From the sequence record PV472050.1: a stretch of 64,000 nucleotides of DNA; one strand, given 5' to 3'. A program made the translations under genes and the position numbers. Positions 1 through 64,000 of this stretch are shown here, in pieces (positions within the stretch are counted from its first letter, which is position 1; each line of letters opens with the position of its first letter). Below the pieces are notes generated by a model. It was not told the origin of the DNA. It made no database searches and saw only the letters and a list, made by a program, of their open reading frames with translations.

Positions 1-684
1 ACGAATACCCTCTCCGGGCGTATTTCGTCGTTGTACAACGTCCGAGGCGAAGCCTTGGGGTTCAACAAAGCAGTCCTGACCTTCAGCCTTAATAAGACCA
101 CTCAGAAATTCTCCAGTGTTACACCCTTTAACAACGGGGAAGGGATGTCCGCGGCGTGGTGTGTGCAGAACCACGCCATTCCTAACGCCGGGTTAATTAC
201 CCAACAGCAAGGCTACGTCTTTGAGGACACTGGCGGTGCAGGGTATGTAGGGAAGATCGGAACGAACACGTATCTGATTGGTTCCTGTTACCCGGAAGTG
301 GGTTGGACGATTTTCTTCCAAGAAGAAGTCGAGATGATGATCAACGGTACCGTGTACAAAATGCCCGGTGGGTCTATCGACTTGAGGAATGTGTCCTCGA
401 ATCCTCGTAACAAAACGTTCTACATCTATGCGACGGTTGAAGAGTCGGAAGGACGGTATATCGTCTCCGATGTTAAACTGCGGCGTTCCAGTGAGTTGCT
501 GCATGTCGCAACCGCCGTGACGAACACCAACCAGATTGCCAGTATTACCCGGCAGAAAGTCTTTACCATCGGTGAGTTCCTATTAAGTTACACACGGACG
601 GGAGGGATTATTCCGGTGAGTTCTGGTTTACCGCAGGATGAAGGTACGTTTAGCTTCTTGAAAGCCTCGGAACTTTTACCTTAA
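1..684 (+). CDS. 3' part of a tail-fibre/baseplate-associated protein (phiKZ gp131-like paralog family), truncated by the window edge
   Basis: The frame is open from base 1 (TNTLSGRISSLYNVRG...). The C-terminus (YIYATVE...LLSYTRTGGIIPVSSG) resembles that of 734-3604 (YCYLVRQ...VVSSTRRGTAIPTF). Confidence 0.6.
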   Translation, partial: TNTLSGRISSLYNVRGEALGFNKAVLTFSLNKTTQKFSSVTPFNNGEGMSAAWCVQNHAIPNAGLITQQQGYVFEDTGGAGYVGKIGTNTYLIGSCYPEVGWTIFFQEEVEMMINGTVYKMPGGSIDLRNVSSNPRNKTFYIYATVEESEGRYIVSDVKLRRSSELLHVATAVTNTNQIASITRQKVFTIGEFLLSYTRTGGIIPVSSGLPQDEGTFSFLKASELLP

Positions 685-689
685 GGTAA

Positions 690-710
690 AGGGGGAGGTT
701 AACTCCCCCT
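690..710 (+). terminator. Stem-loop after the tail-fibre gene
   Basis: agggggag-gttaa-ctccccct, immediately preceded by the 16-bp palindrome tttaccttaaggtaaa (675-690). Confidence 0.6.
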
Positions 711-733
711 GATCTTTTAAATGGAGTAGCTTT

Positions 734-3604
734 ATGATTATCCTTGGCGGGGAACCCCCTTTCATCGAAAACCCTGAACCCAGGTTCGGTGGAGTGATCT
801 CCAAGCTCAATGAGATGACCTACAAACTGGAAGCGTGTGTTCACAGCTACAATGAGGGGACTAAAGAAAAGATCCGGTTGTTCAACGCAAACCTGAATGA
901 TTTCATTAACCAAGCTATTGTCCCCATTGACGCCCACATCAATTCCCGTGGGGCAGTCCACGGTGAAACCAAACGGACGATTGGGTTGGGCCTTAAGGAC
1001 AACTACCGGACAGCTACCCTGGAGGAACAACAGTCGCTGGCGCCTGTGTTGGCGTACGTGACCCCTCACGGTGCTCGTGCTGCGGTTGTAACCCACAACG
1101 TCGGTTATAACGGTGCGGATTATCAACCCAATGACGTATTCCAATTCTCGTCGTTCTACAACCCGGATGAATACCCGGTGGTTGCTCCAACAGTGATTCA
1201 ACCCATTCGTTATTTTGGGTACTCCCTGAATGTCGGGATGATGATCAACAATGACCGTCTGGTGTTGTCTCCGGTTACCGATCCGTCTCGTTACCAACGG
1301 TACACCGCCTTCCTGTCCGGTTCTCTGGCGAACGCAGGGGGAACACAGTTCTCGGAGATTCAGAACCTCAACGCGTATTACACCGGACGGAATTGGAATG
1401 CGGTAGGAGGGTTTACCAGTTCGGGCAAAGTGGCCTTCTTTAAACCCCTGGCTGAGAAGAAGATCTACGAGTTCAAGAACACCCTCCCATTAACCCCCAG
1501 TAGTGCTAACTTCCTGCTGTATCAAGGGTATAGCACGGCGGTGTATAAAGGGCTGGGGGTTAGTTGGGACCGAGTCGGTACGGTTCTGACCCTAAAGCAC
1601 TATTTCTTCAACGTGAACTTCCTGGAAACCGATCCCACGTTGGTGGAGCAGGTGACTGCGTCGTACACCGCCCGGTTTACTCAAATCAATAAGGCACCGT
1701 ATACCGGACCGGCTAACGGGAGTCATTCGTACGACATTAATGACTTTGTGACCCTGAGTGCAGGTCAGACCCTGGAAATGAACGGAGGACTGCAACCCAC
1801 CACTGCCCTCTTCTGGAACATTCAAGACCGGGAAATCTACCTCTTTGTCGTTATTCCGGTGAATGTGGTCCAAGGGGGTATTCGTCGACCGTATAACCTC
1901 TCCTTCGTGGAATCCATTGTCCCGGGTACCTTGGAGAATGGAGGGACGGCAACCTTTACCCAACTGGGTAATTTAGCCAAGGACATTATTCAACCGAATA
2001 TGCTACCCACTGCCGACGCTAAATGGTTGCGGTACGCGAACACCTGGGATTTCAATAATCCGACCTGGTATCCCGGGATCGTTCTGAAGTCAGGGGAAGT
2101 GGTTAAAGCGGTCGCCACGAAGAATGGTCTACGGGTTAAGCGATTTACCACACCCCATAAAGGCTTGAGGGAATGGGTGTTGGGAGAACGGGCTGAAGTG
2201 GGGATGGATGAAGTTCGTACAGAGTTTTATCCTCCGTCACGCCATAGTCCTTTTGGGCCGGTTCCTGATCGCTTATTCCCCATTGAACACACCGCTGGTA
2301 CCACGCGGTATCTGGCTTATTCCGTTGACAGTGAAACTGGGTTGTATGAGTGGAGTGAGTTGACCTGGTCGAATACCTCCATTGTGGGTGTAACCACGGG
2401 GAATAAGTTCGGTATTGTTCCAGCGGATGTTGGGATTATTAATAGGGAGTTGACCCGTATCCCTAGAGCTATGGCGTCGTTTGCTAGCCTGCTGGTGGAT
2501 GGAGTCAGTATCAACGCCCTGTGTTTCACACCGGATAACCAGTATACCGGGTATGCTTCAATCGCCCTGGCGAATGGACGAGTCCAGTTGGGCGCTGAGG
2601 TCAAACTCTCCCCAACCAGCTTGATTACCCTGCAAGCCGCCAGTGGGGGTATTCTGGCTCGTGCAGCCATCGCGAACCCTCAAGTCAACAACGCCCTCAG
2701 GGAAAGTGTAATCAACGTCTTTGCTGTCGCAGATAACTTCGCGTTGGTGGTGATTACCGATGGGATGTGTTACGCAGAGGCTGCTGTGGTTCCGTATACG
2801 GTGAGTGGTGGGGTCTTTAGGCTGAACTTCCCCTCCGCTACGGGCTTCGTTACTAAACCGGTTACCCCAGCCGGTATGGTCGTACCGGGCACGTACCGCT
2901 ATTCCCATTCCGGTGATAACCCGTGGATGACCTACGTGGATGTCCAAGTGATTGAAACCCAACGGTATGAATGGGCGGTTGTGGTCAGTCGACCCTTTGG
3001 GGACCTCTACGGGGATATCAGTTTCAAAATCACGGATTACCCGTTTACACCCACCTACACCGTAGGACGGGTCAATCCAGCGAAACTGTACACGGCGTCA
3101 TCACCCTTTGATACGGTGAACGAAGTTCACCCGCCTGTCTTGATCCCTCGGAAGGGAATCTACCAGTACGACCCTGCTAACACCGGCTACTCTACGAATC
3201 TGTTGGAGGTCGGCGGAGCGGGGGTGGTGGATCCGTACGACGTAAATGAAAGCGGCTGGGTGAGTATCCCTGCTCGATCCAGGGTGGTTATAAGGGGTCG
3301 TGCGTATATCCTGGATAAGGAATACCCCATTAAGGTCAACCCTACCGGAACGACGTACTGTTATTTGGTACGCCAAGGGGATGCGTTGGTAGGGTTGGGG
3401 TCTCCCGTACGCCGAGAGGTCAATAACTCGGAAGTCCTCTTTGGGATTGCAACGAACGGGATTCTTACCATCGATCATTCGTACATCGTGATGGGTGGTC
3501 ATGTGGTGAGTTCTACCCGTCGGGGTACGGCTATTCCCACCTTTGTGGATGACGGGAACTTGGGGGTGAACACCTTCTTTACCCGACGTGACATCATTGA
3601 TTAA
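734..3604 (+). CDS. Tail-fibre/baseplate-associated virion protein, 956 aa (gp131-like family)
   Basis: Long beta-rich ORF with RBS ggag. It has an N-terminal H..S.GAVHGET segment and a C-terminal domain shared with the upstream paralog. Confidence 0.65.
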   Translation: MIILGGEPPFIENPEPRFGGVISKLNEMTYKLEACVHSYNEGTKEKIRLFNANLNDFINQAIVPIDAHINSRGAVHGETKRTIGLGLKDNYRTATLEEQQSLAPVLAYVTPHGARAAVVTHNVGYNGADYQPNDVFQFSSFYNPDEYPVVAPTVIQPIRYFGYSLNVGMMINNDRLVLSPVTDPSRYQRYTAFLSGSLANAGGTQFSEIQNLNAYYTGRNWNAVGGFTSSGKVAFFKPLAEKKIYEFKNTLPLTPSSANFLLYQGYSTAVYKGLGVSWDRVGTVLTLKHYFFNVNFLETDPTLVEQVTASYTARFTQINKAPYTGPANGSHSYDINDFVTLSAGQTLEMNGGLQPTTALFWNIQDREIYLFVVIPVNVVQGGIRRPYNLSFVESIVPGTLENGGTATFTQLGNLAKDIIQPNMLPTADAKWLRYANTWDFNNPTWYPGIVLKSGEVVKAVATKNGLRVKRFTTPHKGLREWVLGERAEVGMDEVRTEFYPPSRHSPFGPVPDRLFPIEHTAGTTRYLAYSVDSETGLYEWSELTWSNTSIVGVTTGNKFGIVPADVGIINRELTRIPRAMASFASLLVDGVSINALCFTPDNQYTGYASIALANGRVQLGAEVKLSPTSLITLQAASGGILARAAIANPQVNNALRESVINVFAVADNFALVVITDGMCYAEAAVVPYTVSGGVFRLNFPSATGFVTKPVTPAGMVVPGTYRYSHSGDNPWMTYVDVQVIETQRYEWAVVVSRPFGDLYGDISFKITDYPFTPTYTVGRVNPAKLYTASSPFDTVNEVHPPVLIPRKGIYQYDPANTGYSTNLLEVGGAGVVDPYDVNESGWVSIPARSRVVIRGRAYILDKEYPIKVNPTGTTYCYLVRQGDALVGLGSPVRREVNNSEVLFGIATNGILTIDHSYIVMGGHVVSSTRRGTAIPTFVDDGNLGVNTFFTRRDIID

Positions 3605-3617
3605 CCCTTAATGACTC

Positions 3618-3647
3618 CCCCTACCTCCCCGTTAAGGGAGGTAGGGG
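3618..3647. terminator. Hairpin between convergent genes
   Basis: 12-bp stem cccctacctccc / gggaggtagggg with a 6-nt loop. Confidence 0.7.
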
Positions 3648-3659
3648 AGGTCCAGTGGA

Positions 3660-4667
3660 TTAAGCCACGGGTGGCGAGGTGGTTCCATTGCCCGGGTCTA
3701 CACCTCCGTGAATATGGAGGTTCAGAGACACTCTCACGGTTCTCACATCGGTTTGTCCAATAACAAGACCTGTACTCACACTGTTACCGGTACGGGTGGT
3801 ATTCCCGTTTTGGGTATAATTACCCTCTTGAGTATAGTTCCCTTCTTGTTCGGTATTGCCCGTATGGGTAATGTTCCCTTCCCAGTTCGTCTGACCAATG
3901 GCGATGTTCGCCAAATTGGCTTTCATGTTAATGGTGTCGGACTGAAGGTTAAAGGTCTTCGTTAAGACATTGATTTCCTTCTCTGCATGAAAGCTAATAC
4001 TGTCTTTGGTGTAAAAGGCCATCTTCTCCTTATTGACAGCAATGGTGGACCCTTCCTTGTTGGTATAGGTGAACTGATGTTTGTAATCATCGAAACTGAA
4101 GATACTCCCATCGGTTCCTCGAATATCGATGCGGCCTTCTTTGGCATTGACTTGGATATCAAAGCCCGACCGTTCCCCATTGGACTGAGAGGTCCGTAGT
4201 CCCACTAACCCGTCGTGGGTACTGACCCTGGCTGTATAGAAGTTATCCGGGTTAAAGGCCACGTCCTGAGCCAATCCAGGGTTAGCCCCCCAGCCCCACA
4301 AAACCGTCTCTAAGCGGAAACGATCCGTGTTGTCTCCAAAGATGTCCCAGTAATACTGGTTCTGACCTGTGATTTGAAACACCCACACCTTAGCCCCTTC
4401 CCGGACATCCGGTGAGGTAAGTCGGTTCCCATTCCCAATGGATCGCCAGACCGCTGGTACGGTGTTTGACACCAGGGTTTTACTGGTAATCATCTCCCCT
4501 TCTTTATTCTGGCTGGTTTCTTCCTTCTGTTCTGTTTTAGCCAGGGTTCTCCCATCGGCGGTAGGAGAATGCAATGGAAGGTGGATCATTGCTTCGTGGG
4601 TATTGGTGTCCTTCGTGGCGGCAACCGTCCCTACACCCAACCATTTAACCACGTTCACTAAACTCAT
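3660..4667 (-). CDS. Baseplate central spike protein (P2 gpV / phi92 gp138-like)
   Basis: Beta-helix repeats (GNITHTGNTEQEGNYTQEGNYTQNGNTTRTG) and a terminal HxH apex motif, SLNLHIHGGVDPGNGTTSPP. Confidence 0.8.
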   Translation of the reverse strand: MSLVNVVKWLGVGTVAATKDTNTHEAMIHLPLHSPTADGRTLAKTEQKEETSQNKEGEMITSKTLVSNTVPAVWRSIGNGNRLTSPDVREGAKVWVFQITGQNQYYWDIFGDNTDRFRLETVLWGWGANPGLAQDVAFNPDNFYTARVSTHDGLVGLRTSQSNGERSGFDIQVNAKEGRIDIRGTDGSIFSFDDYKHQFTYTNKEGSTIAVNKEKMAFYTKDSISFHAEKEINVLTKTFNLQSDTINMKANLANIAIGQTNWEGNITHTGNTEQEGNYTQEGNYTQNGNTTRTGNSVSTGLVIGQTDVRTVRVSLNLHIHGGVDPGNGTTSPPVA

Positions 4668-4717
4668 ACTCGCGTCCTCATTATCTAGAGACTCACTTCA
4701 CTTAAAGAATTCATACC

Positions 4718-7186
4718 ATGTTTATATTAACTAAATTGATCCTAGAGAATTACATTCCTCTGTTAAGCAGCGGAATCAAACGGGTAGAATTGGATCTGAA
4801 TCATTTGGTTAACCTGTTGATCGCTCAGAACGGTGTCGGGAAAACCAGTATCCTTCGAGAAGCCAATCCCCTGGCTCCTGAGAATGCCAACTACCGCGGT
4901 ATTGGACGCAAGTACGTGGAGATTAAACGGGGATTGGACCATTTCGTTTTGGATTCTAAAACAGACTTAGGCAATGGTCACAGTTTCAAGTTTAACGGGA
5001 AAGAGTTAAACAAGAATGGAACCTTTACGGAACAGAAGGACTTGGTATGGATCCATTTCCGGTTAGACAGTACTATCAGCCGTATTCTGTCCGGGCTTAA
5101 ACCCAACAGTCTGTTTTCAGCGATGCCAGTGGCTCAACGTAAAGACTTCTTTATGTTCATCTACCCGAATGACACGAGTTACGCCTTAGGGGTCTTTAAC
5201 AAGCTTAAGACAGAACGTCGTGAACTGGCGGCTGCAATTAAGAACCAAGTCATGCGGTATACAGAAGAGAGTGCTAAACTCAAGCAGATCACCGAATGTG
5301 GTCCGGAAGAGCTGGAACGTCGAGTTAAGACGATTGAGACTGAACTGAGGGAGTCCTTGTTGGTACGAGGGGGTTTGGAGCAGGTGAAAGTAGACCCTGA
5401 GCTCCAAAGTAAGATTGATACCTTCAAACGTCTGGCTGAGCAGATGACATTGAACCGAGTCAGTGGGTTCTTTGAGACCGAGGCTGAACTCAGACAGGGA
5501 ATCGAAACAGTTCAAGCTATCTTGAGTGTTCACGAAGGCCAAGCCACTGCCATTCAAATGGTTATCAGTGAGCACGTAGGGGTTTTGGAAGGAATGGAGG
5601 AGATCAAAGAAGATCCCTTTGTCTTCCATCATCAAGCGGAACAACTCAAGGTGGAACTCACTGCTCTCCGGGAAGAATACAAACAACATGGGGTGCTATT
5701 GGGTAATTACCCTTTGTTCAACGATGACGCCTATGACTTTACCGGTTTGGAATTGGTGTACGAGGCCTTGGTGGCTCAATTGCGTCGGGTGGTGAATGCC
5801 AGTACTCCTGAGTTAACCGGAGGGCGGTATAAAGAGTATACCGTCAAACTGGAGCAAACCCGTAATCAACTGAGGGCCTCTAAGAATGAGCTGGACACTC
5901 TCACCCACCAGTTGAAACATTATGATGCCATGGAACTGGTGACTTGTCCGGAATGTACCCATGAATTCAAGGTCGGGATTACCGCGAATGAACTGCGTGC
6001 AGCACGGGTTAAAGCGGAAGCCCTTAAGTTGAGTGTGACTAAACTGGAGCGGGATGTTGAAACCCTGGAAAGATTAGTCGAACAGGACAGTGAGTGGTAC
6101 CACAGCATGTTAGCCCTACATCAGTTCTGCCGGATGAATGGTGATGTTAAGTGCCTTCCTGAACTGATTAAAGCATACGACATGGGTAAGTCGGATACCA
6201 ACATCCTTTTAAACGCCCTCAGGGCCTTCATGGGGCGTTTTAACTGTAAGAGACGTATCGATGCCCTACTGGAAGAAGAAAAGCTCTTAAACACGCGTAT
6301 AGGGCTGTTACAGAAGGATTCGGTATTAGACATCGCTACCTACTTAAAGAGTCTGGAACACGACCTGGAAGTGGAGAACAGTCGTATTGGTTTCTACCGT
6401 CGGCGTGTTGAACAGCTTATAAGGAACCTAAAGACCATCCACACCTACACCCGAGACCTGGAGACCCTCCGCTGTCTTAAAGACGAGATCTTCAAAGGGT
6501 TGGAACAGCAAGGGTTGGTGGAACTGCGTAAACGGGTTGATGAACGGATTCATTTGCTAACGGATGAGAAGGATGAATACCTCGCCTCCATTATCAAAAG
6601 CCGTTCGTTGAGTGCGGTTGTCGCGTCTATTTCGGAAGACATTGATCGTTTAAAACGCCGTCTGAAGATTGTGGATGGGTTAATGAACGGTCTGTGTCCG
6701 AATAAGGGGTTGATCGGTAAGCTGATGACGGATTTCATCAAGACCTATTGTGCCAATATGAATGCGGTGATTCAATCAGTGTGGAACACCACCCTGTTTG
6801 TTAAACCCTGCCATAAGGACAACGGGGATTTGAACTGGAAGTTCCCGGTGGTTACCGGTGATGATGAGCCCACGCCAGATGTCAGTGATTGCAGTTTGGG
6901 TGAAGCAGGTATCATTGACTTTGCGTTCCGTTATGTCGCCATTCGCTACCACGGCAACTTCCCCCTGATGCTGGATGAGGTGGGTACCACCTTCGATGAA
7001 ATCAAACGCGGTCGTTTCTTCAATTTCATTCACGAGTTAACCACCCAGAAGGACGCTAAACAACTCTTCATGATTAGCCATTACATTACTCAATACGGAA
7101 TGTTCACCAACCCGAATGTAATTGCGATGTGTTATGAAGGGTTGAGTTTACCGGGTGAAGTCAATCAACACAGTGTTATCAATTAA
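4718..7186 (+). CDS. sbcC: SbcC/Rad50-like SMC ATPase
   Basis: Walker A QNGVGKTS, long coiled coils with a central CPEC zinc hook, signature SLGE, Walker B LMLDE and H-loop ISH. Confidence 0.9.
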   Translation: MFILTKLILENYIPLLSSGIKRVELDLNHLVNLLIAQNGVGKTSILREANPLAPENANYRGIGRKYVEIKRGLDHFVLDSKTDLGNGHSFKFNGKELNKNGTFTEQKDLVWIHFRLDSTISRILSGLKPNSLFSAMPVAQRKDFFMFIYPNDTSYALGVFNKLKTERRELAAAIKNQVMRYTEESAKLKQITECGPEELERRVKTIETELRESLLVRGGLEQVKVDPELQSKIDTFKRLAEQMTLNRVSGFFETEAELRQGIETVQAILSVHEGQATAIQMVISEHVGVLEGMEEIKEDPFVFHHQAEQLKVELTALREEYKQHGVLLGNYPLFNDDAYDFTGLELVYEALVAQLRRVVNASTPELTGGRYKEYTVKLEQTRNQLRASKNELDTLTHQLKHYDAMELVTCPECTHEFKVGITANELRAARVKAEALKLSVTKLERDVETLERLVEQDSEWYHSMLALHQFCRMNGDVKCLPELIKAYDMGKSDTNILLNALRAFMGRFNCKRRIDALLEEEKLLNTRIGLLQKDSVLDIATYLKSLEHDLEVENSRIGFYRRRVEQLIRNLKTIHTYTRDLETLRCLKDEIFKGLEQQGLVELRKRVDERIHLLTDEKDEYLASIIKSRSLSAVVASISEDIDRLKRRLKIVDGLMNGLCPNKGLIGKLMTDFIKTYCANMNAVIQSVWNTTLFVKPCHKDNGDLNWKFPVVTGDDEPTPDVSDCSLGEAGIIDFAFRYVAIRYHGNFPLMLDEVGTTFDEIKRGRFFNFIHELTTQKDAKQLFMISHYITQYGMFTNPNVIAMCYEGLSLPGEVNQHSVIN

Positions 7187-7190
7187 TTTT

Positions 7191-7210
7191 AAACCTACAT
7201 TATTCATTTG
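7191..7210 (+). promoter_or_regulatory. Phage (early-type) promoter motif, copy 1
   Basis: aaacctacattattcatttg; matches the 10-copy consensus CTAYATHAY-N5-TG. Confidence 0.75.
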
Positions 7211-7225
7211 CAAGGAATACCTCTA

Positions 7226-7519
7226 ATGAACGTTCAACTCCCACGATCGGTTACCCTGGATGCCTATCTTCAACCGGACGGTACACTTATGCTGGGGCCG
7301 GGTCAGGCTAAAGTAACCATTAACTACCATTCGGATCCTCAAGAATCCATTAATGCGTGCATTGTCTTTGGAGGGGCGATGCAAGCGATTGTGACTTTTG
7401 ATGAAACCGGTCAGACCCCTGTGAGTTATACGCTGTTGAATCCGGGGGGCGATTACACCGTTGAGCAGTCGGTTCTTAACATTCTGTCCTATTTCGGAGT
7501 CAGTGCTCCGATGAGCTAG
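7226..7519 (+). CDS. Hypothetical protein (97 aa)
   Basis: ATG at 7226 after aagga, directly downstream of the promoter motif. Confidence 0.7.
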   Translation: MNVQLPRSVTLDAYLQPDGTLMLGPGQAKVTINYHSDPQESINACIVFGGAMQAIVTFDETGQTPVSYTLLNPGGDYTVEQSVLNILSYFGVSAPMS

Positions 7520-7531
7520 GAGTCATGAGTC

Positions 7532-7972
7532 ATGAACAAAGCTGAAGTGATAGAACGGTATCGCGAACTGGTCGAAGACCTCGCCCTCCCGCCGCATCAG
7601 GTGATCCTGTCGGCGGGTGCCGCCTTGGTGGTAATGGGCATCCGAGAGGAAACAAGCGACCTCGATGTGGATGTCCCTACCAGTGTGTTCAACTGGGCGA
7701 GTAATAAGTTCGGGGTTATCGAGAACGAAACCGTGAATAAACGGGTTCAATACACCCCCCTGGTCGATCTCCATGAATACGACGAGAACACAGGGGTGGT
7801 TTGTATTGAGGGGGTGTGGTTGTACAGCCCTACGGAGTTACTGAAACAGAAACACTGGTTCACGAAACTGGCTGATCGAACGGACGTTAAGACCCAACAG
7901 GATCACCGTGATATCCGCCAACTGGAAACGCTCACTCAGTCTCAACCATTCACTGCACGCGCATTGTTGTAA
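7532..7972 (+). CDS. Minimal nucleotidyltransferase (Pol beta-like superfamily), intact DxD
   Basis: ILSAGAALVVMGIREETSDLDVDV motif and a C-terminal K...R...QDHRDI helix. RBS ggag. Confidence 0.75.
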   Translation: MNKAEVIERYRELVEDLALPPHQVILSAGAALVVMGIREETSDLDVDVPTSVFNWASNKFGVIENETVNKRVQYTPLVDLHEYDENTGVVCIEGVWLYSPTELLKQKHWFTKLADRTDVKTQQDHRDIRQLETLTQSQPFTARALL

Positions 7973-7986
7973 GGTTAGGTTACGGT

Positions 7987-8481
7987 ATGTTTTACAGTCA
8001 ATTGGAAGTGGTAGAAGCCGTTCAACGGTTCTCTGAGGCTCATAACACCCCATTGGATAAGATCGCTATTGGCGGAGGTGGGGCTATCATGCTCATGGGG
8101 GGTCGTGAAACCACCTATGATTTGAACATTTGGGTGGACAGTCCGTTCTTTGAACGCATTGCTGAAACCCAGAACGCTCTCCTCAGTCCTATGAGAGACA
8201 ACGTGTTCCGCATTGAAACGACTATTGATTCCATGGATCAAACCGATCACGTCACCACACGCCGCCATTACTGGGTGCGTAAACGTAACCTCTATTTCCC
8301 CACCGTTCCTGTTAAGCTGGATCAATGTCCTGAAGTCTACATCTTCGATTCGATGTCACTGTTGATTCAGAAACGTGGTAGCTACAGTCGCCCTGAACGA
8401 GGACTCCGTCGTAAACAGGATTACAGCGACATCTGTTTCTTGAATGCGTTGCTAAAGGAAGAACACAAAGTCAGGGCTTAA
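7987..8481 (+). CDS. Second nucleotidyltransferase-like paralog with degenerate DxN
   Basis: IAIGGGGAIMLMGGRETTYDLNIWV and C-terminal LLIQK...RRKQDYSDI. Confidence 0.7.
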   Translation: MFYSQLEVVEAVQRFSEAHNTPLDKIAIGGGGAIMLMGGRETTYDLNIWVDSPFFERIAETQNALLSPMRDNVFRIETTIDSMDQTDHVTTRRHYWVRKRNLYFPTVPVKLDQCPEVYIFDSMSLLIQKRGSYSRPERGLRRKQDYSDICFLNALLKEEHKVRA

Positions 8482-8491
8482 CCTTAGGACA

Positions 8492-8517
8492 GTACCAGGG
8501 GATCACTCCCCTGGTAC
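8492..8517. terminator. Intergenic hairpin
   Basis: gtaccagggga-tcac-tcccctggtac. Confidence 0.6.
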
Positions 8518-8549
8518 GTCTTCCTCTTTATACGGTTTAGGAGATCACA

Positions 8550-10520
8550 ATGGGTAAACACTCGCCTGTTGAACGGATTAAATACCTCCATGAACAACTG
8601 ACGTATCACGCCCATCTCTATTTCGTCGAGAACCGGAACGAGATCTCTGATGAAGCGTATGATGCGTTGGAGCAAGAACTCAATGAGTTGTACGACCGAT
8701 ACCCTGAAATAGCGGCTAAGTTCGATTTCTATAATCGTCCCGTTCCTATTCATGAACCCTCCGGGGAAGCCATTCAACCAATACGGTTCGAGGAACCCAT
8801 GCTCAGCTTGAAGAAAGCCTTGAGTGTGGAGGAAGCGGACACGTTCCTGTTGAAGTTCCCGGATGGTACAAACTTCTTTTACGAAGAGAAACTGGATGGG
8901 TTGGCCCTGGAGCTGGTGTATGAACAGGGACAACTGGTCAGTATGAGTACCCGGGGATCTGGATTAGTCGGGGAAGATGTGACACATTCCATAGTCCTCT
9001 TCGACGAAGCCACACTTCCTCGTGCCTTAAGGACGCTTCCTGATCGTCATAAACCCCAGGGGGATCGATTGGTTATTCGGGGTGAAGGGTACATCAGTCT
9101 GGAACGCTTCGATTCTCTGAATGAAACAGGGAGTAAACGGTCCAATCCCCGTAATGCCGTGAGTGGGTGGGTGCGGTCCCTCCCTCAGAACCAACGGGAG
9201 GATATCCGAGGAACGCTGTACTTCGCGGCGTATTACGCCAGTGATCGATTGGGGACGAAGGCCTATTCTGAATTGAGACAGGTTCTCTTAGGTTTAGGGT
9301 TTGGTGTTCCTGAATCTAGGGATTGGATTGCAATCTCAGAGAACCGGAGGGGGAACATTCGTCCGGTGGACGGGATTGTGATTAAAGTCGACAAGTTCAA
9401 GGAACAAGACGCCAGTGGAAATGGGAGTAAATTCCCTCACTGGGCGATTGCTTACAAGTTCCCTGCGGAAGAAGCGTTGACCCAGGTTGAAGGCTGTATC
9501 TGGAACACCTCTCGGTTTGGTCGGGTAGTTCCGGTGGTCCAGTATACCCCTGTAACGATCCAAGGGGTTATCTGTCAGTGTGCATCGTTGGATAACTACG
9601 GTTCGTTTATGGACTTAGGGTTATCAATCGGGGATCGGATTGTTATTACCCGGAACAACGATGTGATCCCTCGGTTGAACCGAGTGGAGGAGTGTGGGGA
9701 AGGAGACCTCCTAGAAGCGCCTACAAGCTGTCCTAGCTGCGATTCTCTCCTAGAGGTAGTGGTGGGTAGGGACAGTTCCGAACTCGTCTGTAATAACGTC
9801 GCAGAGTGCCCTGCGCAGATCGTTATGCGGTGCGTAACGACGTTTGATAAGTTTGGACTGGATGTAGACGGTTTAGGACCCGTTAAGGTCAGTGAATTGG
9901 TTGAGAAAGGATGGGTTAAACAACCGGCTGATATACTTACCCTTCCGGAAGACATTAAGGATCAATGCCTTACCCCGACGACTCGAAGAGGTTTGGAGCG
10001 TGTTCTTCAGGAACCGGTTCCTTTACACCGCTTCTTAAAGGCATTGGGTATCCCGGATATTGGGATCACCTTGGCTAAACGCCTGGCCAATGCCATCCCT
10101 GAAGGGAAGATCGAAGAATCCCTTACCAATCCTAAGTTCCTACAAAGTGTACGAGGGGTTTCAGTGGGGATTGCTTATCGGGTCGTGAACGCGTTCGACT
10201 CCCCGGTCTTTAAGGACAACTTCCACGCCCTAAAAGGGATGTTGACTCTCCGGTACACCGGAACGCAGGACGACTGCATTAAAGTCTGTATTACCGGCAA
10301 CATTGGACCTTCCCGAGGAGAACTCTGTAACCTGTTCGCTAAGGAAGGGATTGAACTCAGTGATCGGCTTACTCAGGACTGTGCCTTCGTCATTGTGGGT
10401 GATCGTCCTGGTAAATCGAAACTGTTAATTGCAACCGAATCGGGTATACCTATGCTAATTGCAAAGGATTACTCGAGCATCGACTCCCTCATTCAGTTCA
10501 TTAAAGGACACCGAGAATGA
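8550..10520 (+). CDS. ligA: NAD-dependent DNA ligase
   Basis: N-terminal Ia domain (ISDEAYDAL), adenylation motif EEKLDG, RGE, DGIVIK, WAIAYKF, Cys4 zinc finger (CPSC...CNNVAEC), HhH repeats and a C-terminal BRCT-like domain. Confidence 0.95.
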   Translation: MGKHSPVERIKYLHEQLTYHAHLYFVENRNEISDEAYDALEQELNELYDRYPEIAAKFDFYNRPVPIHEPSGEAIQPIRFEEPMLSLKKALSVEEADTFLLKFPDGTNFFYEEKLDGLALELVYEQGQLVSMSTRGSGLVGEDVTHSIVLFDEATLPRALRTLPDRHKPQGDRLVIRGEGYISLERFDSLNETGSKRSNPRNAVSGWVRSLPQNQREDIRGTLYFAAYYASDRLGTKAYSELRQVLLGLGFGVPESRDWIAISENRRGNIRPVDGIVIKVDKFKEQDASGNGSKFPHWAIAYKFPAEEALTQVEGCIWNTSRFGRVVPVVQYTPVTIQGVICQCASLDNYGSFMDLGLSIGDRIVITRNNDVIPRLNRVEECGEGDLLEAPTSCPSCDSLLEVVVGRDSSELVCNNVAECPAQIVMRCVTTFDKFGLDVDGLGPVKVSELVEKGWVKQPADILTLPEDIKDQCLTPTTRRGLERVLQEPVPLHRFLKALGIPDIGITLAKRLANAIPEGKIEESLTNPKFLQSVRGVSVGIAYRVVNAFDSPVFKDNFHALKGMLTLRYTGTQDDCIKVCITGNIGPSRGELCNLFAKEGIELSDRLTQDCAFVIVGDRPGKSKLLIATESGIPMLIAKDYSSIDSLIQFIKGHRE

Positions 10521-11824
10521 CTGTTAAAACCGACACCAACGACCAACAACACACTACCACTGACCCGGTAGTAGCAATGAAACTCAAGAAGGCCGAGAAG
10601 GCTTTGAAACACTCCAAGGAACTGGGTAAGAAGATGAAACACGACAAGGAACAGTCGGATAAGAAATCCATTACCCAACCCACTGAGAATAAAGAACACC
10701 GTTCCGCTCCTGAGCCTTCTAAGCCCAAGGTGGTGGTTGACGGTAAGGAACTGGTGGCTCTCGATACCAAGCCGTACGGCGAATGGATCCGTTCCAAAGA
10801 AGGCCGTGAGATTCTTGGGAATAAATACTGGTCAGTAGGTGTAACCGCGGAAATCGACCTCTTCTCTCATTTCAAGACGACTCTTTACGGTGTTGAACTT
10901 GATCTCTTGGTCGACTCCTATTCTGAAGTTACGCTGGAAACCCCTACTGACGTTCCTTTCCTTAACGTCAGTAAGCGTAAGGGGAGTGCCGTGGTAGTCA
11001 ACTCGGTGGTTAATCGTTGTGAGTTTGAAGGGGAGAATTGTCTTCTGAATGTCGAGGTTAACGACTGTATAGTTAACAACAGCGGTGTCGCTCGTACAAA
11101 ATCGATGGTGTTGCGACCAATCGACGAACTGATCGACTTCTCAAAAACAACGAATGTATTTAGACGAGGGGTTGATCAACGCGCCCGGTACAACGACTGC
11201 CGGTTCATCGAATCCGAAATTAAAGATTCTCCCATCAATGGCAAGGGCTTAGTGAAAGAGTCGTATGTGGATCGTACCCACATTACCGCTGGGAAGTTTG
11301 CCATCGTTAAATCGCATCTTACCACCACCACCCTCACCGCATCCATGCTGTCTCTCTCGAAAGCTTACCTTCATGGTTGTTACTTGAGCGTTTCTGAAAC
11401 GCTGATCCTTCGCAACTTCACCCTCCGGAATAAGACGCTTTACATGAGGTCACTCTACGCGCCTAATAAACTGGGTCTTACGGAGATCGAACTTCCGTTC
11501 CATCCTCAAAATCTTATTCTGCACCGCACCTCAAAAACACAGTATGTAATCTCCATCCGCTCGGGTGGTTCGTCCGGCCTTGAACTGGGGAGCGACGTAA
11601 CTTGGGAAGAACTCAGTGAAAAACTGGGTGAACTCTTGATAAAAACCCCGATGGTCAATAACGAGATCTCTGAAGACGGACTCCTCTTCAAAAGCATCTT
11701 GAATTATGTCCTGAAGTCGGTGATTTCTCGGATGAAGATCATCAAGTTGATGGACGATGTGATGGCTGTTAACCGTAGTATCACATCAGATTTCGAGGAT
11801 CCTGAGTCCGTCCCGTATTGTTAG
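10517..11824 (+). CDS. Hypothetical protein with a Lys-rich N-terminus and a probable beta-helix core
   Basis: 435-aa ORF coupled to ligA. It carries short repeats such as NSVVNRCEF, VNDCIVNNS and NDCRFIESEI. Confidence 0.75.
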   Translation: MTVKTDTNDQQHTTTDPVVAMKLKKAEKALKHSKELGKKMKHDKEQSDKKSITQPTENKEHRSAPEPSKPKVVVDGKELVALDTKPYGEWIRSKEGREILGNKYWSVGVTAEIDLFSHFKTTLYGVELDLLVDSYSEVTLETPTDVPFLNVSKRKGSAVVVNSVVNRCEFEGENCLLNVEVNDCIVNNSGVARTKSMVLRPIDELIDFSKTTNVFRRGVDQRARYNDCRFIESEIKDSPINGKGLVKESYVDRTHITAGKFAIVKSHLTTTTLTASMLSLSKAYLHGCYLSVSETLILRNFTLRNKTLYMRSLYAPNKLGLTEIELPFHPQNLILHRTSKTQYVISIRSGGSSGLELGSDVTWEELSEKLGELLIKTPMVNNEISEDGLLFKSILNYVLKSVISRMKIIKLMDDVMAVNRSITSDFEDPESVPYC

Positions 11825-11833
11825 TACACAACA

Positions 11834-11865
11834 CCTTACTCCCCAGGTAATCCTGGGGAGTGAGG
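11834..11865 (+). terminator. Hairpin
   Basis: ccttactccccagg-taat-cctggggagtgagg. Confidence 0.65.
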
Positions 11866-11904
11866 GTTTAATTGCCTACTTACCTGTAAAAGGGAGGTTA
11901 ACGA

Positions 11905-12396
11905 ATGTCCAAAACAAAGAGGAATGACCGATATGTCATTTATACCGATGGGAGTGCGTTAGGGAATCCAGGTCCGGGCGGTTACGGTGTTTACGCTAAA
12001 TACAAAGGGGAAGAATTCTCCCTGAGTAAAGGGTATTACAAAACCACTAACAACCGCCAAGAACTCATGAGTGTGATTGCAGCCCTGGAAGAGTTCGGTC
12101 CTAATATCAAAGTGGACATCTTCACAGACTCCCAATACGTCATTAAGTGTGCTACGAAATGGATGAGAGGATGGATACGGAACAACTGGATGGGTTATAA
12201 CTCTGGACAACCGGTTAAGAACCGGGATCTGTTGGAAGTCCTCAATGAACTCTTGAAGAAGAATAAGGTAAAGTTCCATTGGGTTAAAGGTCACTCAGGG
12301 GATGAAGGTAATGAAAAGGCAGACCAATTAGCCAAGGATGCTGCCAATAATCCGGAAGCCCACGATATGGAATACATGAAAGTCTTAGGGTTCTAA
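11905..12396 (+). CDS. rnhA: Ribonuclease HI
   Basis: YTDGSALGNPGPGGYG, TNNRQEL, TDSQYV and WVKGHSGDEGNEKADQLA, with all four acidic residues present. Confidence 0.97.
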   Translation: MSKTKRNDRYVIYTDGSALGNPGPGGYGVYAKYKGEEFSLSKGYYKTTNNRQELMSVIAALEEFGPNIKVDIFTDSQYVIKCATKWMRGWIRNNWMGYNSGQPVKNRDLLEVLNELLKKNKVKFHWVKGHSGDEGNEKADQLAKDAANNPEAHDMEYMKVLGF

Positions 12397-12421
12397 TCAA
12401 TCAACCGTGGAGATTAACACT

Positions 12422-13765
12422 ATGAAAAGCTTTATTGATGTATCAGTAGTAGAAGATGGGGGCAAACAGTTCCTCTTCGGTATTACTGCGAATCAAAAGA
12501 CAGGACGACCCGAAGTCGTAGGATATACCGATCCTGATTATTTCAGAGAGGGTGTTGACCGTGTGTTTGAACAGCTTATCCGGGAAGAACAAAGAAAGGA
12601 AGCGGATATTAAACTCCAGTTGGCCTTTATTAAGGCGGTCAAGGAACATCCCGGTAAACAACTGCAACTCACGCTTTGCTACAGCGCAAATGGACCGTCG
12701 GCTGGAGAATTTTATTGGGTGGAGGATCGGTGTTATACAGTTGACGGAGTGTCCTTCCTATCGAAAGCACCGGTATGCATCTATCATAAGAACTGTCTGG
12801 ACGGTACTGCGGCAGCTTGGGCGGTAAGAAGCGCGCTCCCCTTGGTTGAATTGGTGGCTATGAGTTATCATGATGATCCGTACGAACTCTTTGGTTCGGG
12901 GTTGGAGTATCTACAAGGGAGAATGGTCTATTGTGTTGATTTCAGTTTTAAGAAAGCGGTTGTAGAAGCGATTGCTAATCTACCGGATACAGGCTTGCTG
13001 ATCTTGGATCATCACGAGAGTGCTCAACGGGAACTGGGTGAACTCGTCGTTGGTTATTCCGGGAAATCAACGCTGGGTGATCGGGTTGAGATTATCATCG
13101 ATATGACACGTTCAGGCGCTAAGTTGACGTACGACTACTTCCACCCTCAACAACCGACGCCTCCGGGTATTCTGGCAGTACAAGATCGGGATCTGTGGAA
13201 ATGGGAGTACGAAGGCAGTAAGGAATGGACCGCGGCCGCCTTTGGGTATCCCCTCACCGTTGAGAGTTTCGATAAACTGATTCATCGGGATTACCAAGAC
13301 GTGGTAGAAGAAGGTCGTACAGTCCTTCGTAAGCAGGAATTGGATGTTGAGAAACTGCTCCCGAGTGCGCGGCCTTACACGTTGGAGGGTTACAACTGCT
13401 TGATTGTTAATGCCAGTTATTTCCACGCCAGTGACGTAGGGGATAAACTGAAGGGTCGAGACGGCATTGACTTTGTAGTCACTTACATGGATGGTAAGGA
13501 TAGCCGTATCTTCTCTCTACGGGGTAAGGATAAAGTGAATCTAGCGGAAGTGGCTGAACGTTTTGGAGGAGGCGGCCACCCTAACGCAGCAGGGTTCACC
13601 TTGAGCTTCAACGATCCTCGTTTCTCTCGATCTCACGCTGAGCTGTATTCGGATAAACAGGAGGGGGATTACATCCGGTACCCGATCGTAGGTATTCCAT
13701 TTGATGGGGGGTGGTTAGTATACAAGCTAACCACCCTGTTCTCTCTATTTTTTTTTTCGGGATAA
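12422..13765 (+). CDS. DHH/DHHA1 family phosphoesterase with an extra N-terminal region
   Basis: YHKNCLDG, VDFS, ILDHHES, DRDLWKW and GGGGHPNAAGF motifs. ATG at 12422 after gtggag. Confidence 0.88.
   Translation: MKSFIDVSVVEDGGKQFLFGITANQKTGRPEVVGYTDPDYFREGVDRVFEQLIREEQRKEADIKLQLAFIKAVKEHPGKQLQLTLCYSANGPSAGEFYWVEDRCYTVDGVSFLSKAPVCIYHKNCLDGTAAAWAVRSALPLVELVAMSYHDDPYELFGSGLEYLQGRMVYCVDFSFKKAVVEAIANLPDTGLLILDHHESAQRELGELVVGYSGKSTLGDRVEIIIDMTRSGAKLTYDYFHPQQPTPPGILAVQDRDLWKWEYEGSKEWTAAAFGYPLTVESFDKLIHRDYQDVVEEGRTVLRKQELDVEKLLPSARPYTLEGYNCLIVNASYFHASDVGDKLKGRDGIDFVVTYMDGKDSRIFSLRGKDKVNLAEVAERFGGGGHPNAAGFTLSFNDPRFSRSHAELYSDKQEGDYIRYPIVGIPFDGGWLVYKLTTLFSLFFFSG
13709..13757 (+). terminator. Intrinsic-terminator-like hairpin plus T10, lying inside the 3' end of the DHH ORF
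   Basis: gggtggttag-tatacaag-ctaaccaccc, followed by a run of 10 T (13748-13757). Confidence 0.55.
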
Positions 13766-13770
13766 GTGGA

Positions 13771-14196
13771 ATGAATAATTACGGGTATGTGGATGTGTCC
13801 TTGGTAGGACCTGAAGTAGAGGAAATCTTTGGCTTGCTCTTGGAGTGTGGTATTGCACCGGCTGCGGAGTACAACCTGCATTGTACCCTGATGTACGATG
13901 AACAGGCAGAAGAACCGCTGGTAAAACTGAATCCTGATGCGAAATTCACCGCCTACGTGACAGGGATTGACGTACTGGGAGATGGGTTGGTGTTTAACCT
14001 TACCAGCAAAGACCTCGCTGATGAACACCGTAGGTTGAAAGACGGTGGGTATACCCATTCCTTTGATGCCTTCTTACCGCACATGTCTGTCACCTATGAC
14101 TTCGATGAATACGACATGTTGAAAGTGAAGCAAGCGTTTGCAACCTGGGGTGGTCGACAACTCACCTTCAGTAAAGAATCGTTCGGAACCAAATAA
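13771..14196 (+). CDS. 2H phosphodiesterase, Acb1 (anti-CBASS, T4 gp57B)-like
   Basis: Two H-x-T/S motifs (LHCTLMY, PHMSVTY) about 67 aa apart. The segment LVFNLTSKDLADEHRRLKDGGYTHSFDAFLPHMSVTY parallels T4 Acb1 [37 protein letters not shown] (recalled). Confidence 0.8.
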   Translation: MNNYGYVDVSLVGPEVEEIFGLLLECGIAPAAEYNLHCTLMYDEQAEEPLVKLNPDAKFTAYVTGIDVLGDGLVFNLTSKDLADEHRRLKDGGYTHSFDAFLPHMSVTYDFDEYDMLKVKQAFATWGGRQLTFSKESFGTK

Positions 14197-14205
14197 GACC
14201 CGATA

Positions 14206-14235
14206 CTACCCCTACCCTTGACCGGGTAGGGGTAG
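14206..14235 (+). terminator. Hairpin
   Basis: ctacccctaccc-ttgacc-gggtaggggtag. Confidence 0.65.
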
Positions 14236-14272
14236 GTTTAAGGGAGTAAAAAGTTAAGTTAAGGAATGAAAC

Positions 14273-14292
14273 AAACCTACATAACCAGGGTG
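14273..14292 (+). promoter_or_regulatory. Phage promoter motif, copy 2
   Basis: aaacctacataaccagggtg. Confidence 0.75.
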
Positions 14293-14359
14293 AATAGACA
14301 ACGGGATTGTTTGCAGGTAAGTGACTTTCCCTTCTAAAGACAGAAAAAGGGTTATCAAG

Positions 14360-15574
14360 ATGAGCGTGACTACTGACTTCAATGCCGCCCTGGCGAATGT
14401 CTTGAGTGACATCGGTGAAAAGACGGACCGTGAGGAGATCCTGTCGATCATTTACCACCACCTCTTCGACGAGACGCGTTTCAATAAATCAAAGCGTCCG
14501 TCTGCGCTGAAGAAGATCAACGAGGCAACTCGTTCCCGGTTTACGATGAACGACGTTCGTCATGCCGGTAAGAAACCGGAGAAGTTGATCGTAACGGATA
14601 AACTGTCCGGGCAAGTTGACATTCCCGTCCGTGTGATGGGTGAAGTGAGCGAACAGGTCTCGCAGGCAGAGACTGTTCCGGTAACCCCTACTGAAACTGA
14701 TGCAATGACCCACCTGGAGAACACCATGAAAGAAGAAAACCAACCGCTCGCCCAACAACTCCTGGAACGATCCCAAGGTGCCCGCGCCGCCTATGAAGAA
14801 CAGGCGGGGGTTTCCAGCTGGTCCGACAGCAATGACAGCGACGAGGTCGTCGAGGTACTGGGGGTGACCTTCAAGGCCGACAACATCCTGTCCTACACCA
14901 TCGACGCCTGGCTGATCAACGGCGGTCTCCCGACTCACCTGAAGACCGAACTGGAAGAGCTCGTCAAGAGTCAAGACCACTCGTCCCCAGCGGGCGCGCT
15001 CCGTGCCTTCCTGGACGACCACCCCGAACTCAGCCAGGAGTTCATCAATCAGTACAGCAAGGCGGTAAAAGACATCAACGCCACCGGCGTGGAAGCTGAA
15101 AAGGCGCGCCGTGATGCGGCTAAAGCCCAACGGCAAGCGCCGGGTACCTTCAAGGAACGTGTCGTCTACACCCTCCGGGGCGGTCGTGAAGAAGGCTTCG
15201 GTTCCGGCGCGGTGGCGGCTGCTGCGGCGATCATCGGCGGCGGTGTCGAAATGGCATCACGTGGGAATGTGAGCATCGGTTCGGTTGTGGGTACGGGGCT
15301 GGGTGCGGCGGCCGGTTACTTCGCGGCTGAGAAAGCAGAAGGCCTCATGAAGAGCGAACCGGGTCGTTACATCGTGAGTGGTTCGATCGGTCTGATCCTG
15401 GGTGGGGCGGGTTCCAACCTCGGACGTACCACTCAAGGCCTTCTGGGCTTCGGTCCTCAGCAGCCCCAAGGCGAGCCCGTAGCGACGGTTTCCGTTCGGG
15501 AGCAGGTCACGGCACAACCGGAACCGGTTCCTCAATCCCAGGGCATTCTGGCCACGGTAGCTGCCCTGTTCTAA
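14360..15574 (+). CDS. Hypothetical protein with C-terminal glycine-zipper hydrophobic helices
   Basis: ATG at 14360. GxxxG-rich hydrophobic segments (AVAAAAAIIGGG, GSVVGTGLGAAAGY, GSIGLILGGAGSNLG) and strongly C/G-ending codons. Confidence 0.8.
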   Translation: MSVTTDFNAALANVLSDIGEKTDREEILSIIYHHLFDETRFNKSKRPSALKKINEATRSRFTMNDVRHAGKKPEKLIVTDKLSGQVDIPVRVMGEVSEQVSQAETVPVTPTETDAMTHLENTMKEENQPLAQQLLERSQGARAAYEEQAGVSSWSDSNDSDEVVEVLGVTFKADNILSYTIDAWLINGGLPTHLKTELEELVKSQDHSSPAGALRAFLDDHPELSQEFINQYSKAVKDINATGVEAEKARRDAAKAQRQAPGTFKERVVYTLRGGREEGFGSGAVAAAAAIIGGGVEMASRGNVSIGSVVGTGLGAAAGYFAAEKAEGLMKSEPGRYIVSGSIGLILGGAGSNLGRTTQGLLGFGPQQPQGEPVATVSVREQVTAQPEPVPQSQGILATVAALF

Positions 15575-15683
15575 GCAATACGGAATAACAGCGAACATGA
15601 TTAAACTCAGTTAATCGACTGACGGTGCTCGACTACGAGGGGTTATTCCCTCGTAGTTGGGTATTCGTTCTCTATTTTTTAAT

Positions 15684-15703
15684 ACACCTACATCATTCTT
15701 GTG
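15684..15703 (+). promoter_or_regulatory. Phage promoter motif, copy 3
   Basis: acacctacatcattcttgtg. Confidence 0.65.
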
Positions 15704-15705
15704 TA

Positions 15706-16059
15706 ATGAGAGTGTTTATTTTTGTTAGAGGTAAGGTTGTGAACACATCCAACACACCACATAAACCCCTCCAGTTCAGCCATCAGTTCTTCTACACCAT
15801 GGGGTATAAGGCTGGGTACTACGGAGCTCCACTCGAACTCAAGGACTACTCCTTGTCTTCGTGCCAATTCAATTGCCTCTACCTGGGGTATATCCACGGG
15901 TATTCTGAGAAGAGAAAGAAAGGGATTTGGAATTTCCTTAAGAATGTCTACCTTAAAGTGCGGTATAAAAGAACCCTTATTGGGGATTCCCAAGCCCAGT
16001 TTGAGAAGGACTATGGGCATATCCCCCAGATTCGTTATCACCTTAATCCATCTGAATAA
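15706..16059 (+). CDS. Hypothetical protein (start is ATG 15706 or GTG 15739)
   Basis: ORF directly behind the promoter motif. GTG 15739 has a gaggtaagg RBS. Confidence 0.65.
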   Translation: MRVFIFVRGKVVNTSNTPHKPLQFSHQFFYTMGYKAGYYGAPLELKDYSLSSCQFNCLYLGYIHGYSEKRKKGIWNFLKNVYLKVRYKRTLIGDSQAQFEKDYGHIPQIRYHLNPSE

Positions 16060-16074
16060 GCGAGGTTGATATTA

Positions 16075-16674
16075 ATGGACGCATATGTCAACGATCCAAC
16101 GCTCCCTAACTTCGATCAAGAGATCCGAGCGCTCCAATACCTTAAAGACCATTTTACCCGTAATCCCAAGAAGATGAAGAAGATGTGTCTGAGGATGTTG
16201 CCTGAACTCCCTGGGTTCATTCGGGACACCTTTATTAACAACATTATTCTGGGGAAAGATCCTATTCACTGGCTGGAACACGCATTCGCTGAAATGGACC
16301 AGTATCCTGTCTTAATGAAACAGTTCATTGAGGAAGGGAACCATGGGATGATCTTTGATAAGGGAACCCTCTATGGTTTCAGCCTGAAGACCAACCCGAA
16401 GTGGTTGAGTAACCAAGATGGGGAATGGGACCCTGAGGAGGAACAGGCGATTATCGATCAGGCGCTGAATGCGTGGATGGTTAAGGAGCGTCGTCGAAGC
16501 TTCCGGGGGCGTATTGTGCTCTTCCAAGACTTTGGGTTCTCCGGGATTACGTTCCTGGTCGATCATGCCTTTACGGATGAATACTGGGAGGAATGTCAGA
16601 AACAATGGGAACTGGAGGATAAACGCCAGTTGGATCAAGAACTTAGGGCACTTCTTTCTAAGGCAGGTTGTTGA
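16075..16674 (+). CDS. Hypothetical protein
   Basis: ATG at 16075 after gaggt; 199 aa. Confidence 0.75.
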   Translation: MDAYVNDPTLPNFDQEIRALQYLKDHFTRNPKKMKKMCLRMLPELPGFIRDTFINNIILGKDPIHWLEHAFAEMDQYPVLMKQFIEEGNHGMIFDKGTLYGFSLKTNPKWLSNQDGEWDPEEEQAIIDQALNAWMVKERRRSFRGRIVLFQDFGFSGITFLVDHAFTDEYWEECQKQWELEDKRQLDQELRALLSKAGC

Positions 16675-16788
16675 GCATCACAGTCTGCGGAACAACATCT
16701 TCTCGCAGGGCGAGGATTACCTCAAAGCCCGCAAATCCACCACTCAGGGTCTTGTTACCTTGAACATCAGCTGTAAGGAGCTTAAGTA

Positions 16789-17163
16789 ATGCAATACACC
16801 CAAGAGAGTTTGGCCGAGACTCCAATGGAACAACGTATCGAAGCGATGCTGTTCGGACTCCAAACCCTGACCTTCCAAATGAACACCTCGATCGTCGAGT
16901 TCTACATCGGCGAGGTCAAGCTGAAAGCGCAGCCGGGTGCTCTGGTCGCTGACATCGTCGTCGAGCGCGATGGTGAACCGCTGGTGCATTACCGCGCCCG
17001 TTCCGAAGGCACCACCATTTCGATACCGAAGTCCAGTGTCAGTGAGCAGAAACTCATCGAGTACCTCGAGAAGTTCTCGGTCATGGTGATCTACGCTATT
17101 CACCGTGCGTTTATCAAGGAACATTGCGATAACCGCACTACCCTCATCCCTCCCCAAGAGTAA
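16789..17163 (+). CDS. Hypothetical protein (124 aa)
   Basis: RBS aaggag and host-like C/G-ending codons. Confidence 0.8.
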   Translation: MQYTQESLAETPMEQRIEAMLFGLQTLTFQMNTSIVEFYIGEVKLKAQPGALVADIVVERDGEPLVHYRARSEGTTISIPKSSVSEQKLIEYLEKFSVMVIYAIHRAFIKEHCDNRTTLIPPQE

Positions 17164-17171
17164 TCTTACTT

Positions 17172-17191
17172 AGGGGTAGGCAACTACCCCT
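17172..17191. terminator. Hairpin
   Basis: aggggtag-gcaa-ctacccct. Confidence 0.5.
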
Positions 17192-17246
17192 TCCCCGATC
17201 CTGGGTTATTCTCTGCTGGATCGGAATAATAAACGGTGAGGATGCC

Positions 17247-17411
17247 ATGAAACCTAAAGTCGAACACCCCAAGGTTCCCTATACCCCCTTCTTAACCTTT
17301 CCCGAATACCTTGTCGCTACCGATGTGAAGCTACAGGTTAAGGTGTTTAAGAAGGAATTGGAACGGATTAAGGACGATCCCACTCACGAACTGAATACCT
17401 TGGTCCTGTAA
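17247..17411 (+). CDS. Small hypothetical protein (54 aa, MKPKVEHPKVPYTPFLTFPEY...), missing from the ORF track
   Basis: RBS ggtgagga, ATG 17247, TAA 17409-17411, followed by a hairpin at 17421-17452. Confidence 0.65.
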   Translation: MKPKVEHPKVPYTPFLTFPEYLVATDVKLQVKVFKKELERIKDDPTHELNTLVL

Positions 17412-17492
17412 CCCGCTTAACCACCCCCACTCTGTAAAAGGAGTTGGGGTGGTGGGTGTTTATTTCTTTTAGTTTAAAACGTATTTATTCTC

Positions 17493-17512
17493 AAACCTAC
17501 ATTATTCATATG
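17493..17512 (+). promoter_or_regulatory. Phage promoter motif, copy 4
   Basis: aaacctacattattcatatg. Confidence 0.8.
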
Positions 17513-17557
17513 AATTGAGCAATATGATTATTGTTTAACCCAAAGGAGGAACACTTC

Positions 17558-17962
17558 ATGACAGACCGTTCGTTGAAAACTGACCGAGATGATGAATGCG
17601 GCGGGGGCCCGCTCACGCAGTTTGTCGACTACGTTACGAACAAAGACCATATACGGAACCATGAGAAATACTTGATGGGTCGGTATGCTCGTGGGACTGA
17701 ATCGGGACTGGAAGCGTGGATTAAATTCCAGTACGTCTTCGGGAGAGCGTTCGGTGAAGGGTACGTCGGGAATCTCAAGTTCAGGGTCTATTACGATTTC
17801 GATACAGGGTTCGAGTTGTTTTACGTTCCCTTTGCGTCCGGTCTCCGTCTGGAAAGACAGGGGGATGCACCTATGGTGTTCAGCCCAGATCCCAATCAAC
17901 CGGGTAATGAGAAGGAGTTCATCAAATTCCTGGTTGAACATCAGGCTAATCGTCAGAAATAA
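17558..17962 (+). CDS. Hypothetical protein
   Basis: RBS aaggagga, ATG 17558. Confidence 0.75.
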   Translation: MTDRSLKTDRDDECGGGPLTQFVDYVTNKDHIRNHEKYLMGRYARGTESGLEAWIKFQYVFGRAFGEGYVGNLKFRVYYDFDTGFELFYVPFASGLRLERQGDAPMVFSPDPNQPGNEKEFIKFLVEHQANRQK

Positions 17963-17976
17963 GAACGGGTGTTACG

Positions 17977-18285
17977 ATGATCAAATCCCCTGGGAGTCCT
18001 GAGGAAGAAGTTCCTATGATTCTTCCTAACGGAGAGTTCAATCCTAAATGGAGAACGTGGTACGGTAACCAATACGGCCTGAAACCTAAGGAGGTCAGTT
18101 ATCATCAGGTGGAACGGGTTAAGAAGATGCCTGAACCAGATCTGGTGACGAAGTCGGGTAAACTGAATCCTGTTTGGATCACCTGGTACCGGGTTATCAA
18201 CAAGGTCACTACACCCACCGCTCGCAATGCAGGTAAAGCGATTCTTGCTTTACGAGCTAAACAGACTAAGGAGGAAACAGCATGA
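17977..18285 (+). CDS. Small basic protein with a duplicated GxxNPxWxxWY motif
   Basis: LPNGEFNPKWRTWY and TKSGKLNPVWITWY. Confidence 0.7.
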   Translation: MIKSPGSPEEEVPMILPNGEFNPKWRTWYGNQYGLKPKEVSYHQVERVKKMPEPDLVTKSGKLNPVWITWYRVINKVTTPTARNAGKAILALRAKQTKEETA

Positions 18286-18491
18286 GCACACGACGTTCAA
18301 TGAACCGTCCACCCGTAAGGCCACTGGGTCTCCAGTTTGATCGGGAAGCGTTGTGGTTGGCTCGTATCAGCTTCATGATGACGATGGAGATAGGGACATC
18401 TCAAGGGGCTGAGTTCCTAGCTGCTGAACGTCGGTTTAGCAAGGATGCCATTGAACTCACTACTCGTTTCCTCTCGGGTAATAAGAACTGA
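18282..18491 (+). CDS. Hypothetical protein (69 aa)
   Basis: RBS ggagg; 4-bp overlap with the upstream gene. Confidence 0.7.
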   Translation: MSTRRSMNRPPVRPLGLQFDREALWLARISFMMTMEIGTSQGAEFLAAERRFSKDAIELTTRFLSGNKN

Positions 18492-18561
18492 ATGTCAACT
18501 CTACGTGAAATAGCTGAATGGGTACGTGAGCAATCCTTAAAGACCCAGGAGAGTCAACAAA

Positions 18562-18735
18562 ATGTCCCTGTTACACCAATTCAAGAAATACCCGTTGGCA
18601 ACGAGCTTCCGTCATACAGAAGTTCCGTGTTTCAATACGAAGATGTACGACTTGCCTCAAGTTAACGCTTCGTATGGGAAATCCCAAGTTACACAGTTCT
18701 TGCTCAGACGGGCACTGTTGAAGAAAACGAAGTAA
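18562..18735 (+). CDS. Small hypothetical protein (57 aa, MSLLHQFKKYPLATSF...)
   Basis: RBS aggag before ATG 18562. An overlapping alternative ORF runs 18492-18665. Confidence 0.4.
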   Translation: MSLLHQFKKYPLATSFRHTEVPCFNTKMYDLPQVNASYGKSQVTQFLLRRALLKKTK

Positions 18736-18771
18736 TGTTCTGAACTAAAGAGAATAAGGAGTTCTGCGTTC

Positions 18772-19217
18772 ATGAAACACTTTATCTTTGCAATTCTGCT
18801 GTTCCCCGTGGTAGCGTTCGGTGCGGTTAACCGTGAGAGCGCACTCAACGGTCCTGAGACCTACACCTGTGAAGGGTACACTGACAACGAGGTGGATACC
18901 GTTGAGGGGAGTGATGAAGTCATAACGGACAATCCCATCCAGTGGGAAAGGACCGTGGTGCTTCGAACGACTCGGGGATATGTAATCAAAGCGAATTCAC
19001 TCTTCAAGGAAGATCAAATCCTGATGATAGAACCTTTGATTACGAAGACGGGAACTATGCCGACAATGACACCATCATGCTGTTTAAGAAGTTCAACGAT
19101 GTAGGAACCCCCTATTTCCTCCTCTTCGTTACTGATGATCCCACCGTCAGCGATGAAGAGGAAGATGAGAACCCCATTGTCCGGGTCGTCACCATAGCAC
19201 CCTGTCGTGTGAATTAA
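18772..19217 (+). pseudogene. Signal-peptide (periplasmic) protein split by a 1-nt frameshift near 19018
   Basis: Frame 1 gives MKHFIFAILLFPVVAFG...LFKEDQ and frame 2 continues NPDDRTFDYEDG...APCRVN*. One added base gives a continuous 148-aa ORF (446+1 nt). Confidence 0.65.
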
Positions 19218-19280
19218 CTTCCGGTGCAGAACAGGAGGGGCATCCCTCCTGTTCATCCGTATTAAGATAGGACACGCCCT

Positions 19281-19763
19281 ATGACAATTCGTTTAGACAT
19301 TCTCCATCGGTTTCATCAGATTGAGGGGATACGGGAGACCATCATCGACTTCTCTACCCGACTGTTCGACTACGAGTTTGCCTTGTCGGGAATACCCGCC
19401 CACCTCAAAGACCAATACGAAGTCCCAAACTCGGCAAACGCTTATGATGAGCTCTTCGCGGATACGGATCTCTGTATTCTGGCCTTGGATGAGGATACAC
19501 CCATCGGGATGCTGCTGTCCGCCTACGAACGCCCCAATGACATCGAAGTCTTGTTTGTAGAAGAGAAGTACCGGAACAAGCACGTCGGTAAGGTTCTGGT
19601 TGAACAATTCCACCGCATCAAGCTGGGTCATCCGATCTTTGTCACCGTAATGGCGTGGAATCCCTCCGCGCGTCGCTTCTACGAACGGAATGGCTTTATC
19701 TTTAAGGAAGATAGTCAACATGGAGAACAGGCCTTAAAGGGCGTACGTTCTCTCCTGGATTAA
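19281..19763 (+). CDS. GNAT family acetyltransferase
   Basis: Motif A LFVEEKYRNKHVGKVLV and motif B NPSARRFYERNGF. Confidence 0.9.
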   Translation: MTIRLDILHRFHQIEGIRETIIDFSTRLFDYEFALSGIPAHLKDQYEVPNSANAYDELFADTDLCILALDEDTPIGMLLSAYERPNDIEVLFVEEKYRNKHVGKVLVEQFHRIKLGHPIFVTVMAWNPSARRFYERNGFIFKEDSQHGEQALKGVRSLLD

Positions 19764-19794
19764 ACCCTTACTTCCTACTCACTTCCTAGCAACA

Positions 19795-20355
19795 ATGTTG
19801 GAGTCTAAGATGACTACGATTGTGTTCAGTAACCGCGTCCTTCCTCCTGTCTTCCGTTCGGTCCACGGGGTCTATGAATCCACGGCGATTAAAACCAAGG
19901 ACGGACGACTCAAGTTGATAACGGGTTTCAGTTTCGGGAAAATGGGTGAAATCATTCGCGTAGGGTACATCGATCCCCAGAAACTAACTGATCCCCGGGA
20001 ACTGAAAGCTTACCACGGCCAGGTCTTGGAAGTCATTGAACTGTTCGAGAACTTACAGTTCTGGGTCAAACAAAAGATTCGAGAGTACGAGAGGGGTGGG
20101 TATAAGAGCGTACCCGAATACTGCTCCTTCGTACTCCAACAAGAATACCCCATCCTGATCCACGGTAAGATTAAGGGCGCAGCGTTGAAAGTCGAGTTAT
20201 TTGGTAGAGACATCAATGAAATGGTTTTCTCGACCACGCTGAATAACCCTGATCTCGAACGTATCTTCCTCGATAAGCTGGCGGTCATCGTTGACGGTTT
20301 CCGGAATCACCTTTCTGACGTGGATAATAACGTCACTCTGGATCAATTGTTTTAA
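19795..20355 (+). CDS. Hypothetical protein
   Basis: 186-aa ORF within the co-directional block. Confidence 0.7.
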   Translation: MLESKMTTIVFSNRVLPPVFRSVHGVYESTAIKTKDGRLKLITGFSFGKMGEIIRVGYIDPQKLTDPRELKAYHGQVLEVIELFENLQFWVKQKIREYERGGYKSVPEYCSFVLQQEYPILIHGKIKGAALKVELFGRDINEMVFSTTLNNPDLERIFLDKLAVIVDGFRNHLSDVDNNVTLDQLF

Positions 20356-20365
20356 GGAGAACGGT

Positions 20366-20836
20366 ATGAAATGGATTGTTTTGATCACCACACTCCTGGT
20401 TAGTCTGGCTGTGAAGGCCAACGAAGACAGCTTTGTCTGTCACCAATACGGGTTTACCCAAGACCCTGAGCGTTTCCATTCCCTGTCCATGGGTCCCCAG
20501 GTTAATACGTTCGACCTCACCGCCGACCGAGTAATCTACCAAGGACGTTTGTTTATCGGGGTGGAACCCCGAGACTACGACTTTGATGACACGGTCGTAA
20601 CCTACCTGAATGCGGAACGCAATGAGATTTTGTACTTCTACTTAGTGGGCGAGCAACCTGAAATAGGGATCAGTCGCTTGGTAGAAGACTCGGATACGTT
20701 TTTCAGCGATAAAGCGCTGTTTACGCACTGTTCATTCATCCCTAAAGGAGGAAGCGACGTTGACGATGCTTCCCAACATTCATCTCGTGTTAAAACCGGA
20801 GGAATTAGCGGACTTATCCCCGTACGACATTTTTAA
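20366..20836 (+). CDS. Signal-peptide (periplasmic) protein
   Basis: RBS aaggag, ATG 20366, signal peptide MKWIVLITTLLVSLAVKA, and two Cys (FVCHQY, FTHCSF). Confidence 0.75.
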   Translation: MKWIVLITTLLVSLAVKANEDSFVCHQYGFTQDPERFHSLSMGPQVNTFDLTADRVIYQGRLFIGVEPRDYDFDDTVVTYLNAERNEILYFYLVGEQPEIGISRLVEDSDTFFSDKALFTHCSFIPKGGSDVDDASQHSSRVKTGGISGLIPVRHF

Positions 20837-20987
20837 AGTAAAGGTGGTCAAAGACACGGGTATTGTTATCGCCCACGGCGCCCTTTGCTTTTTCATTAAA
20901 GGTGTCCCTCCGGGTATTAAGCCAGGGGACACTTTGTTCTTGTACAAGGACATGCTAATTCCGAAAGAACAACCTCTTTACATTTAA
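20760..20987 (+). CDS. Hypothetical protein (75 aa)
   Basis: RBS aaaggagga; overlaps the 3' end of the upstream ORF. Confidence 0.65.
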   Translation: MTMLPNIHLVLKPEELADLSPYDIFKVKVVKDTGIVIAHGALCFFIKGVPPGIKPGDTLFLYKDMLIPKEQPLYI

Positions 20988-20995
20988 GGTGACGT

Positions 20996-21328
20996 ATGAC
21001 AGTCGAATTTATTCCCACACCTTTGATGATGCAACACATTACCTCAGGGTATAGTGAAATCAACCAACAGGCACGTACGGCTCTAGAGATCCAAGAGAAA
21101 TCGAGTGACGTACTGGAGCTAATACTTTTCAGTATGCAGCGGGTGAGCGATGCCTCGCGGACCTACGGGTACAGGTCCAAAGACTACCGAGAGGTCTCGG
21201 TCCGAGAAGAACAGTACCAGGCAGGGCTGGAGCTGCTCTATAAAGACCTTCTCCAGGCATTCGAAGCGAGGGTCGAAAACACCACCTCCACGCTCAAGAG
21301 TTTCAAGGACGAAAATGGGCTATGGTAA
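20996..21328 (+). CDS. Hypothetical protein
   Basis: RBS aaggtg; 110 aa, helical. Confidence 0.7.
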   Translation: MTVEFIPTPLMMQHITSGYSEINQQARTALEIQEKSSDVLELILFSMQRVSDASRTYGYRSKDYREVSVREEQYQAGLELLYKDLLQAFEARVENTTSTLKSFKDENGLW

Positions 21329-21600
21329 AGGTTGAGGTTAAACACGGACTCTCAGACTCCCAGCGAGCGGTATTGAAAACCCAATTGCTGGATGTGGGGG
21401 TCCGTGTGGTAACCCTGACGAGGGGAGGTGACGAAACCCTAATAGGGTATGTCTATACCTTCAGTGGTAATAACCCTATTGGGGTTCAGCTTCGTTTACA
21501 GGATCCGTCCCTTTCCCTGACGCCACAACAGTTAGCCAGTTTTAAGTTTGCGATACGGAAGGGGCGGTTTGTTCTAGAGACACGCGGTAAGAAGAGGTGA
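21322..21600 (+). CDS. Hypothetical protein (92 aa), possible paralog of 22678-22938
   Basis: RBS aagga; similar N- and C-terminal patterns to 22678-22938. Confidence 0.7.
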   Translation: MVKVEVKHGLSDSQRAVLKTQLLDVGVRVVTLTRGGDETLIGYVYTFSGNNPIGVQLRLQDPSLSLTPQQLASFKFAIRKGRFVLETRGKKR

Positions 21601-21603
21601 ATA

Positions 21604-22083
21604 GTGAATGTGTTCACACAGTGGATTAAACGGGTCTTCAAACGTCAACATGAGCCTCTCTTGAGTCAAGAGGAGACCAACGCCCTCATTAAGGATGTAA
21701 CCACGGACTACCTCAAAACTGCGGTATCGATCGTGTTGAGAACTGTTCCCCATACCACGTTGGATGGTAAACCGAACCCTCGCTGGATTATGGGTGTCGC
21801 TCCAGGGTTCCCGGATTATGATGTCGAAGCACTGATCGGGGTTATTAACGAACTGCGTAAGGAAGAAGACGACGTCATCGATGACTATGTCTTCCACCGG
21901 AATGAGTCGGCTAATTACCGGAATCTGGATGAAGAACTTCAACCGTTTATTAAGCCCGCTGTACGGTTCAATGAGAATAACAAAATCGAAATCAAGTTAC
22001 TGGGTGGTTGGAAACCTTTTAACCCCGCTGTGTCGGGTTCTGTACGGAGAAAAATGAATGAAGACAAACACTTCACCGCCTGA
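21604..22083 (+). CDS. Hypothetical protein
   Basis: GTG start after gaggtg; 159 aa. Confidence 0.7.
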   Translation: MNVFTQWIKRVFKRQHEPLLSQEETNALIKDVTTDYLKTAVSIVLRTVPHTTLDGKPNPRWIMGVAPGFPDYDVEALIGVINELRKEEDDVIDDYVFHRNESANYRNLDEELQPFIKPAVRFNENNKIEIKLLGGWKPFNPAVSGSVRRKMNEDKHFTA

Positions 22084-22606
22084 GTACATCATCAGTGAGA
22101 ACGGTGACTGGTTCCATTTCAGTGGGTATTGGGGGATGTTCTCCCGGTGCTTGTGTCGGATGGGTGGGAAGTTCCATGAGGCTATCGATGTCTCGTTAAC
22201 CCCGATTAATGTCTGGGAGTGGGAAGAACTGAAACAGGTTCGTATTCGTAAACACCGCACCACTGAGACCAATCCCTTTGCTTTCGCCCATTCGTTCCCC
22301 AAAGTGCATTATGACCACCTGGTAGAAAAAGTGGGGGAGACGATTGCGCGCCTGCTGGTTCACGAGGATCTCTTGGCTGAAATAGACATGTCGCTGTTTC
22401 GCCACATGGACCGTGTGTGGGGATGGGGTGGTGGCGTGCCCTTTATCCTGGTGTGTAAAGAGCGAGACCGTTACCCTGAGCTCCTGGAACATTGGTTCAC
22501 TGTATTGGATAACGAATCCGCGTACTTGAAAAGCATGGATGAGGACATGATGCAACGTTATCTCATCCATACTGAAAGCTGTCGGGCTAAAGCCCACTCT
22601 CACTAA
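22058..22606 (+). CDS. Hypothetical protein
   Basis: RBS ggag; 182 aa. Confidence 0.7.
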   Translation: MKTNTSPPEYIISENGDWFHFSGYWGMFSRCLCRMGGKFHEAIDVSLTPINVWEWEELKQVRIRKHRTTETNPFAFAHSFPKVHYDHLVEKVGETIARLLVHEDLLAEIDMSLFRHMDRVWGWGGGVPFILVCKERDRYPELLEHWFTVLDNESAYLKSMDEDMMQRYLIHTESCRAKAHSH

Positions 22607-22677
22607 TTCCGAACACCCGCTCCTATTCTTTACCTCGGAATGACAATTCAATCGTTAATGATCTATAAGGAACCTGA

Positions 22678-22938
22678 ATGACTACCATCAAAGTCCAACA
22701 AAAACTGGGTCTGGCTGCTTTTGCTATCCTGTCGGACCAACTGAAAGCAGAAGGTATTCACGTGATTAACCCGGTAGAGGGCGAGGTGGTTACCGCTGAC
22801 GATGTGGTTGGTAAAGTCCTGGCTGCCTTCAACCTGGGCAACAAGATTGAAGTGAACGCGGACGTCCCCGCTAGCAATAAAGGGGTGAATTACCGGTTCG
22901 AACGGATTGGGGGAGCGTACTACCTGGTCCGGAAGTAG
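22678..22938 (+). CDS. Hypothetical protein (86 aa)
   Basis: RBS aagga; followed by a hairpin at 22948-22976. Confidence 0.75.
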   Translation: MTTIKVQQKLGLAAFAILSDQLKAEGIHVINPVEGEVVTADDVVGKVLAAFNLGNKIEVNADVPASNKGVNYRFERIGGAYYLVRK

Positions 22939-23004
22939 CTAACGACTCACCCTCCTGCCTTATTGGCAGGAGGGTGTATGTCCTTTATTTGTTATGAGGT
23001 GGTT

Positions 23005-23667
23005 ATGTCAAGACAATCGTTGTTGGAATATGGAAGAGGGTGGTTATGCGACCAGGGTGGTGAGGGTAAAGAGGAATGGACCGCGGGTGACGCGGTGTTC
23101 TACTCCATGAGTGTCAGTCCTTTAGCTTATCCCACCACCACCTTTTGGACGGGTCGTTTCAATATCCACATGGAGAACATCACTGTTCGGTTACATTCGC
23201 ACGATAATGATCCTGAATTGGTGTTGTTCTTCAATAAGCTCAATCTACTGGAGCAGGGCGTACGGGAGTATTGCAAGGCGTTCAGAAAGGTCCTCAATAA
23301 CCCGAAGAAACCCCTAAAGGAACCCGTCTATAAGCGACAGTGGCTCAACCCTGAGAACATTGAAGCGCCCTTCACGGGGCATTATTTCTATTTCATCGAC
23401 CAGGATAAGGCAGGTAGGTTCTGCGTTGGGGATTGTCACCGGACCATCGTGATGTGGATGAACATTCACCACAATGATGGGATGGTCTTTAACAAAGCGC
23501 TGTTAGAAGTTCAACTCAACGCCCTGCAACGCCTGGTGACCTATTTGAAGGAGGCTCAGGTTAAGATCAAGAGTCTTCGTAAGCAATACAAGGTCTTAGG
23601 TTGGGATAAACCTCAGGAGCTCCAGAGTGACTCACCCCCTGAGGACGTTCTTCCAGATCCCCAGTAG
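23005..23667 (+). CDS. Hypothetical protein
   Basis: ATG 23005 after gaggtgg. Confidence 0.7.
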   Translation: MSRQSLLEYGRGWLCDQGGEGKEEWTAGDAVFYSMSVSPLAYPTTTFWTGRFNIHMENITVRLHSHDNDPELVLFFNKLNLLEQGVREYCKAFRKVLNNPKKPLKEPVYKRQWLNPENIEAPFTGHYFYFIDQDKAGRFCVGDCHRTIVMWMNIHHNDGMVFNKALLEVQLNALQRLVTYLKEAQVKIKSLRKQYKVLGWDKPQELQSDSPPEDVLPDPQ

Positions 23668-23675
23668 AAATTAAT

Positions 23676-23695
23676 AAACCTATATTACTCAGGTG
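23676..23695 (+). promoter_or_regulatory. Phage promoter motif, copy 5 (upstream of the chaperonin)
   Basis: aaacctatattactcaggtg; contains TATATTAC, the phiKZ early promoter core. Confidence 0.8.
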
Positions 23696-23731
23696 TAATG
23701 CAATTAGGTATGGTTTAACAGGAGTACGAAG

Positions 23732-25408
23732 ATGTCTCAAACGCTGCTGGTACATGGTGAAGAAGCCCAAGGGATTATTAAACAGGTCTTGAGTGAGGTG
23801 TATGACGCCGTCACTTCGACCATGGGTCCGAATGGTCAGTTGGTGATGATCAAGAATGGGGTCTCCACCAAGACCACCAAGGATGGGGTGACGGTAGCCC
23901 GTTCCATTCGCTTTGCAGATGAAGCCCATGAATTGGTGAACCGGGTAATTACCGAGCCGGCTACGAAGACCGATGAGGAATGCGGGGATGGCACTACCAC
24001 CACCATCATGCTGACCCATGCGCTCTATCACCTGTTCAAGGACTTCCCAGGTTTCCAACACCACCGGAACATTGAAGACCTGGTAGAACGGGTTATCCAA
24101 CGCTTGGAATCCATGGCGATTCGGGTGGAAGTGGATGACCCTCGGTTGTATCAAGTGGCCCTGACCTCGTCTAACCAGGATGAAAAGCTCGCCCGACTGG
24201 TCAGTGAGCTCTATGCGAATAACAAAGGGAGTTATCCGGATATTGAACTCAAGGAAGGGGTCAACTTCGAAGACCAGATCGAACAAACCACAGGGCGCAC
24301 CATCCGCATGTTCTACGCGAATCCCTGGTTTGCGAAAGGCCATCAAGGGGGTGTGACAGAATTGACGGGGTTTACGGCGTTCGTTATCGATCGTCGGATT
24401 GACAAGGAAGACACCCAGAAGTTGATTGATGGGGTGAATCACCTTGTGAAAACCCACAAACAACACCTGGTCCTTCCTATCCTGCTGATTGCACGAAGTT
24501 TCGAAGAAGCCGCTAACTCGACCCTGATGCAATTGAATGCGGCGCACCCAACCCTGGTAGAAGACGGACGTCCTTGGTTAATCCCGTTGAGTACGCCGGT
24601 AGGTGGTGCAATTGGGACCTCTGAACTGCAAGACATCGCGGTCATGCTGAACGCCCCTATGCTCAGTGACGTAGCGGACCTGACCAAGTTGGATACCCAT
24701 TCGATCAATGGCCAACACGGCCAACTGGAACTGGGGGGTAATCGGTCTATCCTGAAGAGTACCACCCCTAAGGATGAAGACCGGATCGAACAACATGCTC
24801 GGGGTATTGAGGAACTGTTGGAGGGGTTTAGCCTCAGCGATAAGTTCTCTGTACGCGCCCGGTACAACGAACGGCGTATTCGGACCCTACGGGGTAAGTT
24901 GATCACCATTTCCGTAGGCGGCGAAACCTATTCTGAAGTCAAGGAACGGGTAGACCGGTACGAGGATGTGGTGAAAGCCATTCGTTCCGCCTTGGAGAAC
25001 GGTATCCTTCCTGGCGGTGGTGTATCCCTGGTTAAGGCGGTCTTCGGTACGATCAAGGAAGGCCTCGAAGATAAAGACCAGAGCGCTGAGTTTGCTAAGC
25101 GGTATATCAACTCAGGCATCGGCAATGAGTTGATGCGACTGTCCACTATTCAGCATAAGCTGTTGTTCAAGGACACGTCACTGTATAAGGAAAATGGGAG
25201 TTTCCATTTTAATGATGATTGGCTCAATACACCGACCGTCATGAATCTGGCAACTGGTGAGATTGGTACCCCGGAGGGATTGGGTATTTATGACACCGCG
25301 TATGCTTCTATCACTGCGCTGAAAGGCGGACTCCAAACCGCTAAGATCTTGGCCACTACGAAGACACTGATCCTAGGGGAGAAGTTGTCGGCGGTTAAGG
25401 TGCGGTAA
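23732..25408 (+). CDS. groEL: Phage GroEL-like chaperonin (ortholog of EL gp146)
   Basis: TMGPNG, TKDGVTVA, GDGTTT and GILPGGG motifs; 558 aa; no GGM tail; near-identical to EL gp146 as recalled. Confidence 0.97.
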   Translation: MSQTLLVHGEEAQGIIKQVLSEVYDAVTSTMGPNGQLVMIKNGVSTKTTKDGVTVARSIRFADEAHELVNRVITEPATKTDEECGDGTTTTIMLTHALYHLFKDFPGFQHHRNIEDLVERVIQRLESMAIRVEVDDPRLYQVALTSSNQDEKLARLVSELYANNKGSYPDIELKEGVNFEDQIEQTTGRTIRMFYANPWFAKGHQGGVTELTGFTAFVIDRRIDKEDTQKLIDGVNHLVKTHKQHLVLPILLIARSFEEAANSTLMQLNAAHPTLVEDGRPWLIPLSTPVGGAIGTSELQDIAVMLNAPMLSDVADLTKLDTHSINGQHGQLELGGNRSILKSTTPKDEDRIEQHARGIEELLEGFSLSDKFSVRARYNERRIRTLRGKLITISVGGETYSEVKERVDRYEDVVKAIRSALENGILPGGGVSLVKAVFGTIKEGLEDKDQSAEFAKRYINSGIGNELMRLSTIQHKLLFKDTSLYKENGSFHFNDDWLNTPTVMNLATGEIGTPEGLGIYDTAYASITALKGGLQTAKILATTKTLILGEKLSAVKVR

Positions 25409-25420
25409 GGGGTTTGTAAA

Positions 25421-25459
25421 GGAGTAGGGGGAAGACCCCTACTCCTTTATTTTTTTTTT
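25421..25459 (+). terminator. Intrinsic terminator
   Basis: ggagtagggg-gaaga-cccctactcc followed by a long T tract. Confidence 0.85.
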
Positions 25460-25570
25460 AAGGAAATCGATGGATGACGAAGCATTTGAAGGAGGTAGAC
25501 ATCCTATGCAGTGAGTCTTGTAACTTCTTTTGACTTACTCCCATTGGACCACCTTTAAGAGGATAAAGCA

Positions 25571-26200
25571 ATGGCTTCAAACCTTCCAATCCAAACGATC
25601 TTCCTCGACAAATTCGTCGAGTTCAACAAAGACCGCTACAAAGACGACGCGGAAATGCTCGCTCTCTTTGACGGCCTGACCCTCGCGGACATCACGATCT
25701 CCGACATCACCGCCGACGGTACCAACCCCGAGCTGCAAAGCGCCACGGTCACCTCTGTGAGCCGCAACTTCAAAGGTGTCGAACAGAAATGGCTGCCGGC
25801 CAACATCAACACTCCGTTCGCCTTCGTGGTGGTGAACAAAGGTGCTCCTCTGACCGGCGAAGACCAACTGGCCGAGCAGACCACCCCGGGTGCCTACGTT
25901 TACCTGGTCGGTGAAGGCGAAGAAGCGGTTCAACGCGTGGGCCTGGTGCTGGCTTCCACCACCACCACTGAAACCCAAGCCGCCGACGCCCTGGCGCTGT
26001 TCAAGGCCAACTTCGAATACGTCCTGGACGACGCCGATGTCGATACTGCCACCGCCAAGGTGCTCAAGGTAACCACCAACCCGTTCACCCGCGGCGAGCT
26101 CGTGTACGAAATTGGTAAGGCTCCGATCATCGAGATTCCGGAAACTGACTACGGTCGTCTGGAATTCAAAGAAATCGTTCAACCCGAACCCCAACCGTAA
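25571..26200 (+). CDS. Probable virion protein, paralog of 37888-38481
   Basis: FLDKFVEFNKDRYKDD versus FLERFIAFNKERYSDE; very strong C-ending codon bias. Confidence 0.75.
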   Translation: MASNLPIQTIFLDKFVEFNKDRYKDDAEMLALFDGLTLADITISDITADGTNPELQSATVTSVSRNFKGVEQKWLPANINTPFAFVVVNKGAPLTGEDQLAEQTTPGAYVYLVGEGEEAVQRVGLVLASTTTTETQAADALALFKANFEYVLDDADVDTATAKVLKVTTNPFTRGELVYEIGKAPIIEIPETDYGRLEFKEIVQPEPQP

Positions 26201-26207
26201 GCTAGAT

Positions 26208-26239
26208 AACTACCCAGTGGGCTAGCCCACTGGGTAGTT
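26208..26239. terminator. Perfect 32-bp palindrome / hairpin
   Basis: aactacccagtgggctagcccactgggtagtt is its own reverse complement. Confidence 0.7.
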
Positions 26240-26278
26240 TACCTCTCTTCGTACCTCATTTCAATTCCAGTGAATTTC

Positions 26279-26298
26279 AAATCTACATCATCAGTGTG
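26279..26298 (+). promoter_or_regulatory. Phage promoter motif, copy 6
   Basis: aaatctacatcatcagtgtg. Confidence 0.7.
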
Positions 26299-26376
26299 AG
26301 CCAGGGGCAATAAAAGTTCACGGATGAATGAATTCTCTTGCAACTGGTGCTTTAAATGTCATTAGGAATATTCACC

Positions 26377-26937
26377 ATGAGTATGAGTACTGCTAAAAGG
26401 GGTAACTTTTCTACGTCCCCCGGCAAGGAAGACGATGATCTTCCTCTGCACGAGATCCGGGATGCCTTTAATCCCGCGTTTGTGAAAACGTTTGACAAAC
26501 TGGGCCTCGACCCACAATTGATCAAAGAGTTTATTTACGCGCTTGATCTGCTCGACAACATCGTTAAGACCCCCAACTTCGTATCGGGCAGAATTCTGAA
26601 TAACCGAGATATCGAAGCGTACGGCGAAGAAGCGGTCTTCGCGTTCAACCGGAATAACAATATCCCGTACTACTACGTGCGGTTGGGTATTACCGTGTCG
26701 GAAACGGTGTACAAATTGCAGGACGAGTTTCTGGAACGTGATTATCCCAAAACGATCCTGAGTATTCTCCGCCCCATGCGCACGCCAGGTATTGACGTGA
26801 CCGTAGACGGCCATCCTTACAACGTAGGGATTACCTTCAAAACGCCTCATCCTTTGTTCGGTTTGGTGAATTACCAAGATCTCCGGACTGGGATGAACAC
26901 TTCAGTCCCCTTCCTACTCACTCGGGTGGGACTTTGA
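26377..26937 (+). CDS. Hypothetical protein
   Basis: ATG 26377 after agga, behind the promoter motif; hairpin at about 26942-26985 downstream. Confidence 0.75.
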   Translation: MSMSTAKRGNFSTSPGKEDDDLPLHEIRDAFNPAFVKTFDKLGLDPQLIKEFIYALDLLDNIVKTPNFVSGRILNNRDIEAYGEEAVFAFNRNNNIPYYYVRLGITVSETVYKLQDEFLERDYPKTILSILRPMRTPGIDVTVDGHPYNVGITFKTPHPLFGLVNYQDLRTGMNTSVPFLLTRVGL

Positions 26938-27037
26938 TCCTCTACCTGCTCCACTGGGCTTAACGCTCCGGTGGAGCGGGGTAGGGGTTATTACCGCTTT
27001 AAATTTTTCAATACACCAACCCAAAAAGGTAATAACC

Positions 27038-27922
27038 ATGCCGAAGAATGAGAACAATCCTGATAAACAAGGTCTTACGTCTATCTCTGATGAAGACTTG
27101 GATAAGGCACTCAACGAACTGGACAACGCAGGGGAAGACGTAACTCCGGTGTCCAAAGAGACCGCTACGCAGCATCCGGGTACGTCGGACATCCTCAACC
27201 GCTATTCTCACCCCGCCCTTCAGCCGAAGAAGGGAACACCTGAATACATCGAGTGGAAAGCCGCTCTCAAACAGGAAGAGGACCGTTTAGTGGAATCCTT
27301 GAAGACTTCGGTAACCCAGGAACATGAAGAGAATGTCCTGAAAGGGAATACCCTGGGTACTAAACCGAAGACCAAGCAGGTAGAAGGCCTGTTGGAGATG
27401 GTGGTTCGTAAGAAGGCTGAACTCACCCAAGAAGACACCGTAGACGCCGCAGAACGCGCATTGGCAGCGCTGAAGCGAGTACGGGAATATAACCGTAAGA
27501 AACGTATTCGACTGTGGTCCATGGTTGTTGGGCTCTTGGTGGTTGTGGGAAGTGGTCTCTATGGGGGGTGGATGTTCGTCCAGAAGCAAATGCTCACCGG
27601 TCATTACACCGTAGTCGCGGAGTGCAAAGTCCCTTACGGGGATTTTGAAATTACCGGTAAGCGGTACTACCGCTACGCGTATCAATCGATTCTGGGTTAC
27701 CACCTCGTGGATGAGAGTACAGTCGAAGAAGTCACCGAAGTCAAACTCCCTGGGGATAAAATCATTATCCTGGGATTCGATGCGAGTAAAGGGAACTGGT
27801 GGCGGATGAACTATGACCGGGGAGAATTCGGTACCGTTAAACTCAAGCCTACAGATAAGTACTGGTTCGTCGGTGAGAAAGACCGTACCACCCTGGTACC
27901 TTATCACTCGTTCTGCCATTAA
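27038..27922 (+). CDS. Single-pass membrane protein
   Basis: Acidic/coiled N-terminal half, basic stretch RKKRIR, TM helix LWSMVVGLLVVVGSGLYGGWMFV, beta-rich C-terminal domain. Confidence 0.8.
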   Translation: MPKNENNPDKQGLTSISDEDLDKALNELDNAGEDVTPVSKETATQHPGTSDILNRYSHPALQPKKGTPEYIEWKAALKQEEDRLVESLKTSVTQEHEENVLKGNTLGTKPKTKQVEGLLEMVVRKKAELTQEDTVDAAERALAALKRVREYNRKKRIRLWSMVVGLLVVVGSGLYGGWMFVQKQMLTGHYTVVAECKVPYGDFEITGKRYYRYAYQSILGYHLVDESTVEEVTEVKLPGDKIIILGFDASKGNWWRMNYDRGEFGTVKLKPTDKYWFVGEKDRTTLVPYHSFCH

Positions 27923-27951
27923 ACGGTAACCTTACCGAGGGAATCAATCCC

Positions 27952-28530
27952 ATGCTGAATACCTCAGACCAACCTGTGGGTCTCTTGTCCAGTCGATTGT
28001 ACATCGATCCCAACGATGGTTCTTTCTTCATTGGTCATTTGGAAAAGTCCCACAAGAAACGGTGTCACTTAGTACGCCACAAGCTCCAATACGCGATCCG
28101 GTATTATTCATCCGTTAAACTGCCCGAGGGGTGGTTGGTGGGTATTAGTGATCGGGAGGCAAGCCGGTATTACTTCTTCCCTACCCAGGGAAGACGGAGG
28201 AGTATCCTGGTTCCTTTACCCAGTACAGCGTACCGGGAGATCTGGTTTAACCTGTTTAAAGGGCTCTGGATGACTGGTGCCCGGGAGGCTATCTACCTGC
28301 ACAGTGTCGCGTACCCCCACCTCATGGAGCTCTTGAACGAGTCCTTGGTCCCCAGAGTGATTTCTGTTGAAGGTGAATGGAAAGGGGAAGGGTATATTGC
28401 GTCTCTGGAATGGAAACCTGAAAAACCCGGTCGGTTGATCGTAACAACGACCTTGGATAATGCTAAAGACCACAGTGTTCCGATCCAATGGCATCCCATC
28501 GATGCGGTGGTTCGTCTCATCCGAAAGTAA
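27952..28530 (+). CDS. Hypothetical protein
   Basis: RBS gaggga; 192 aa. Confidence 0.7.
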   Translation: MLNTSDQPVGLLSSRLYIDPNDGSFFIGHLEKSHKKRCHLVRHKLQYAIRYYSSVKLPEGWLVGISDREASRYYFFPTQGRRRSILVPLPSTAYREIWFNLFKGLWMTGAREAIYLHSVAYPHLMELLNESLVPRVISVEGEWKGEGYIASLEWKPEKPGRLIVTTTLDNAKDHSVPIQWHPIDAVVRLIRK

Positions 28531-28542
28531 GAGGATTACATC

Positions 28543-29406
28543 ATGAAAGAAGAAAACCAGAAGAAGACCAACAGTTTCCAACGTGGCGATGTTCGCGTAG
28601 TGTCTTCTAAGACGCATCCCGGCAAATCGAAATTCCTCCCGGTAAACCTCATGGGACCGGATACGATCGAGAACCCTGACCAACTGGTCCTCCACGTTCA
28701 TCACCGTCTGACCGAAGGCCAGAAAGCGTTCTACCACACCCTGGAAACCTACGGGCTGTGTAAGGCCTACAGTTCGTCACCTGATCCCCGTACGTTGGTG
28801 ATCAACATCGCTACCGGTCTTCCCCACACCAAGGAAGAGAAAGACGCTCCTCGTCGCAGCATCGAGCTGGACGCCGGTATTATCCTCTACGCGGTTATCA
28901 GCGAACGGGAGGGTGGGCCCTTCAAAATCGTCATCGTAGGGACCGCTACCCATACGACCTATTTGGTGATCCGTGAGGACGTTGCCTTCTCGTTCATCAT
29001 CGATAAGGTGTCGTTGTCGGTTCAGGATGCGGTAGTCGCCCTGTACGCCAGCAACCTCAGCAAAGGTCGGGGTCTCTTCGAGAACACCGCTAAACACCTT
29101 CCGGACTTCTTCTACAAGCTGTTTAAGGCGGTCTTCCCGGAAATGGTTCGTCTGGAATTCACGATCACTCACATTCATGAAGACAGTGTTCGTGTTGCAC
29201 TGTACTGGGATCCTAGGGGACCTAACAAGAATCTCATTGCCTGCAATGGGTTTGTCTTCCCGTTGGACATTTCCCAGTTCCCGGGTAAACAAATCTCCCG
29301 GGGGTATAACCTCCAGAAGAAAGAAACCCGGCATGTCGCCCACAAACAAAAGACATCTGACCTGTCAGTCAACACCCAGCGTCTGTTGGAAAAGTTCTCG
29401 AAATAG
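28543..29406 (+). CDS. Hypothetical protein
   Basis: RBS gagga; 287 aa; hairpin at 29418-29443 downstream. Confidence 0.75.
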   Translation: MKEENQKKTNSFQRGDVRVVSSKTHPGKSKFLPVNLMGPDTIENPDQLVLHVHHRLTEGQKAFYHTLETYGLCKAYSSSPDPRTLVINIATGLPHTKEEKDAPRRSIELDAGIILYAVISEREGGPFKIVIVGTATHTTYLVIREDVAFSFIIDKVSLSVQDAVVALYASNLSKGRGLFENTAKHLPDFFYKLFKAVFPEMVRLEFTITHIHEDSVRVALYWDPRGPNKNLIACNGFVFPLDISQFPGKQISRGYNLQKKETRHVAHKQKTSDLSVNTQRLLEKFSK

Positions 29407-29489
29407 TCTGTGAGTACGAGGTGGGGGGTAACGCCCCCACCTCTACCTATGCTGTAACGCGCTGTAATACCCTTTAAAGAGTTTTTAAC

Positions 29490-29990
29490 ATGAAAGGTAC
29501 CCTACCCCATTACCAGATCAGAATTATCGCTAGAAGTGCCTTTACAGACGATTTAAAGGAGAGACTCAAACCACTGTATGAAAACCTCTTTCACCACGAA
29601 CTCCATCTCGTCATCGGTACTAAGACAACCCGTGAGCTGTTTAAACCTTCCACCCGTAGACATCCCCATCCCTCCGTTATTGAGAAACGGTACGAAGACT
29701 TCTTCAAAATAACCGACAAGATAGTACTCGTTACTCACTTGGGAGAAGCCGTGGGATATCTGGCGGTGGTTAAGAACAAGATCACCTCACTCTTTGTTGA
29801 AGAAGACTTCCGGAAGCTAGGCTTAGGGCGGATCATGGTGTCCAAGTTACAACGGGGTGGACATCCTGTGAACCGGTTCCTCTACGTTCAATGCTTTACC
29901 CAGAATACAGCTGGTATCAACTTCTACCGGAAAGTTGGGTTTAAGGAAATTGACAGAGGAGAGATCTACACGGTTTTGTTAATGGAATAA
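29490..29990 (+). CDS. GNAT family acetyltransferase (second copy)
   Basis: ITSLFVEEDFRKLGLGRIMV and NTAGINFYRKVGF. Confidence 0.88.
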   Translation: MKGTLPHYQIRIIARSAFTDDLKERLKPLYENLFHHELHLVIGTKTTRELFKPSTRRHPHPSVIEKRYEDFFKITDKIVLVTHLGEAVGYLAVVKNKITSLFVEEDFRKLGLGRIMVSKLQRGGHPVNRFLYVQCFTQNTAGINFYRKVGFKEIDRGEIYTVLLME

Positions 29991-29998
29991 ACACCGTA

Positions 29999-30028
29999 CT
30001 AGGAGTAGCCCATAAGGGCTACTCCTAG
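29999..30028. terminator. Bidirectional hairpin between convergent blocks
   Basis: ctaggagtagccc-ataa-gggctactcctag, with T-rich sequence downstream. Confidence 0.75.
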
Positions 30029-30048
30029 GGGTGTATTTTATTTTTGTT

Positions 30049-30975
30049 TCAAAAGAAGCGGTAGATATCACGGTAGCGTCCTGCTTGGTAGTAATCTCCT
30101 GATCCAATGGTGGAGGAATTAACACCCCCTACCAGGTAAATCCCACTGTCATCCGTGAGCATCTCAAAGGCATACCGTTTAGTTACCGTGGTCATTTGCT
30201 TGTACCAACGGTCTTTCAGTATGTCGTAAATATGGAACACGATGTAACCGTTTTCAACACCACAGAGAATCAGGAACTGTTTCCACGAAGTCCCCCCAGT
30301 CCAACTACTGGCAATAGGTGCTTCTGTTACCGTTCTCCAGGTGTTGGTAACGGGATCGTATTCCCTGACCAGTCTTGACGTACCCGCGGGGTCGTTCCAT
30401 CCCCCGAATACATAGATCTTTCCATTGAACTGTCCGATGTAATGCCCATTGAGCGCCATCGGCATATCCGCTTTACGGGTCCAGACGTTGGTGGTGGTGT
30501 CATACTGGTGGTTGAGGGCTGTGGGTTTATTGGTACTCCCCATGTAACCCCCCATGCAGAAGATCGTCTTATCATCCAGGGTAATACACCGACCTTGTCC
30601 TCGGGCTCCATCCGGGAGGTTATTCAAGTTCGTTGAAGACCCTGTTGAAGGATTCAATTTCCACACATGACTCACATAGTTCCCATTATTACCGGTAATA
30701 CCCCAGAAGGAACTGTTGCAGTAACACCCGCCACTCCAGGCCCATACGGAGATATTCCCGGTAGTGGCCCACGTACGGGTGGTAAAGTCATAACGGGTAT
30801 ACGTCTGTTGTTGACCCCCACCGGCAAACTGACCTCCGAAGATATGAATCTTCCCTCCACCGATACCCGCACTGAAGTTAGCAATACCGTTGAAAGGAAC
30901 TTGAGTCACCCATTCCATTCGTCCCAGAATGTAGGGGTTATCATCAGAAAGGGTAAATAGTTGACTTTCTAACAT
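30049..30975 (-). CDS. Kelch-repeat beta-propeller protein
   Basis: Repeated IHIFGG, IFCMGG, IYVFGG and IYLVGG units with Y/W-D-x-x-T-x-x-W motifs. Confidence 0.85.
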   Translation of the reverse strand: MLESQLFTLSDDNPYILGRMEWVTQVPFNGIANFSAGIGGGKIHIFGGQFAGGGQQQTYTRYDFTTRTWATTGNISVWAWSGGCYCNSSFWGITGNNGNYVSHVWKLNPSTGSSTNLNNLPDGARGQGRCITLDDKTIFCMGGYMGSTNKPTALNHQYDTTTNVWTRKADMPMALNGHYIGQFNGKIYVFGGWNDPAGTSRLVREYDPVTNTWRTVTEAPIASSWTGGTSWKQFLILCGVENGYIVFHIYDILKDRWYKQMTTVTKRYAFEMLTDDSGIYLVGGVNSSTIGSGDYYQAGRYRDIYRFF

Positions 30976-31021
30976 GAAGCCGCTCCTAAAGAGAGGGTGT
31001 TAACGTCCTCTCTTACTGATT

Positions 31022-31696
31022 TCAGTTCAACACAAACAAAGGACCCGGAACGGGAGGGAGTTCCTCTGCGGTGGTGGCTTCTTCGGCTCTATCCATAAGG
31101 GACCATATCGTTTCCAGTCCCTCTTGGATACGGGACGTCACTTCGTTGGACAAGTCAATGGTTTCTTGAGCGGTCAGGGAAAGTGTTACACCTTCCTTGG
31201 TACGAATAGAAGCGGAGAAGGGTTTCTCCTCGCGCAATGCTTCTTTCGCCTGGATACTCAAGGCCGTCAAATGGATTCGGTGGGTGGATTCGATCAAGAG
31301 GGTGTGGACCGTCTCCCCGAATCGCACTTCCATGCCTGTGTAGAAAGCCGCCGCAATCACATTCTGGATTTCATTCTTACGAATGTCCTTAGCGGATCGG
31401 AGGCGTTCTGCGACTTCCTCAGGGGTAAAGTCCCGAGTGGTCCACTGCTGGGTCCAATACCCGTCAATCTGTTTAGGGGGGAGTTCAACCGGTACATCCC
31501 CGGCGGGTGGCTGGGTCAATTGAACGACAGCCATCAGGAAGGGTTCTCCTTCCAAAGCACTGGCTTGTAGTTTACTGGGAATGGGCCAGTCAGGGAACTT
31601 CTTCCGAACATCCTCAATGTAAAGAGGATATTCCCCCGTACGCGTGTCAATCAAGGCGGTGCTTTCATACACCACAGTTACCCTATCCATACTCAT
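31022..31696 (-). CDS. Tail-fibre assembly chaperone-like protein (DUF4376-like C-terminus)
   Basis: ATG at 31696 after gaggag. The pattern WTQQWTTRDFTPEEVAERLRSAKDIRKNEI...AEEATTAEEL is typical of fibre chaperones. Confidence 0.6.
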   Translation of the reverse strand: MSMDRVTVVYESTALIDTRTGEYPLYIEDVRKKFPDWPIPSKLQASALEGEPFLMAVVQLTQPPAGDVPVELPPKQIDGYWTQQWTTRDFTPEEVAERLRSAKDIRKNEIQNVIAAAFYTGMEVRFGETVHTLLIESTHRIHLTALSIQAKEALREEKPFSASIRTKEGVTLSLTAQETIDLSNEVTSRIQEGLETIWSLMDRAEEATTAEELPPVPGPLFVLN

Positions 31697-31704
31697 TCTC
31701 CTCA

Positions 31705-33207
31705 TTACGTGATTTTAATCCGATACCCTTGGGAACCGCCAAAGAGGTAGAGGGCTTGGTTGTAGTTCACCCCCCACGCACTCGTAGCAACACCCGAGCC
31801 CAAACTTCCCAATAGCACCCACTTGTTCAACCGAGGTTCAAAATACTGAATCGGTTGATCATTAACACTCCCCGCAATCGCGTAGAGTTCTCCATTGTTC
31901 CCCAGTACAAAGGCTGCACCAACTGGGATACCAGGAAGAGTCACCGTTGTCCAGGTGTTCGTAGCCGGGTTATACTGGTACATCCCAGGGTTGTTCGCCC
32001 CCGCCACTACCCCACCAATAACACTCACCTTCCCTTGGTAAACCATTACCGTAAAGTCAGAACAATCTCCACTCTCAGCGAAGGCCTTAAGGACAGTGTG
32101 GGTATTGGCAACAGGATCGTACGCAATCAAGAAGCCTTTATTCGTGGTGGGTGTTCCTGACTGTACCCCGCAGATGTACACCTTCCCATTGAGATAAACC
32201 GCTCCACCTGTCAGCGGAGTCAGGGGCATATTAGGTAAACGGGTAACGATGTTCGTAGTGGGATTATACCCGTACGCATCATTCGCAGCGCCTCCTAGGA
32301 AGTAAAGAACATCCTTACCATCAGAAACCAGGATGGAGTTCTTCCGGGGGGGATTGGTAGGCCCTGTTGGACTCAGGGTTTCAAGTACCCGGGTTTCAAA
32401 GTTAACCCGACGGAACTCTTTGGTAGCGGTCTCTACCCCACCGTAGTAGTAAATATGGTTTCCATGGACACATCCCCGTCCGGTATTGAATAACAATGAA
32501 CCCGGCCAGTTATCCATCGCTTCACTCTGACCTTCAATAAACGGGTACGTCCCCTTGGCATACAGAATAGGTCGCCATCCCTGGGTAGGGACTTCAGAAT
32601 CACTGGCAGAGTACGTGACATTCCTAATGGTGTACCACCCTCGATACGCTTGAGTGGTACCGGGTTCATTACCCGTAATGTCTTTACCCCAGTTGGTATT
32701 CCCGTCAGTATTCCCACCACTGGCCGCTTGATTCATCCCCAGTTCTGCATCCGTGAACCGAGTGGGCCAGTTGAATCCATTGGGATCTGATACATGGACG
32801 TTATACAACAACCGGTCCCATTCAGACGTTGCCGTATTGCCATCACTCCCCATGGTCAAGAGACCCACGGTGTAAATAACCCCTCGGTACCGGAGCTCAT
32901 AGCTCCCTGTCCGTAGACCGGCTTGGGTCAACAGAATACGCCGAACATTATTCCGGATCGGCATTTGAGGAATGTAACAGGTTTCATTGTGGTTCGAAAA
33001 CTTCAACCACGGTTTGCCTTCATTGATCACTTTACCAAAGGCAATCCCAGTGAGTTTCGCTAAATCCTCGTAACCAAACAATTCCGTTGCAGGAGTGATC
33101 CCGTACCATCCTTGGGCAAGACTACCTGCTTTCAGTTTAGAAGGCCCCGGATAAGGATCGTCCGGAAAGGCATTCGCGGTCGATGTAAAGAGTAACGCTT
33201 CTATCAT
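31705..33207 (-). CDS. Virion-type protein (MIEALL N-terminal domain) fused to a Kelch propeller
   Basis: N-terminal PGPSKLKAGS...GWYG...WLKF domain; C-terminal YYYGG, LYFLGG, VSVIGG and LYLFGG Kelch blades. Confidence 0.75.
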   Translation of the reverse strand: MIEALLFTSTANAFPDDPYPGPSKLKAGSLAQGWYGITPATELFGYEDLAKLTGIAFGKVINEGKPWLKFSNHNETCYIPQMPIRNNVRRILLTQAGLRTGSYELRYRGVIYTVGLLTMGSDGNTATSEWDRLLYNVHVSDPNGFNWPTRFTDAELGMNQAASGGNTDGNTNWGKDITGNEPGTTQAYRGWYTIRNVTYSASDSEVPTQGWRPILYAKGTYPFIEGQSEAMDNWPGSLLFNTGRGCVHGNHIYYYGGVETATKEFRRVNFETRVLETLSPTGPTNPPRKNSILVSDGKDVLYFLGGAANDAYGYNPTTNIVTRLPNMPLTPLTGGAVYLNGKVYICGVQSGTPTTNKGFLIAYDPVANTHTVLKAFAESGDCSDFTVMVYQGKVSVIGGVVAGANNPGMYQYNPATNTWTTVTLPGIPVGAAFVLGNNGELYAIAGSVNDQPIQYFEPRLNKWVLLGSLGSGVATSAWGVNYNQALYLFGGSQGYRIKIT

Positions 33208-33271
33208 GATGACTTATACCCCAAAAAGAATACCAGGGAGACCCCGTAGAGCCCCCCTGGTAGTCATACTG

Positions 33272-36200
33272 TTAAGGAACAACAGCCCCCAACGCACCAA
33301 TCCATTTGGTTCCATTCCAGGTAAAGACGTAGACCAGTTCAGATCCACTGACGGATGGGGGAGTTCCGTTATGCCACACCAAGGGTGTTGCATCCTTACC
33401 AGCGAAGGTCACAACACCCGCTCCGCCGGTGACATTAACCGTCAGGACCATCCCACGTACCGGGGCTTTAGGTCCATCAGCAATCACCATTTGCTTACCC
33501 CCCGCCGCGGTGTTATTGATCTGGATGTACTGATCCACCAACGGATTGATTTCCCCACTGGTCGTAAAGACCTTAATCGGCAAATCATAGCGGTCAAAGG
33601 TGAGATCCAACTCCTTCCATTCAGGAATATCCGTACCGGCACGGAAGACCCGAACGTACTGTTTACCATCCTTGGCTTGGAGGTCTTCAATACCCTTCGG
33701 AAACTCAATAGCTTTCCATTCGGTACCGTCACCTTCTGCATTGACAGCCTGGGCGTAATACGACCCTGGAACCGCATTCGGTACGGGACCAATAGGGAGG
33801 GGTACCCAACGGTTACCCAACCGAACAACTCGGCCTTCAGACTCCATGGGGGAATTGACATCACCTGCCACCAAACGTCCCCACAGGACCCAACCCCGAT
33901 CAACGGTCTTGTAGAAGACGTTGAAGGTCTCAGAGACTGCCCAGTCACCGACTCGACCACTGAAGGCATCCGATGGTGCGTCTACACCCGGCGGCAACGT
34001 AAGCCACCGGCTGCCTTGCTCACCCTGAATACCGGGTTTCCCTTGAGGTCCGGGAGGGCCGTCACCCCCGGTCTTCCCGGTTTGACCGCGCCATTCACCG
34101 GTTTCACGCCAGGCGTTAGTCGACGTACTCCAGATGGCTAGGGTGTTGGACTCCGCCAGGTAATACGCATCCCCCGCAACCCCCGCAGGAATAGCCGCTT
34201 GTAAAGCTGCCAGGTTCGCATAATCCCCTTTAATGGGTACCGTAGGACCTTCGGGGCCTTGTTCACCCCGTTCCCCGTTCTTACCCGGTTCACCCCGGAA
34301 ATCAAACCCAGGACTCCACTCGCCCTCATCATTCACGAAATACGTTAAATGATTCTCCAGAACGAGGATGGCATCACCTTGCTTATAACCACCTGACGCA
34401 GGCAGTTCCGCCAAGGTGGGTACCACGTCCACCATGTTCAACCCAGCACCGGGAGCGCCATCACTCCCTGGCATGGACACCGGACCCACGTTATCCCAAC
34501 GAGTTCCGGTATTCACCCAGAGGTCTTTATTTAGGTCAACGTAGGCTTTACCTTGAGTTTCCTCGTTAATCGGAGGAGGATCTGCATCCGCAGGTGTCAG
34601 GACTTTAATGATGTCCAAGGACTTACCATTCAGGCCATCCTTACCGTCCTCACCATCCTTCCCTTTAAAGACACCCAGATTCGCCCATGCATTCGAAATG
34701 AATCCATAGATCGCGTTTTCATCACGAACAGCATAGACCCATTGATCTTCAGGATTCGCAGGAAGATCCGCTACTGTGTCAACCACACCCCGAAGAACAA
34801 TGTTGGTGCCGTCACGACCATGGAGGCTGGCTAGGAACTCCTCTTCACTCCCAGTATTCCCTTTGGAAATCCAGAGTTCATACGTGGACTGACCATCGAT
34901 ACCGTCTTTCCCTTTAAAGGGACCCAGGTCCAACCAGGTCGAACTCGCTGCACTCCATACGTACAACCGAAGGGTGTCTCGTGTCACATACCCATCTTGG
35001 TTAGCCGGAGGGTTGGGTAGGTTGTCCAGATCAGCACGGGTCCCTACAGTCCCCAAGACATTCAAGTTCTCACCGGGTTCGCCTTTCATGGCCGCCCAGT
35101 AATCATCTTCCGTCTTACCTTGGTTCTCGGGTTTATTCAACCAGACCTGAACACTATTCAGACCACCCGGTCCTACATCACCCTTATCCCCTTTAAACCC
35201 CCCCAGCTTCCGCCATGCGCTGTTCAGGTAGATGTACAGGGTATTCTCATCCTGAACCGAATAAACATCCTGTTCTACACCGGGGTTGGGGAGGTCATCT
35301 ATGGTCGCTACGGTGTCTTTAACGATCAAATTACGACCGTCAACACCGTTTCTACCATCTTCTCCCTTGAATTTACCCAGAATTACCCAGTTATTCTCAA
35401 TCCACATACGGACTGTATTGTCCGCGCGAACCGACCAGGCATCCTGTTCAGCCGCGTTACTCGGGAGTTCACTGGCCAGGTCTACCGCCCCTTTCACCAC
35501 GATACTCTTACCGTCGGTACCGTCCTTACCGTCCTTGCCCTTATACTGACCGACATCAACCCAATCCGTACGGTCTGCAATGTAGATCCACAGGTGGCCC
35601 GTATCCAACGTCACCCAGCCATGTTGATCAACCGGGTCTTTAGCATTCAGCGCATTACGGTCAGCCACAGTTCCCTGTACCTGAAGGTTAGCCCCGCGTT
35701 CACCCCGAATGGCTTCCTGCCACTGTGTAATGGTTTTGTTCTCGTTACCGGGAATCTTCTTCCAGGTTTCGAACGCATCATCTCCCTGAGGGCCTTTATC
35801 GCCCCGTTGGGAATCCAGGAACTCCTGAAGAGTCTTTTCTTCATTCCCAGGAATCTCTTTCCACAGCTCGAAGGTACTCTTGCCGTCAGGACCTCGAATA
35901 TTCAAACTTTCCCAGACAAACTCACCCGCTGTTTTACCCGGAACCAGGACATGGATATCATTCCGCCACAGGTAGGCATCCCCGGGTTTATTTCCTTCAG
36001 GCAGAGGGAGATCGAGGTTGTCGGGCCAAACACCCAACAGGTTAATCCCCCGTTCCCCTTGCAAGGAACCCGAAGACGCCCATTCGGTGCCGTTCCATAC
36101 CCTTAGGGCAAAGTTAACGAAGTAGGCCGTACCGATCGGAAGCCCTTGGGTATCAATAGCCTCCAGTTCAGCTTCCGAATTGAGCTTACCTTTAAGAACA

Positions 36201-36412
36201 ACCCCTTGAGTTGAGAGGGATTCTAGACTCTCCTTCAGCCACCGGGTACGCGCATCCAGCACACGCGCTTGGAAGTTAGCCGCGCCCTCGCCATTGTCTC
36301 CCCCACGAACCCGTACGTCAGTCACCAGAGCCGGAAGGTGTTCTTCCCATCGAGACTCCTCGACGATTGCTGGTAATTCACCCGGCGTTACTGTTTCATC
36401 ACCAATAGCCAT
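33272..36412 (-). CDS. Collagen-like tail fibre, 1046 aa
   Basis: N-terminal anchor W...ANFQARVLDARTRWLK, many short Gly-X-Y stretches alternating with ~40-aa globular repeats, and a C-terminal beta domain. Confidence 0.85.
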   Translation of the reverse strand: MAIGDETVTPGELPAIVEESRWEEHLPALVTDVRVRGGDNGEGAANFQARVLDARTRWLKESLESLSTQGVVLKGKLNSEAELEAIDTQGLPIGTAYFVNFALRVWNGTEWASSGSLQGERGINLLGVWPDNLDLPLPEGNKPGDAYLWRNDIHVLVPGKTAGEFVWESLNIRGPDGKSTFELWKEIPGNEEKTLQEFLDSQRGDKGPQGDDAFETWKKIPGNENKTITQWQEAIRGERGANLQVQGTVADRNALNAKDPVDQHGWVTLDTGHLWIYIADRTDWVDVGQYKGKDGKDGTDGKSIVVKGAVDLASELPSNAAEQDAWSVRADNTVRMWIENNWVILGKFKGEDGRNGVDGRNLIVKDTVATIDDLPNPGVEQDVYSVQDENTLYIYLNSAWRKLGGFKGDKGDVGPGGLNSVQVWLNKPENQGKTEDDYWAAMKGEPGENLNVLGTVGTRADLDNLPNPPANQDGYVTRDTLRLYVWSAASSTWLDLGPFKGKDGIDGQSTYELWISKGNTGSEEEFLASLHGRDGTNIVLRGVVDTVADLPANPEDQWVYAVRDENAIYGFISNAWANLGVFKGKDGEDGKDGLNGKSLDIIKVLTPADADPPPINEETQGKAYVDLNKDLWVNTGTRWDNVGPVSMPGSDGAPGAGLNMVDVVPTLAELPASGGYKQGDAILVLENHLTYFVNDEGEWSPGFDFRGEPGKNGERGEQGPEGPTVPIKGDYANLAALQAAIPAGVAGDAYYLAESNTLAIWSTSTNAWRETGEWRGQTGKTGGDGPPGPQGKPGIQGEQGSRWLTLPPGVDAPSDAFSGRVGDWAVSETFNVFYKTVDRGWVLWGRLVAGDVNSPMESEGRVVRLGNRWVPLPIGPVPNAVPGSYYAQAVNAEGDGTEWKAIEFPKGIEDLQAKDGKQYVRVFRAGTDIPEWKELDLTFDRYDLPIKVFTTSGEINPLVDQYIQINNTAAGGKQMVIADGPKAPVRGMVLTVNVTGGAGVVTFAGKDATPLVWHNGTPPSVSGSELVYVFTWNGTKWIGALGAVVP

Positions 36413-36429
36413 TTAAGAAATTCCTCTGA

Positions 36430-37872
36430 TTAAGGGGTAAAAACAAGATGGGTATTCAATTGACCCACCCGCACCGTGGTCGTTTGAGCGACCCCTTTCT
36501 TCAACACAATCACGACCCGGAGTTTCAAGGTCTTAGGCGCGCCGGCCAATTCAAGAATTTGGGTATCGAAGATCCCCGAGAGATCCCCTTGACGAAGAGG
36601 GTGGTTCAGTTCAGTGTTCTGACCCGAGCGCACAGTTTGGACTTGATCGTTCTGGTAGGTTACTTCCAGTTCCAACCCTACTTGCAAGACTGCTTCCGCA
36701 TCGGTTTGAATCGCCCAACGACCCTGAGCTACCAGTTTCATCCCTACGGTCAGGTTTGTAATAGGGAGATCCTGTTCCATTCCCAAGGTCGGTTGATTAC
36801 CGGTAGGCGTGCCCGTAAAGGACATCACCTGGTATTCACCCCCTGAAGGGTTGGCTTCCTTGGTAATAGCGACGGTCAAACCGGTCAGTTGATTACCCCC
36901 AATACCGGTATTCGAGGCGATCTCAACCGTGGTAATGGTAGCACCTCCCGAATTTCCAGCACTACCATCATTACCAGTCAGCAAAGGGTTAGGGTTAATG
37001 CTCCCGAAGAAGTGAGCGGTCTCCGGCGGTGTCGTGCTGAACGGAATGTAACTGGTCGGTAAGGTAATGGTATTCTTGAACAGCTTGCTCACCGCAGCGG
37101 CAACATGGTTACCGATGATCTCGGCTCCTTTGGGACTTGGGTGTACACCGTCCCCCAGCATGCCTGCCAGCGGCTTATTGACATTACCCGGCTCTACCAT
37201 GTCATCCCAGGGGTTAACCACCACAATGCCCCGTTTAGGCAGCTCAGAGAGCATCCACTGGTGCACTTGGTAATGAATAGCCAATTGTTCATCACTGAGC
37301 CCAATAGCGGCTTGTTCTACCGGGGTTTCAGCGATCACAATGACCGTCTTACCATTGCCCAGCAATGTGGCGTAAATCTCGGAGAGGTTATTAATCGTTT
37401 CATTGAACGTCTGGTTGTGCAGACGGTCGTTCCCCGAACCCAAATGGATAATGACATCGAACTTATCCAGGGAAGCCAGGAGTTGAGGAAGACGTTGGGC
37501 TTGTTGGGAGGTAGTATTCCCATCGACACCGGCGTTCATGGCATCCGGGAAGGCTACGACCCCCTCGGTCTTCGCACTGGTCCAGAAGGCCAGACCAACG
37601 TTACCTTTCACACACTGGTAAGCCCTGCTGTCACCGTACACCACGATATTGCGGTTAAACGGCAACCGGTCATTACTTACCGCATTGACTTTGGTGGTCA
37701 GGGTATTCACTTCTTCTTTCAAATAACGGGTACGAGCGTCCAGCACGCGCGCTTGCTTGTTCGCATTGCCGGTGCCTTCTTCGGTGGCTTCAACCTTGTC
37801 ATCCGGCATCAGAGCCAGCAAAGGTTCAACCCATCCCGGTTGTTCATTAATCACTACGGGATTGTCAGCCAT
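36430..37872 (-). CDS. Tail fibre/spike with an SGNH (GDSL) esterase domain
   Basis: Same anchor as above (ANKQARVLDARTRYLK); blocks VYGDS, NAGVDG, GSGND and DGVHP; C-terminal beta-sandwich-like region. Confidence 0.88.
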   Translation of the reverse strand: MADNPVVINEQPGWVEPLLALMPDDKVEATEEGTGNANKQARVLDARTRYLKEEVNTLTTKVNAVSNDRLPFNRNIVVYGDSRAYQCVKGNVGLAFWTSAKTEGVVAFPDAMNAGVDGNTTSQQAQRLPQLLASLDKFDVIIHLGSGNDRLHNQTFNETINNLSEIYATLLGNGKTVIVIAETPVEQAAIGLSDEQLAIHYQVHQWMLSELPKRGIVVVNPWDDMVEPGNVNKPLAGMLGDGVHPSPKGAEIIGNHVAAAVSKLFKNTITLPTSYIPFSTTPPETAHFFGSINPNPLLTGNDGSAGNSGGATITTVEIASNTGIGGNQLTGLTVAITKEANPSGGEYQVMSFTGTPTGNQPTLGMEQDLPITNLTVGMKLVAQGRWAIQTDAEAVLQVGLELEVTYQNDQVQTVRSGQNTELNHPLRQGDLSGIFDTQILELAGAPKTLKLRVVIVLKKGVAQTTTVRVGQLNTHLVFTP

Positions 37873-37887
37873 GGGAATAAGTCCTGT

Positions 37888-38481
37888 TTAATACGTGAGG
37901 GTGCCGTCGTAACGGAATTGTCCGTTAAAACGAGGAATGGCGTCGTAATGGCTTTCTACGACAGCCAGGGTACCGGTAACGGTGTTGGAGTCAATGGTAG
38001 CCTGAGTGAACTCCCCGTCGAGGGTAATTTCATCATCCGTCAAGTCGTAGTAGCATTTGGCTTTGATCAGGGTTTTAATGTGTTCAGGGTTACGACTCCC
38101 TTTGAACACCAATACCGCTCCTTCAATGATATCCTCGTCTCGTTTGACTTGGTAAATACCTTCCACTCCCTGGGTTTGTAAAACGTCCCAATCAACCGGA
38201 TCGGGGGTTTCCAGCACGGAGACCTTATTCTTCACATAATCCGCTGGGAGGTACCGTTGGTTCTTACCGGTCAGTTTACCTTCGGAATCGATGTTGACCA
38301 CCCGAGCGAATTCACCACCTTCTACCTCTACTTTCCTGAGGTCAGAGAGGGTAGTGTTGTCCAGGGTGAGTTGTTCTAATACACTAACAATGTTCGGTTC
38401 ATCGGAATAACGTTCTTTATTAAAAGCGATGAACCGTTCCAGAAACAGTAGATCGTTTGGAAAGACCATGGGCGTGTCCAC
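37888..38481 (-). CDS. Probable virion protein, paralog of 25571-26200, with a C-terminal FNGQFRYDG motif
   Basis: Shares the FNKxRY and LTL..T.SD motifs with 25571-26200. Start is GTG 38481 or ATG 38469. Confidence 0.75.
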   Translation of the reverse strand: MDTPMVFPNDLLFLERFIAFNKERYSDEPNIVSVLEQLTLDNTTLSDLRKVEVEGGEFARVVNIDSEGKLTGKNQRYLPADYVKNKVSVLETPDPVDWDVLQTQGVEGIYQVKRDEDIIEGAVLVFKGSRNPEHIKTLIKAKCYYDLTDDEITLDGEFTQATIDSNTVTGTLAVVESHYDAIPRFNGQFRYDGTLTY

Positions 38482-38587
38482 AGAAGTAGATAGAGGGTTC
38501 GGTCATTAGACCATAAAATTGGTAAATAAAATAGTACCCAAACCCATATTCTTCACTTACCTGGTTATTTAACTTGAGGTTCTTTTC

Positions 38588-38607
38588 AAACCTACATAAT
38601 CAGGGTG
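38588..38607 (+). promoter_or_regulatory. Phage promoter motif, copy 7
   Basis: aaacctacataatcagggtg. Confidence 0.8.
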
Positions 38608-38649
38608 AAGCACAGACAGAGACCGTTTAACGGTCAAGGAGCCTTGTCA

Positions 38650-38826
38650 ATGAATACCCATCAGGCCAAACAGGGGTTAGCCCAGCGTGTTGAAACCCTG
38701 CGTCAAAAAGCTCGTCGTTATGCCCGTCAGGCGATGTGTTCCCTAGAACCGTCTTACCGGCAACATTACCGTCAACTGAGCTACGAAGCCAGCCGTATGG
38801 CAGATCGCCTTCAACGTCAACTGTGA
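38650..38826 (+). CDS. Small basic helical protein (58 aa)
   Basis: RBS aaggag, ATG 38650. Confidence 0.7.
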   Translation: MNTHQAKQGLAQRVETLRQKARRYARQAMCSLEPSYRQHYRQLSYEASRMADRLQRQL

Positions 38827-38864
38827 TTGGTGTTTACCCCCCTTCCCCCACACACAGGTGTGAG

Positions 38865-39095
38865 ATGAGCAACGTTATCGATATGTTCAGCTGGCGGGAC
38901 TCGAAGAATAAGCGTTCGAGTCAGTTCTCAGTGCTTCATCGTGAAATCGAAGCACTGTACGTCATTCAGAACCGCGCGCTTCAGGAGATCGCCTCAGCGG
39001 ATACGGTCTTGGCGTATGAACAAGCTAAACTCTTCCTGATGGATGTCAGGATTGAAATCTACACCAAGACCATTGCGTTGAGTCAGTGTATCTAA
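38865..39095 (+). CDS. Small hypothetical protein (76 aa, MSNVIDMFSWR...)
   Basis: RBS aggtg, ATG 38865. Confidence 0.7.
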   Translation: MSNVIDMFSWRDSKNKRSSQFSVLHREIEALYVIQNRALQEIASADTVLAYEQAKLFLMDVRIEIYTKTIALSQCI

Positions 39096-39101
39096 GGACA
39101 T

Positions 39102-39140
39102 TTAACGTCCAGTGGTAATCAAGTCTATATTACTTGGGTG
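39102..39140 (+). promoter_or_regulatory. Extended phage promoter, copy 8
   Basis: ttaacgtccagtggtaatcaagtctatattacttgggtg; the first 32 nt match 40391-40422 at 29 of 32 positions. Confidence 0.8.
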
Positions 39141-39181
39141 ATTAGGTACACAACATTCATTCCTTTTTAGAGGTGTACACC

Positions 39182-39661
39182 ATGGCTAAACAGTCGAACT
39201 TCACCATCGCCAACTACAACGCCGTCCTGGAAGCTGTTAAAGCCAACAACGGTTACGTGATCGACACCCACGGTGGTAGCCGTGGACCTTATCGTGCTGC
39301 TGGTATCGCCGCACTGGTGAAGGGCGAAAGGGTTACCCCGGTGCTGCTGTGCCATGGTTCCTACTTCTGCCTGAACTCGCTGCACAAGGAAGCCGATGGT
39401 TCGGTGACCCTCTCCAGCTGGTCGGTCGGTGGTACCATCTTCACCCACCAACACGGTGGGCTGGAAGAAGCGATCCAAGCCTACAACAAGGAGCAATCCG
39501 AGTGGGCGTTGTCGGGTGGTCAACTGATGCATGTACGCATCTTCGACTACACCGACGAAACCGCACCTGTGTTCGGCGAGCCAGTTGATCTGGCAGGCGA
39601 AGTCGTGGGTGCGCTGGCAGCACAAGAGCCGATCGCCAAGGTCGACATCCCTGCTCAATAA
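39182..39661 (+). CDS. Hypothetical protein
   Basis: RBS gaggtg, ATG 39182; host-like codons. Confidence 0.8.
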   Translation: MAKQSNFTIANYNAVLEAVKANNGYVIDTHGGSRGPYRAAGIAALVKGERVTPVLLCHGSYFCLNSLHKEADGSVTLSSWSVGGTIFTHQHGGLEEAIQAYNKEQSEWALSGGQLMHVRIFDYTDETAPVFGEPVDLAGEVVGALAAQEPIAKVDIPAQ

Positions 39662-39706
39662 CGAGCAGTTTTCTGTACGTAATCTGACTTCATTAGGAGC
39701 AATGCC

Positions 39707-40114
39707 ATGAGTAATGTAATGCACGTTAGCACCATCGCCGGTCGTACCGCCCTGACGGTGATCACACCCGACGACCTGCCGGTTACCAACTGGATGGAAA
39801 ATGTGCTTGCTGCACAGATCCAGAAAGTGGTTGACGAAGGTAAGGGTTGGCCCAACGACGCCGAGTTCAAGGTGGAGGTTACCTACCACACTTGGCCACA
39901 GGGTTGGGACCGGGAAGTGTACACGCACTTCTTTACCAACCGCGCCGAGCTGGACTCCTACATCAAGGACCAGCACGAGTGGGCCCGTTGTGAGGACAAC
40001 ATGGTGAAGATCAAGATCTACAACTGGGACCTCGGTCCGAACTTCATGGAAACTCGTGAGTTCGGTGGTCCTGAGTTGTGGAACAGCCCTCTGAGCCGTC
40101 CTTACTTGACGTAA
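39707..40114 (+). CDS. Hypothetical protein
   Basis: RBS aggag; host-like codons. Confidence 0.8.
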   Translation: MSNVMHVSTIAGRTALTVITPDDLPVTNWMENVLAAQIQKVVDEGKGWPNDAEFKVEVTYHTWPQGWDREVYTHFFTNRAELDSYIKDQHEWARCEDNMVKIKIYNWDLGPNFMETREFGGPELWNSPLSRPYLT

Positions 40115-40122
40115 GGCTAGCG

Positions 40123-40166
40123 CTACCTCCCTGCCACTGGCAGGGAGGTAGTACTCCTTTTATTTT
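40123..40166 (+). terminator. Intrinsic terminator
   Basis: ctacctccctgcc-act-ggcagggaggtag followed by a T-rich tract. Confidence 0.75.
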
Positions 40167-40214
40167 TTGCTTCATTTCCATTTTTATAGTTCACTCAACA
40201 CAACGAGCAAAGTA

Positions 40215-40355
40215 ATGCCTGACACTAACAACGGTCCTGTGGAAATAAAGATGGAACGTGTGCAGTTCAAAAGAATAAAAGTAAGGGGTCTTCGTAAATT
40301 CTGGTTACTCATCAAACGCTTACTGAGTAAGGACACCGATTATAAGAACACTTGA
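40215..40355 (+). CDS. Small basic hypothetical protein (46 aa)
   Basis: ATG 40215 in frame with the track ORF; weak RBS. Confidence 0.4.
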   Translation: MPDTNNGPVEIKMERVQFKRIKVRGLRKFWLLIKRLLSKDTDYKNT

Positions 40356-40390
40356 CGAACGCATGGCTAAGTCAATGGAACTAAGGGTAA

Positions 40391-40429
40391 TTAACTTCCA
40401 GTTGTAATCAGGTCTATATTACCTTTGTG
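40391..40429 (+). promoter_or_regulatory. Extended phage promoter, copy 9
   Basis: ttaacttccagttgtaatcaggtctatattacctttgtg. Confidence 0.8.
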
Positions 40430-40490
40430 TATATTAAGGCGTGGTTGCCTTCCTATTTTTAAGACTGAATAAACACAAAGGATGTTATCT

Positions 40491-40838
40491 ATGAGTCGAG
40501 TCAAGAAGGTGATGAAAGGTGTTCTGAAAGGTAACAGTCGAACGGCCGATAAGTTTGTATTACGGTTGCCAGTTGGGCTACGTGATAAGGTTGGCGAACA
40601 GGCAACGGCGAATGGGCGGAGTATGAATGCTGAATTCATCATGCTCATACAGGCTGCGATAGGCAGTGGGAACACAGGTGGAACCCAAATAAGGACTATT
40701 CCATCGGTAGGTGGGCCTGTTCGGGTTGAAGGACTTCCAGGCGTGGTAACTGAATTGATACCGACACCGACTGGATTTAAGATCCGGGCAAAAACCTGTG
40801 AGGGAGAGGATATTTATTCGTTATGGGAGATTGTTTGA
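40491..40838 (+). CDS. Arc/AmrZ-family ribbon-helix-helix DNA-binding protein with a distinct C-terminal beta domain
   Basis: [34 protein letters not shown] versus P. aeruginosa AmrZ [34 protein letters not shown] (recalled). Confidence 0.88.
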   Translation: [115 protein letters not shown]

Positions 40839-40839
40839 T

Positions 40840-41040
40840 ATGACTCGTTTCGAGAATTCGGATAAGGAAAAGAAACCCAATGTTCCTTTGCAAAACAAGA
40901 TCGGGTTTGCGGGGATAGGACCCGACGATGAACCCATGCTGTGGACACTCACCCTCCCCGGTGAAAACTCGGTAGGTTACGCAGAACCTTTTCGGCCCGA
41001 GAAAGAAGACCTGATCCCTCAACCGGTCTTCTTCGATTAA
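40840..41040 (+). CDS. Small hypothetical protein (66 aa)
   Basis: ATG 40840 after ggaga, coupled to the upstream stop codon. Confidence 0.65.
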   Translation: MTRFENSDKEKKPNVPLQNKIGFAGIGPDDEPMLWTLTLPGENSVGYAEPFRPEKEDLIPQPVFFD

Positions 41041-41051
41041 AAGCGTCATAT

Positions 41052-41085
41052 ACCCTTACCCAGCCGAAAAGGGCTGGGTAAGGGT
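41052..41085. terminator. Bidirectional hairpin
   Basis: acccttacccagcc-gaaaag-ggctgggtaagggt. Confidence 0.75.
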
Positions 41086-41104
41086 TAATCTCTTTATTTT
41101 TTGT

Positions 41105-42160
41105 TTACTTCACTTTGGTAACACACGACGATCTGACCAGTTCGGTGATACCGATCATCGTAGCTGCCACCGCCTCGGTGATCTTATCCACCTCGACCAC
41201 CCCACTCAGCAGTCCTTTCAGCTCATCGAGTTGCTTATTGAGGGCTTCCTTATCGGTGTCGTTACTGTAGTGGTTGATTTGACCTTCCACCTTGGCAATC
41301 TTGCTCTCCAGTACTCGGCGGGTCTCAAAGATGCTCATCCAACTGTTGGACATTGCTTCTTCACAACGACCGATTTTTCGGACAAATTCCTTAGCGGAAT
41401 TGAGGTCTTTGATCGTTGTCACTTTAGGCAAGCCGATAAGTCCATTCACGTATTGCTGGATACCAATAACCATGCCATCCGCTACGCCAGAATCCTCACC
41501 TTCATCTGCCAGTTTCTGGTACTTCGCTTTACGCTCATTCAAACGAGCCACCGCGGCTTCCAGTTTGGTGACCTGGTTGCGCATTAGACTGCTGTAAATG
41601 ATTCTGGACTCAAAGACTTCCTCGATCACCTTCTTGGCCTGTTCGGGTTGGTGTTCCACCGGAAGGGCTTTAATGTCGTCAAGTTTCTTAACCACGGTCT
41701 CCTTGGCGCTTTGGTCCTCGATCTTGTTGGCGATCTGAGTGGCTTCTTGGAGAACAGGCCCCACGTTGGTCGTTGTCACCTTAGGACTCGCTACGGCGTC
41801 TATCGCCTTTTCAGCGGCCTTAGCGGATTCATCTACCTTATCCAGTTTGTCCTTCACCTTCTTCTTGAAGAACCCACCGAAGATCGACTTGAACAGGTTC
41901 TTGATGTATTCCCAGGCTTTCTTAATCCCTTCGCCAATCGACGACAGGAACCCCTCATTCCCCGCCACTTCATTACGGGTCAGGTAACCCGCGGTATGGA
42001 GAACGGACTGAAGGTAACGCTGATTCGCGGTCAGGTCCATTCCTTCAGTTCCCATGACCGTATCCGAGAGACCATCGAGCACTTGCTCAATGTGTTCCAT
42101 TTCTGGAACACCGTCCATCAGTTCGTCTTCGTATTCAACCGTATTGGCTTGCTGATTCAT
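41105..42160 (-). CDS. phiKZ-like internal head protein
   Basis: Acidic propeptide with G-x-E sites (MGTEG, AGNEG), followed by the FLSSIGEGIKKAWEYIKNLFKSI amphipathic motif. Confidence 0.8.
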   Translation of the reverse strand: MNQQANTVEYEDELMDGVPEMEHIEQVLDGLSDTVMGTEGMDLTANQRYLQSVLHTAGYLTRNEVAGNEGFLSSIGEGIKKAWEYIKNLFKSIFGGFFKKKVKDKLDKVDESAKAAEKAIDAVASPKVTTTNVGPVLQEATQIANKIEDQSAKETVVKKLDDIKALPVEHQPEQAKKVIEEVFESRIIYSSLMRNQVTKLEAAVARLNERKAKYQKLADEGEDSGVADGMVIGIQQYVNGLIGLPKVTTIKDLNSAKEFVRKIGRCEEAMSNSWMSIFETRRVLESKIAKVEGQINHYSNDTDKEALNKQLDELKGLLSGVVEVDKITEAVAATMIGITELVRSSCVTKVK

Positions 42161-42177
42161 TATCTGTTCCTTAAGGG

Positions 42178-45000
42178 TTAAAAGAGTGAAAGAACACTCC
42201 GGGAGGTATACAGAGAATGGGTTTCAGGTTCATCCCCCATATCAAACATTTCTTGGCCGGTGATATTACCCAACAACTCATGACCCTGTTCTTTACTCAT
42301 GAGAATGTCCACTTGTTCCTTAGACCATTCCATGATGTTAATACTGCGGGTCATAATGTTGAGTTTATCCCCGGTGTCCATATCCAAGAGTTTAAAGTAA
42401 CAGGGAGCATCCTGACCGGTACGCCAGGTACGGGCTTGGACCTGTTTCACTTCATACTCTCGGAAAGGGGCATTCAACAGAATGGTCAGGTTCGCCATAA
42501 TCAAGGGATACCCTTCCTTCAGGGAATCAAAGATCGCAATCAACGCACGGAGAGTGGGGTCTTTCTCAAAGCGTTTGATATTGGTGTCTCGTTCGTTGCT
42601 GTTTTCACCGTATACTGTCACATTCGGATACCCGGCCTTCGTGAGGTATTCCTCGCAGAGTTTAAGGGCATCCACGTAGGAGGTAAAGATCAGAGTCTTC
42701 TTCTCCACGTTATCGATGAGCTCAGGGAGTCCTGCGTGCGCAATGGTGTCCTTAATAGCGTTAATACGGGCTCGTCCTAAAACGTTCCCTAAGGCCTCTC
42801 CACGCAGTTTTAGACCCAAGTACTTAACCGCAGACTTAATGTTCCTGAAATCCTTCAGGGCGGTCCCTTTAAGGCCCTTCTCGATGTCTTCTTCCACCCG
42901 CTTACAGAACTGACTGTCTTGGTTATCCGTAAAACTGTTATACCCCCGGGTTCTGAACCGGTGAACAATCTGTTTGTACTTCACCAGATTCTCAACCGCT
43001 TTAGCATTCCCCTGGATGGACAGTTCATACGACGTCAGAACATCGTTGTAGAATTCCAAGAAGCTCGGCATATGTTTCGTATAGAACGCAATCCGTTCTC
43101 CAATGTAGATCTGCATTTGGAGGCGAATAGCATCCAAGGTGTATTGATCCGAATTCGGGATCTTCACCTTAACCAGTTCCATAGGAGGAGGATCGCCCAA
43201 TCCCACCAGTTCAGGGATCGTAAACTTCATACGTCCAATACGTCGGCTCAGCAAATCCATTAACGAGGGACGGTTACGTCCATAGGACGCCATAAAGAAC
43301 TCCCGAGCCTTCTTATCGAAGTAGGGATCGATCATACAGGTCGTTGGGAAGATCTCACTCCCCTGAGCCTTTAGCGGCGTCCCTGACATCGGAAGGTGAT
43401 GCCCGAACAGTTCCATGTCGCACCATTCGATCAACTTCCGTGTACGGGCTGCTTTAGGGTCATTGAAGTTCTGGGATTCATCCAGAATCATCTTCAAAGC
43501 GCCTTTATGCTTCTTACTCAGCGCAATGAGGAAGTTCTCCAAGTATTTCCCCATACCACTGGTCATGTAATCGTAATGGACGATGTAGAAGTCATACCCT
43601 TCTTCTAAGACCTTACCGCTGATACTGGTCCAGATACGGGGTGGAACCTTAAAGTGCTGGAGGGGTTGTTCTACCCAGACTTTATCCACAATGTTCATAG
43701 GGCAAAAGACAACCGTCGGAGCCGTATTGATCAATTGAGACCACGCCAAGGACGTAAAGGTATTGTGGGTCACGATGTAGTCATCCACCACATACAGCTT
43801 CTCGTCATTATCCAAGGCAATGCAGCAAGTCTCTTGATTCTCCACTTTCTCCCAGTGCGTCAGCTTCAGTTGCAGGTCTTCATACTGGGAGAAGTCATAC
43901 ATTCCCTGAACACAGGGGTTGTCTCCAATTAACCCAGTCATCATCTTGCCGACGTCTCGGTGCTTAAAGTCAACCTTATACAAACCGTTAACCAACACTG
44001 GCTCCGTAGCTGTTCCTCCAATGGACCACATCAACCGACGGAAGTTCTCCATCCCAATCCGGTTCTCGTGATACGCGGATAAGACGGATTCACTGATTAA
44101 ACACCCCACGTGTTCAATCACCGATGTGACTATATTAAAGCGATCCCGATACGGGAGCTCCAATACGTTGCCCCCTATTACAACGTCGGTATTGACCAGC
44201 TCCCTTGCAGCGACTTCAGAAGACGTATCGCAATGGGGGTTGCATCCATTGATCTCACCCACTAAGGGGAAGTACACATCCTCTTTACGGGCTTTATGGA
44301 GTACTTCCAACGTGGTTAAGATTTCGTCGACCCCATTCACCGTGGTTTTCCACAAATGATACGGATGAGAGTCAGCCGTTCTACCGTCTTCGAAATAGAA
44401 GCGATAAACTTCCGTGATCCCCTGGGGGTAAATACTCTCCACACACGCGGTATCGCCTCCAGGGGTCACTACGATATCCTTGACCTTTAGGTCACCCAAG
44501 GCTTTCCATCCATTTGGGACTTTAACCCGAGTTGAGAGAGGCATGGCTTTCCCTGAACCTGGTTTAGCATCCAGCAGCATCCCTTTCAAGTGATAACTGT
44601 TCACAATGATCGGGTATTGCTGAAGGAAGTCCAACTGCTGAGGAAAGGGAACCGTATTGAACTGATTCAGTTTCTTAAGATCAAAAGGTTTACCTCCCGG
44701 ATTAACCGTATCTTTAATCCAGGTCTCGGTTTCAATGAGTTCCTTCAATTCACTCAACGCTCGTCTGCGGGTACGGAGGTTCCGTATTTTGAGGAGTTCC
44801 CCCACAATGTGGTGCAATTCTACCAGGAAGAAGTTATGCACCTTAATGGTGTCCCAGGATTCGCGTCGAATCTGATGTTTCGTTAAGAGAGAAGTGCTGT
44901 AGAACTTCTCAATGTCTTTGGCTAAATCGTAATAGGACACACCCGTAATGTGTACGTAGTCTCCCGTTTGTTTGATCTTAACTGAAAACAGTCCTAACAT
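42178..45000 (-). CDS. SF2 (SNF2/DEAD-like) helicase containing an intein
   Basis: Walker A PGSGK^T split by an intein, DESQ, MSGTP, motif V/VI EGYPL...QVQARTWRTGQ. Confidence 0.9.
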   Translation of the reverse strand: MLGLFSVKIKQTGDYVHITGVSYYDLAKDIEKFYSTSLLTKHQIRRESWDTIKVHNFFLVELHHIVGELLKIRNLRTRRRALSELKELIETETWIKDTVNPGGKPFDLKKLNQFNTVPFPQQLDFLQQYPIIVNSYHLKGMLLDAKPGSGKAMPLSTRVKVPNGWKALGDLKVKDIVVTPGGDTACVESIYPQGITEVYRFYFEDGRTADSHPYHLWKTTVNGVDEILTTLEVLHKARKEDVYFPLVGEINGCNPHCDTSSEVAARELVNTDVVIGGNVLELPYRDRFNIVTSVIEHVGCLISESVLSAYHENRIGMENFRRLMWSIGGTATEPVLVNGLYKVDFKHRDVGKMMTGLIGDNPCVQGMYDFSQYEDLQLKLTHWEKVENQETCCIALDNDEKLYVVDDYIVTHNTFTSLAWSQLINTAPTVVFCPMNIVDKVWVEQPLQHFKVPPRIWTSISGKVLEEGYDFYIVHYDYMTSGMGKYLENFLIALSKKHKGALKMILDESQNFNDPKAARTRKLIEWCDMELFGHHLPMSGTPLKAQGSEIFPTTCMIDPYFDKKAREFFMASYGRNRPSLMDLLSRRIGRMKFTIPELVGLGDPPPMELVKVKIPNSDQYTLDAIRLQMQIYIGERIAFYTKHMPSFLEFYNDVLTSYELSIQGNAKAVENLVKYKQIVHRFRTRGYNSFTDNQDSQFCKRVEEDIEKGLKGTALKDFRNIKSAVKYLGLKLRGEALGNVLGRARINAIKDTIAHAGLPELIDNVEKKTLIFTSYVDALKLCEEYLTKAGYPNVTVYGENSNERDTNIKRFEKDPTLRALIAIFDSLKEGYPLIMANLTILLNAPFREYEVKQVQARTWRTGQDAPCYFKLLDMDTGDKLNIMTRSINIMEWSKEQVDILMSKEQGHELLGNITGQEMFDMGDEPETHSLYTSRSVLSLF
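43762..44547 (-). mobile_element. Class 3-type intein (262 aa) with a degenerate endonuclease region
   Basis: Starts with Ala (AMPLSTRV) and ends IVTHN followed by Thr. WCT triad: HLW in block B, TCC in block F, THN in block G. Confidence 0.9.
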
Positions 45001-45029
45001 TGAAGTCGTCCTTAAAGAAGGGGTTTAAA

Positions 45030-46196
45030 ATGCGTCAAGTAGAAGTAGGATCCGTAGTCTATAACAACCTGGCTCGTCTATACGACCACCTGTGGGGTGG
45101 AGAATTGGTTGAGGTAGGCCAACGGGTAGAAGGGGAAACGGAATATCGAGATGTGCTGACCCTCGGAGATGTCGAGATCCATCACTTTTTTACCCTCAAT
45201 AAGGAAGGTAAAGAAGAAGCCTACGTGCGGTATACCCGTGACAACGGTACCCTCACGTTCCGACTGAACGAGAAGTGGACCCAATACCTCTTCAATGACG
45301 AAATCTTCACCATTCCAGAAGAGATCGTAGAGGGTATGGGGAGGGTCTCTATAGAGTTCCCCAGCAGTTGGTTACAGGTCGCGGCTAAACACCCCGCGGA
45401 TGATGTGCTTCAAGATGACCTGAAAACCACGGATAAACTGGTGATTAAACTCTCCAATAAACTCCGTCATGCAGTGGATGTTATCACCAAGAAAAGCAAC
45501 CATTTGGTTGAATGGGTAGGTAAACGTGACCACGACCTCTACCTCACGTTCAAAACCAAGAAAGACGACCTTTCTTACTTTACGGTTCGGTTTGATAAAG
45601 TCTACCCTGAAGTCCCTAAAGAAGGGATTACCCTCGGGGAAGGGGAAACGTTGGAGATCGATAACCCCGATGACCGTCAGGACATTAAGGACCTTATTAA
45701 GTCTATCGGTGAACTGGAACATCAAGTGAACCGCCAGATTCAATATTACCGCAAGCATGCGGACCTGACCGACGCGGGTAAAGCACTCTTCGAGCAGGAA
45801 GTCCGTACCCTTCTATTTGCTGCCAGTCACTTCAGTAAACGCATTTATCCTTTCAACAGTGTGCATGGTAAGGAATGGTTGGATAAGGCGGCTAACGAGA
45901 TCCTGGAGCGCTTGTACGCCTATAAAGCCACCACAGACGTTCCCTTCGGGTTGGATGTGAACAGTTGGTTCGTGTGGAGTTATCCACTGGATGGAAGTGA
46001 GCCGGTTAAGATCACGGATGAATCGGTTGACTTCATTGAACGCGTACTTAATCGGTACACGGAGAGTTTTGTTGATATCCTGACGGGTTTCCTTATGGAT
46101 TTGAACCACACGGAAGTCATTCGCCCGTATCACTACGTGGTGCCTGCTGACCTCAGTGACGGATACTCGATCGGCTCGATTCGTCGGGTAAAATAA
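45030..46196 (+). CDS. Hypothetical protein
   Basis: ATG 45030 after gaagggg; 388 aa. Confidence 0.75.
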   Translation: MRQVEVGSVVYNNLARLYDHLWGGELVEVGQRVEGETEYRDVLTLGDVEIHHFFTLNKEGKEEAYVRYTRDNGTLTFRLNEKWTQYLFNDEIFTIPEEIVEGMGRVSIEFPSSWLQVAAKHPADDVLQDDLKTTDKLVIKLSNKLRHAVDVITKKSNHLVEWVGKRDHDLYLTFKTKKDDLSYFTVRFDKVYPEVPKEGITLGEGETLEIDNPDDRQDIKDLIKSIGELEHQVNRQIQYYRKHADLTDAGKALFEQEVRTLLFAASHFSKRIYPFNSVHGKEWLDKAANEILERLYAYKATTDVPFGLDVNSWFVWSYPLDGSEPVKITDESVDFIERVLNRYTESFVDILTGFLMDLNHTEVIRPYHYVVPADLSDGYSIGSIRRVK

Positions 46197-46208
46197 CGAA
46201 AACGACTA

Positions 46209-46242
46209 TACTCCAGGAGAGCCGTTGGGCTCTCCTGGAGTA
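46209..46242. terminator. Bidirectional hairpin
   Basis: tactccaggagagcc-gttg-ggctctcctggagta. Confidence 0.75.
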
Positions 46243-46249
46243 GTCGGTA

Positions 46250-46882
46250 TTACGGTACACCCAATCGGGACTCTAGATCCTTAATGTATTCATCCCTGGC
46301 CACTAAGGCCGCTTCCAGATCTCGAATACGAGACAAATCATTACTGTCATCCGTAATCGTGTTCTTGCGGGTGGTTTCAAACACATCATGCTCATTCTTC
46401 GAGACATACCCAATGACCGGTACAGTTCCCAAAGTGGATTTCCCTTCCACTCCGAAATGGGCTTTGATGTAGGTATCGAAATGTTGCATCGCCAAGACAA
46501 GGTTATCCTTCATCTCAGGGGGTAACGCACCACAGTCGGTGACAATACACATGCGTTCGTACGAATACCCATCTACCAACGGGAAACTCTTCAGGTAGGT
46601 GGTCAGTACATAGACCGGAGGACCACTCCGCGGTATTAACGACACCACCACGGCGTTTTCACTGATCGCCTTTTCCAGTACCGCAGGGTAATCTGCTTCG
46701 CTGAGTCCAATGGGTTTAAAGACCCGCTCGTAGATCTTAATCTTCAATCCCTGCATTTCAGGGATCGTTCGGGTGGCCTCTACGGTGTAGAACGTATTGG
46801 GATTCACCACAGTTGAGAAGGGCGCAATAGCTTCAAACCGTCCGGCTGCACCAATGGCTGGGATGATGTTTTGCTCAGCCAT
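46250..46882 (-). CDS. Hypothetical protein, probably virion structural
   Basis: 210 aa, RBS aaggagga, coupled to 46886-48232. Confidence 0.7.
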   Translation of the reverse strand: MAEQNIIPAIGAAGRFEAIAPFSTVVNPNTFYTVEATRTIPEMQGLKIKIYERVFKPIGLSEADYPAVLEKAISENAVVVSLIPRSGPPVYVLTTYLKSFPLVDGYSYERMCIVTDCGALPPEMKDNLVLAMQHFDTYIKAHFGVEGKSTLGTVPVIGYVSKNEHDVFETTRKNTITDDSNDLSRIRDLEAALVARDEYIKDLESRLGVP

Positions 46883-46885
46883 TCA

Positions 46886-48232
46886 TTAATCCTCCTTTAC
46901 AATCCCGTCTTGAATCATTTGCCAGCGCGTGAACATCACGTATTTCACTTTACCAATACGCTTGGCCACACAGACCTTATCCAAGCGAGTCAGACGGGTG
47001 ACCCCGGGAGGCAGCAAAGAGAACGGCGTAACCACTTCAGCGGCTGCTACCAGGTCCTCCATTCCACGGATAAACGCCATAGTAGCCTCACCCATGGATC
47101 CAAAATCAGGATCCAGGGAGGGGATCAATTGGTACTGGGGAACAATTGAACGAATCTTCTGCATCCCTTGACGATTGTTCTTTTTAGCCACAAACCCAAT
47201 CTGAATCGATTTATACAGCATGGGTAGGGTTTGGAAGGATTTTATGATGAAGTCTTCTGGTATTGTTGGGACCAAGTACTGCTTGGCAATATCGATTTCA
47301 GTCTCACGATCGACAATGGGGGAGAACGAGCTAGCACCGGTGGTGCGGTCTACAATCCCAATCATGTCGAAACGGGGGATGGCATAGAACTCCAGCGGGT
47401 TGAAGAGATCGGGGATCTTTTCTTCCCAATCTTCACGGGGATACTTCGAATCTTTCAAGATCTCATCTTGAATCTGTTCGTAGAGCTGATCTTCCGCCTC
47501 GGTACCATTACCCCAGGACAGGATAGACCAGTACCCCATGTTGAACTTGCCGGTGTTAATCAGGTCAAGTATCTGGAATTCTTCGACGTTGCGCTCTGTA
47601 TAGGGCCAGCCTGCATTCCGAGTCGCTTCATGTTCACGTTGCGCGATGACCGTCGGGGTTTCCCGTGCGAACCGTTCAGCAATCTGCTGATAGTTCATGG
47701 TCATCAGGTTGTCCATCTCGTTTAACGGGATGGGGTGGATAATCGTAAACTGAACACGGGGATACTGGATCAGGAAGTACGCGTCAGCCATCCACAAGTA
47801 GAACGGCTGCTTATCACCACCCACGACATGATAGCCACGAACAAAGCTCGGTAGCCAGATGGTATTATTGGTGACCATTTCACCAACGTCTTCAATCACA
47901 ACACTGGTGGTGAATTGGGCTTTGAGTAGCGCAAGGGTGTTAGGACGACTGTCAGTGACTTTCCCACTAAGAGCTTGTTCATACAACCAGTTGGACACAC
48001 CGATTTGAGCTTCAGCAATCGCTTGCGGCATAACAATCTCTGTTCCATCGGTTTCGGAATAGAAATTGACCAATACGGTTGCACTGGGACTGTTCGCAGC
48101 CAGGGTAAACTTACCCGGGTCTTTGGCGTAACTGTTGGACTTGTTCGACAGCTCGCCAATAGGGGAGGTTGTGAGTAGACTGTTGTCGTGAAGCTTTGCT
48201 ATACTTGCGAAAGAAAGGAACGTGGTACTCAT
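46886..48232 (-). CDS. Hypothetical protein, probably virion structural
   Basis: 448-aa minus-strand ORF in the jumbo-phage core region. Confidence 0.7.
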   Translation of the reverse strand: MSTTFLSFASIAKLHDNSLLTTSPIGELSNKSNSYAKDPGKFTLAANSPSATVLVNFYSETDGTEIVMPQAIAEAQIGVSNWLYEQALSGKVTDSRPNTLALLKAQFTTSVVIEDVGEMVTNNTIWLPSFVRGYHVVGGDKQPFYLWMADAYFLIQYPRVQFTIIHPIPLNEMDNLMTMNYQQIAERFARETPTVIAQREHEATRNAGWPYTERNVEEFQILDLINTGKFNMGYWSILSWGNGTEAEDQLYEQIQDEILKDSKYPREDWEEKIPDLFNPLEFYAIPRFDMIGIVDRTTGASSFSPIVDRETEIDIAKQYLVPTIPEDFIIKSFQTLPMLYKSIQIGFVAKKNNRQGMQKIRSIVPQYQLIPSLDPDFGSMGEATMAFIRGMEDLVAAAEVVTPFSLLPPGVTRLTRLDKVCVAKRIGKVKYVMFTRWQMIQDGIVKED

Positions 48233-48265
48233 GATTGGCTCACCGTTGATGTAAGGAATACGCCC

Positions 48266-48721
48266 ATGGTTTTAGGTATTGCAAAGGAGATGGCGGATAG
48301 ATTCATAGAATTCGTTCTTAAATTCTTCAAAGGGGAGTCTGCTGAAGACCAACTGAGCAAAGCCCTTAAAGTTTCAGTACTTACTATTGCCCTGCTACTG
48401 TTTGGTTTGTTTGCGTTGTTGAGTAACAACCTCAACCTGCGCATGGATCTGGCAGATGCTGAAATTGGTCTGGCTAAGATTAATATGCTCTTCGACCCTA
48501 CCGCGGGGGAAGGGGGACCTTTAAAAGAGTTCGTTCGTATCAATGATGCGTTGAGTCGACAACTAGACAGTGTCAAGAATCAAAATATCATCTTGTCGAA
48601 ACGAACCATTACTGCGACGGCTGAAAACAAGGTACTTAAGGAACACCTACTTAAGGTCCTTGAAGAGAACAAGATTCTACAAAATAATAACCAAATGCTG
48701 TTAAGAAAATGCACACAATAG
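48266..48721 (+). CDS. Single-pass membrane protein with a coiled-coil C-terminus
   Basis: ATG 48266 after aagga; TM segment VSVLTIALLLFGLFALL, then a heptad-rich tail ending in RKCTQ. Confidence 0.7.
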   Translation: MVLGIAKEMADRFIEFVLKFFKGESAEDQLSKALKVSVLTIALLLFGLFALLSNNLNLRMDLADAEIGLAKINMLFDPTAGEGGPLKEFVRINDALSRQLDSVKNQNIILSKRTITATAENKVLKEHLLKVLEENKILQNNNQMLLRKCTQ

Positions 48722-48787
48722 GGGACGGTTAAATTCCACAAGGATGTGTATCCCATGTACACGCACCTATTAGAATGAGTTAACGTA

Positions 48788-50299
48788 ATGGAAGCCATCA
48801 CACCGTCTGTCAACTGGGTTATGTACCTCCTGGTAGGGCATAACAGCAAGTTAAAGAAAAACAGCTACTTCCTGGGTGGTCATGGGTATTCTTACGATAT
48901 CCAACAAGAAGGTAAGCGTAAGCTGGCCAAGGATGTCCCGACATCAGCGGGGTATTATACCGGTAATCCTCAGAAGACCAATACGGCTGTAACGATTCGG
49001 GATATTGTGTCCTTGACCGTAGTGAATGCGGAGAGTGAGCTGGAAGCCCTCTTGAAGGGATATTGGGAAATCCTGAATGCCCTTACCACCGATCCCATCC
49101 TGAAGAACCTGTGTATCATTACCGAACACAAAGTCTTGGAAGCCTTGAGTAAGGTGGATAAGAAGAACGTCGAAGACACTGAAGAGTTCAAACTCGGAAG
49201 ACTGGTTTTAAGCGCAACGGAGCGAGCGGTGTTGTTAGACATCCTCACCTGCTTGGAAATAGCCAGTCAAACAGACCGTCGGGTAGTCTTCGATTTCCCA
49301 GGTGTTGCAGAAGGGGGTCAAGGGAATAAGGAAGCCGCCAAACAAAGGGACCTTGCTGAAACAATCAGTCTGTTTGGGTTTAAGAAGGAAACTAACCTGG
49401 AAGTGGTTTCCCGTAAGGAGTATGAAAACCCAGAGGTGGAATTCAACAAGATCGTCAGTGCCTCTCGGTGGTATTTCAATACCTTGGATCCTGAAGCGTT
49501 CTATAAAGAACAACACGGGTATCGGGTGTACGGGTTTGGTAAGGTCGAACGGGATAAAACGTACTACGGTAAGCTCACCCCGGATGTGACCTATTCCAAG
49601 CTCTACACCAAACAACCCCTTCGTTTACTGGATAAGTTGTTTGACTTTACGGTACAACGGATTGCCAATCCCGAGGGGTATTTGTCAGCAGGGGATCTGA
49701 ACCACATTGTCACCAAGGACGTGGCGCGGTTAGTGGATCGTTTCCCAGGGGTTCCTAAGGAAAAGGAACTGATCTCCCCTTTCACCAAACAGAATACGAA
49801 ACCGGTTCTGATTGAACTGATATCCCCGGTCTTGATGTCGTATCGGATCAGGGATTTCTTAATTGGGATGGATATTCTGTTTGAAGGGTTTATGAACAAG
49901 GATACCGAGAACCGGTATGGGTATCTGACGTTCTACATTATCACGGATTTGATTTACCAGAAGGAAGTCAATGGAAAAGGGGTGGAGAAACTTAAGCTGG
50001 ATCCAGCCTTTACCCAGACTCGGGAAACGATCAGTTTAAAGGTCACTCATCCCAGTGCAATTAAGCCGGTAACCATCAAGCTGTCCATTGGGTACGACAC
50101 CCCGGATCGAAACGCTTTTAATTCGATTACGGACCCTAAAGTTAAGGTCTGGTGTGTGACAGACACCCGGAACAAGGAAGGTTTGCGGTACGCGACGATT
50201 GTGGAGACGGATGAGTTTATCTATATCCATACGTCGGCGATTGCTAACCTTCGGGTGTTAACCTTGGCGGAGTTAGGACGAAGTACTGATAAAGAGTGA
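48788..50299 (+). CDS. RNase H-fold protein (phiKZ gp155-like), apparently catalytically degenerate
   Basis: NAESELEALLKG (N..EL.A) and GQGNKEAAKQRDLA (GN..AD.LA) are recognisable, but the first and last Asp positions are not conserved. Confidence 0.55.
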   Translation: MEAITPSVNWVMYLLVGHNSKLKKNSYFLGGHGYSYDIQQEGKRKLAKDVPTSAGYYTGNPQKTNTAVTIRDIVSLTVVNAESELEALLKGYWEILNALTTDPILKNLCIITEHKVLEALSKVDKKNVEDTEEFKLGRLVLSATERAVLLDILTCLEIASQTDRRVVFDFPGVAEGGQGNKEAAKQRDLAETISLFGFKKETNLEVVSRKEYENPEVEFNKIVSASRWYFNTLDPEAFYKEQHGYRVYGFGKVERDKTYYGKLTPDVTYSKLYTKQPLRLLDKLFDFTVQRIANPEGYLSAGDLNHIVTKDVARLVDRFPGVPKEKELISPFTKQNTKPVLIELISPVLMSYRIRDFLIGMDILFEGFMNKDTENRYGYLTFYIITDLIYQKEVNGKGVEKLKLDPAFTQTRETISLKVTHPSAIKPVTIKLSIGYDTPDRNAFNSITDPKVKVWCVTDTRNKEGLRYATIVETDEFIYIHTSAIANLRVLTLAELGRSTDKE

Positions 50300-50303
50300 A
50301 CAT

Positions 50304-50341
50304 TATACCTACTGGGAGGTTCACACCTCCCAGTAGGTATA
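50304..50341. terminator. Bidirectional hairpin
   Basis: tatacctactgggaggt-tcac-acctcccagtaggtata (17-bp stem). Confidence 0.75.
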
Positions 50342-50350
50342 CGTATGCTG

Positions 50351-51193
50351 CTATTTTGCTTTGGTTACAATCGTCTCGGTCTGATCACGGAAGACGGCCG
50401 CCAGTTCGTTCAGGAGGGTCATCATCGCCCCGCAGATGTCTGTAAACTCCACAAAACGATTAACCACCAATTCCACTTCAGTCAGATTCTTCTCATCCAC
50501 GACGAGGTCATTGGTTTTGATCTTCTCCACCAGGAGTTGTCCCAGTTCATAAACCCGACTCAATTCCCGACTGGCCATTTCAACATCCCGGGCACCCAGT
50601 AGCTTGGCTGACACGTTGTAGGTTTCCAGTACACTGTACAGTTCTTCGAAATTGACGTAAACTTCACCCAGGGTACAGGTCTTGCGGTGGGGGTTGGATG
50701 GGAGACCTTTAAGGAACTGTTCGGAACGGTCCAGTACCGCGTCGAAGTTGGTAATGGTCCAACGGAAACGGGTTTCGGGACGACCAGTCTTAATCAGTTG
50801 CTTAAGCCAATCGTATAGTCGAATTGCTTCAGTTTTCATACTACTGACCAGATAGACCCCATCCGTGGCTACGAATTGAGTATAGGCCATCATATTACCG
50901 AGTCCAGGCGTGTAGGTCTCCGGGACAATGACTGGCAACCCGGCGTTCTTAACAAAGAGAATCTCTTTCCGCTGGATCGTTTTACGGAACTTTTCAACGT
51001 CCAGAGTGATAACCGACTTTTCGAAGGCGGCCAGGCGGCGGTCTATAGAGGCACCGAACTCAGAGAAGAAAAGACCCACACTTTCCCCTACACTGAGTTT
51101 TTCAGCCCCCAGGACTGAGAGAAGCTGGGGATTCTTGATCCGTTCGATGAAGTCTTTTGATGTGAAGGAATGTTCCATAACTGAAAATCTCAT
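50351..51193 (-). CDS. Hypothetical protein
   Basis: 280-aa helical ORF. Confidence 0.7.
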   Translation of the reverse strand: MRFSVMEHSFTSKDFIERIKNPQLLSVLGAEKLSVGESVGLFFSEFGASIDRRLAAFEKSVITLDVEKFRKTIQRKEILFVKNAGLPVIVPETYTPGLGNMMAYTQFVATDGVYLVSSMKTEAIRLYDWLKQLIKTGRPETRFRWTITNFDAVLDRSEQFLKGLPSNPHRKTCTLGEVYVNFEELYSVLETYNVSAKLLGARDVEMASRELSRVYELGQLLVEKIKTNDLVVDEKNLTEVELVVNRFVEFTDICGAMMTLLNELAAVFRDQTETIVTKAK

Positions 51194-51290
51194 GAGTATA
51201 GTTTGGGGAATGGGTTTTTACGCAGACCCATCTAAAACAGGGCGTTGCCCTTTCAGCTAAAGTTCATAAAATACGAGGAATAAGAGGAAC

Positions 51291-52760
51291 ATGAGCACAC
51301 CTCTTCTGTTTACCCAAGAGTTGGAATCGTCGGATACGTTGATTGTTGATCTTCCGTTTTCCCCTATCTTCGATATGTTAAACACCGAGATCTTGATGAG
51401 TGCATCAGGCGTGGCGTATAACAACGGGGGTCTTTGTCGTAACAATGCGATCGCCGGTGGAAACAACACCCAGAAGACCGGGATGACCGTACTGGGTATG
51501 GCACGGGTCCTGATTCGGTTTAAAGGGTCGGTTGTTTTCTTCTTTGATATTGAGGCCACCTTCTCTGTAGACCGTCTGGCGGAAATGGTAGACCGAGAGA
51601 TCGGTATTCCCGAGTACTTCAACGAACAGATACTCGGTAAGCGATTCTTCTACTTCTCTCGGAATGATTTGGTAAATTCTTGTGATGGAGCCTTTGTTCA
51701 TGACAAGTTCAAATGGCTTAAAGAGAAGGTTACTGAACAGATTAAAGCCAAAGCTGATATCTTCATGAAGACCCCCTTTATTGACAGGGAAGGCAAACCC
51801 GTTAAGATTATTACCCCTATTCTGTGTGTGGTCGACTCTATCTCCGAAATGCCTTTCCAGCGTGTATCGGAGCATTTCCAGGAAGGGGAAGTCGATCAAG
51901 GCGGGGAGAAGAAGACTCGGGATTTGGTGATTGGCAACCTCCGCCGGATTGTCTATGAAGACGCGGATATCTTGGGTGGGGTATCGGGTTGCTACCAGAT
52001 TTGGGTAGCTCAGGTTGTTGATAAGATCAATATGAACAGCCGTCCTGAAGAGAAGGAATCAGTCTTCATTCGTCCAGGGAAGAAACTGAAAGGTCCTAAG
52101 GCCATGATGCGTATTCCGCAGATTGGGCATGAGATCCTTAAAGGGTCGGTGCTTAAAGGTGGGAGCAACGGCCAAGAGTGGTTGTACCCGAATCCCTTCG
52201 GTAAGGACGTTATCGTGACGACCGACGCTAAAGAAATGCCTGACTTGATGCTTTACAGTAGTCAACCCTATCGGAATAAGGCGGGGATGTCAGGTATTAA
52301 CGCGTTCTTCATTGGTTCCCAGTCCATGGGGATTCAAGAAGGTCTGACCATGTACCATGTACTGAAGACAGCTAAGTACTTCGGTCTGGAAGGGAGTGAC
52401 CGCAGTCATCACTGCATTCTGTACCCTGATCTGAAGGTGGGTCGTACCACTGTATGGGAAAATACCATTGAAGACCGTAAATTCCTGCGAGCACTGACCA
52501 TCATTTACCACCTGTGGTTCATGCAAACCTTCTGGCTGACACTCCCCCACAAATACCGTCTGACTCCTCAGGCATTGTACGACGGTATTATTGCTCAAGG
52601 ACTGGACTGGAATGATATTCTGGAGAACACGGTAGACTACTGGTACACCAATCCAGATATTGACAAGTACACCGTTACAACGTATGAGCTCATTCGTATT
52701 GCACTGGGTGAACGTAAACCTTACTGGAAAGAGAAAGGTGCGCCTAAGGCTATTGTTTAA
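51291..52760 (+). CDS. RecA/UvsX-like recombinase (phiKZ gp152-like)
   Basis: Walker A-like AGGNNTQKTG, FFFDIEATFS and Walker B LCVVDSISEM. Confidence 0.8.
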   Translation: MSTPLLFTQELESSDTLIVDLPFSPIFDMLNTEILMSASGVAYNNGGLCRNNAIAGGNNTQKTGMTVLGMARVLIRFKGSVVFFFDIEATFSVDRLAEMVDREIGIPEYFNEQILGKRFFYFSRNDLVNSCDGAFVHDKFKWLKEKVTEQIKAKADIFMKTPFIDREGKPVKIITPILCVVDSISEMPFQRVSEHFQEGEVDQGGEKKTRDLVIGNLRRIVYEDADILGGVSGCYQIWVAQVVDKINMNSRPEEKESVFIRPGKKLKGPKAMMRIPQIGHEILKGSVLKGGSNGQEWLYPNPFGKDVIVTTDAKEMPDLMLYSSQPYRNKAGMSGINAFFIGSQSMGIQEGLTMYHVLKTAKYFGLEGSDRSHHCILYPDLKVGRTTVWENTIEDRKFLRALTIIYHLWFMQTFWLTLPHKYRLTPQALYDGIIAQGLDWNDILENTVDYWYTNPDIDKYTVTTYELIRIALGERKPYWKEKGAPKAIV

Positions 52761-52818
52761 ATAAAGGGTGGGAGGATAGCCTGTGTCCTCCCACCCCGAC
52801 TCTGTAAAGGACCCCCTC

Positions 52819-53193
52819 ATGGAAACAGCACCGTGCCCCACCACCATTCTCATTATGGCGGACAGTAACTTTATTAATCTTTGCCTGGATCCGTTCGACT
52901 ACATCAGGCGGTTGAAAGAACGGGTGTCTGCTGTGCGGGAGGATAGCCCGTTGTTGTATACTGTCAGTGGTCGCTATGGTGTGAGCGCCATTGACAGTGA
53001 AATCCCGGTGATTGAAGTGAATGACCGGAATAAGACCCTCTTCAGTCAAACCTTGGAGAACTGCTCCATGTTGTTTGATGAACTCCTGGCGATCAGTACG
53101 GTCGAGAGTGATCCCTTTATTAACTCCGCCAAAGAAGTGATTACGTTGGCCAACAAGACGTTTACACATTACAAATACCCGAGGAAAGTGTAA
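52819..53193 (+). CDS. Hypothetical protein
   Basis: ATG 52819 after aaagga, downstream of the hairpin at 52766-52796. Confidence 0.65.
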   Translation: METAPCPTTILIMADSNFINLCLDPFDYIRRLKERVSAVREDSPLLYTVSGRYGVSAIDSEIPVIEVNDRNKTLFSQTLENCSMLFDELLAISTVESDPFINSAKEVITLANKTFTHYKYPRKV

Positions 53194-53870
53194 TGGCTGG
53201 TAACCGGAAGGCATTTGAAGAACATGTGTATAAAGCCTTTGGCCCTCTGACCAAAGGGGGTGGCAATAAGAAGATTTATGAGAAACTCTTTGCCACTATG
53301 GACGATGACGCTTTTGAAGACTTCGTCCAGTGGTTGGAAAAAGGGAATCCGCTAGCGATTTGGGCCAGTAACTTTGTTCCTGAAGAGAAACTGAATTTTG
53401 ATAACCTGATGAGACTCTGTAAACAGTTCGGTATTGAAGTTGAACACCAACTGGTTATTTACGACGAAGACACCGGGATCAAGTCACTGACCGCTTATAA
53501 GGCGATTGTAGGACGTGCTGAAGTCCGTAAACAACGTCAGATGTTGTCCAAGAAGTTCAGTGCGGCTAAGAACGACTACGAAATCGATGACCTCACCGGT
53601 CAACCCATGGGGGACAGCCGGAGTGCGGGGATCAGCGGTCCTGAGGTTACCGTACTGCGTAACCTGGGTTTGAACATCATGGCGAATGAACTGTACAACG
53701 TTAAAGGCGGCGACCAAGAGGCCTTTAAGGCGTACAAGAACGATTTGTTGACCACCGGTAAGACTACCACCAATGGGAGCCTGCGTAAAGGCTCGGGTAC
53801 CAAGGTGCTGAGCACGGTCCACCACCTCATGCGTGGTCGTCATATCGACACTAACTTTAACCAGAAGTGA
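53193..53870 (+). CDS. Virion RNA polymerase beta-subunit C-terminal fragment (phiKZ gp149-like)
   Basis: DDLTGQPMGDSRSAGISGPEVTVLRNLGLNIMANELYNVKGGD parallels RpoB [46 protein letters not shown]. Confidence 0.8.
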   Translation: MAGNRKAFEEHVYKAFGPLTKGGGNKKIYEKLFATMDDDAFEDFVQWLEKGNPLAIWASNFVPEEKLNFDNLMRLCKQFGIEVEHQLVIYDEDTGIKSLTAYKAIVGRAEVRKQRQMLSKKFSAAKNDYEIDDLTGQPMGDSRSAGISGPEVTVLRNLGLNIMANELYNVKGGDQEAFKAYKNDLLTTGKTTTNGSLRKGSGTKVLSTVHHLMRGRHIDTNFNQK

Positions 53871-53879
53871 TCTCTCCCC

Positions 53880-54293
53880 ATGGATAAACTCATTCATTTG
53901 TCGAATACCATTCAAGAAGTATGGTTAGACCTGTCAACCGGAGAAGCTCCTTCTCCCATTATTCAGAACTTCTCGTCGCTTATCAACCGTCCTTTGATCT
54001 GTTTTAACGAAGCCTATTCAGTCTTTATGTCCCAAGTGGGAAGTAGGAGTGATCTCTTCGACAGTTGGGTCAGTATTCAAATGATGGTTATCACCCGCTT
54101 GGGTGAGCATCAGGTGGCTTTCAGTCAGTTCAGTCAAATGTTCAAGGAAGTCTTTAAGACCATTGAAGGGGGTAATGGACTGGATATTTCCGATGAGAAT
54201 GAATATAAACGCTGGAGTTTCTTGATTGCTTTAGCGTTTAGGGTGTATACCACTCATTTCATTGTACCCCCATCTAAAGGACGTAAGGCATGA
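53880..54293 (+). CDS. Hypothetical protein
   Basis: 137 aa, coupled to neighbouring genes. Confidence 0.7.
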   Translation: MDKLIHLSNTIQEVWLDLSTGEAPSPIIQNFSSLINRPLICFNEAYSVFMSQVGSRSDLFDSWVSIQMMVITRLGEHQVAFSQFSQMFKEVFKTIEGGNGLDISDENEYKRWSFLIALAFRVYTTHFIVPPSKGRKA

Positions 54294-55072
54294 ATCGGGT
54301 ATTAACCGCCTACGCGGATGTGGACAGTCTCTTCGATTATCGGAGGGGATTGATTCAGAAGTGGTTAACACGAGACATGGCTGTTAGCGATGAAAACAGC
54401 TTGAGTGATGAAGCCTTTGCAGCGTATCAAGAGAAACGCCGGCTTCAAGGGGACACCCTGTGGGAACTTCATATTGAGAAGAACTACAGGGAGAGAAGGA
54501 TGGATACGTTTAATTATCCGTTCTTTGGGTTCACCCGACAGATATTCAGGGAACTCTATCAGAAACGGAGCTTACGGGATTGGGGGTACGGGTATTACCC
54601 TACCGGGTTCCTGTCTAATTTCGTTAAGGTGATTATCGAGCATGAACAACTGACCGATAAACCTATCGAGATCAAAGGGATTACCCTCACGATCAACTGT
54701 TTCCCTTATGTCATGGATACAGCCCTTAAGGAGGAGTTGATCGAGCACGTTAAGACTCGGTTAGGCTACCGGGTAGAGGTGAAGACCGTTGATGACGACA
54801 TTATCAATGCGACACCCTCCTACTATCGACAGTTCGATTATGTCTTCAAATATGACTTCCTGTTGAATGAAGACTACAAGTCCTTCTTTGAGAACGTCGG
54901 TAAACCGCCTATTCCTGATACGGCGTTTTTGGTTCCAGATCTCCTGGTTCAAGAAACCGAGTATTTAGAAGGGAGTATTTATGACCGTATCTTCGCCCAA
55001 TCCATTGCGTTAGCTCCTGTATTGAAATTGATTCCGATCAATAAAGGTTTCTATGATTACTTGACGGACTAA
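54290..55072 (+). CDS. Hypothetical protein
   Basis: 260 aa; 4-bp overlap with the upstream gene. Confidence 0.75.
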   Translation: MNRVLTAYADVDSLFDYRRGLIQKWLTRDMAVSDENSLSDEAFAAYQEKRRLQGDTLWELHIEKNYRERRMDTFNYPFFGFTRQIFRELYQKRSLRDWGYGYYPTGFLSNFVKVIIEHEQLTDKPIEIKGITLTINCFPYVMDTALKEELIEHVKTRLGYRVEVKTVDDDIINATPSYYRQFDYVFKYDFLLNEDYKSFFENVGKPPIPDTAFLVPDLLVQETEYLEGSIYDRIFAQSIALAPVLKLIPINKGFYDYLTD

Positions 55073-55081
55073 CCCCTTTAT

Positions 55082-55111
55082 TAACTGGGTGGGGAAATCC
55101 CCACCCAGTTA
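55082..55111. terminator. Bidirectional hairpin
   Basis: taactgggtgggga-aa-tccccacccagtta. Confidence 0.7.
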
Positions 55112-55122
55112 TGTTCGCTTGG

Positions 55123-55635
55123 TTAAATTTCCTCACCATCGATATCCACCAGCTGATTCCCCTGGACCAGCTCTTCTTCCGTAATGGGACTCAAGGTAGG
55201 ATCCAGAGGCAGGGGTTTAGAGGGATCCAGTACGAACTGCGAGAACTCAAAGGTGGGGAGTTTAATCCCTCCACTTTGAATACGCTCCATAGCCTCCAGC
55301 ATTTGGTTAAAGGCCAGTCGGTTGCCTTCATTCTCTTTCTTCTTAGCCCGCTCTTTACGGTCATCCCGTACGGTCTTCTCAATCTGCGCAATAATCTGTG
55401 TGACCCCTTCCAGCAGATGCGCGTTCTTCGGATTATCCAAATACGCAGACATAGCGTATTCTAGAATGAAAGCCCGGTTACGTTGTACTACCTTAACCAG
55501 TTCTTCCTGTTCGATATCCTCCAGATTACCAGTCATTGCCTTACGGAGTTCTTCCAGAACCGTTTGCATTTTATCCGTATCCAAAGGACTGGCTTTCTTC
55601 TTTTCCTTTTCGGGTGTGTCGTCAGGCGTTTCCAT
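55123..55635 (-). CDS. Hypothetical protein (helical, charged)
   Basis: 170-aa ORF. Confidence 0.7.
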   Translation of the reverse strand: METPDDTPEKEKKKASPLDTDKMQTVLEELRKAMTGNLEDIEQEELVKVVQRNRAFILEYAMSAYLDNPKNAHLLEGVTQIIAQIEKTVRDDRKERAKKKENEGNRLAFNQMLEAMERIQSGGIKLPTFEFSQFVLDPSKPLPLDPTLSPITEEELVQGNQLVDIDGEEI

Positions 55636-55643
55636 GATTTTTC

Positions 55644-55663
55644 AGACCTACATTATTCGTTTG
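55644..55663 (+). promoter_or_regulatory. Phage promoter motif, copy 10
   Basis: agacctacattattcgtttg. Confidence 0.7.
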
Positions 55664-55684
55664 AGTGGTTAGGAGTATGTGTAA

Positions 55685-56263
55685 ATGGCACTAACTAAAC
55701 GGGCTCTATTCAGGTGGTTAAGCTGGATACCTGGTATAGGTAACCTGTTTAACCGAAAACTGGATTCCCTCACGATCGAGCAGCTGACTGAGATTAATCA
55801 ACGGTTCTCTAAGGCTTCAGTACGGTTCGCAGCTCAGATCCAGGATCTATACGATTGCTTAAAGCCCCTAAATACGTCCTTTGACATCGATCCGAGGGTC
55901 TACCTACCCTTACCTATTGAACTGTCAACAAAGTCCTCTAAGGACGCTCACAGGCTGGTAGAGAGGGTACTGTCAGGTTACTCGTGGAACCCTGACGAAC
56001 ACTTCGTGAGTAACATGATCGAACACTACCCCAGTTTCCTGGACTGGTACAGTAACGGTTACAGTCTCGACGGGTATTACCAGGGGATGCTGAAACTCAT
56101 GGAACTATACTGTACCTTATTCCCCGTTATACCGAATGAGGACGATCCTGTTGAATGTCATCCTGTCGTAGAGAACTTCTTAACCAGCCGGTGGTTTAGG
56201 CTGATGGTTATTGACCTGATCAAAATACTGACTCTGGTACTTATCCAACGTCGGGGAGGTTAA
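55685..56263 (+). CDS. Hypothetical protein
   Basis: RBS aggag; 192 aa. Confidence 0.75.
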   Translation: MALTKRALFRWLSWIPGIGNLFNRKLDSLTIEQLTEINQRFSKASVRFAAQIQDLYDCLKPLNTSFDIDPRVYLPLPIELSTKSSKDAHRLVERVLSGYSWNPDEHFVSNMIEHYPSFLDWYSNGYSLDGYYQGMLKLMELYCTLFPVIPNEDDPVECHPVVENFLTSRWFRLMVIDLIKILTLVLIQRRGG

Positions 56264-56698
56264 ATGGAAGCAAACAGAAAGAGACCCAAAGCCAGCCGGT
56301 TGGAGAGTATCTCCCACAAGTTTGTACGGGATGAAGAACTCAGAGATCCCCCCGCCCGGTTATTCCGGGCAATTCTGAACAAAGTGGTTCCTACCCCTCA
56401 CAAGTGGAAGAACTACTTACGGGATTATCTGGAGTATGTGGTGACCACCCGAGATCCCCAACGGGCTAAGACCGAACGCATTACCCGGCAAGGTAACATT
56501 AAGGCAACCTATTTCCAAAGCTATACGTTAACCTTCCAGAAACTCTTGGAAGGGTTGTCTATCCTACGGATGAAATCTTGCAGAATCATCATCGAGGTTG
56601 TTGATGAACACGGTGAAATACTCACAGTGGAAGAAACCATTCGCATCGTAGAGAAGAAGCGTTTGGAGAAACCCATTGTGGATGAACCGGAAGAGTGA
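56264..56698 (+). CDS. Hypothetical basic protein
   Basis: RBS ggggagg; 144 aa. Confidence 0.75.
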   Translation: MEANRKRPKASRLESISHKFVRDEELRDPPARLFRAILNKVVPTPHKWKNYLRDYLEYVVTTRDPQRAKTERITRQGNIKATYFQSYTLTFQKLLEGLSILRMKSCRIIIEVVDEHGEILTVEETIRIVEKKRLEKPIVDEPEE

Positions 56699-56703
56699 AT
56701 GCA

Positions 56704-56731
56704 GGAGTAGGTGCGCTAGCGCACCTACTCC
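56704..56731. terminator. Perfect 28-bp palindrome / hairpin
   Basis: ggagtaggtgcgctagcgcacctactcc, followed by a T-rich tract. Confidence 0.7.
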
Positions 56732-56767
56732 CCTTCCCCTTTATTCTTTATTTTTTGGAGTGCCGCT

Positions 56768-57877
56768 ATGGGTATCCTTGACGGGTTCAATCTGTCTTCG
56801 GGTATTAATGCCTTTAAGAAAGAAACCGAAACCGCAATGCGGGGGGTTAAAAGTGAAACCCTAACCCCTATTGATGTCACCGCCAGTCGTCTTAAAGAAG
56901 GGGTGGCTCTTACTAACCCGAATGACACCACACTCAAGTCAACCATCACCGCGTACCGGAGTTCGGTTGTAGAAGCCCTAGACGGTGTTATTGGAGCCCT
57001 GTCAGGCGGTTTACTCAATACGAAGGACATTACCCGAGCCATTCGTATTGATAGCAATGGGGTCAGTTTCAGTGATGATGACTTGATTACCGCGGCAGGG
57101 AGTCAAATGGGTGTTAACGTCTGGGGTAAGAACGGCGTTAAGCAACTCATCGCAGACACTCTCACCGCAGAATTCAATCGACTCACTGGATTGAATGTGG
57201 GTCAGATTATCCAGGTCGGTTATGGTGATCAAGGTTCACCCTTCCGTATCAATGACAGTTGGAGAACTCAGCTCGGTAGCGCCACCCTCGATATGCTCAG
57301 GGATTATACCGGTATTGATGAGTTTGTAGACGTCAGTGTTCAATCGGCGTTTTACAACGCCATCCTGTACAACTCGGCGATGTACGGGATGAGTGACAGT
57401 TATAAAACCCAATGGGATAACTACCCGTATCTCTCTCTGAGACAAGATGCTTTTATTGAAGCTATTCAGTACATGATTACGAATGGGGATGTCGAGAGTA
57501 TCAGTAAGGTCTTTGAACTCATTAACACCGAAGGCAAGAATACCTTACTGAGTAAATACCCGGATTTCATTGAAACCCTCTTTACGAAGTTCTCCTTCGA
57601 CAGTCAAGTCCACAGTGAAGAGCACCCCGCCATTCGTACGAAACTCTTAAACGTCTTAGAAACGGTAGCTGGTAAAGAGTGGTATTACCGGGAGACCCAA
57701 TTCGGTAAAGCGTACAACCTGGGGTTGGTATCGAACATCAGTGACGACATGGTAACCCTGTTAACACCTGTTGAAGAGTTGATTCCCCTCTTAACCACCC
57801 GGGGGATCTTTCAGACTGAACGGGCAACGGATGTATTGAATCAATCCTTCCCGAACGCCCCTATTCGCATTAAATAA
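56768..57877 (+). CDS. Hypothetical protein, probably virion structural
   Basis: 369 aa, RBS ggag. Confidence 0.7.
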   Translation: MGILDGFNLSSGINAFKKETETAMRGVKSETLTPIDVTASRLKEGVALTNPNDTTLKSTITAYRSSVVEALDGVIGALSGGLLNTKDITRAIRIDSNGVSFSDDDLITAAGSQMGVNVWGKNGVKQLIADTLTAEFNRLTGLNVGQIIQVGYGDQGSPFRINDSWRTQLGSATLDMLRDYTGIDEFVDVSVQSAFYNAILYNSAMYGMSDSYKTQWDNYPYLSLRQDAFIEAIQYMITNGDVESISKVFELINTEGKNTLLSKYPDFIETLFTKFSFDSQVHSEEHPAIRTKLLNVLETVAGKEWYYRETQFGKAYNLGLVSNISDDMVTLLTPVEELIPLLTTRGIFQTERATDVLNQSFPNAPIRIK

Positions 57878-57888
57878 CCCTAACGAAG

Positions 57889-57920
57889 ACTCCCCTACCC
57901 CTTAATTGGGGTAGGGGAGT
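57889..57920. terminator. Bidirectional hairpin
   Basis: actcccctacccc-ttaatt-ggggtaggggagt. Confidence 0.75.
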
Positions 57921-57997
57921 TATTACTGAATAAGTTCTTTTATCAATACAAAATAGAAGAGGTGTGCTTAGAAACGGGGGCGTGAAACGAGTTAGTT

Positions 57998-60190
57998 CTA
58001 TCTTGCAAGAGGTTTTGTCGTTATGCGAAGTATATCACCCACCACGGAATCGTTGATTTTAGCCGCGATGTTGTCAGAACGAATACTGGTCTTAATATCC
58101 GTGACCACACCCGTCAGTTGACGGTTCAAACGCGACCACCGCAGAATGGTATCCAGGTAGTCCATCCCTGTGATACGACTGGCAAAGTTGTTGAACGCAC
58201 TGTCATCCGACAGAATACGACTGACCACCGCATTCGGATTAGTAAGATCCAGGATGCTAATGGACCGATCAATAGGAAGGGTGACCAGGGGTTCCAGATC
58301 GGTAATCTGTAAACTGGCCGTCATATTCAACGGTTTACGATCACGAGTCCACCCTGCATCTCCTTCCCCCAGGGTCAGATCCAGTTGAGTCACCAGACCG
58401 GTACGGATGATTCCACGAGACTTACAGAAAGCTTTCACGTAGAAGGGTGAGGTATGGGTTCCACCACCTGAGGTATTACCGGCCACTAAGGGCAGTAGGA
58501 GGGAAATCAATACCCAGATCTTAACAATCTGCTCATACGGGTGTGCGTAGTTACACACTGACTTAATGGTGTAGGTCTCCGTATGGAGATTGCAGGAGGA
58601 TTCAGTCCAGTGGTCAGGGATCTTGACGTAACTGTTATTGGCAACAGCCAGGGGGATATTTCCAATAACAGACCCGGAAAGGGCTCCCATAGCCGCGTCT
58701 TTAACAATGTTAATCAGTCCATCGACAATGGCTAAGCCAGTTTGACCTTTAGCCACATCGAAGGTGAAGTCATTGGTAGTGCGAACAATGGAATTGAACT
58801 TCTCCGCCATAGGCGATTGCCCAGTGCTATTAGAGAAGGAATCCCGAGTAGCTCCCCCGTTCCCCTCTACGCGGAAGGTGATCCCATCCATACCACCGGC
58901 TACAGCGGTTTTAACGAGGTCGTAAATATCTCCCATCCAGGTACGATCGTTAGGGTTGTCTTCGTAGTAGAACTGATCCCCATTGTTAATAGCGGGATTA
59001 GCGGTTACCGAGGGGGTAGCGGGAGAGGGGCGTTGAGGCCGTTCGTTGGGGTTTACAGGAGGAGCTGAAGTACCATAAGACCCACCCGTTCCCATAGGCT
59101 GCATGGTGGAGGTGGGTTGTCCGTCAGGTCCGGTTGGGGGTTGTTCCAGTTCAAGGTTGGCAATTCCATATTGCTTATTACGTGCAGGGTCGATGTCTTG
59201 ATAAGCGCCTCGGTTGAGGTAGGCGCTGTCTTCTTCAACATAGTTGGGTTCGTTATCACCCCGGTATTTACCGACTGTGCTCATTTCCTTTTCAATATAC
59301 TCTTGAGAAGGTCTGCCAGCGGTTACCGAACGATCGAAGGTGACTTCTTGAAGGATTTGTTTGGCTCGTTCCAATTTCTGTTGGGGGGAGTTAATTGAAA
59401 CGTCGTTGTCCATAGAGGCCAGACGTTCCAACATCACCCGGTGTTTACGCACCCCTTTATTGACCAACCGCATCAGGTCAATAGTCCCATCCTGGTTGAC
59501 GCAATCAGGAAAGAGGGTAGACAAACTGGAAACGGCTTTACTGTTGTCGTAATCGGGTTTAAGACCGTACAGGGGATCGGTCTGTTGCTGGTTCATCTTA
59601 GGTAGGATGGGATCAATGTACCCCAGTTTCACCATGAAGTCATTCAGTACGCCGGTAGCCACCATGGTGTACGCCCCAACCGCAGGCTTAACAGTCCAGA
59701 ACTGATGCTTGGGGGAATCTGCTAAGAATGCCAGGAATTGTGTACTGATACTCAACAGCTGCATAGGCCAAAAGGCAATAGAACCGATGGCTTGCCCCAT
59801 GTAGAACGACAGACTGGGCGCCCGCCCTTTGTTGGCAATGATAGCCGCTGCGGGAGAGAACATGTTTGTAATGAATGACAGCAGACCAGCGAACTGAGCC
59901 ACGCCTGGGGTAATGGTTAAGAGAGTGGCGTTGTTGTCGTAGATCTCTTTATACATGGAGCCGAATCCCCCTTCTGGGGTGACCATTAACCGTCCGTACC
60001 GGGGATCGGTCGCAGGGCTCCATTGAGGCACAGGGTTCACAAAGCGGTTATCCCCTGTTGCACTACTGAAAACGTTGAAATATTTGTCCCAATCGAGGAT
60101 GTCTAATACTTCACTCGGTGGGATACCGCGGGTTAACAGACGGAACGATTTCGTGATAATGTCCCGGTCGCGTGTCGTCACCTGAGCCAT
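57998..60190 (-). CDS. Tail/baseplate structural protein (phiKZ gp182-like position; tail-tube-like C-terminal fold)
   Basis: ATG 60190 after agga. The segment VTQLDLTLGEGDAGWTRDRKPLNMTASLQITDL resembles tube-initiator proteins. It lies directly downstream of the giant tail gene. Confidence 0.55.
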   Translation of the reverse strand: MAQVTTRDRDIITKSFRLLTRGIPPSEVLDILDWDKYFNVFSSATGDNRFVNPVPQWSPATDPRYGRLMVTPEGGFGSMYKEIYDNNATLLTITPGVAQFAGLLSFITNMFSPAAAIIANKGRAPSLSFYMGQAIGSIAFWPMQLLSISTQFLAFLADSPKHQFWTVKPAVGAYTMVATGVLNDFMVKLGYIDPILPKMNQQQTDPLYGLKPDYDNSKAVSSLSTLFPDCVNQDGTIDLMRLVNKGVRKHRVMLERLASMDNDVSINSPQQKLERAKQILQEVTFDRSVTAGRPSQEYIEKEMSTVGKYRGDNEPNYVEEDSAYLNRGAYQDIDPARNKQYGIANLELEQPPTGPDGQPTSTMQPMGTGGSYGTSAPPVNPNERPQRPSPATPSVTANPAINNGDQFYYEDNPNDRTWMGDIYDLVKTAVAGGMDGITFRVEGNGGATRDSFSNSTGQSPMAEKFNSIVRTTNDFTFDVAKGQTGLAIVDGLINIVKDAAMGALSGSVIGNIPLAVANNSYVKIPDHWTESSCNLHTETYTIKSVCNYAHPYEQIVKIWVLISLLLPLVAGNTSGGGTHTSPFYVKAFCKSRGIIRTGLVTQLDLTLGEGDAGWTRDRKPLNMTASLQITDLEPLVTLPIDRSISILDLTNPNAVVSRILSDDSAFNNFASRITGMDYLDTILRWSRLNRQLTGVVTDIKTSIRSDNIAAKINDSVVGDILRITTKPLAR

Positions 60191-60257
60191 CGTGAATAAA
60201 TTCCTAAGGTTAACTAAAAGAGGCGGGGAGTACATCGTACTCCCCTATTAAGATGGA

Positions 60258-63200
60258 TCAATTCAAACGGACGGTTTTATCGGTTCCCTGATTCACCTGT
60301 TTGTCTTGCATCTCCGCCATCCGTCCCAGTACCTTGTAGATCTCAGCCAGAATACTGTTCGTATCCGAACTGTTATCACCCAGTTTACCCAACGAGGCCT
60401 TAAGCTCAGCCACCAACGCAGAGTCATCACTACGGGTGGTCGTAAGTGCCTCGGTGCCCCGAGTGGACTGAGGAACAGGTTCAGACGGCGCAGGCGGAAC
60501 CGGTTGAGGTGCAGAGGGGGGTGGAGAACCCTCATTAGACCTCGGAGTCGAGATCGGGACATCCGTAGCCGGGTTACCAAAGGTGGGAGTAGGCGTAGGT
60601 GGAACGTTCCGTTGCATCGGTCCTACCACACCACCGCCCAGTCCGGTGGTATCCTGCCCGTTCACGGACTGCCCGCCTTGCACAGCGTTAAGGAACTTGT
60701 TCGCTGCTTCAGGGGACTTAAAGGCCGCGTGAATATGCCCACCCGTGCCGAGTGCCGTTCGACTGCGGTATTCATTGATGACTTGGAATTCCTGAGGGCT
60801 TAACCCTGCCCGACGAAGAATATCCGTTACAATGGCAACCGCTTGGTCACTTCCTTGTGCACCATTCACCAAGGTGAAGTCTAACGCCAGGCCTTTAGGA
60901 TGAGCACCTTTAGACCCCTTATTGACGTGGTAGGCGTCATTCAGTGCAGAGAAGTACCGGAAACCCGGAACTGTCTGTTGAATGATTTTACCCAGTTCTT
61001 CCACAGCAGGGTGGTGTTCACCCCCCGCAATGGCTTCAGGGGATTTCAGGCGCAATCCACTGCTACCCGGTGTATTGGTGTTAACGATCATCCCACCGTT
61101 ATCACCTGACCCGTATTGTCCCCCTCCGCCTCCCATGGTTCCATTCAGGGACGGCAGACTACCACCCACAACGCCCGGAGCCGGTCTACTGACTTGAGGA
61201 CGTTGGGGATCGTCGGAGGCTTCTTGACCGTACAGGTCGGACCCGGTTTGGCTCCCTAACCCACTCCCAGCCGTTTTATCAGCTGTGGTCAGTTCACCAC
61301 TTTGCAGTTTCTTCAGGTAATTCAGATAGAGCGCATAGCGCTGAGGCATTTCAGGTAACGGATTACCTCCATTCAACCCTGTGGCTGCTCTACCGAAGTC
61401 ACCGGTTTGGCTAATACTCCTCAAGAGCTTAGAGTTCCTGAAGAAGTTCACCGCAATGGCTGCCATGACGTTCGGATCGTTACTGGCCAGCTCTGGTCTG
61501 TTCTCCAGATCAATACCCAGCTCTTGCCCAACCCTCCGGTAATTAGCCCGACCCGTCAGCTGAATAAACCCACGTCCTCGGTAACGGTACCCATCACCAG
61601 CTTCCCTGTTCCCTAAGGAAGCACCTTTACCCCCACCGTACACGGTATTGGCGATGGCCACTTCGCCGGCTTGTACGAGGGCTCTCGCTTGTTCCATGCT
61701 CTTCACTTCCCTGAAGAGTTGAACCAAGCGTTCCGGACTGCTGTACTTCATGTTCTCAGTGGTCCGGGAATAGCCTGAAGACTCGTAGTTGGTAAGGGCG
61801 AGCATTTCAGCGATTTCACGGGGATCCGTAAAGCCTTGTTTCAGCATCTCACGGATGATCAACTGCTCCGCCAACGGTTTAGGAACACTCACCCCTCGAT
61901 CCGTTCCTTGGTTCGTACGCACACCGGTCATATCCAGATGACTGGTGTCCGAATCACCCGTAATGGGCGTGAAGCCAAAGGCATTCTCAGGGGTTCTGAA
62001 CCGACCGTCACTACTGTACGTATTCCCAGCGTCTCCGCCAAAGGTACCGTACATCCCTCCTAGAGCAGAATCTCTCCGAGACCGGAACTGTTCCGGGGTA
62101 GAAACATTCGCCTGTTGGTCGGTGAACCCACCCCCTACCCGGTGAGGACTGATCTTCTCAGCCCAGGTTTGGGCGTTGGTCTTACCCGCTTCCAATTCAG
62201 GGTCTTTGAGTTTAGCTTCTACCGACGCTTCCCCCAAGAGGTTCAACATCCTGTCAACTTTATCCGACCGCCCTGGAGAGGTTTCCCAGGCGAAGGGTGC
62301 CGCCCGTACGTTCCAGACTGAAATGGTAAAGCCAAAGACACCATTGACTTGGGTTTGAGTCAGTTCCTTGGCGATCTCATACCGTGCGGTGGCGGAAAGG
62401 GTTCTCCAAACCACACCCGGTAGCCCCCGACGGTATTTCTTCATCAGGGTCATGTAGTTGGTCAGTACCGGCAGGAACCGATCCCTGAACCACTTGCACC
62501 AGGCATCCGCGTACCGATCATCCACCCGGAAGGCGTCCTTGAACCGACCGAAGAGTTCACCTATGTTGCCCTTGAACACCATGTCATCCCCTTTCGCCAT
62601 AAACAGGGATTCACAATGGCGTTCCAACTTGAGGACAGCTTCGACTCGCCAGGGAACATCCTTATCATTCCCGTAGGTAGCCACCCGGATAGCGGTAAGC
62701 ATATCCAGAGCTTTACCATCTGGCATCAGGTCTTGGATATAGATCTGACCGACAACCGCATTGGCGGTATACGCTTTCCCTAACCGATCGATTTCACCTT
62801 TAACCTCCTTCAGGCGATCCGTGGCCTCCATCTTCTCCCCGAAGTCTTTCCACTGAGTACTGCGGTCTTCCAGCCTCCGTTCCAGTTGAACCCGTTCCTT
62901 CTGGAGGGACTCCAGACTTTGGCCTTTAACCGTAGAAACGGCAAAGGGATCAATGCTGGGATCTTTAGCCCCGACGTACTTCTTCAGGGCCTCCAGGAGG
63001 TTACCCACCCGGATGATCGTCATTTGTTGATCAAGGAGAGGAGTCTCTTTGTCAATCTTAGCTACGATCTGGTACGGGGAAGGCACCAACCCACTGAGGG
63101 CACTGTGGGCTTGCTTGGCCACTTTGTACACGATTAAGTCAGACGAATCGTCATAGTCCTTCAACGACCGCAGTTTAACCGCATCCAAACAGGCCAGGTA

Positions 63201-64000
63201 GGTCAAGTAAACGGGTTTGAACCGTCCATTGAACCAGGTAAAGACTTCACCAATTTCATTACGGTCTTGAGGATTGCCTACGAAGAGACGAAGGACTTCC
63301 TCAATAGGCGCTTGCTTAGACAGCGACGCACGCCCATTTCCAATCACCACATGGTCTTTTAGCAGGTTCTCAACGTTGAGGATTTTAGCCGCCAGAGGAC
63401 CTTGAGGATCTGAGAGACCGTACTGAACCATCCGTAGTTCAGTTTGTTTCCCTTTACCTGAACCAAACAGGGAATCCCATCCCCATTTAGAAGTCCCCAA
63501 CATCACCCCAAAGGGACTGTACATCGAAGACCCCAGGGCATCCGTAGTGGGACTCTTTCCTTTGACCTTCTCCAGAATCCATTTCGCAATGGTCTGTCCA
63601 CCCAGTAAGCCCGCAGTGGCACCCACTTGTTGGTAAAGACTATTACCGGCTTTACCCACTTTAAGGATTTGGTCGGTGGTATCGAGTTTCTTCGTTTCTT
63701 CGTCAGTAGCGACCTGGTACATTTCGTACGCAGACAATGCACCTGCGCCAATCAAACCGGCGCGTCCTACACCCAGTTTACAAGGTCCGAGTCACCCAGA
63801 CCATTCAATAACCCACCGAGTCCACCAGCGACGCCCTTAGCGATAATCGGCAACAGTTTAAGTCCCATACGACTGAACTTAAACAATGCACTGAACCCGC
63901 TCCAGAGGACCTTAGAACCCAGGAAGCTGGTCAACCACTCGAAGCCTTTCTTAACACCTCCTACCAAACTGCTCAGGAGACCGAAGATACCGAACTTCTT
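60258..64000 (-). CDS. 3' part of the giant tail (tape-measure-like) protein with GH19 and M15-type peptidase domains; truncated at the window edge, with an apparent 1-nt frameshift near 63793
   Basis: GH19 motifs TNYES, TENMKYS and GDGYRYRGRGFIQLTGRANY; peptidase motifs AHPKGLALDF and GHIH. The reading frame is open from 64000 to 63767, and the downstream frame is open from about 63793. Confidence 0.85.

Follow-up and report, generated by a model that had tools for sequence, protein, structure and literature searches.

Tandem nucleotidyltransferase-fold paralogs with intact and altered catalytic signatures in an EL-like Pseudomonas jumbo phage

An EL-like Pseudomonas jumbo phage encodes, side by side, two small proteins that very probably belong to the DNA-polymerase-beta-fold nucleotidyltransferase (NTase) family. 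The first, gp120, has an intact catalytic signature; the second, gp121, is a paralog conserved in a non-catalytic form. We consider it likely that gp120 is active and that gp121, although inactive as an enzyme, is functional. The two genes were found in a 64,000-nucleotide stretch of sequence record PV472050.1, the whole of which is referred to here as the window, and they belong to a three-gene unit with the following features.

7186..7204, plus strand: promoter-like motif, 5' of the three-gene unit
7226..7519, plus strand: gp119 ortholog, 97 aa, first gene of the unit
7532..7972, plus strand: gp120 ortholog, 146 aa, minimal Pol-beta-fold nucleotidyltransferase with the catalytic signature intact
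7987..8481, plus strand: gp121 ortholog, 164 aa, conserved non-catalytic paralog
8486..8522, plus strand: strong stem-loop immediately 3' of the gp121 stop, candidate terminator or RNA-end hairpin

A first-pass annotation of the window had described two adjacent paralogs at 7532-8481, and the open reading frames were indeed found at these coordinates, separated by 14 nt. In 10 of 10 EL-like GenBank records, both gp120 and gp121 are annotated as "hypothetical." A putative early promoter had also been placed upstream of the pair, and this held insofar as a recurring promoter-like motif is present, with the corresponding place in the phage EL record annotated as "putative phage promoter." Within the window, the 19-mer had three matches at no more than 3 mismatches (0.01 expected), and its 13-base core had six matches at no more than 2 mismatches (1.4 expected), all of them on the plus strand. 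In each of the 14 metagenomic EL-like loci compared, the first gene, gp119, has an SbcC-like gene on one side and the NTase genes on the other, and its dN/dS among four isolates was 0-0.06. Its start is annotated as the ATG at 7226, and a longer ORF call reaches a TTG at 7208. gp119 matches phrog_16812, a family listed without a function; it had no Pfam match, its profile had no match in the PDB, and the protein looks beta-rich when judged from its sequence. The hairpin downstream of gp121 contains a perfect 11-bp inverted repeat (8492-8502 / 8507-8517), with a minimum free energy of -29.2 kcal/mol (z = -3.8; 0 of 200 shuffles folded as well). Of 14 diverged EL-like loci, 13 have a stem with 8 or more consecutive pairs at the same position; lacking a T-run, the hairpin went unflagged in a simple terminator scan. 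The promoter-like motif, gp119, the pair, and the conserved hairpin form one compact unit, and gp119, gp120, and gp121 would be co-transcribed from the motif to the hairpin.

Both proteins of the pair matched phrog_12854 over profile positions 1-136 of 137, with E values of 6.6e-47 for gp120 and 8.2e-45 for gp121. This family carried no function in public annotation, and its members are listed as "hypothetical." When gp120 was compared directly with gp121 by BLASTP, only the N-terminal 52 aa aligned (31% identity, E 3e-7); when the gp121 clade and single-copy family members were compared profile to profile, the probability was 99.4% and the E value 6.4e-22 over 136 columns. By these matches, gp120 and gp121 are paralogs within phrog_12854. 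The family profile recovered 443 clusters (50% identity) at E<=1e-3 among 1.84 billion representatives, a sequence signal far beyond chance. In this analysis the family was seen only in jumbo phages, namely Chimalliviridae and viral contigs of similar size. Cultured nucleus-forming phages with a member include EL, RP12, RSF1, and PhiEaH1, and, by structure match, 201phi2-1, Noxifer, and Phabio. When 185,579 species genomes of bacteria and archaea were scanned twice, each time with one narrow peptide pattern, no relatives appeared, which is a weak negative.

The sole sequence-level link from phrog_12854 to a described family was to Pfam DUF6036 (PF19502, "Nucleotidyltransferase of unknown function"). 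DUF6036 was matched at E<=1 by 17 of 141 family members (best E 3.8e-7), and the matching members, similar in size (~140-190 aa), aligned over the whole NTase domain. In member P0160, residues 11-141 matched DUF6036 profile positions 10-133 of 164 with a score of 22.1 bits, slightly below the gathering cut-off of 23.6 bits; no NTase was found when P0160 was compared with PDB sequences. gp120 and gp121 themselves gave no match to DUF6036 at E<=1. Searches of gp120, gp121, and the family profile against Pfam, NCBIfam, and PADLOC returned chance-level matches only, as did searches of the two proteins and the family profiles against PDB sequences. On this sequence evidence, the family is placed as an outlier of DUF6036. 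Given that DUF6036 is itself uncharacterised, the link provides a fold and no function. Literature searches for DUF6036, for these protein accessions, or for the phrog found nothing, and the Chimalliviridae core-genome paper and its supplements make no mention of the gp120 or gp121 proteins. The family is acidic (median pI 5.8; gp120 has a pI of 4.9 and a net charge of -8). Ten of ten long relatives matched phrog_12854. When ten long representatives (>175 aa) were scanned against Pfam, three proved to be fused to a GNAT acetyltransferase domain, one of them also to NUDIX; against PHROGs, the C-terminal extensions matched nothing beyond one family without an assigned function. The genomic context available around the fusion proteins, and around typical stand-alone members, was either short or devoid of Pfam matches.

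An NTase-like fold, as the first-pass annotation had expected, was borne out by structure comparison of both proteins. The AF2 models of gp120 and gp121 each had a pLDDT of 94.9. In Foldseek searches of the PDB, ranks 1-18 for gp120 and ranks 1-25 for gp121 were all NTases (probability 0.93-1.0, TMq 0.40-0.59). The best matches of the two models, with a probability of ~1.0 and a TM of 0.5-0.59, included MenT1, MenT3, TM1012, ANT(2'')-Ia, LnuA, and giant-virus poly(A) polymerases (PAPs); those of gp121 were MenT3/TglT, MenT1, TM1012, Mimivirus PAP, and ANT(2''). In a viral structure library, the leading matches were jumbo-phage homologs (TM up to 0.80), and poly(A) polymerase catalytic subunits ranked next. 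A TM of ~0.55 supports the fold and does not discriminate among NTase subfamilies. In the gp120 model, a strand (residues 25-27) is followed by a helix (28-34), with G29 at the beta1/alpha2 turn; the G29 column is Gly in 94% of 141 aligned members, and gp121 has G-G-G at this place. D43-D47 lie on beta2 (strand 44-48), and D79 lies on strand 78-82.

The Pol beta-like motif quoted in the first-pass annotation, DxD in one protein and DxN in the other, is present as described, and so are the K...R...D..D helix residues (K107, R116, D124, and D127 in both). The gp120 motif consists of G29, G36, R38, T41, and D43-L-D45-V-D47; the full carboxylate set is D43, D45, D47, and D79, and further signature residues are H81, K107, R116, K120, D124, and D127. 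D43 and D45 are both kept in 140 of 157 representatives, and among these 140, T41 is found in 125, K107 in 124, and D124 in 138. The D79 column is Asp in only 88 of the 140 (Ser in 39), and therefore the third carboxylate is not firmly assigned. The dN/dS of gp120 was 0.12-0.29. As read from its predicted active site, gp120 lacks none of the residues that two-metal nucleotidyl transfer would require.

In gp121, D43-L-D45-V-D47 is replaced by D-L-N-I-W, so that (in gp120 numbering) gp121 has D43, N45, W47, W79, and R81. The paired i, i+2 carboxylates on beta2 are thus absent from gp121, whereas gp120 has both; R38, T41, K107, R116, D124, and D127 are retained. The same state characterizes the whole copy-2 clade, in which the second carboxylate has become N, D47 has become W, D79 has become W or Y, and H81 has become R. 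This clade is monophyletic, with 16 invariant columns of its own. The T-x-D...K...D residues and several conserved Arg/Lys remain in place, and new invariant W, R, N, and Y have appeared in the clade together with extra Arg/Lys. In every lineage examined (~20 EL-like), the D-N-W copy lies directly downstream of a copy-1 ortholog, with a gap of 0-100 nt, and copy 1 is intact in ~17 of the 20 paired lineages. The dN/dS of gp121 was 0-0.27. The possibility that gp121 is a decaying pseudogene was considered and rejected on account of its low dN/dS, its monophyletic clade, and its own invariant residues. Because the D-N-W state is fixed in a monophyletic clade, occurs in strict tandem, has invariant residues of its own, and evolves at a dN/dS of ~0-0.3, it does not represent decay, and the first-pass description of the second copy as "degenerate" is misleading: this is a separately conserved form under purifying selection. 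An old duplication in the EL-like lineage has given rise to two fixed forms.

Loss of the metal-binding residues was not confined to copy 2. In four EL-like contigs (L003, L038, L039, and L040), copy-1 orthologs have all metal-binding Asp residues replaced, and two of these four contigs have no copy 2; part of the clade therefore does without catalysis. Among the 157 representatives, 12 also lack the metal-binding Asp residues, most of them being the ones nearest gp120. The Asp-less genes remain full length (E ~1e-45) and kept R38, T41, H81 (R in copy 2), K107, R116, D124, and D/E127. The predicted metal-binding Asp residues have thus been lost repeatedly and independently within the family. 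Erwinia phage PhiEaH1, in which an active copy and a truncated degenerate copy lie in tandem, provides a second instance of a pair.

The genes around the pair encode nucleic-acid and nucleotide enzymes, comprising SbcC-like, NAD ligase, RNase H, DHH/DHHA1, and Acb1-like 2H phosphodiesterase proteins; the immediate neighbors are the SbcC-like gene, gp119, and the NAD ligase gene. The Acb1-like gene lies 5.3 kb downstream. An unrelated jumbo contig likewise has an Acb1-like gene and an RNase H close to its single family gene; in contig L027, an Acb1-like gene is 1.7 kb from the family gene. A role for the pair as NMN adenylyltransferase for the adjacent NAD ligase was rejected, as the ligase gene lies next to the pair only in the EL-like clade; we know of no NMN adenylyltransferase with a Pol-beta NTase fold.

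Comparison with known NTases of this fold bears on what the pair may do. The MenT enzymes are chromosomal toxin-antitoxin tRNA NTases of M. tuberculosis, in contrast to gp120 and gp121, which are encoded in a phage genome. The models matched MenT1 (8an4/8an5) with a TMq of 0.55-0.59 and MenT3 (TglT, 6j7q) with an E value of 1.5e-4. Residues reported as catalytic in MenT1 are T39, D41, K137, and D152 (PMC10435456); gp120 has T41, D43, K107, and D124 in that order, each conserved in 86-99% of members, the equivalence being drawn by order and spacing. The order T/S-x-D...K...D is shared between MenT/DUF1814 and gp120, and gp121 also has the T, D, K, and D. The best size-matched fold match was TM1012 of Thermotoga maritima (PDB 2ewr and 2fcl, 156-157 residues; TMq 0.55-0.58, TMt 0.53-0.55, identity 10-11%), a putative NTase to which no function has been assigned, and which thus adds no mechanism. 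The top PDB match for gp120 was a Mimivirus/Megavirus PAP (PDB 4wse; E 9e-4, TMq 0.53); PDB 4p37 and poxvirus VP55 are further PAP comparators, and catalytic subunits of NCLDV PAPs turned up repeatedly in the viral structure library. In the Mimivirus/Megavirus PAP, a catalytic NT subdomain is accompanied by a duplicated NT-fold subdomain (PMC4402537), a layout that, by analogy, parallels the active/inactive pair of gp120 and gp121. However, the giant-virus enzyme holds both NT folds in one chain of 495-498 residues with dimerisation and extra domains, whereas the phage has two separate small proteins.

Our best explanation, which we advance tentatively and as somewhat short of an even chance, is that gp120 and gp121 form a catalytic/non-catalytic pair that adds nucleotides to the 3'-OH of RNA or of a nucleotide. 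gp120 would be the catalytic subunit and would, in the infected cell, move NMP from an NTP to a 3'-OH, carried either by an RNA end (of a tRNA-like molecule or a transcript) or by a molecule derived from a nucleotide. gp121 would be its non-catalytic partner, binding nucleotide or substrate in a heteromer with gp120 and supplying substrate recognition or regulation. The strict tandem co-occurrence makes a heterodimer plausible, and we judge a physical partnership of the two proteins to be evenly balanced. MenT1, MenT3, and MenT4 are described as monomers (PMC10435456), and a heteromer therefore does not follow from homology. That the acceptor is the 3'-OH of RNA or of a nucleotide is the more tentative element, which we hold at roughly one chance in three. 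The acidity of gp120 and its family counts against it, being unusual for a nucleic-acid-binding enzyme and closer to the antibiotic NTases.

The persistence of several relatives without catalytic Asp keeps alive a reading in which the EL-like family serves only to bind its ligand (nucleotide, an immune signal derived from nucleotides, or the 3' end of an RNA), as a sponge or decoy. gp121 and the Asp-less copy-1 proteins would then sequester the ligand, and catalysis by gp120 would be ancestral baggage or accessory. Independent, repeated loss of the Asp residues in full-length genes that keep the other conserved residues speaks for this reading, the invariant W, R, N, and Y and the Arg/Lys of copy 2 are judged suited to base stacking and phosphate binding, and Acb1-like signal-degrading genes are nearby. 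However, DxD is kept in the great majority of representatives, and the intact copy 1 in most of the pairs argues that catalysis matters where the pair exists. Moreover, no sponge family known to us (Tad, Acb2) has a Pol-beta NTase fold. We regard binding alone as unlikely.

gp120 might alternatively adenylylate, or nucleotidylate in some other way, a cationic small molecule at one of its hydroxyl groups, as ANT(2'')-Ia and LnuA do, and thereby protect the infected cell or the infection cycle. Candidate acceptors would be antibiotics resembling aminoglycosides or lincosamides, or a metabolite resembling polyamines. ANT(2'')-Ia and LnuA, each a compact NTase with a short helical C-terminal part and of similar length, were among the best fold matches (TM ~0.5-0.55), at 9-14% identity to the window proteins. 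Antibiotic NTases such as these are acidic, as is the phage family. GNAT and NUDIX, found in the fusions, are small-molecule-acting domains by the precedent of bifunctional resistance enzymes, and one of the 141 members weakly matched Pfam Aminoglyc_resit (PF10706; E 0.065). On the other hand, the phage family lacked relatives in the two pattern scans of bacterial and archaeal genomes, which would be odd for a resistance-type enzyme, and its fixed non-catalytic partner is without parallel in the antibiotic NTase class. The T-x-D...K...D pattern is that of MenT, and the GNAT fusions are no less in keeping with chemistry directed at tRNA, since charged tRNA is the target of acetyltransferase toxins, which acetylate it (PMC10435456). 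A small-molecule acceptor is thus likewise an outside prospect.

We also considered, as a decidedly speculative extension, that the pair serves nucleus-forming phages in counter-defence, acting on cytoplasmic nucleotide chemistry. An immune signal derived from nucleotides, or an RNA whose 3' end is damaged or targeted, would be caught by the fixed non-catalytic copy and the Asp-less variants, and the catalytic copy would cap or extend the captured target, rendering it useless to a host effector or toxin. The pair would work alongside the nearby Acb1-like phosphodiesterase.

A kinship with MNT/AbiEii enzymes had been proposed in the first-pass annotation. The likeness of fold to MenT/AbiEii enzymes, and to small antibiotic NTases, stood; sequence-level membership in AbiEii or MNT/MntA did not. 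That the pair is a MenT/AbiEii-type toxin module, in which gp120 lengthens tRNAs at the 3' end and thereby stops host translation or causes addiction, with gp121 or the upstream gp119 as inhibitor, is improbable. MenT1 and MenT3 are top fold matches for both proteins and share with them the order of residues reported as catalytic in MenT1, and gp119 precedes gp120 much as the small protein MenA1 is encoded upstream of menT1 (PMC10435456). However, AbiEii (PF08843/DUF1814) was absent from the Pfam families listed (25 of 51) for the 141 members, so that an AbiEii match could be at most a single weak one, and PADLOC found no defence-system match. With 146-164 aa, gp120 and gp121 are smaller than MenT1 (184-195 resolved residues) and much smaller than MenT3/4 (287-292). 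No AbiEi/COG5340-type or MenA-type antitoxin adjoins the pair, gp119 resembles no known antitoxin, and in the loci compared no gp119 homolog was seen adjoining single-copy relatives in other jumbo phages. Furthermore, a lytic jumbo phage depends on host translation. Least credible is an MntA-like protein AMPylase that would nucleotidylate and neutralise a host HEPN toxin, an option raised in the first-pass annotation: it shares the Pol-beta fold and small size with gp120 and nothing more, neither the neighborhood ORFs nor their profile matches revealed a HEPN or recognisable antitoxin partner adjoining the pair (in agreement with the first-pass annotation), NTP_transf_2 and Polbeta were absent among the same 25 of 51 Pfam families listed, and no MntA-type structure was among the top 50 fold matches of either model.

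Taken together, these data provide a fold and a likely chemistry for a phage family publicly listed as "hypothetical," phrog_12854, which recurs across jumbo phages, cultured nucleus-forming ones among them. The pair represents a clean natural case of an enzyme and a fixed pseudoenzyme paralog maintained side by side across deep divergence, and the family documents the repeated loss of the metal-binding residues alone. With an RNA end or an immune signal as substrate, the family would extend the known phage counter-measures by a new type; with a small molecule as substrate, gp120 would be a phage-borne modifying enzyme. The counter-defence reading, if true, would describe a previously undescribed means by which an enzyme and a pseudoenzyme together disarm signalling or tRNA-directed immunity.

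The two genes analyzed here are orthologs of phage EL genes gp120 and gp121, and they are labelled 'hypothetical protein' in every EL-like record. Positions 7200-8700 of the window shared 100% identity with Pseudomonas phage MIZ-Pa99 and 97-99% identity with phage EL and eight further EL-like isolates, one of which is classified in its record as Chimalliviridae; Elvirus. The taxonomy line of PV472050.1 (MIZ-Pa99; identical to the window) reads Pantevenvirales; Straboviridae, yet its identity to phage EL (Elvirus) is ~98% and a sister isolate is filed as Chimalliviridae; Elvirus; the Straboviridae line is probably wrong. The elements of the locus are as follows:

7186-7204, 19-base promoter-like motif, marked in the EL record as a putative phage promoter
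7226-7519, gp119, between the promoter-like motif and gp120
7532-7972, + strand, gp120 ortholog, ORF of 146 aa
7987-8481, + strand, gp121 ortholog, ORF of 164 aa
8486-8522, stem-loop with an 11-bp perfect core, starting five bases past the gp121 stop

Both proteins matched phrog_12854, to which no function is assigned, over the whole length of the PHROG (gp120, E 6.6e-47; gp121, E 8.2e-45); no third family copy was found elsewhere in the 64-kb window. When gp120 and gp121 were compared directly, only the N-terminal 52 residues were aligned (31% identity, E 3e-7). When a profile of the gp121 clade was compared with that of single-copy family members, a match was obtained at 99.4% probability (E 6.4e-22); judged from this match, because it spans 136 columns, the two are true full-length paralogs. 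The first-pass annotation had described a nucleotidyltransferase (NTase) motif, a K...R...D..D helix and a DxD versus DxN contrast, all of which were recovered. gp120 carries G29, G36, R38, T41 and D43-L-D45-V-D47, followed by K107, R116, K120, D124 and D127; gp121 matches gp120 at all of these residues, except that D-L-N-I-W replaces D-L-D-V-D.

Searches of Pfam, NCBIfam, PADLOC and PDB sequences yielded no match for gp120, gp121 or the first profile. When a family profile was searched against 1.84 billion cluster representatives, 443 relatives were retrieved at E<=1e-3 (203 at E<=1e-10), mostly stand-alone proteins of 130-170 aa, and these relatives provided the input alignments for AlphaFold2. 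The models of gp120 and gp121 had a mean pLDDT of 94.9 each and a pTM of 0.87-0.88. The predicted order of elements was helix, strand, helix, strand, helix, four strands and two helices, with G29 at the beta1/alpha2 turn and D43-D47 on beta2, as in the Pol-beta-type NTase layout. In Foldseek searches of the PDB with gp120, ranks 1-18 were NTases only (TMq 0.48-0.59), among them Mimivirus and Megavirus poly(A) synthase, 5uvd (a fungal NTase-like protein), ANT(2'')-Ia, MenT1, TM1012, vaccinia VP55 and LnuA; MenT3 and JHP933 ranked slightly lower. gp121 matched MenT3/TglT, 5uvd, MenT1, TM1012, Mimivirus PAP, ANT(2''), JHP933, LnuA and MenT4. The NTase fold proposed earlier is borne out for both proteins, MenT proteins being included among the matches, and the models show a predicted Pol-beta-type NTase fold; the TM-scores fix the fold, but single out no NTase subfamily. 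Pfam DUF6036 ('nucleotidyltransferase of unknown function') was matched by 17 of 141 family members (best E 3.8e-7); gp120 and gp121 themselves did not reach this match.

The two genes were then compared across the window, 14 EL-like metagenomic loci (~35-52% protein identity to gp120) and contigs reached via representative proteins. A gene of the D-N-W form (copy 2) lay directly downstream of the gp120 ortholog (copy 1) in every lineage that has one, ~20 lineages. By gp120 numbering, copy 1 nearly always carried D43, D45, D47, D79, H81, K107, R116, K120, D124 and D/E127; the typical copy-2 set was D43, N45, W47, an aromatic residue at 79, R81, K107, R116, D124 and D127, with exceptions at position 43 or 45 at two loci (L011 and L012). 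Sixteen invariant columns were common to fourteen copy-2 sequences; these include the N and W, an Arg-x-x-Asn pair on the strand bearing D79/H81 in copy 1, and several Arg/Lys of the C-terminal helices. In a neighbour-joining tree, copy 2 formed a single clade on a long branch, and EL-like copy 1 a separate one that falls within the single-copy proteins from other jumbo phages. dN/dS among four isolates, with small counts, was 0.12-0.29 for gp120, 0-0.27 for gp121 and 0.07-0.15 for the 5' part of the downstream NAD ligase gene. The pair is thus marked by intact versus altered residue sets, strict tandem co-occurrence and purifying selection. Copy 2 had been called degenerate: its second carboxylate is indeed replaced, but tandem placement, the 16 invariant columns, monophyly and low dN/dS rule out a decaying duplicate. 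gp121 is a conserved protein that has lost the second carboxylate and, at columns 47 and 79, the Asp.

Another tandem was found downstream of an SbcC gene in Erwinia phage PhiEaH1, where gp184, of the intact type (L031:6950-7420), is followed by gp183 (L031:7424-7777), a truncated family member of 117 aa with A43/N45 (E 1.5e-6). This represents either a second, possibly independent, active/inactive pair or a long-branch effect in the tree.

gp119, gp120 and gp121 form a compact unit, with gaps of 12 nt (gp119-gp120) and 14 nt (gp120-gp121). The stem-loop has a folding energy of -29.2 kcal/mol (z = -3.8), and 13 of the 14 diverged EL-like loci compared carry a similar stem in the corresponding position. 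gp119 was syntenic in 14 of 14 metagenomic EL-like loci and under strong constraint; no relative of known function was detected for it. Gene order in all 14 loci was gp116, baseplate gene (minus strand), SbcC-like gene, gp119, NTase pair and NAD ligase, with gp123 and an RNase H gene next in almost every locus. Recurrences of the 19-base motif in the window are far more frequent than expected by chance. A 13-base motif was located on the + strand at 7192-7204, 15685-15697, 17494-17506, 23677-23689, 38589-38601 and 55645-55657 (6 sites at <=2 mismatches versus 1.4 expected), only the first being annotated within the part of the EL record examined; together the sites resemble a class of phage promoter. 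In Pseudomonas phage vB_PQ1 (L034; PQ516283.1), two breaks divide the annotated gp121 ortholog into three pieces, one break divides the SbcC-like ortholog and one the gp119 ortholog into two, and the record holds 488 CDS in 184 kb; this record-wide fragmentation looks like sequencing or assembly error, not biology.

EL gp126 (13771-14196, + strand, 141 aa) is annotated as 'RNA ligase'. It matched Pfam PF23474 'Anti-CBASS protein Acb1' (E 3.5e-11, 43.5 bits versus a cut-off of 27) and contains two H-x-[ST] motifs like those of 2H phosphoesterases. Rather than a ligase, it probably encodes an anti-defence enzyme that degrades cyclic nucleotides. Directly upstream, EL gp125 (12422-13765, + strand) encodes a DHH/DHHA1 phosphoesterase (DHHA1 E 1.8e-7), a class that includes nanoRNA and cyclic-dinucleotide hydrolases, so that gp125 and gp126 might cooperate. 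In L027, a jumbo-phage contig of 231,788 bp from IMG/VR in which the genes are ordered differently, the single intact family gene has an Acb1-like gene (E 1.2e-12) and an RNase H (sites L027:2705-3295 and L027:4986-5444) within 1.7-4 kb; counting the window, this makes two cases of the NTase family located near an Acb1-like gene.

In the cultured-phage collection, the family was confined to jumbo phages: EL-like Pseudomonas phages and Pseudomonas D6/RVTF4, Ralstonia RP12/RP31/FLC/RSF1, Burkholderia FLC6/FLC8/SURPRISE13 and Erwinia PhiEaH1. Structural homologs were also found in 201phi2-1, Noxifer and Phabio (viral structure library). In IMG/VR, 19 of 23 family loci were on contigs of 184-311 kb, and the other four on 47-106 kb. 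Two pattern scans of one genome each of 185,579 species gave no relatives in bacteria or archaea, which is weak negative evidence because the patterns were narrow.

Among 157 representatives, D43 and D45 were both present in 140, five were D-N-W and 12 otherwise degenerate. The 140 intact members retained T41 (125), H81 (120), K107 (124), D124 (138) and D127 (119); at column 79, 88 had Asp and 39 had Ser. The conserved catalytic residues of MenT1 are T39, D41, K137 and D152 (S78, D80, K189 and D211 in MenT3), and MenT1 toxicity is abolished by D41A, K137A and D152A (PMC10435456). The phage family has the same T-x-D...K...D order, and gp120 and gp121 each retain all four; the equivalence of these positions with the MenT residues is inferred from residue order and spacing. 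We tentatively favor a model in which gp120 would be a working, catalytic NTase and gp121, presumably incapable of two-metal catalysis and yet binding something, its non-catalytic partner, the two acting together on the 3'-OH of an RNA or a nucleotide. Three observations point to such a target: residues patterned as in MenT, fold matches to MenT and poly(A) polymerases, and neighbouring genes for nucleic-acid and nucleotide enzymes. Giant-virus poly(A) polymerases, in which a catalytic NT fold is paired with a duplicated one (PMC4402537), offer a precedent; MenT1/3/4 are described as monomers (PMC10435456), which counts against a gp120-gp121 heteromer.

That gp120 instead acts on a small cationic molecule seems unlikely. 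Its ANT(2'')/LnuA fold matches, acidic pI (4.9; family median 5.8) and the GNAT/NUDIX fusions of a few relatives would fit; the GNAT fusions are ambiguous, fitting tRNA-directed chemistry too, since charged tRNA is a substrate of acetyltransferase toxins as well (PMC10435456). Three metagenomic relatives (P0085, P0125 and P0152) have a C-terminal GNAT acetyltransferase fusion, and P0125 also a NUDIX domain; no gene context was visible for P0125, the contigs being too short.

A binding-only (sponge) role, which we likewise consider improbable, draws on repeated loss of the aspartates. D43, D45, D47 and D79 were all replaced in copy-1 orthologs of four EL-like contigs:

L003:5564-5992, Asp-less copy-1 ortholog
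L038:4001-4447, Asp-less copy-1 ortholog
L039:4001-4441, Asp-less copy-1 ortholog
L040:3926-4459, Asp-less copy-1 ortholog

Selection of these contigs was guided by the degenerate look of their representatives, which biases the sample. The proteins still matched the family at E ~1e-32 to 1e-46 and mostly keep G36, R38, H81 (N in L003), K/R107, R116, D124 and E127. L038 and L039 are without copy 2; L040 has a short 106-aa family fragment between its two copies. Even so, loss restricted to the metal ligands has occurred on several occasions, and binding without catalysis is a role to be taken seriously.

The NTase fold class is already well known, and no published descriptions of EL gp120/gp121, DUF6036 or phrog_12854 were found in the searchable literature. 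Neither the family itself, nor its sighting only in jumbo phages, nor the fixed pair of putative enzyme and pseudoenzyme is described in the literature searched.

Follow-up and report, generated by a model that had tools for sequence, protein, structure and literature searches.

We conclude that gp126, a 141-residue protein of Pseudomonas phage EL and its close relatives, is probably a catalytically competent phosphodiesterase of the Acb1 family that acts in the cytoplasm to break down the cyclic-oligonucleotide signals of bacterial defence. Judged from its sequence and its modelled structure, gp126 appears to be a distant, minimal member of that family with neither of the known lids, and this absence of any lid is its one notable feature.

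The gene occupies 13771..14196 on the + strand of the window, by which we mean the whole 64-kb stretch of DNA that was analysed, and runs from ATG 13771 to a TAA ending at 14196, giving 141 amino acids and a stop. The window matched Pseudomonas phage MIZ-Pa99 at 100% identity (PV472050.1; window position = record position - 124000) and nine other EL-like records at 97-99% identity (phage EL, 98%), and the 141-aa protein of MIZ-Pa99 is 100% identical to EL gp126 (YP_418159.1). The EL-like jumbo phage context given in an earlier, sequence-only reading of this DNA was thereby confirmed, as was its description of a 141-aa protein with HCT and HMS motifs, which are read from the sequence as H37-C-T39 and H104-M-S106. 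Elvirus, the genus of EL, is placed in Chimalliviridae, a nucleus-forming family. The taxonomy line of PV472050.1 puts MIZ-Pa99 in Straboviridae, yet the compared 3.2-kb stretch is ~98% identical to EL (Elvirus, Chimalliviridae).

The protein was found in 10/10 EL-like genomes, with at least 97% protein identity in each. Eight codons differ between the MIZ-Pa99 gene and that of EL, all eight synonymously and none non-synonymously, and gp126 is under purifying selection. In one EL-like phage, vB_PQ1 (PQ516283.1), the gp126 match falls into two pieces over a stretch longer than the gene, with two annotated features beneath it; either an interrupted gene or a faulty assembly could account for this. 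A mechanical list of open reading frames extended the same frame upstream to GTG 13711 (161 aa). This start was rejected: the added stretch would take in both a terminator-like hairpin and the last part of the upstream gene, and the 17 close homologues all start in line with ATG 13771, which is also the start given in GenBank.

Sequence comparison places gp126 very probably within the Acb1 family as Pfam defines it, at a level of similarity well above chance. The protein scored 43.5 bits against Pfam Acb1 (PF23474; gathering score 27, E 3.5e-11), in a match spanning only profile positions 29-122 of 144, compared with 202.7 bits over positions 1-144 for the T4 protein. In a large protein collection, 18 clusters at 50-100% identity, on contigs of up to 240 kb, all carried precomputed PF23474 annotation, and an exhaustive profile search retrieved 681 cluster representatives at E <=0.001, among which every one of the 118 single-domain representatives matched PF23474. 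No NCBIfam model matched gp126. Against PDB sequences, the 18-sequence profile retrieved FBB1 Acb1 (7t26, E 2.4e-4) and an enzyme of Burkholderia phage BCSR5 (9q2g, E 3.8e-4), and the 118-sequence profile retrieved the same two, FBB1 Acb1 at E 7e-22 and the BCSR5 phosphodiesterase at E 5.5e-20. Profiles were required for this result: the PDB search with the single sequence gave marginal matches only, the top one being a spurious sugar epimerase, and was discarded. A match to the Acb1-family profile was also seen in the portal of cyanophage Pam3 (PDB 8hds chain A, residues 482-597; E 2.7e-8), where a 2H phosphodiesterase domain is fused to the virion portal.

The T4 protein itself, gp57B (NP_049750.1), was taken from HM137666.1 as the product of gene 57B after a bridging relative had matched it. 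Direct BLASTP between EL gp126 and T4 gp57B gave 1e-6 over the second motif, with 37% identity across 41 residues, and hhalign aligned gp57B with the family profile at 87% (E 3.8e-6) over both motifs.

A different reading is suggested by the database names of gp126, which are 'RNA ligase', 'hypothetical protein' and '2'-5' RNA ligase family protein'. The first of these derives from PHROG 755, which bears the label 'RNA ligase' and matches gp126 at E 1e-27. The protein could accordingly be a LigT/ThpR-type enzyme with a housekeeping task in RNA repair or nucleotide salvage, acting either as a 2',3'-cyclic phosphodiesterase or in the healing of RNA ends. Membership of the 2H superfamily, the PHROG label and a weak match to 2_5_RNA_ligase2 (PF13563, 20.8 bits) are in keeping with this reading, but the last lies under the cut-off of 27, PF02834 (LigT-type) gave no match to gp126 in Pfam, and LigT/ThpR chains were absent from both of the PDB-sequence profile searches. 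An Acb1-like 2H phosphodiesterase, as the sequence-only reading had it, is thus what the family searches returned: PF23474 was passed, 2_5_RNA_ligase2 was failed, and the profile retrieved Acb1-type structures only.

The predicted structure points the same way. An AlphaFold2 model of gp126, built from an 18-sequence alignment, had a pLDDT of 91.7 and a pTM of 0.82 and contained six strands and three helices; according to this model, gp126 has the compact six-stranded 2H fold of the Acb1 type. Foldseek placed it near the BCSR5 phosphodiesterase (9q2g/9q2y; TM 0.71-0.73, E 2.6e-7) and FBB1 Acb1 (7t26; TM 0.62, E 2.3e-5). A T4-like family member modelled likewise for calibration reached TM 0.67 to FBB1 Acb1 and 0.70-0.73 to the BCSR5 enzyme, so the values for EL are comparable and therefore as expected of a family member. 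In a viral structure library, the best matches were named 'Anti-CBASS protein Acb1', and the top one was the RisingSun homologue (TM 0.84, 44% identity). A mid-ranking match to Arabidopsis CPDase (TM 0.65, E 3.4e-4) would fit an RNA end-healing enzyme, but E. coli LigT was far away (TM 0.43-0.45, E 0.035 or worse). LigT and ThpR belong to the same 2H superfamily as gp126 and share its two HxT/S motifs, and they are ~30-45 residues larger, LigT-type chains having 166-190 aa against 141 aa. Comparison by Foldseek had been proposed earlier as the check on Acb1, with grouping beside LigT/ThpR as the outcome that would speak against it; the model gave the opposite outcome and favours Acb1.

The surroundings of the gene bear on the same alternative. 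It lies within a long + strand block, preceded by SbcC-like, NAD-dependent DNA ligase, RNase H and DHH/DHHA1 genes and followed by many small genes of no known function. A position after the ligase, RNase H and DHH phosphoesterase genes would suit a repair or salvage enzyme, but the annotation of the 64-kb window contains neither an RNA ligase nor a polynucleotide kinase; it has no named anti-defence gene either. With the profile, fold and size evidence considered together with this neighbourhood, we regard a housekeeping enzyme of the LigT/ThpR type as improbable, and the assignment to Acb1 sets right the name 'RNA ligase', which is misleading and has spread through GenBank and PHROG-based annotation.

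The gene immediately upstream encodes a DHH/DHHA1 phosphoesterase (12407..13765, +; Pfam DHHA1 E 1.8e-7, DHH weak), which among solved structures is closest to TM1595, NrnA and Rv2837c; these relatives break down linear dinucleotides, nanoRNA and c-di-AMP. The phosphoesterase, which carries an N-terminal extension of ~120 residues with no family match, might be a further enzyme of nucleotide signalling or of clean-up. Two related contigs of 236-240 kb also have a DHHA1 gene no more than ~1.1 kb upstream of their Acb1-like gene, but none is annotated at that place in RisingSun, and a functional pairing of gp126 with the DHH phosphoesterase is a lead only. Compared with EL, ~140 nt are missing and ~65 nt have diverged where the DHH gene ends, immediately ahead of the terminator-like hairpin (window 13630-13700 against L001 5720-5960, the EL sequence). 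As a result, the DHH reading frame is ~40 codons longer than that of EL and runs through the hairpin and its T-run, stopping 6 nt before the start of the Acb1-like gene.

Two stem-loops flank the gene on the + strand. The upstream one (13708..13757), 14 nt before the start codon, consists of 12 pairs followed by 10 T, resembles an intrinsic terminator and is conserved in EL (RNA fold -22.4 kcal/mol, z -3.5), and the other (14206..14235), also of 12 pairs and just 3' of the stop codon, is identical in EL (RNA fold -30.4 kcal/mol, z -4.3). A sigma-70 scan of the + strand near the gene found no promoter, a result of little weight for phages like these, which transcribe with RNA polymerases of their own. 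A GroEL-like chaperonin gene (23732-25408, +), the known hallmark of phage EL, is located ~10 kb further downstream in this strand block.

The catalytic motifs of gp126 are strongly conserved. The first, H37-C38-T39 (HxT; 13879..13887, +), aligns with H44/T46 of T4, and the second, H104-M105-S106 (HxS; 14080..14088, +), aligns with T4 H113/T115 by BLASTP, hhalign and MAFFT. Both histidines are invariant in all 118 cluster representatives; the third position of the first motif is T in 117 of them, and that of the second is S in 90 and T in 28. Two aromatic residues accompany the motifs. Y6 (13786..13788, +) is the counterpart of the base-stacking Y12 of T4 in a MAFFT alignment with T4 57B, in a column that is aromatic in 117/119 sequences (Y in 106, F in 11). 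F98 (14062..14064, +) is the counterpart of the base-stacking F107 by agreement of BLASTP, hhalign and MAFFT, and its column is Y, F or W in 115/119 sequences (MAFFT).

This conservation also bears on the reading in which gp126 has kept the 2H fold without being an enzyme, for example as a protein associated with the virion. Mass spectrometry has detected the homologue CBB_118 in purified virions (7 peptides, 60% coverage), several relatives are annotated 'structural protein', and the 2H domain of Pam3 is joined to its portal, all of which could be taken in its favour. The invariant histidines and the T (117/118) and S/T (118/118) at the third motif positions argue instead for catalysis, and packaging is compatible with enzymatic function, so that we judge a non-catalytic protein to be very improbable. 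The RisingSun homologue, annotated 'putative structural protein', was considered as a further virion protein and set aside: it is missing from the mass-spectrometry table of that phage, and the distant CBB homologue alone has virion evidence.

Relatives of gp126 are found mostly in very large phages. By tblastn, the EL-type protein occurred in 108 phage records, nearly all of them, among the matches listed, genomes of >200 kb; these phages include Chimalliviridae (EL-like, RisingSun, OBP and pTD1-type Vibrio phages) and Rak2-like giants, and the T4-type branch, reached via a bridging relative, is present in >1000 records. Close relatives are gp120 of the Erwinia phage RisingSun and the homologues of uncultured jumbo phages (P0002-P0018), which share 44-69% full-length identity with gp126, have 141-147 aa and the same short termini, and lie in the same genome block after RNase H. 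The RisingSun gene comes after a DHFR gene, whereas that of EL comes after the DHH phosphoesterase gene. More distant is gp118 of the Rak2-like Pectobacterium jumbo phage CBB, the virion-detected homologue mentioned above, which is similar in size to the EL protein, has 31% identity to it and matches PF23474 with 58 bits. CBB gene 118 (L007 1501-1947, the CBB sequence) is located between nicotinamide phosphoribosyltransferase (NAMPT) and Sir2-like genes, a neighbourhood that may be anti-defence.

Considering these results, we propose a model for the action of gp126, in line with the favoured reading of an Acb1-family enzyme that removes defence signals. The chemistry of Acb1 is a two-step, metal-independent cleavage 3' of adenosine via a cyclic phosphate (PMC9117128). 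By homology, gp126 would be a minimal, metal-independent 2H phosphodiesterase whose tetrad, H37/T39 and H104/S106, would perform acid-base cleavage of a 3'-5' phosphodiester via a 2',3'-cyclic phosphate intermediate, with Y6 and F98 stacking on the nucleobases. Its likeliest substrates would be the cyclic di- or trinucleotides that Pseudomonas aeruginosa makes in its cytoplasm as immune signals, against which the nuclear shell of a Chimalliviridae phage would give no protection, and cleavage of the signal would keep CBASS-type effectors from firing. For gp126 itself, catalysis, the class of substrate and the anti-defence role are what we infer.

The selective setting for such an enzyme is plausible, and it would matter for phages of this kind, since nucleus-forming phages hide their DNA yet remain exposed to small-molecule signalling defences in the cytoplasm; CBASS type III-C has been reported to protect P. 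aeruginosa >10^5-fold against a nucleus-forming, phiKZ-like jumbo phage. AntiDefenseFinder gave Tad1 only in phiKZ, and an Acb1-family enzyme in all EL-like phages would therefore truly separate two model P. aeruginosa jumbo phages, EL and phiKZ. The novelty of the assignment is modest, as it is already implicit in the precomputed Pfam annotation and in the names of UniProt homologues, and jumbo-phage proteins are routinely called Acb1. In the literature we found no paper naming both 'Acb1' and 'phage EL', and the supplementary files examined of the Acb1 discovery paper (PMC9117128) mention neither EL, RisingSun nor Pseudomonas. A list of 75 2H PDE proteins in a 2025 preprint does not contain EL; it includes the relatives pTD1, EJP2 and PaBG, of which 0/3 were purified.

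How far the biochemistry of known Acb1 enzymes can be carried over to gp126 depends on a comparison of their ligand contacts. Acb1 is defined by the tetrad H44/T46/H113/T115, by the stacking residues Y12, W74, F107 and W147, and by E141, which contacts the adenine N6 (PMC9117128); in T4 Acb1, a flexible C-terminal lid (residues 145-152) closes over the ligand with W147 (PMC9117128). Residues were mapped with 118 representatives and T4 57B (119 sequences in total) by hhalign, MAFFT and secondary-structure strings. The tetrad is kept in EL as H37/T39/H104/S106, and so are two of the four stacking aromatics, Y6 for Y12 and F98 for F107. W74 is lost: the EL hairpin is 4 residues shorter (hhalign gap), MAFFT puts L69 in its place, and the W74 column is aromatic in only 24/119 sequences. 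The E141 column holds G139 in EL, and the conserved E136 of EL pairs with T4 E138, a sequence-based pairing that superposition could shift. The sequence-only reading of a protein resembling T4 Acb1 is thus borne out for the catalytic core (tetrad, Y6, F98) and fails for W74, E141 and the C-terminal lid with W147.

EL ends at T4 position 143, so that T4 residues 144-152, including the lid, are without counterpart, and 2 residues follow the E141 column in EL as against 11 in T4. In the model, the chain terminates with the last core beta-strand (residues 130-140) and K141 (14158..14193, +; DSSP of the model), without a C-terminal lid, whereas the model of the T4-like relative has a strand at 131-140 and then 10 more residues at lower confidence. 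EL also has a helix (113-122), placed after the second motif and before the final strand, which is missing from T4.

The best solved-structure match, BCSR5 '2H PDE-9' (9Q2G/9Q2Y), shares the helix after the second motif with EL and is 18-20% identical to it, with EL H37 corresponding to PDE-9 H50. PDE-9 shuts its site with an N-terminal lid of ~15 residues, and EL has no such lid: its first strand begins at residue 5, and 5 residues precede the conserved Tyr, compared with a family median of 9.

Published results make these differences relevant to substrate choice. Deletion of the lid of T4 Acb1 was reported to give an inactive protein in the Panoptes assay, and in viral 2H PDEs the core is reported to set substrate specificity, with some groups cutting 0/18 of the messengers tested. 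With the T4-type lid, W74 and E141 absent from gp126, and the lid reported to be necessary for T4 Acb1, the T4 substrate list is not transferable to it, and the two enzymes probably differ in the range of substrates that they accept. The earlier proposal of a candidate anti-CBASS enzyme gains support from the Pfam, profile and fold evidence.

One could also suppose that gp126 is an immune-signal phosphodiesterase, though not an anti-CBASS protein in the T4 sense, with a lidless core tuned to another messenger or sparing some; type III CRISPR oligoadenylates, 2'-5'-linked signals or a messenger yet undescribed would be candidates. Three of the five T4 ligand-contact elements are missing from gp126, the structural groups of viral 2H PDEs differ in their substrates, the core deciding and some cutting nothing in the 18-compound panel, and the closest solved fold is PDE-9, which discriminates 3'3'-cGAMP from 2'3'-c-di-AMP, rather than FBB1 Acb1. 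On the other side, gp126 lies within Pfam Acb1, both solved look-alikes degrade 3'3'-cGAMP, and no particular alternative messenger is pointed to by these data. We consider a phosphodiesterase of this other kind unlikely, and still prefer an Acb1-family enzyme acting on cyclic di- and trinucleotide signals.

More tentatively, and with a fairly low probability, EL gp126 and its jumbo-phage relatives may form a lidless branch of Acb1 with an open site and a substrate range unlike that of T4, for example one that spares the Panoptes repressor 2'3'-c-di-AMP or that accepts other ring sizes, and the enzyme may be virion-carried in some lineages. If this were true, then in lineages that package the enzyme it would be present from the moment of infection. 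Across the family, <=3 residues follow the E141 column in 28/119 sequences and >=6 in only 29/119, so that the T4-type lid seems to be the exception in the sampled family. Since this lid is apparently exceptional, the biochemistry of T4 and FBB1 Acb1 may not describe most of the family to which gp126 belongs.

Follow-up and report, generated by a model that had tools for sequence, protein, structure and literature searches.

Phage EL gp157 and its close homologues as candidate virion-attached SGNH esterases of EL-like Pseudomonas jumbo phages

The homologue of phage EL gp157 encoded in the stretch of DNA analysed here (the window, 64,000 nucleotides of the MIZ-Pa99 record PV472050.1) is best explained as an esterase carried by the virion. 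On balance, and with odds that we put slightly above even, we favour a function in which gp157 docks via residues 1-70 and deacylates a Pseudomonas glycan held by its C-terminal sandwich, the groups removed being short O-acyl and most likely acetyl. The protein is a fresh, uncharacterised case of an established kind (SGNH superfamily, PHROG 6102). That it could be an esterase or lipase is already known from the 'GDSL lipase' and 'tail fiber' labels in the databases. The EL orthologue (ORF157, PPEV_gp157) has been labelled 'putative GDSL lipase family protein' in AJ697969 since 2005, it is 'lipase' in RefSeq, and 'tail fiber' is the name given to the orthologue in three EL-like records. Among the papers accessible to the analysis, a search for gp157 or ORF157 of EL, or for Elvirus in combination with lipase or SGNH, returned nothing specific. 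One review mentions a predicted virion lipase in 'one Pseudomonas phage', which it leaves unnamed.

The gene is an uninterrupted open reading frame of 480 codons plus stop, running from ATG to TAA, with AGGA 9 nt ahead of the start codon (feature coordinates are in Table 1). Its 1443 nt are 100% identical to positions 160430-161872 of MIZ-Pa99 PV472050.1 and share 96.3% nucleotide and 96.9% amino acid identity with EL; identity to EL and seven other EL-like P. aeruginosa jumbo phage records is 95-96%. The gene is under purifying selection (pN/pS of 0.13 versus EL). The 15 amino acid changes that separate the protein from that of EL are scattered across both the SGNH domain and the C-terminal domain, and residues 1-70 carry none of them.

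Table 1. Position, strand and basis of assignment of gp157, its parts and its neighbours (window coordinates)
Feature	Coordinates	Strand	Basis
Whole gene, homologue of phage EL ORF157/gp157	36430..37872	-	Open frame and homology to EL
N-terminal anchor, residues 1-70	37663..37872	-	Homology to tail fibre N-terminus
SGNH/GDSL hydrolase domain, residues 72-266	37075..37659	-	Pfam PF13472 and VIA-align Z 17-19.4
Ser82 codon, predicted nucleophile (block I, GDS)	37627..37629	-	16-sequence alignment, codon check
Gly118 codon (block II, oxyanion hole)	37519..37521	-	Alignment, codon check
Asn148 codon (block III, S-G-N-D)	37429..37431	-	Alignment, codon check
Asp241..His244 (block V, DxxH)	37141..37152	-	Alignment, codon check
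Low-confidence/disordered linker, residues 267-290	37003..37074	-	pLDDT below 50
C-terminal CBM-like beta-sandwich, residues 291-477	36442..37002	-	AlphaFold2 model, structural matches
Downstream tail fibre gene, EL gp156 homologue, 1046 aa, same N-terminal anchor	33272..36412	-	PHROG 3904 'tail fiber protein', E 1e-212
Upstream gene, EL gp158 homologue, 197 aa, 15-nt gap	37888..38481	-	N-terminal part of a 'virion structural protein' PHROG
Terminator-like hairpin, 14 pairs, right after the fibre gene	33231..33262	-	Consensus scan only

The minus strand encodes gp158, gp157 and gp156 in tandem, with 15-17 nt between one gene and the next. A T-run follows the 14-bp hairpin located 3' of gp156, and this hairpin, identified by a consensus scan only, would close a gp158-gp157-gp156 transcription unit. 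The tight, same-strand run ending at the hairpin supports the virion-esterase reading. The genes surrounding gp157 encode the fibre, gp158 (a candidate docking partner of gp157) and Kelch-repeat 'virion structural' proteins. A paralogue of gp158 is encoded elsewhere in the window, at 25571..26200. Lysis genes (holin, endolysin, spanin) were not identified within 9 kb on either side. The idea that EL gp157 is a lipase of a lysis cassette, of either the LysB type or the nickie type, was rejected on this gene context.

[quoted passage not shown] Across the whole EL genome, this N-terminus was found on no genes beyond these two. A helix is predicted at residues 36-66, with a heptad pattern read directly from the sequence (L44, L51, L58 and V65 in d positions; T48, V55 and V62 in a positions), and this segment is likely a short coiled coil. 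In Klebsiella P2-like prophages, the gene directly after 'tail protein I', i.e., in the tail-fibre slot, encodes a protein whose start resembles the anchor segment (45% identity, E 6e-4). Among PHROGs, several long phage proteins gave weak matches at their N-termini. There is thus good reason to infer that gp157 is attached to the virion: its N-terminus is common only to the neighbouring fibre and is unchanged relative to EL, the anchor resembles the Klebsiella P2-like protein of the fibre slot, and the homologue in phage phiPsa374 (described below) is abundant in virions.

Membership of gp157 in the SGNH superfamily is supported by blocks I, II/III and V, by profile score and by an alpha/beta/alpha fold. 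Residues 79-251 match PF13472 (Lipase_GDSL_2) with E 1.6e-13 and 52 bits, above the curated cut-off of 32.9 bits, and PF00657 also scores above its cut-off (E 2.9e-7). A complete catalytic set had been proposed from the letters alone, and every element of it is present, well beyond what chance would give. Block I is G80-D81-S82, block II is G118 (with G115), block III is S146-G147-N148-D149 (literal string GSGND) and block V is D241-G-V-H244. The sole, minor departure from the blocks concerns block III, in which Ser146 of gp157, and Thr in its relatives, takes the place of the leading Gly of the canonical GxND. Ser82, Gly118, Asn148, Asp241 and His244 are invariant in an alignment of 16 sequences that reaches down to 30% identity.

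In structural comparisons using VIA-align, residues 72-266 match compact SGNH esterases with Z 17-19.4 (best rmsd 2.4 over 186 residues). The matches include a PVA (acetate) esterase (9kqz/9kr1), PbeAcXE (7tog), CE3 enzymes (5b5s/2vpt), Est24 (5hoe) and sialate O-acetylesterases (7pzg/6xpm), so that the structural neighbours, at Z 17-19, are mostly acetyl-esterases of polymers or carbohydrates. Together with the invariant catalytic set, these neighbours support the reading of gp157 as an esterase. TesA-type lysophospholipases are present among the sequence matches. A link to AlgX/AlgJ/Ape-type enzymes was considered and rejected, given a Z of no more than 13.8 for the peptidoglycan O-acetylesterase 4k3u and the absence of AlgX and AlgJ from the matches listed.

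The AlphaFold2 model, built from the 16-sequence alignment, is of moderate quality (mean pLDDT 69, pTM 0.63). It consists of a low-confidence N-terminus with a long helix (36-66), the alpha/beta domain (72-266), a linker and an all-beta domain (291-477). Confidence drops at residues 84-91 and 109-116, around the nucleophile loop, and this weakness, together with the only moderate quality of the model overall, counts against our reading. The all-beta domain, with pLDDT mostly 70-93, agrees with the sandwich-like C-terminal domain that was suggested at first pass. It aligns to a hyaluronan-binding carbohydrate-binding module (CBM), 4d0q, with Z 14.5 and rmsd 2.8 (156/161 residues aligned), and Foldseek matches it to the CBM sandwiches 2c26 and 2zey with probability 1.0. 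The domain also resembles the C-terminal domains of tailspikes (K2-2 TSP and CBA120 TSP4; 8iq9, 5w6h). In a Pfam search, no profile, CBM profiles included, matched this part of the protein. In the model, the C-terminal domain is CBM-like in fold, and sugar binding is a putative function. The resemblance to CBMs and to tailspike C-terminal domains supports a role at surface sugars.

Residues 43-480 of gp157 match positions 8-442 of the 442 positions of PHROG 6102 ('lipase'; E 1.1e-138), a full-length match. Using tblastn (E<=1e-5), we identified the SGNH and sandwich module in 67 phage records, of which 65 are from Pseudomonas phages and one is from a Pectobacterium phage. The module is fused to different N-termini, the 70-aa anchor being that of the EL type. 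Viral contigs and podovirus-like prophages of P. aeruginosa have it behind a ~190-aa N-terminus, encoded in the tail module after a tail-tip gene. P. putida jumbo phages encode it with a ~385-aa N-terminus adjoining a 'minor tail protein', and in phiPsa374-like myoviruses the N-terminus is short and the gene adjoins a fibre-like gene. Receptor-binding proteins commonly show this arrangement, in which a conserved distal module is joined to N-termini that are exchanged. The grafting of the module onto different N-termini beside tail genes of other Pseudomonas phages supports the virion-esterase reading, as does the presence of phage 'tail fiber', 'tail spike' and 'esterase' proteins among the structural look-alikes of gp157 in BFVD. 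Some copies lie outside a tail context: the podovirus-like P. aeruginosa prophages just named also have an anchor-less 436-aa copy (51% identical) at their end, and the Krylovirinae phage MR6 has a 471-aa copy after its lysis cassette. These copies outside tail context weaken the virion-esterase reading.

Direct evidence for a family member in virions comes from phiPsa374, a 98-kb P. syringae myovirus. LC-MS/MS of purified virions yielded 42 unique peptides of its gp053 (94% coverage), a protein annotated as 'SGNH-hydrolase (Tail Fibre protein)'; gp053 was similar in abundance to the neighbouring fibre gp055, and the receptor of this phage is LPS (PMC9796965). This protein shares the SGNH domain and C-terminal sandwich of gp157 (33% identity over residues 71-472) but has a short N-terminus and lacks an EL-type anchor. 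The set of phages that infect a wbpL mutant lacking O-antigen does not contain the P. putida G3 jumbo phages, in which the module is present (bioRxiv 10.1101/2024.03.26.586772), and this pattern is a further point in favour of our reading.

The first-pass annotation drew a parallel to gp63.1 of coliphage G7C, and this holds in part. According to the summary in PMC12625404 of Prokhorov et al. 2017, gp63.1 is a virion-attached SGNH esterase with sugar-binding modules that deacetylates O-antigen at adsorption. The proposed working principle of gp157, a virion-attached SGNH esterase acting on a surface sugar, would be of the same kind. Kinship in sequence was sought and rejected (hhalign probability 0.3%; no match to a PDB sequence at E<=10), and gp63.1 is absent among the 50 structural matches listed. 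Whereas gp63.1 has 851 aa, another domain order and docks on gp66, gp157 has 480 aa and a P2-like, fibre-type N-terminus. Thus, the two are of the same kind and of different lineages, and gp63.1 is an analogue, not a relative.

By analogy with gp63.1, a GDSL/CBM region in fibres of Litunavirus and Luzseptimavirus phages of P. aeruginosa has been proposed to deacetylate O-antigen (PMC12625404). These fibres, like gp157, combine an SGNH-type domain and a CBM in a P. aeruginosa phage. However, their domain is internal to a G7C-like fibre of ~1080 aa, whereas in EL a short gene of its own, next to that of the fibre, encodes the predicted esterase, and these phages are absent from the tblastn matches of gp157 at E<=1e-5. 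Virion receptor-binding proteins of the SGNH type are also described for Pectobacterium phage Possum (PMC9569702) and Acinetobacter phage Aristophanes (PMC8471582), with deacetylation of polysaccharide reported as shown. We liken them to gp157 by these descriptions only; their hosts and lineages are different.

Among cellular enzymes, PbeAcXE (7tog), CE3 esterases (2vpt/5b5s) and the CEX acetyl-mannan esterase (6hh9/6hfz) share the compact SGNH fold with gp157 (Z 13.6-18.5), and in both CEX and PbeAcXE a CBM-type sandwich is appended to the SGNH domain. Unlike gp157, these two-domain carbohydrate esterases have no virion anchor, and the orientation of the domains is not shared (rmsd ~18 Å when both domains are aligned). 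The only fold relative with biochemistry is the GDSL lipase ('part24') of nickie-type Pseudomonas siphophages, which hydrolyses 4-MU esters of C2-C10, an activity abolished by mutation of the active site (PMC12173070). Its GDSL domain also helped an endolysin to act from outside the cell, and this effect depended on the active site (PMC12173070). The nickie protein (BFVD A0A2H4P717) is similar in fold to gp157 over both domains (E 1.7e-25, TM 0.67 on the query), i.e., an SGNH domain with a predicted CBM. It differs in sharing only ~18% identity and in being encoded beside holin and endolysin genes, and its authors regard it as associated with lysis (PMC12173070).

We propose that residues 1-70, an extended peptide followed by the short coiled coil, would attach gp157 to the baseplate or tail, as the equivalent segment would in the neighbouring fibre gp156. 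The SGNH domain, with a predicted Ser82-His244-Asp241 triad and an oxyanion hole formed by Gly118 and Asn148, would hydrolyse short O-acyl esters, most likely O-acetyl, while the CBM-like sandwich would hold the Pseudomonas surface glycan being deacylated. By analogy with esterase tailspikes, deacetylation at adsorption may allow the virion to work its way through, or to bind deeper in, the layer of LPS or exopolysaccharide. The main binding function may reside in gp156, alongside the gp157 esterase. The reading frame, its domains and catalytic residues, purifying selection, the anchor in common with gp156, the gene context and the spread of the family are established by the analysis, whereas we infer the presence of gp157 in the EL virion, its oligomeric state (it is probably trimeric), its substrate, its role in adsorption and its benefit to the phage.

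The database label 'lipase' would fit another function, in which a true lipase or acyl-esterase of the virion acts on lipid of the outer membrane (phospholipid, ester-linked acyl chains of lipid A, or lipoprotein) and loosens the membrane at the site of penetration. The TesA-type lysophospholipases among the sequence matches point in this direction, as does the structurally similar nickie-type GDSL domain, given the range of esters that it cuts and its aid to an endolysin from outside (PMC12173070). We consider this function unlikely, because most of the top structural matches are acetyl esterases or carbohydrate esterases, the appended domain looks carbohydrate-binding and not membrane-binding, and an enzyme at a fibre tip would meet the glycan layer ahead of lipid. 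Equally improbable, in our estimate, is that gp157 is a late, soluble enzyme that is freed at lysis and is not stably part of the virion. Such an enzyme would deacetylate exopolysaccharide or receptors on debris so that progeny diffuse through the biofilm without being trapped. The position of the MR6 family member after a lysis cassette, the anchor-less copy at the end of P. aeruginosa prophages and the location of the nickie-type gene beside holin and endolysin genes (PMC12173070) are consistent with a soluble enzyme. The EL-type protein, however, bears the N-terminal anchor of the fibre, fully conserved, and its gene lies between virion-type genes, away from lysis genes. The abundance of the phiPsa374 homologue in purified virions (PMC9796965) also argues against release as a soluble enzyme.

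Some phage receptor-binding proteins retain enzyme folds that are inactive. By this general precedent, gp157 could be a fibre that only binds, its SGNH fold recognising the receptor as a lectin would and turning over little or no substrate. We regard this as very improbable: none of the five catalytic positions varies in relatives of 30-50% identity, although the sequence around them diverges, and the low pN/pS also speaks against it.

If gp157 is the virion-attached esterase that we favour, several acetylated targets are available on P. aeruginosa, namely O-antigens of many serotypes, the outer core (which is non-stoichiometrically O-acetylated) and alginate. O-antigen and alginate were also the targets suggested at first pass, and both are conjectural. 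The O-antigen of PAO1 (serotype O5), the usual host of EL, is not known to carry more than a little O-acetyl, if any. If so, the target may be something other than O-antigen, a point that we count against our reading. The PHROG 6102 family occurs in phages of four Pseudomonas species, and given this span and the scarcity of O-acetyl in O5, a conserved target (core or alginate) is worth considering beside O-antigen. An extension of this idea, which we hold to be quite unlikely, is that PHROG 6102 is a Pseudomonas-wide receptor-editing enzyme acting on an O-acetylated glycan that P. aeruginosa, P. syringae, P. putida and P. fluorescens have in common. The target in that unlikely case might be, e.g., O-acetylated alginate or the outer core of LPS rather than serotype-specific O-antigen, with EL gp157 occupying a docking site of the gp156 type. 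Were this to be true, the family would include the first phage deacetylase of alginate or core, and the EL-type virion would carry mixed fibres, a 'binder' (gp156) and an 'editor' (gp157).

PHROG 6102 is a module specific to Pseudomonas phages, and a single assay would give an annotation to some 70 phage genomes as well as to many prophages. Without its anchor, gp157 has ~400 aa and may be a compact enzyme for antibiofilm use or for fusion to endolysins; a similar GDSL domain from a Pseudomonas phage has already been placed in an endolysin fusion (PMC12173070). EL-type jumbo phages are being ranked for therapy of P. aeruginosa infections (PMC12141865). [quoted passage not shown]

The gp158 homologue, encoded upstream of the esterase, and the Kelch-repeat protein homologous to gp155 match successive parts of one family in profile searches, PHROG 21620 ('virion structural protein'; positions 1-191 for the former and 192-390 for the latter). 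The two proteins look like parts of one ancestral virion protein, which would have been split around an inserted esterase and fibre pair. The gp158 reading frame comprises 594 nt in the window and likewise in EL, whereas only 330 nt are annotated in the EL RefSeq and EMBL records.

Coordinates of the features (positions in PV472050.1 window, except for the MR6 locus L037)
Feature	Position	Strand	Details
Paralogue of gp158 homologue	25571..26200	+	26% identity, E 2e-8
GC-rich hairpin	29999..30028	+	13 pairs; end of gene run
Kelch-repeat beta-propeller protein	30049..30975	-	Pfam Kelch_1
Kelch-repeat beta-propeller protein (gp155 homologue)	31705..33207	-	Pfam Kelch_1; PHROG profile match
GC-rich hairpin	33231..33262	-	14 pairs; end of gene run
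gp158 homologue	37888..38481	-	197 aa; PHROG profile match
SGNH+sandwich module, Pseudomonas phage MR6	L037:5875-7290		471 aa, 30% identity

The window also encodes a paralogue of the gp158 homologue, and the Erwinia jumbo phages Joad and RisingSun each have four matching places. Given these copies, there may be two candidate docking proteins for the two fibres that share an anchor. The cluster is flanked by two Kelch-repeat beta-propeller proteins (Pfam Kelch_1, E 3e-22), and both may be EL counterparts of phiKZ gp131, since gp131 is a beta-propeller protein of the baseplate periphery in that phage. The two long hairpins probably serve the cluster as transcription terminators.

The header of record PV472050.1 files MIZ-Pa99 under Pantevenvirales; Straboviridae, although its genome is 96% identical to that of EL (genus Elvirus). 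The deposit thus seems to carry a wrong taxonomic label.

In the phiKMV-like phage MR6, the SGNH+sandwich module follows the genes for the lysin and Rz and sits at the right end of the genome, outside the tail module. Podovirus-like P. aeruginosa prophages (genomes L004-L007 and one IMG/VR contig, L010/L021) encode two copies each. One, of 602 aa, lies within the tail module; the other, of 436 aa and lacking the anchor, is at the prophage end, adjoining host genes. The shorter copy might act as a receptor-editing enzyme that is either soluble or expressed by the lysogen.

Follow-up and report, generated by a model that had tools for sequence, protein, structure and literature searches.

AmrZ and its homologs on mobile elements are the closest described systems for the protein analyzed here. 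Lys18, Val20, and Arg22 of AmrZ contact bases and recognize both GGC half-sites of amrZ1 (PMC3325190), a site with the architecture GGC, 5-bp A-tract linker, GCC. Borges et al. (bioRxiv 10.1101/673095) detected AmrZ homologs on 14 mobile elements of Pseudomonas and reported reduced levels of the Csy complex for the PaBG, phi3, and JBD68 homologs, in agreement with a preliminary description of the present locus, which had cited phage AmrZ homologs as reported repressors of CRISPR-Cas. A second studied relative, Gp53, is a 126-aa early RHH protein of the lytic phage PhiPA1019 (94,085 bp); it has been reported to bind the fleQ, pslA, amrZ, and ftsZ promoters, and its DNA binding and phenotypes are largely lost upon R15A, R21A, M35A, or N36A substitution (PMC13650114). 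The C-terminal domain goes undiscussed in both reports (bioRxiv 10.1101/673095 and PMC13650114).

The DNA examined is a window of 64,000 nucleotides. Its region 38000–44000 matches Pseudomonas phage MIZ-Pa99 (PV472050.1) at 100% identity and phage EL at 97.7%. MIZ-Pa99 belongs to Elvirus, family Chimalliviridae; this family comprises the nucleus-forming jumbo phages, with Elvirus among the genera (PMC11724907), and the earlier placement of the DNA in a nucleus-forming phage family was thus correct. The gene of interest is the ortholog of EL gp163 (YP_418196.1; 91% identity), and it is 91–97% identical in eight EL-like phage records other than that of the window. Its coordinates, 40491–40838, had been given correctly: an AAGGA Shine-Dalgarno sequence lies 8 nt 5′ of the ATG at 40491, the alignment with a distant ortholog begins at this start, and an alternative ATG at 40482 overlaps the ribosome-binding site. 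The MIZ-Pa99 record omits the gene and annotates two minus-strand ORFs instead. EL gp163 carries the label “partition protein ATPase,” which is a transfer error, because the label sits on a 115-aa RHH protein without an ATPase domain. A syntenic ortholog with 43% identity, again facing an SNF2 helicase gene, occurs in the distant relative L010, where it sits within an operon and has no leader of its own; the gene is absent from other Chimalliviridae. Searches of Pfam, PHROGs, and NCBIfam gave no match for the 66-aa gp164-like ORF that follows in the window. When a conserved downstream partner gene was sought beside family members of other phages, none was found, and the gp164-like ORF is not kept there. 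A gp165-like gene on the minus strand converges on the two-gene RHH/gp164-like unit. An intein considered in the neighboring helicase had no Pfam support.

Table 1. Features of the RHH gene and its surroundings, in window coordinates (PV472050.1 record coordinate = window coordinate + 124000).
Feature	Position	Strand	Remarks
60-nt repeat copy 1, promoter-like, upstream of gp161-like ORF	39081..39140	+	motif 39119–39132
Terminator-like hairpin closing gp161/gp162-like unit	40122..40152	+	14-bp perfect stem, then T-run
60-nt repeat copy 2, promoter-like element of RHH gene	40370..40429	+	motif core 40408–40421
Palindrome AGGC-N6-GCCT in 5′ leader	40437..40450	+	candidate operator or RNA hairpin; lead only
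RHH regulator gene, EL gp163 ortholog	40491..40838	+	intact ORF, 115 aa + stop
N-terminal arm, residues 1–15	40491..40535	+	
AmrZ-type RHH domain, residues 16–58	40536..40664	+	Pfam Arc; AmrZ 3QOQ; model helices
Gly/Thr-rich linker, residues 59–72	40665..40706	+	residues 61–70 mean pLDDT 54; residues 63–65 below 50
C-terminal SH3-like small beta-barrel, residues 73–115	40707..40835	+	predicted model and family homology
gp164-like ORF, 66 aa	40840..41040	+	start 1 nt past RHH gene stop
Terminator-like hairpin closing RHH/gp164-like unit	41052..41085	+	14-bp perfect stem, then T-run

Residues 16–56 of the window protein matched the Pfam Arc family (PF03869) with a score of 52.5 bits (cut-off 20.4; E = 4.4e-14). 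The top solved-structure match was AmrZ (PDB 3QOQ; E = 1.3e-8, residues 14–56), followed by weaker matches to Mnt (E = 5.5e-5) and Arc (E = 0.3). For comparison over the full length, AmrZ (108 aa) was taken from P. paraeruginosa ATCC 9027 via a DNA pattern back-translated from the 3QOQ alignment, and BLASTP aligned residues 15–57 of the query with residues 12–54 of AmrZ, 21 of 43 positions being identical (49%). In this register, K21, V23, and R25 of the window protein correspond to the base-contacting K18, V20, and R22 of AmrZ, and R17, R31, and N46 correspond to R14, R28, and N43, such that every counterpart is present; the strand motif differs by one residue only, and in both proteins an extended N-terminal arm precedes the Arc-type RHH. 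The Pfam, structural, and BLASTP matches together bear out the initial reading of an AmrZ-type RHH domain with its DNA-reading residues kept. An AlphaFold2 model built on an 88-sequence alignment (described below) predicted the RHH helices at residues 30–41 and 45–58 with a pLDDT of 88–94, and the N-terminal RHH strand was not formed in this monomer model. In contrast to these likenesses, identity with AmrZ is restricted to the 43 aligned residues, the AmrZ tetramerization domain (67–108) is missing, with an unrelated beta domain in its stead, and the window gene is carried by a phage and preceded by a phage promoter, whereas amrZ is an AlgU-dependent chromosomal gene. Arc and Mnt of P22 belong to the same Pfam family, and Mnt also has a separate C-terminal oligomerization domain; however, their base-reading residues differ from those of the window protein, and they regulate the phage’s own immunity region. 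The nearest NCBIfam model is TprA (NF052309), an AmrZ-type RHH protein on a Pseudomonas mobile element that acts as an ICE conjugation transcription factor. The window protein scores 31 bits against the TprA cut-off of 150, and TprA is 81 aa long and lacks the beta C-domain.

The C-terminal part of the window protein could not be aligned to AmrZ 55–108 by BLASTP or multiple alignment, and an HMM of the phage-type C-domain scored the AmrZ tail at −1.5 bits. AlphaFold2 was unusable with a three-sequence alignment (pLDDT 41.7) and reached a pLDDT of 79 with 88 sequences, predicting C-terminal strands at residues 76–79, 82–92, 95–102, and 105–110 (pLDDT 85–89). These three results sustain the earlier proposal that the AmrZ C-terminal region is replaced by a small SH3-like beta segment. 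Foldseek searches of the PDB and of a viral library returned no match at E ≤ 0.001. The weak fold matches of the C-terminal part from the PDB (all E > 0.1) were without exception to small SH3-like barrels, namely CAP-Gly, Tudor, SH3, the eIF5A N-domain, NusG KOW, and the UvrD C-terminal domain, and those from the viral library were to stand-alone phage barrels of 50–60 aa. The SH3-like assignment is based on these numerous weak but consistent fold matches; “KOW/SH3-like” is a reasonable description of the predicted model at the level of fold and is uninformative on function. The domain has no family in Pfam and no relative among the sequences of solved structures. CarD_TRCF_RID was matched weakly by two of the 88 family members (E = 0.014), which we regard as a lead only.

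A word-indexed search with the single protein recovered full-length relatives from EL-like phages only, and a wider family sharing the C-domain emerged in exhaustive and profile searches. Exhaustive phmmer over 1.84 billion representatives gave 1181 matches, of which those below 1e-30 comprised the EL-like cluster only and several others spanned most of the protein length; once aligned, the matches have a common pattern C-terminal to the RHH domain. A profile made from ten such proteins matched 2996 proteins, the best 120 of which scored 93–163 bits and were nearly all 114–160 aa long. In the 88-sequence alignment, A19, K21, F22, R31, M45, N46, and P71 are invariant, and S16, R17, D20, V23, R25, P27, and G29 are conserved in at least 90% of sequences. 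Of the DNA-contact positions, K21, R31, and N46 are found in 88 of 88 sequences and V23 and R25 in 87 of 88, and the window protein has them all. The family profile matched AmrZ 3QOQ at E = 1.3e-28 over profile positions 1–57, with the Arc, pArc, and Mnt entries at 1e-4 to 1e-9. Homology of the C-domain is seen in two comparisons: an HMM of the C-terminal parts of the 84 non-EL members scored the window C-terminal part at 12.6 bits versus a maximum of 8.4 among 1000 shuffles, and hhalign of the EL-clade C-terminal parts against the 84 other members gave a probability of 94.9% (E = 4.6e-8, 52 columns). The same HMM scored 56 bits for PaBG gp184 and 21 bits for Noxifer gp106, and below zero for AmrZ, phi3 gp09, and the Arc protein of a lambdoid phage. 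The C-domain called swapped in the preliminary description is thus not special to this phage; it is common to the whole of a large, apparently phage-borne AmrZ-like family. Within this family, the 57-aa C-terminal part of the window protein is the shortest in the alignment (median 73), and the window protein is gapped at alignment column 195, the position of the near-invariant Pro of the family tail.

The genomic contexts examined were those of the EL-like phages, L010, SM1-like phages (∼93 kb), PaBG, and Noxifer, as well as phage-like metagenome contigs with genes lacking Pfam matches. The two-domain family is apparently phage-borne; a match in P. parafulva lies in a P2-like prophage, and its tail lacks the shared C-domain pattern in the alignment. 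Some members agree with AmrZ at 37 of 41 core RHH residues, among them a compost metagenome protein (P0192) whose nearest phage relative is Noxifer, and AmrZ N-terminal residues are also present in P0192 and in Noxifer gp106. To judge by sequence, the RHH domain of such members looks like a captured host DNA-binding half.

SM1 gp115 (YP_009594526.1) is 126 aa long and has R15, R21, M35, and N36 at numbers identical to those mutated in Gp53; on the basis of phage size, protein length, and these matching residue numbers, we infer that it is the ortholog of PhiPA1019 Gp53. In SM1 gp115 numbering, R25, R31, M45, and N46 of the window protein correspond to the four mutated Gp53 residues, and all are present. 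The architecture is the same, and BLASTP identity (33% over 97 columns) extends into the C-domain; PhiPA1019 differs in being a phage of ∼94 kb, and its Gp53 is 126 aa long as compared to 115 aa in the window. PaBG gp184 (YP_008433620.2, “amrZ_PaBG”), like the window protein, is from a lytic jumbo Pseudomonas phage and has an AmrZ-type RHH domain with the same C-terminal beta domain. In contrast, PaBG is a Baikalvirus, not listed under Chimalliviridae, and gp184 is 138 aa long, with a longer C-domain tail and an RHH domain much nearer AmrZ. Phage look-alikes of AmrZ have thus been reported as a group before, and the window gene adds a new example to them, not a new kind.

Variation of the gene was compared in seven EL-like genomes, namely those of the window phage, HHBS47_1, HHBS8_1, phiRU, EL, GXNNE2, and IR-QUMS. 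Arg25 is kept in the first four, whereas in EL, GXNNE2, and IR-QUMS it is replaced by Trp (CGG to TGG) and G29 is replaced by Glu; among the 88 family sequences, departures at these two positions are confined to the EL-lineage sequence. The earlier statement that the AmrZ DNA-reading strand is retained nearly exactly accordingly holds for the window protein and fails for EL, GXNNE2, and IR-QUMS. Strict mimicry of AmrZ-site reading is thus not conserved within the genus, and such reading cannot be essential genus-wide. In none of the seven genomes is the ORF disrupted. Pooled pN/pS values, which derive from small counts and four haplotypes, were 0.37 for the whole gene, 0.50 for residues 1–58, and 0.16 for residues 73–115, indicating that the DNA-reading half is the less constrained half.

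Since a terminator-like hairpin closes the upstream unit at 40122–40152, the RHH gene needs a promoter of its own. A promoter-like element lies upstream of it as the second copy of a 60-nt direct repeat (39081–39140 and 40370–40429), the copies of which are 80% identical, and the duplicated phage promoter noted in the preliminary description was confirmed in this form. The 32-nt core of the repeat has two sites only in the 64 kb, versus 0 expected. A phage motif, TCAARYCTAYATWA, occurs eight times in the window (0.23 expected), invariably on the + strand and each time with a T-rich stretch upstream; four of the eight coincide with “putative phage promoter” annotations in EL. The motif core at the RHH gene is a one-mismatch variant of TCAARYCTAYATWA, and the second repeat copy is near-invariant over six EL-like genomes (one variable column). 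In jumbo phages that encode RNAPs, conserved motifs of this kind ahead of operons have turned out to be early virion-RNAP promoters wherever tested (PMC7598289). By analogy, the RHH gene is probably an early one, driven by a variant of the phage’s own promoter motif. An Rfam search found no RNA family in 38000–42500.

The most likely reading of these data, held with about even confidence, is that the gene encodes an early host-directed transcription factor of the AmrZ type. Its main rival is that the protein acts on genes of the phage itself, as Arc and Mnt of P22 do, with operators at its own and the gp161-like promoters, autoregulation, and control over the timing of two small operons, which we consider rather unlikely. 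The layout of the locus favors this rival in several respects: of the eight promoter copies, just these two have the extended 60-nt element; variable columns over the seven genomes number 3 in the 300 nt preceding the gene versus 9–11 per 100 nt inside it; and a GGC-N6-GCC palindrome lies between promoter and ribosome-binding site. The half-sites of this palindrome are of the AmrZ GGC type, and it is invariant over six genomes. Moreover, AmrZ represses its own gene through a GGC-N5-GCC site, recovered upstream of amrZ as a positive control in our scan, and related RHH proteins control their own mobile elements. However, the spacer of the only palindrome upstream of the window gene is 6 nt as compared to 5 nt in amrZ1, and the palindrome is an ordinary one; although its extended form, AGGC-N6-GCCT, occurs once in the window, at least one occurrence was also found in 39 of 100 shuffles (not significant), and 250 nt would contain some GGC-N4-7-GCC by chance with a probability of ∼0.15. 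No counterpart exists at the gp161 repeat copy, no recurrent site was found upstream of family members in other phages, and GGC-WWWWN-GCC occurred once in the 64-kb window versus 0.94 expected, that is, AmrZ-type sites show no excess. In addition, the L010 ortholog lacks a leader of its own, and the protein would have to be imported, the phage DNA being enclosed. Self-regulation by the window protein is thus possible and unsupported by the site scans.

The remaining explanations are less probable still. That the gene is a dispensable accessory gene, drifting, with its DNA-binding function already lost in part of the genus, is distinctly unlikely: R25W and G29E do strike near-invariant family positions in three genomes, the RHH gene is more variable than its flanks, and it has no counterpart in other Chimalliviridae, but the reading frame has survived in every genome compared, pN/pS is below 1 and lowest in the C-domain, the window copy retains every conserved DNA-contact residue, and the syntenic ortholog has persisted in a distant phage. 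Poisoning of host AmrZ through mixed RHH dimers, as the preliminary description had envisaged, would be conceivable in that both proteins are RHH proteins, dimerization proceeds via an intertwined beta-strand and helices, and the two differ hardly at all in the strand and at the helix-2 N-cap. Yet only about half of the RHH residues are identical, helices 1 and 2 differ at many core-facing positions, and Gp53 mutants that lose DNA binding lose all phenotypes (PMC13650114), such that the studied relatives act by their own DNA binding; nothing in the sequence speaks in favor of poisoning or of the proposed repression of defense or receptor genes, and we judge poisoning highly improbable. Least credible of all are the roles of a centromere-binding partition protein like ParG and of an RHH antitoxin whose partner would be the 66-aa gene downstream. 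PHROG families labeled “partition protein ATPase” do match the protein, EL gp163 bears that name, the small gene starts 1 nt past the stop, and FitA-like, HicB, and ParD-like RHH models are matched weakly. Against partition, only RHH-type models are matched, with no ATPase or other non-RHH family among them, and the neighborhood contains neither a ParA/ParF-type gene nor a repeat array. An antitoxin role is opposed by the FitA-like_RHH score of 17.8 bits versus a threshold of 27 and by the downstream gene itself, for which no toxin family was matched and which does not accompany family members in other phages.

An early host-directed AmrZ-type factor is preferred because the DNA-contact residues are conserved, because the two studied relatives behave in this way, and because the phage DNA is enclosed, all of which makes host promoters the most likely target. 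Further points counted for host targeting were the lack of an AmrZ-type site excess in the 64-kb window, the pN/pS of 0.37, and the syntenic ortholog at 43% identity. Counted against it were R25W and G29E in the EL lineage, the faster evolution of the RHH half, and the restriction of AmrZ identity (49%) to 43 residues, as well as self-regulation by AmrZ-type RHH proteins in mobile elements (TprA) and the leader GGC/GCC palindrome as a candidate operator. In the mechanism that we infer for this reading, the gene would be transcribed early from the phage promoter variant, and its product would read GGC half-sites with the AmrZ-type Lys/Val/Arg triad. A 2024 preprint reports early enclosure of the injected genome; with phage DNA enclosed from the start of infection in a nucleus-forming phage, a regulator made in the cytoplasm would encounter the host chromosome first. 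AmrZ-type sites in P. aeruginosa promoters would then be occupied and part of the AmrZ regulon reprogrammed, as in the reports on PaBG gp184 and PhiPA1019 Gp53. The SH3-like barrel, in place of the AmrZ helical tetramerization domain, would most likely provide dimer–dimer or partner contacts, and these contacts would set the strength of promoter occupancy and the downstream outcome.

A bolder extension, which we put forward as speculation and think unlikely, is that the shared barrel is more than an oligomerization module, namely a Tudor- or CarD-RID-like module contacting host RNA polymerase. In that case, proteins of this family would hold RNA polymerase at AmrZ-type sites or obstruct it there, the window protein would stay cytoplasmic and act solely on the host chromosome as a take-over factor early in infection, and the EL lineage with Trp would be a variant with changed or lost targets.

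Through copies of the host master regulator AmrZ, phages have been reported to lower expression of genes for CRISPR-Cas, motility, biofilm formation, and cell division. To judge by the literature, and the 14-element list of Borges et al. aside, the gene described here is apparently the first of its kind described in a nucleus-forming phage, in which, with the phage DNA enclosed, the location of a regulator decides what that regulator can control. The previously undescribed SH3-like C-domain is held in common by PaBG gp184, the Gp53 group, and the window protein and, being without a sequence relative in Pfam or the Protein Data Bank, it sets apart a branch of the AmrZ family that is specific to phages.

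The AmrZ-like ribbon-helix-helix (RHH) domain recurs in phage proteins with different C-terminal halves. Residues of the AmrZ N terminus are common to two jumbo-phage proteins, Noxifer gp106 (L023:1201-1641) and the compost metagenome protein P0192 (L017:5001-5384), the latter matching AmrZ at 37 of 41 core RHH residues. Despite these AmrZ-like N-terminal residues, both carry the phage-type C-terminal domain, a predicted SH3-like beta-barrel, and their host DNA-binding half looks to have been captured recently. An AmrZ-like protein encoded by a P2-like prophage of P. parafulva (L019:8001-8402) instead appears to lack a beta domain and to end in a coiled tail, with an additional RHH-like repeat; the RHH domain has therefore been fused to a variety of C-terminal modules.

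Neither the RHH gene nor its partner just downstream, a 66-aa gp164-like ORF, is called in the GenBank record of MIZ-Pa99, which lists two minus-strand ORFs there instead (see table). The taxonomy line of this record reads Straboviridae, yet the DNA is 97.7% identical to that of EL (Elvirus, Chimalliviridae). In RefSeq, EL gp163 (L001:6001-6348, 115 aa) and phi3 gp09 (L022:1195-1440, 81 aa) are each named “partition protein ATPase”, a name inherited from PHROG families; an ATPase domain is absent from both of these RHH proteins.

Upstream of the RHH gene, window positions 40160-40490 are near-invariant among the seven EL-like genomes compared (3 variable columns in 300 nt). This stretch contains a 46-aa ORF (40215-40355) that is annotated in some records; Rfam, Pfam, and PHROG gave no match. 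In phage GXNNE2, the end of gp162 is divergent, and a different hairpin sequence occupies the place of the terminator hairpin that follows the gp162-like gene (L007:1210-1270, equivalent to window 40100-40160). The motif TCAARYCTAYATWA, probably the EL-type early promoter, was observed eight times in the window, on the plus strand every time, as compared to 0.23 copies expected. Four copies have no annotated EL promoter matched to them: those at 14271, 39119, and 40408 have no such feature nearby in the EL stretch listed, and the one at 55642 falls past the end of that stretch.

Features of the window discussed in this part
Feature	Window position	Strand	Evidence
Helicase, 940 aa, EL gp166, labelled “DarB-like antirestriction”	42178-45000	-	Two-block alignment to SNF2 helicase
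ORF annotated in MIZ-Pa99 record	40391-40675	-	GenBank record
ORF annotated in MIZ-Pa99 record	40777-41049	-	GenBank record
Promoter motif TCAARYCTAYATWA, copies	7189, 14271, 17491, 26277, 38586, 39119, 40408, 55642	+	Motif count

Alignment of the 940-aa helicase with a distant relative's SNF2 helicase (685 aa) gave two matching segments, one covering residues 1-153 and the other 414-924, with approximately 260 additional residues within the Walker-A region. This insert looks intein-like, but an intein domain was not detected by Pfam at E<=0.01.

Many AlgU-dependent host start sites, 78 of the 423 infection-specific ones, reportedly become active when the jumbo phage phiKZ infects its host (PMC8244752). 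As amrZ is driven by the sigma factor AlgU, jumbo-phage infections of this kind may take place with an active AmrZ pathway in the host.
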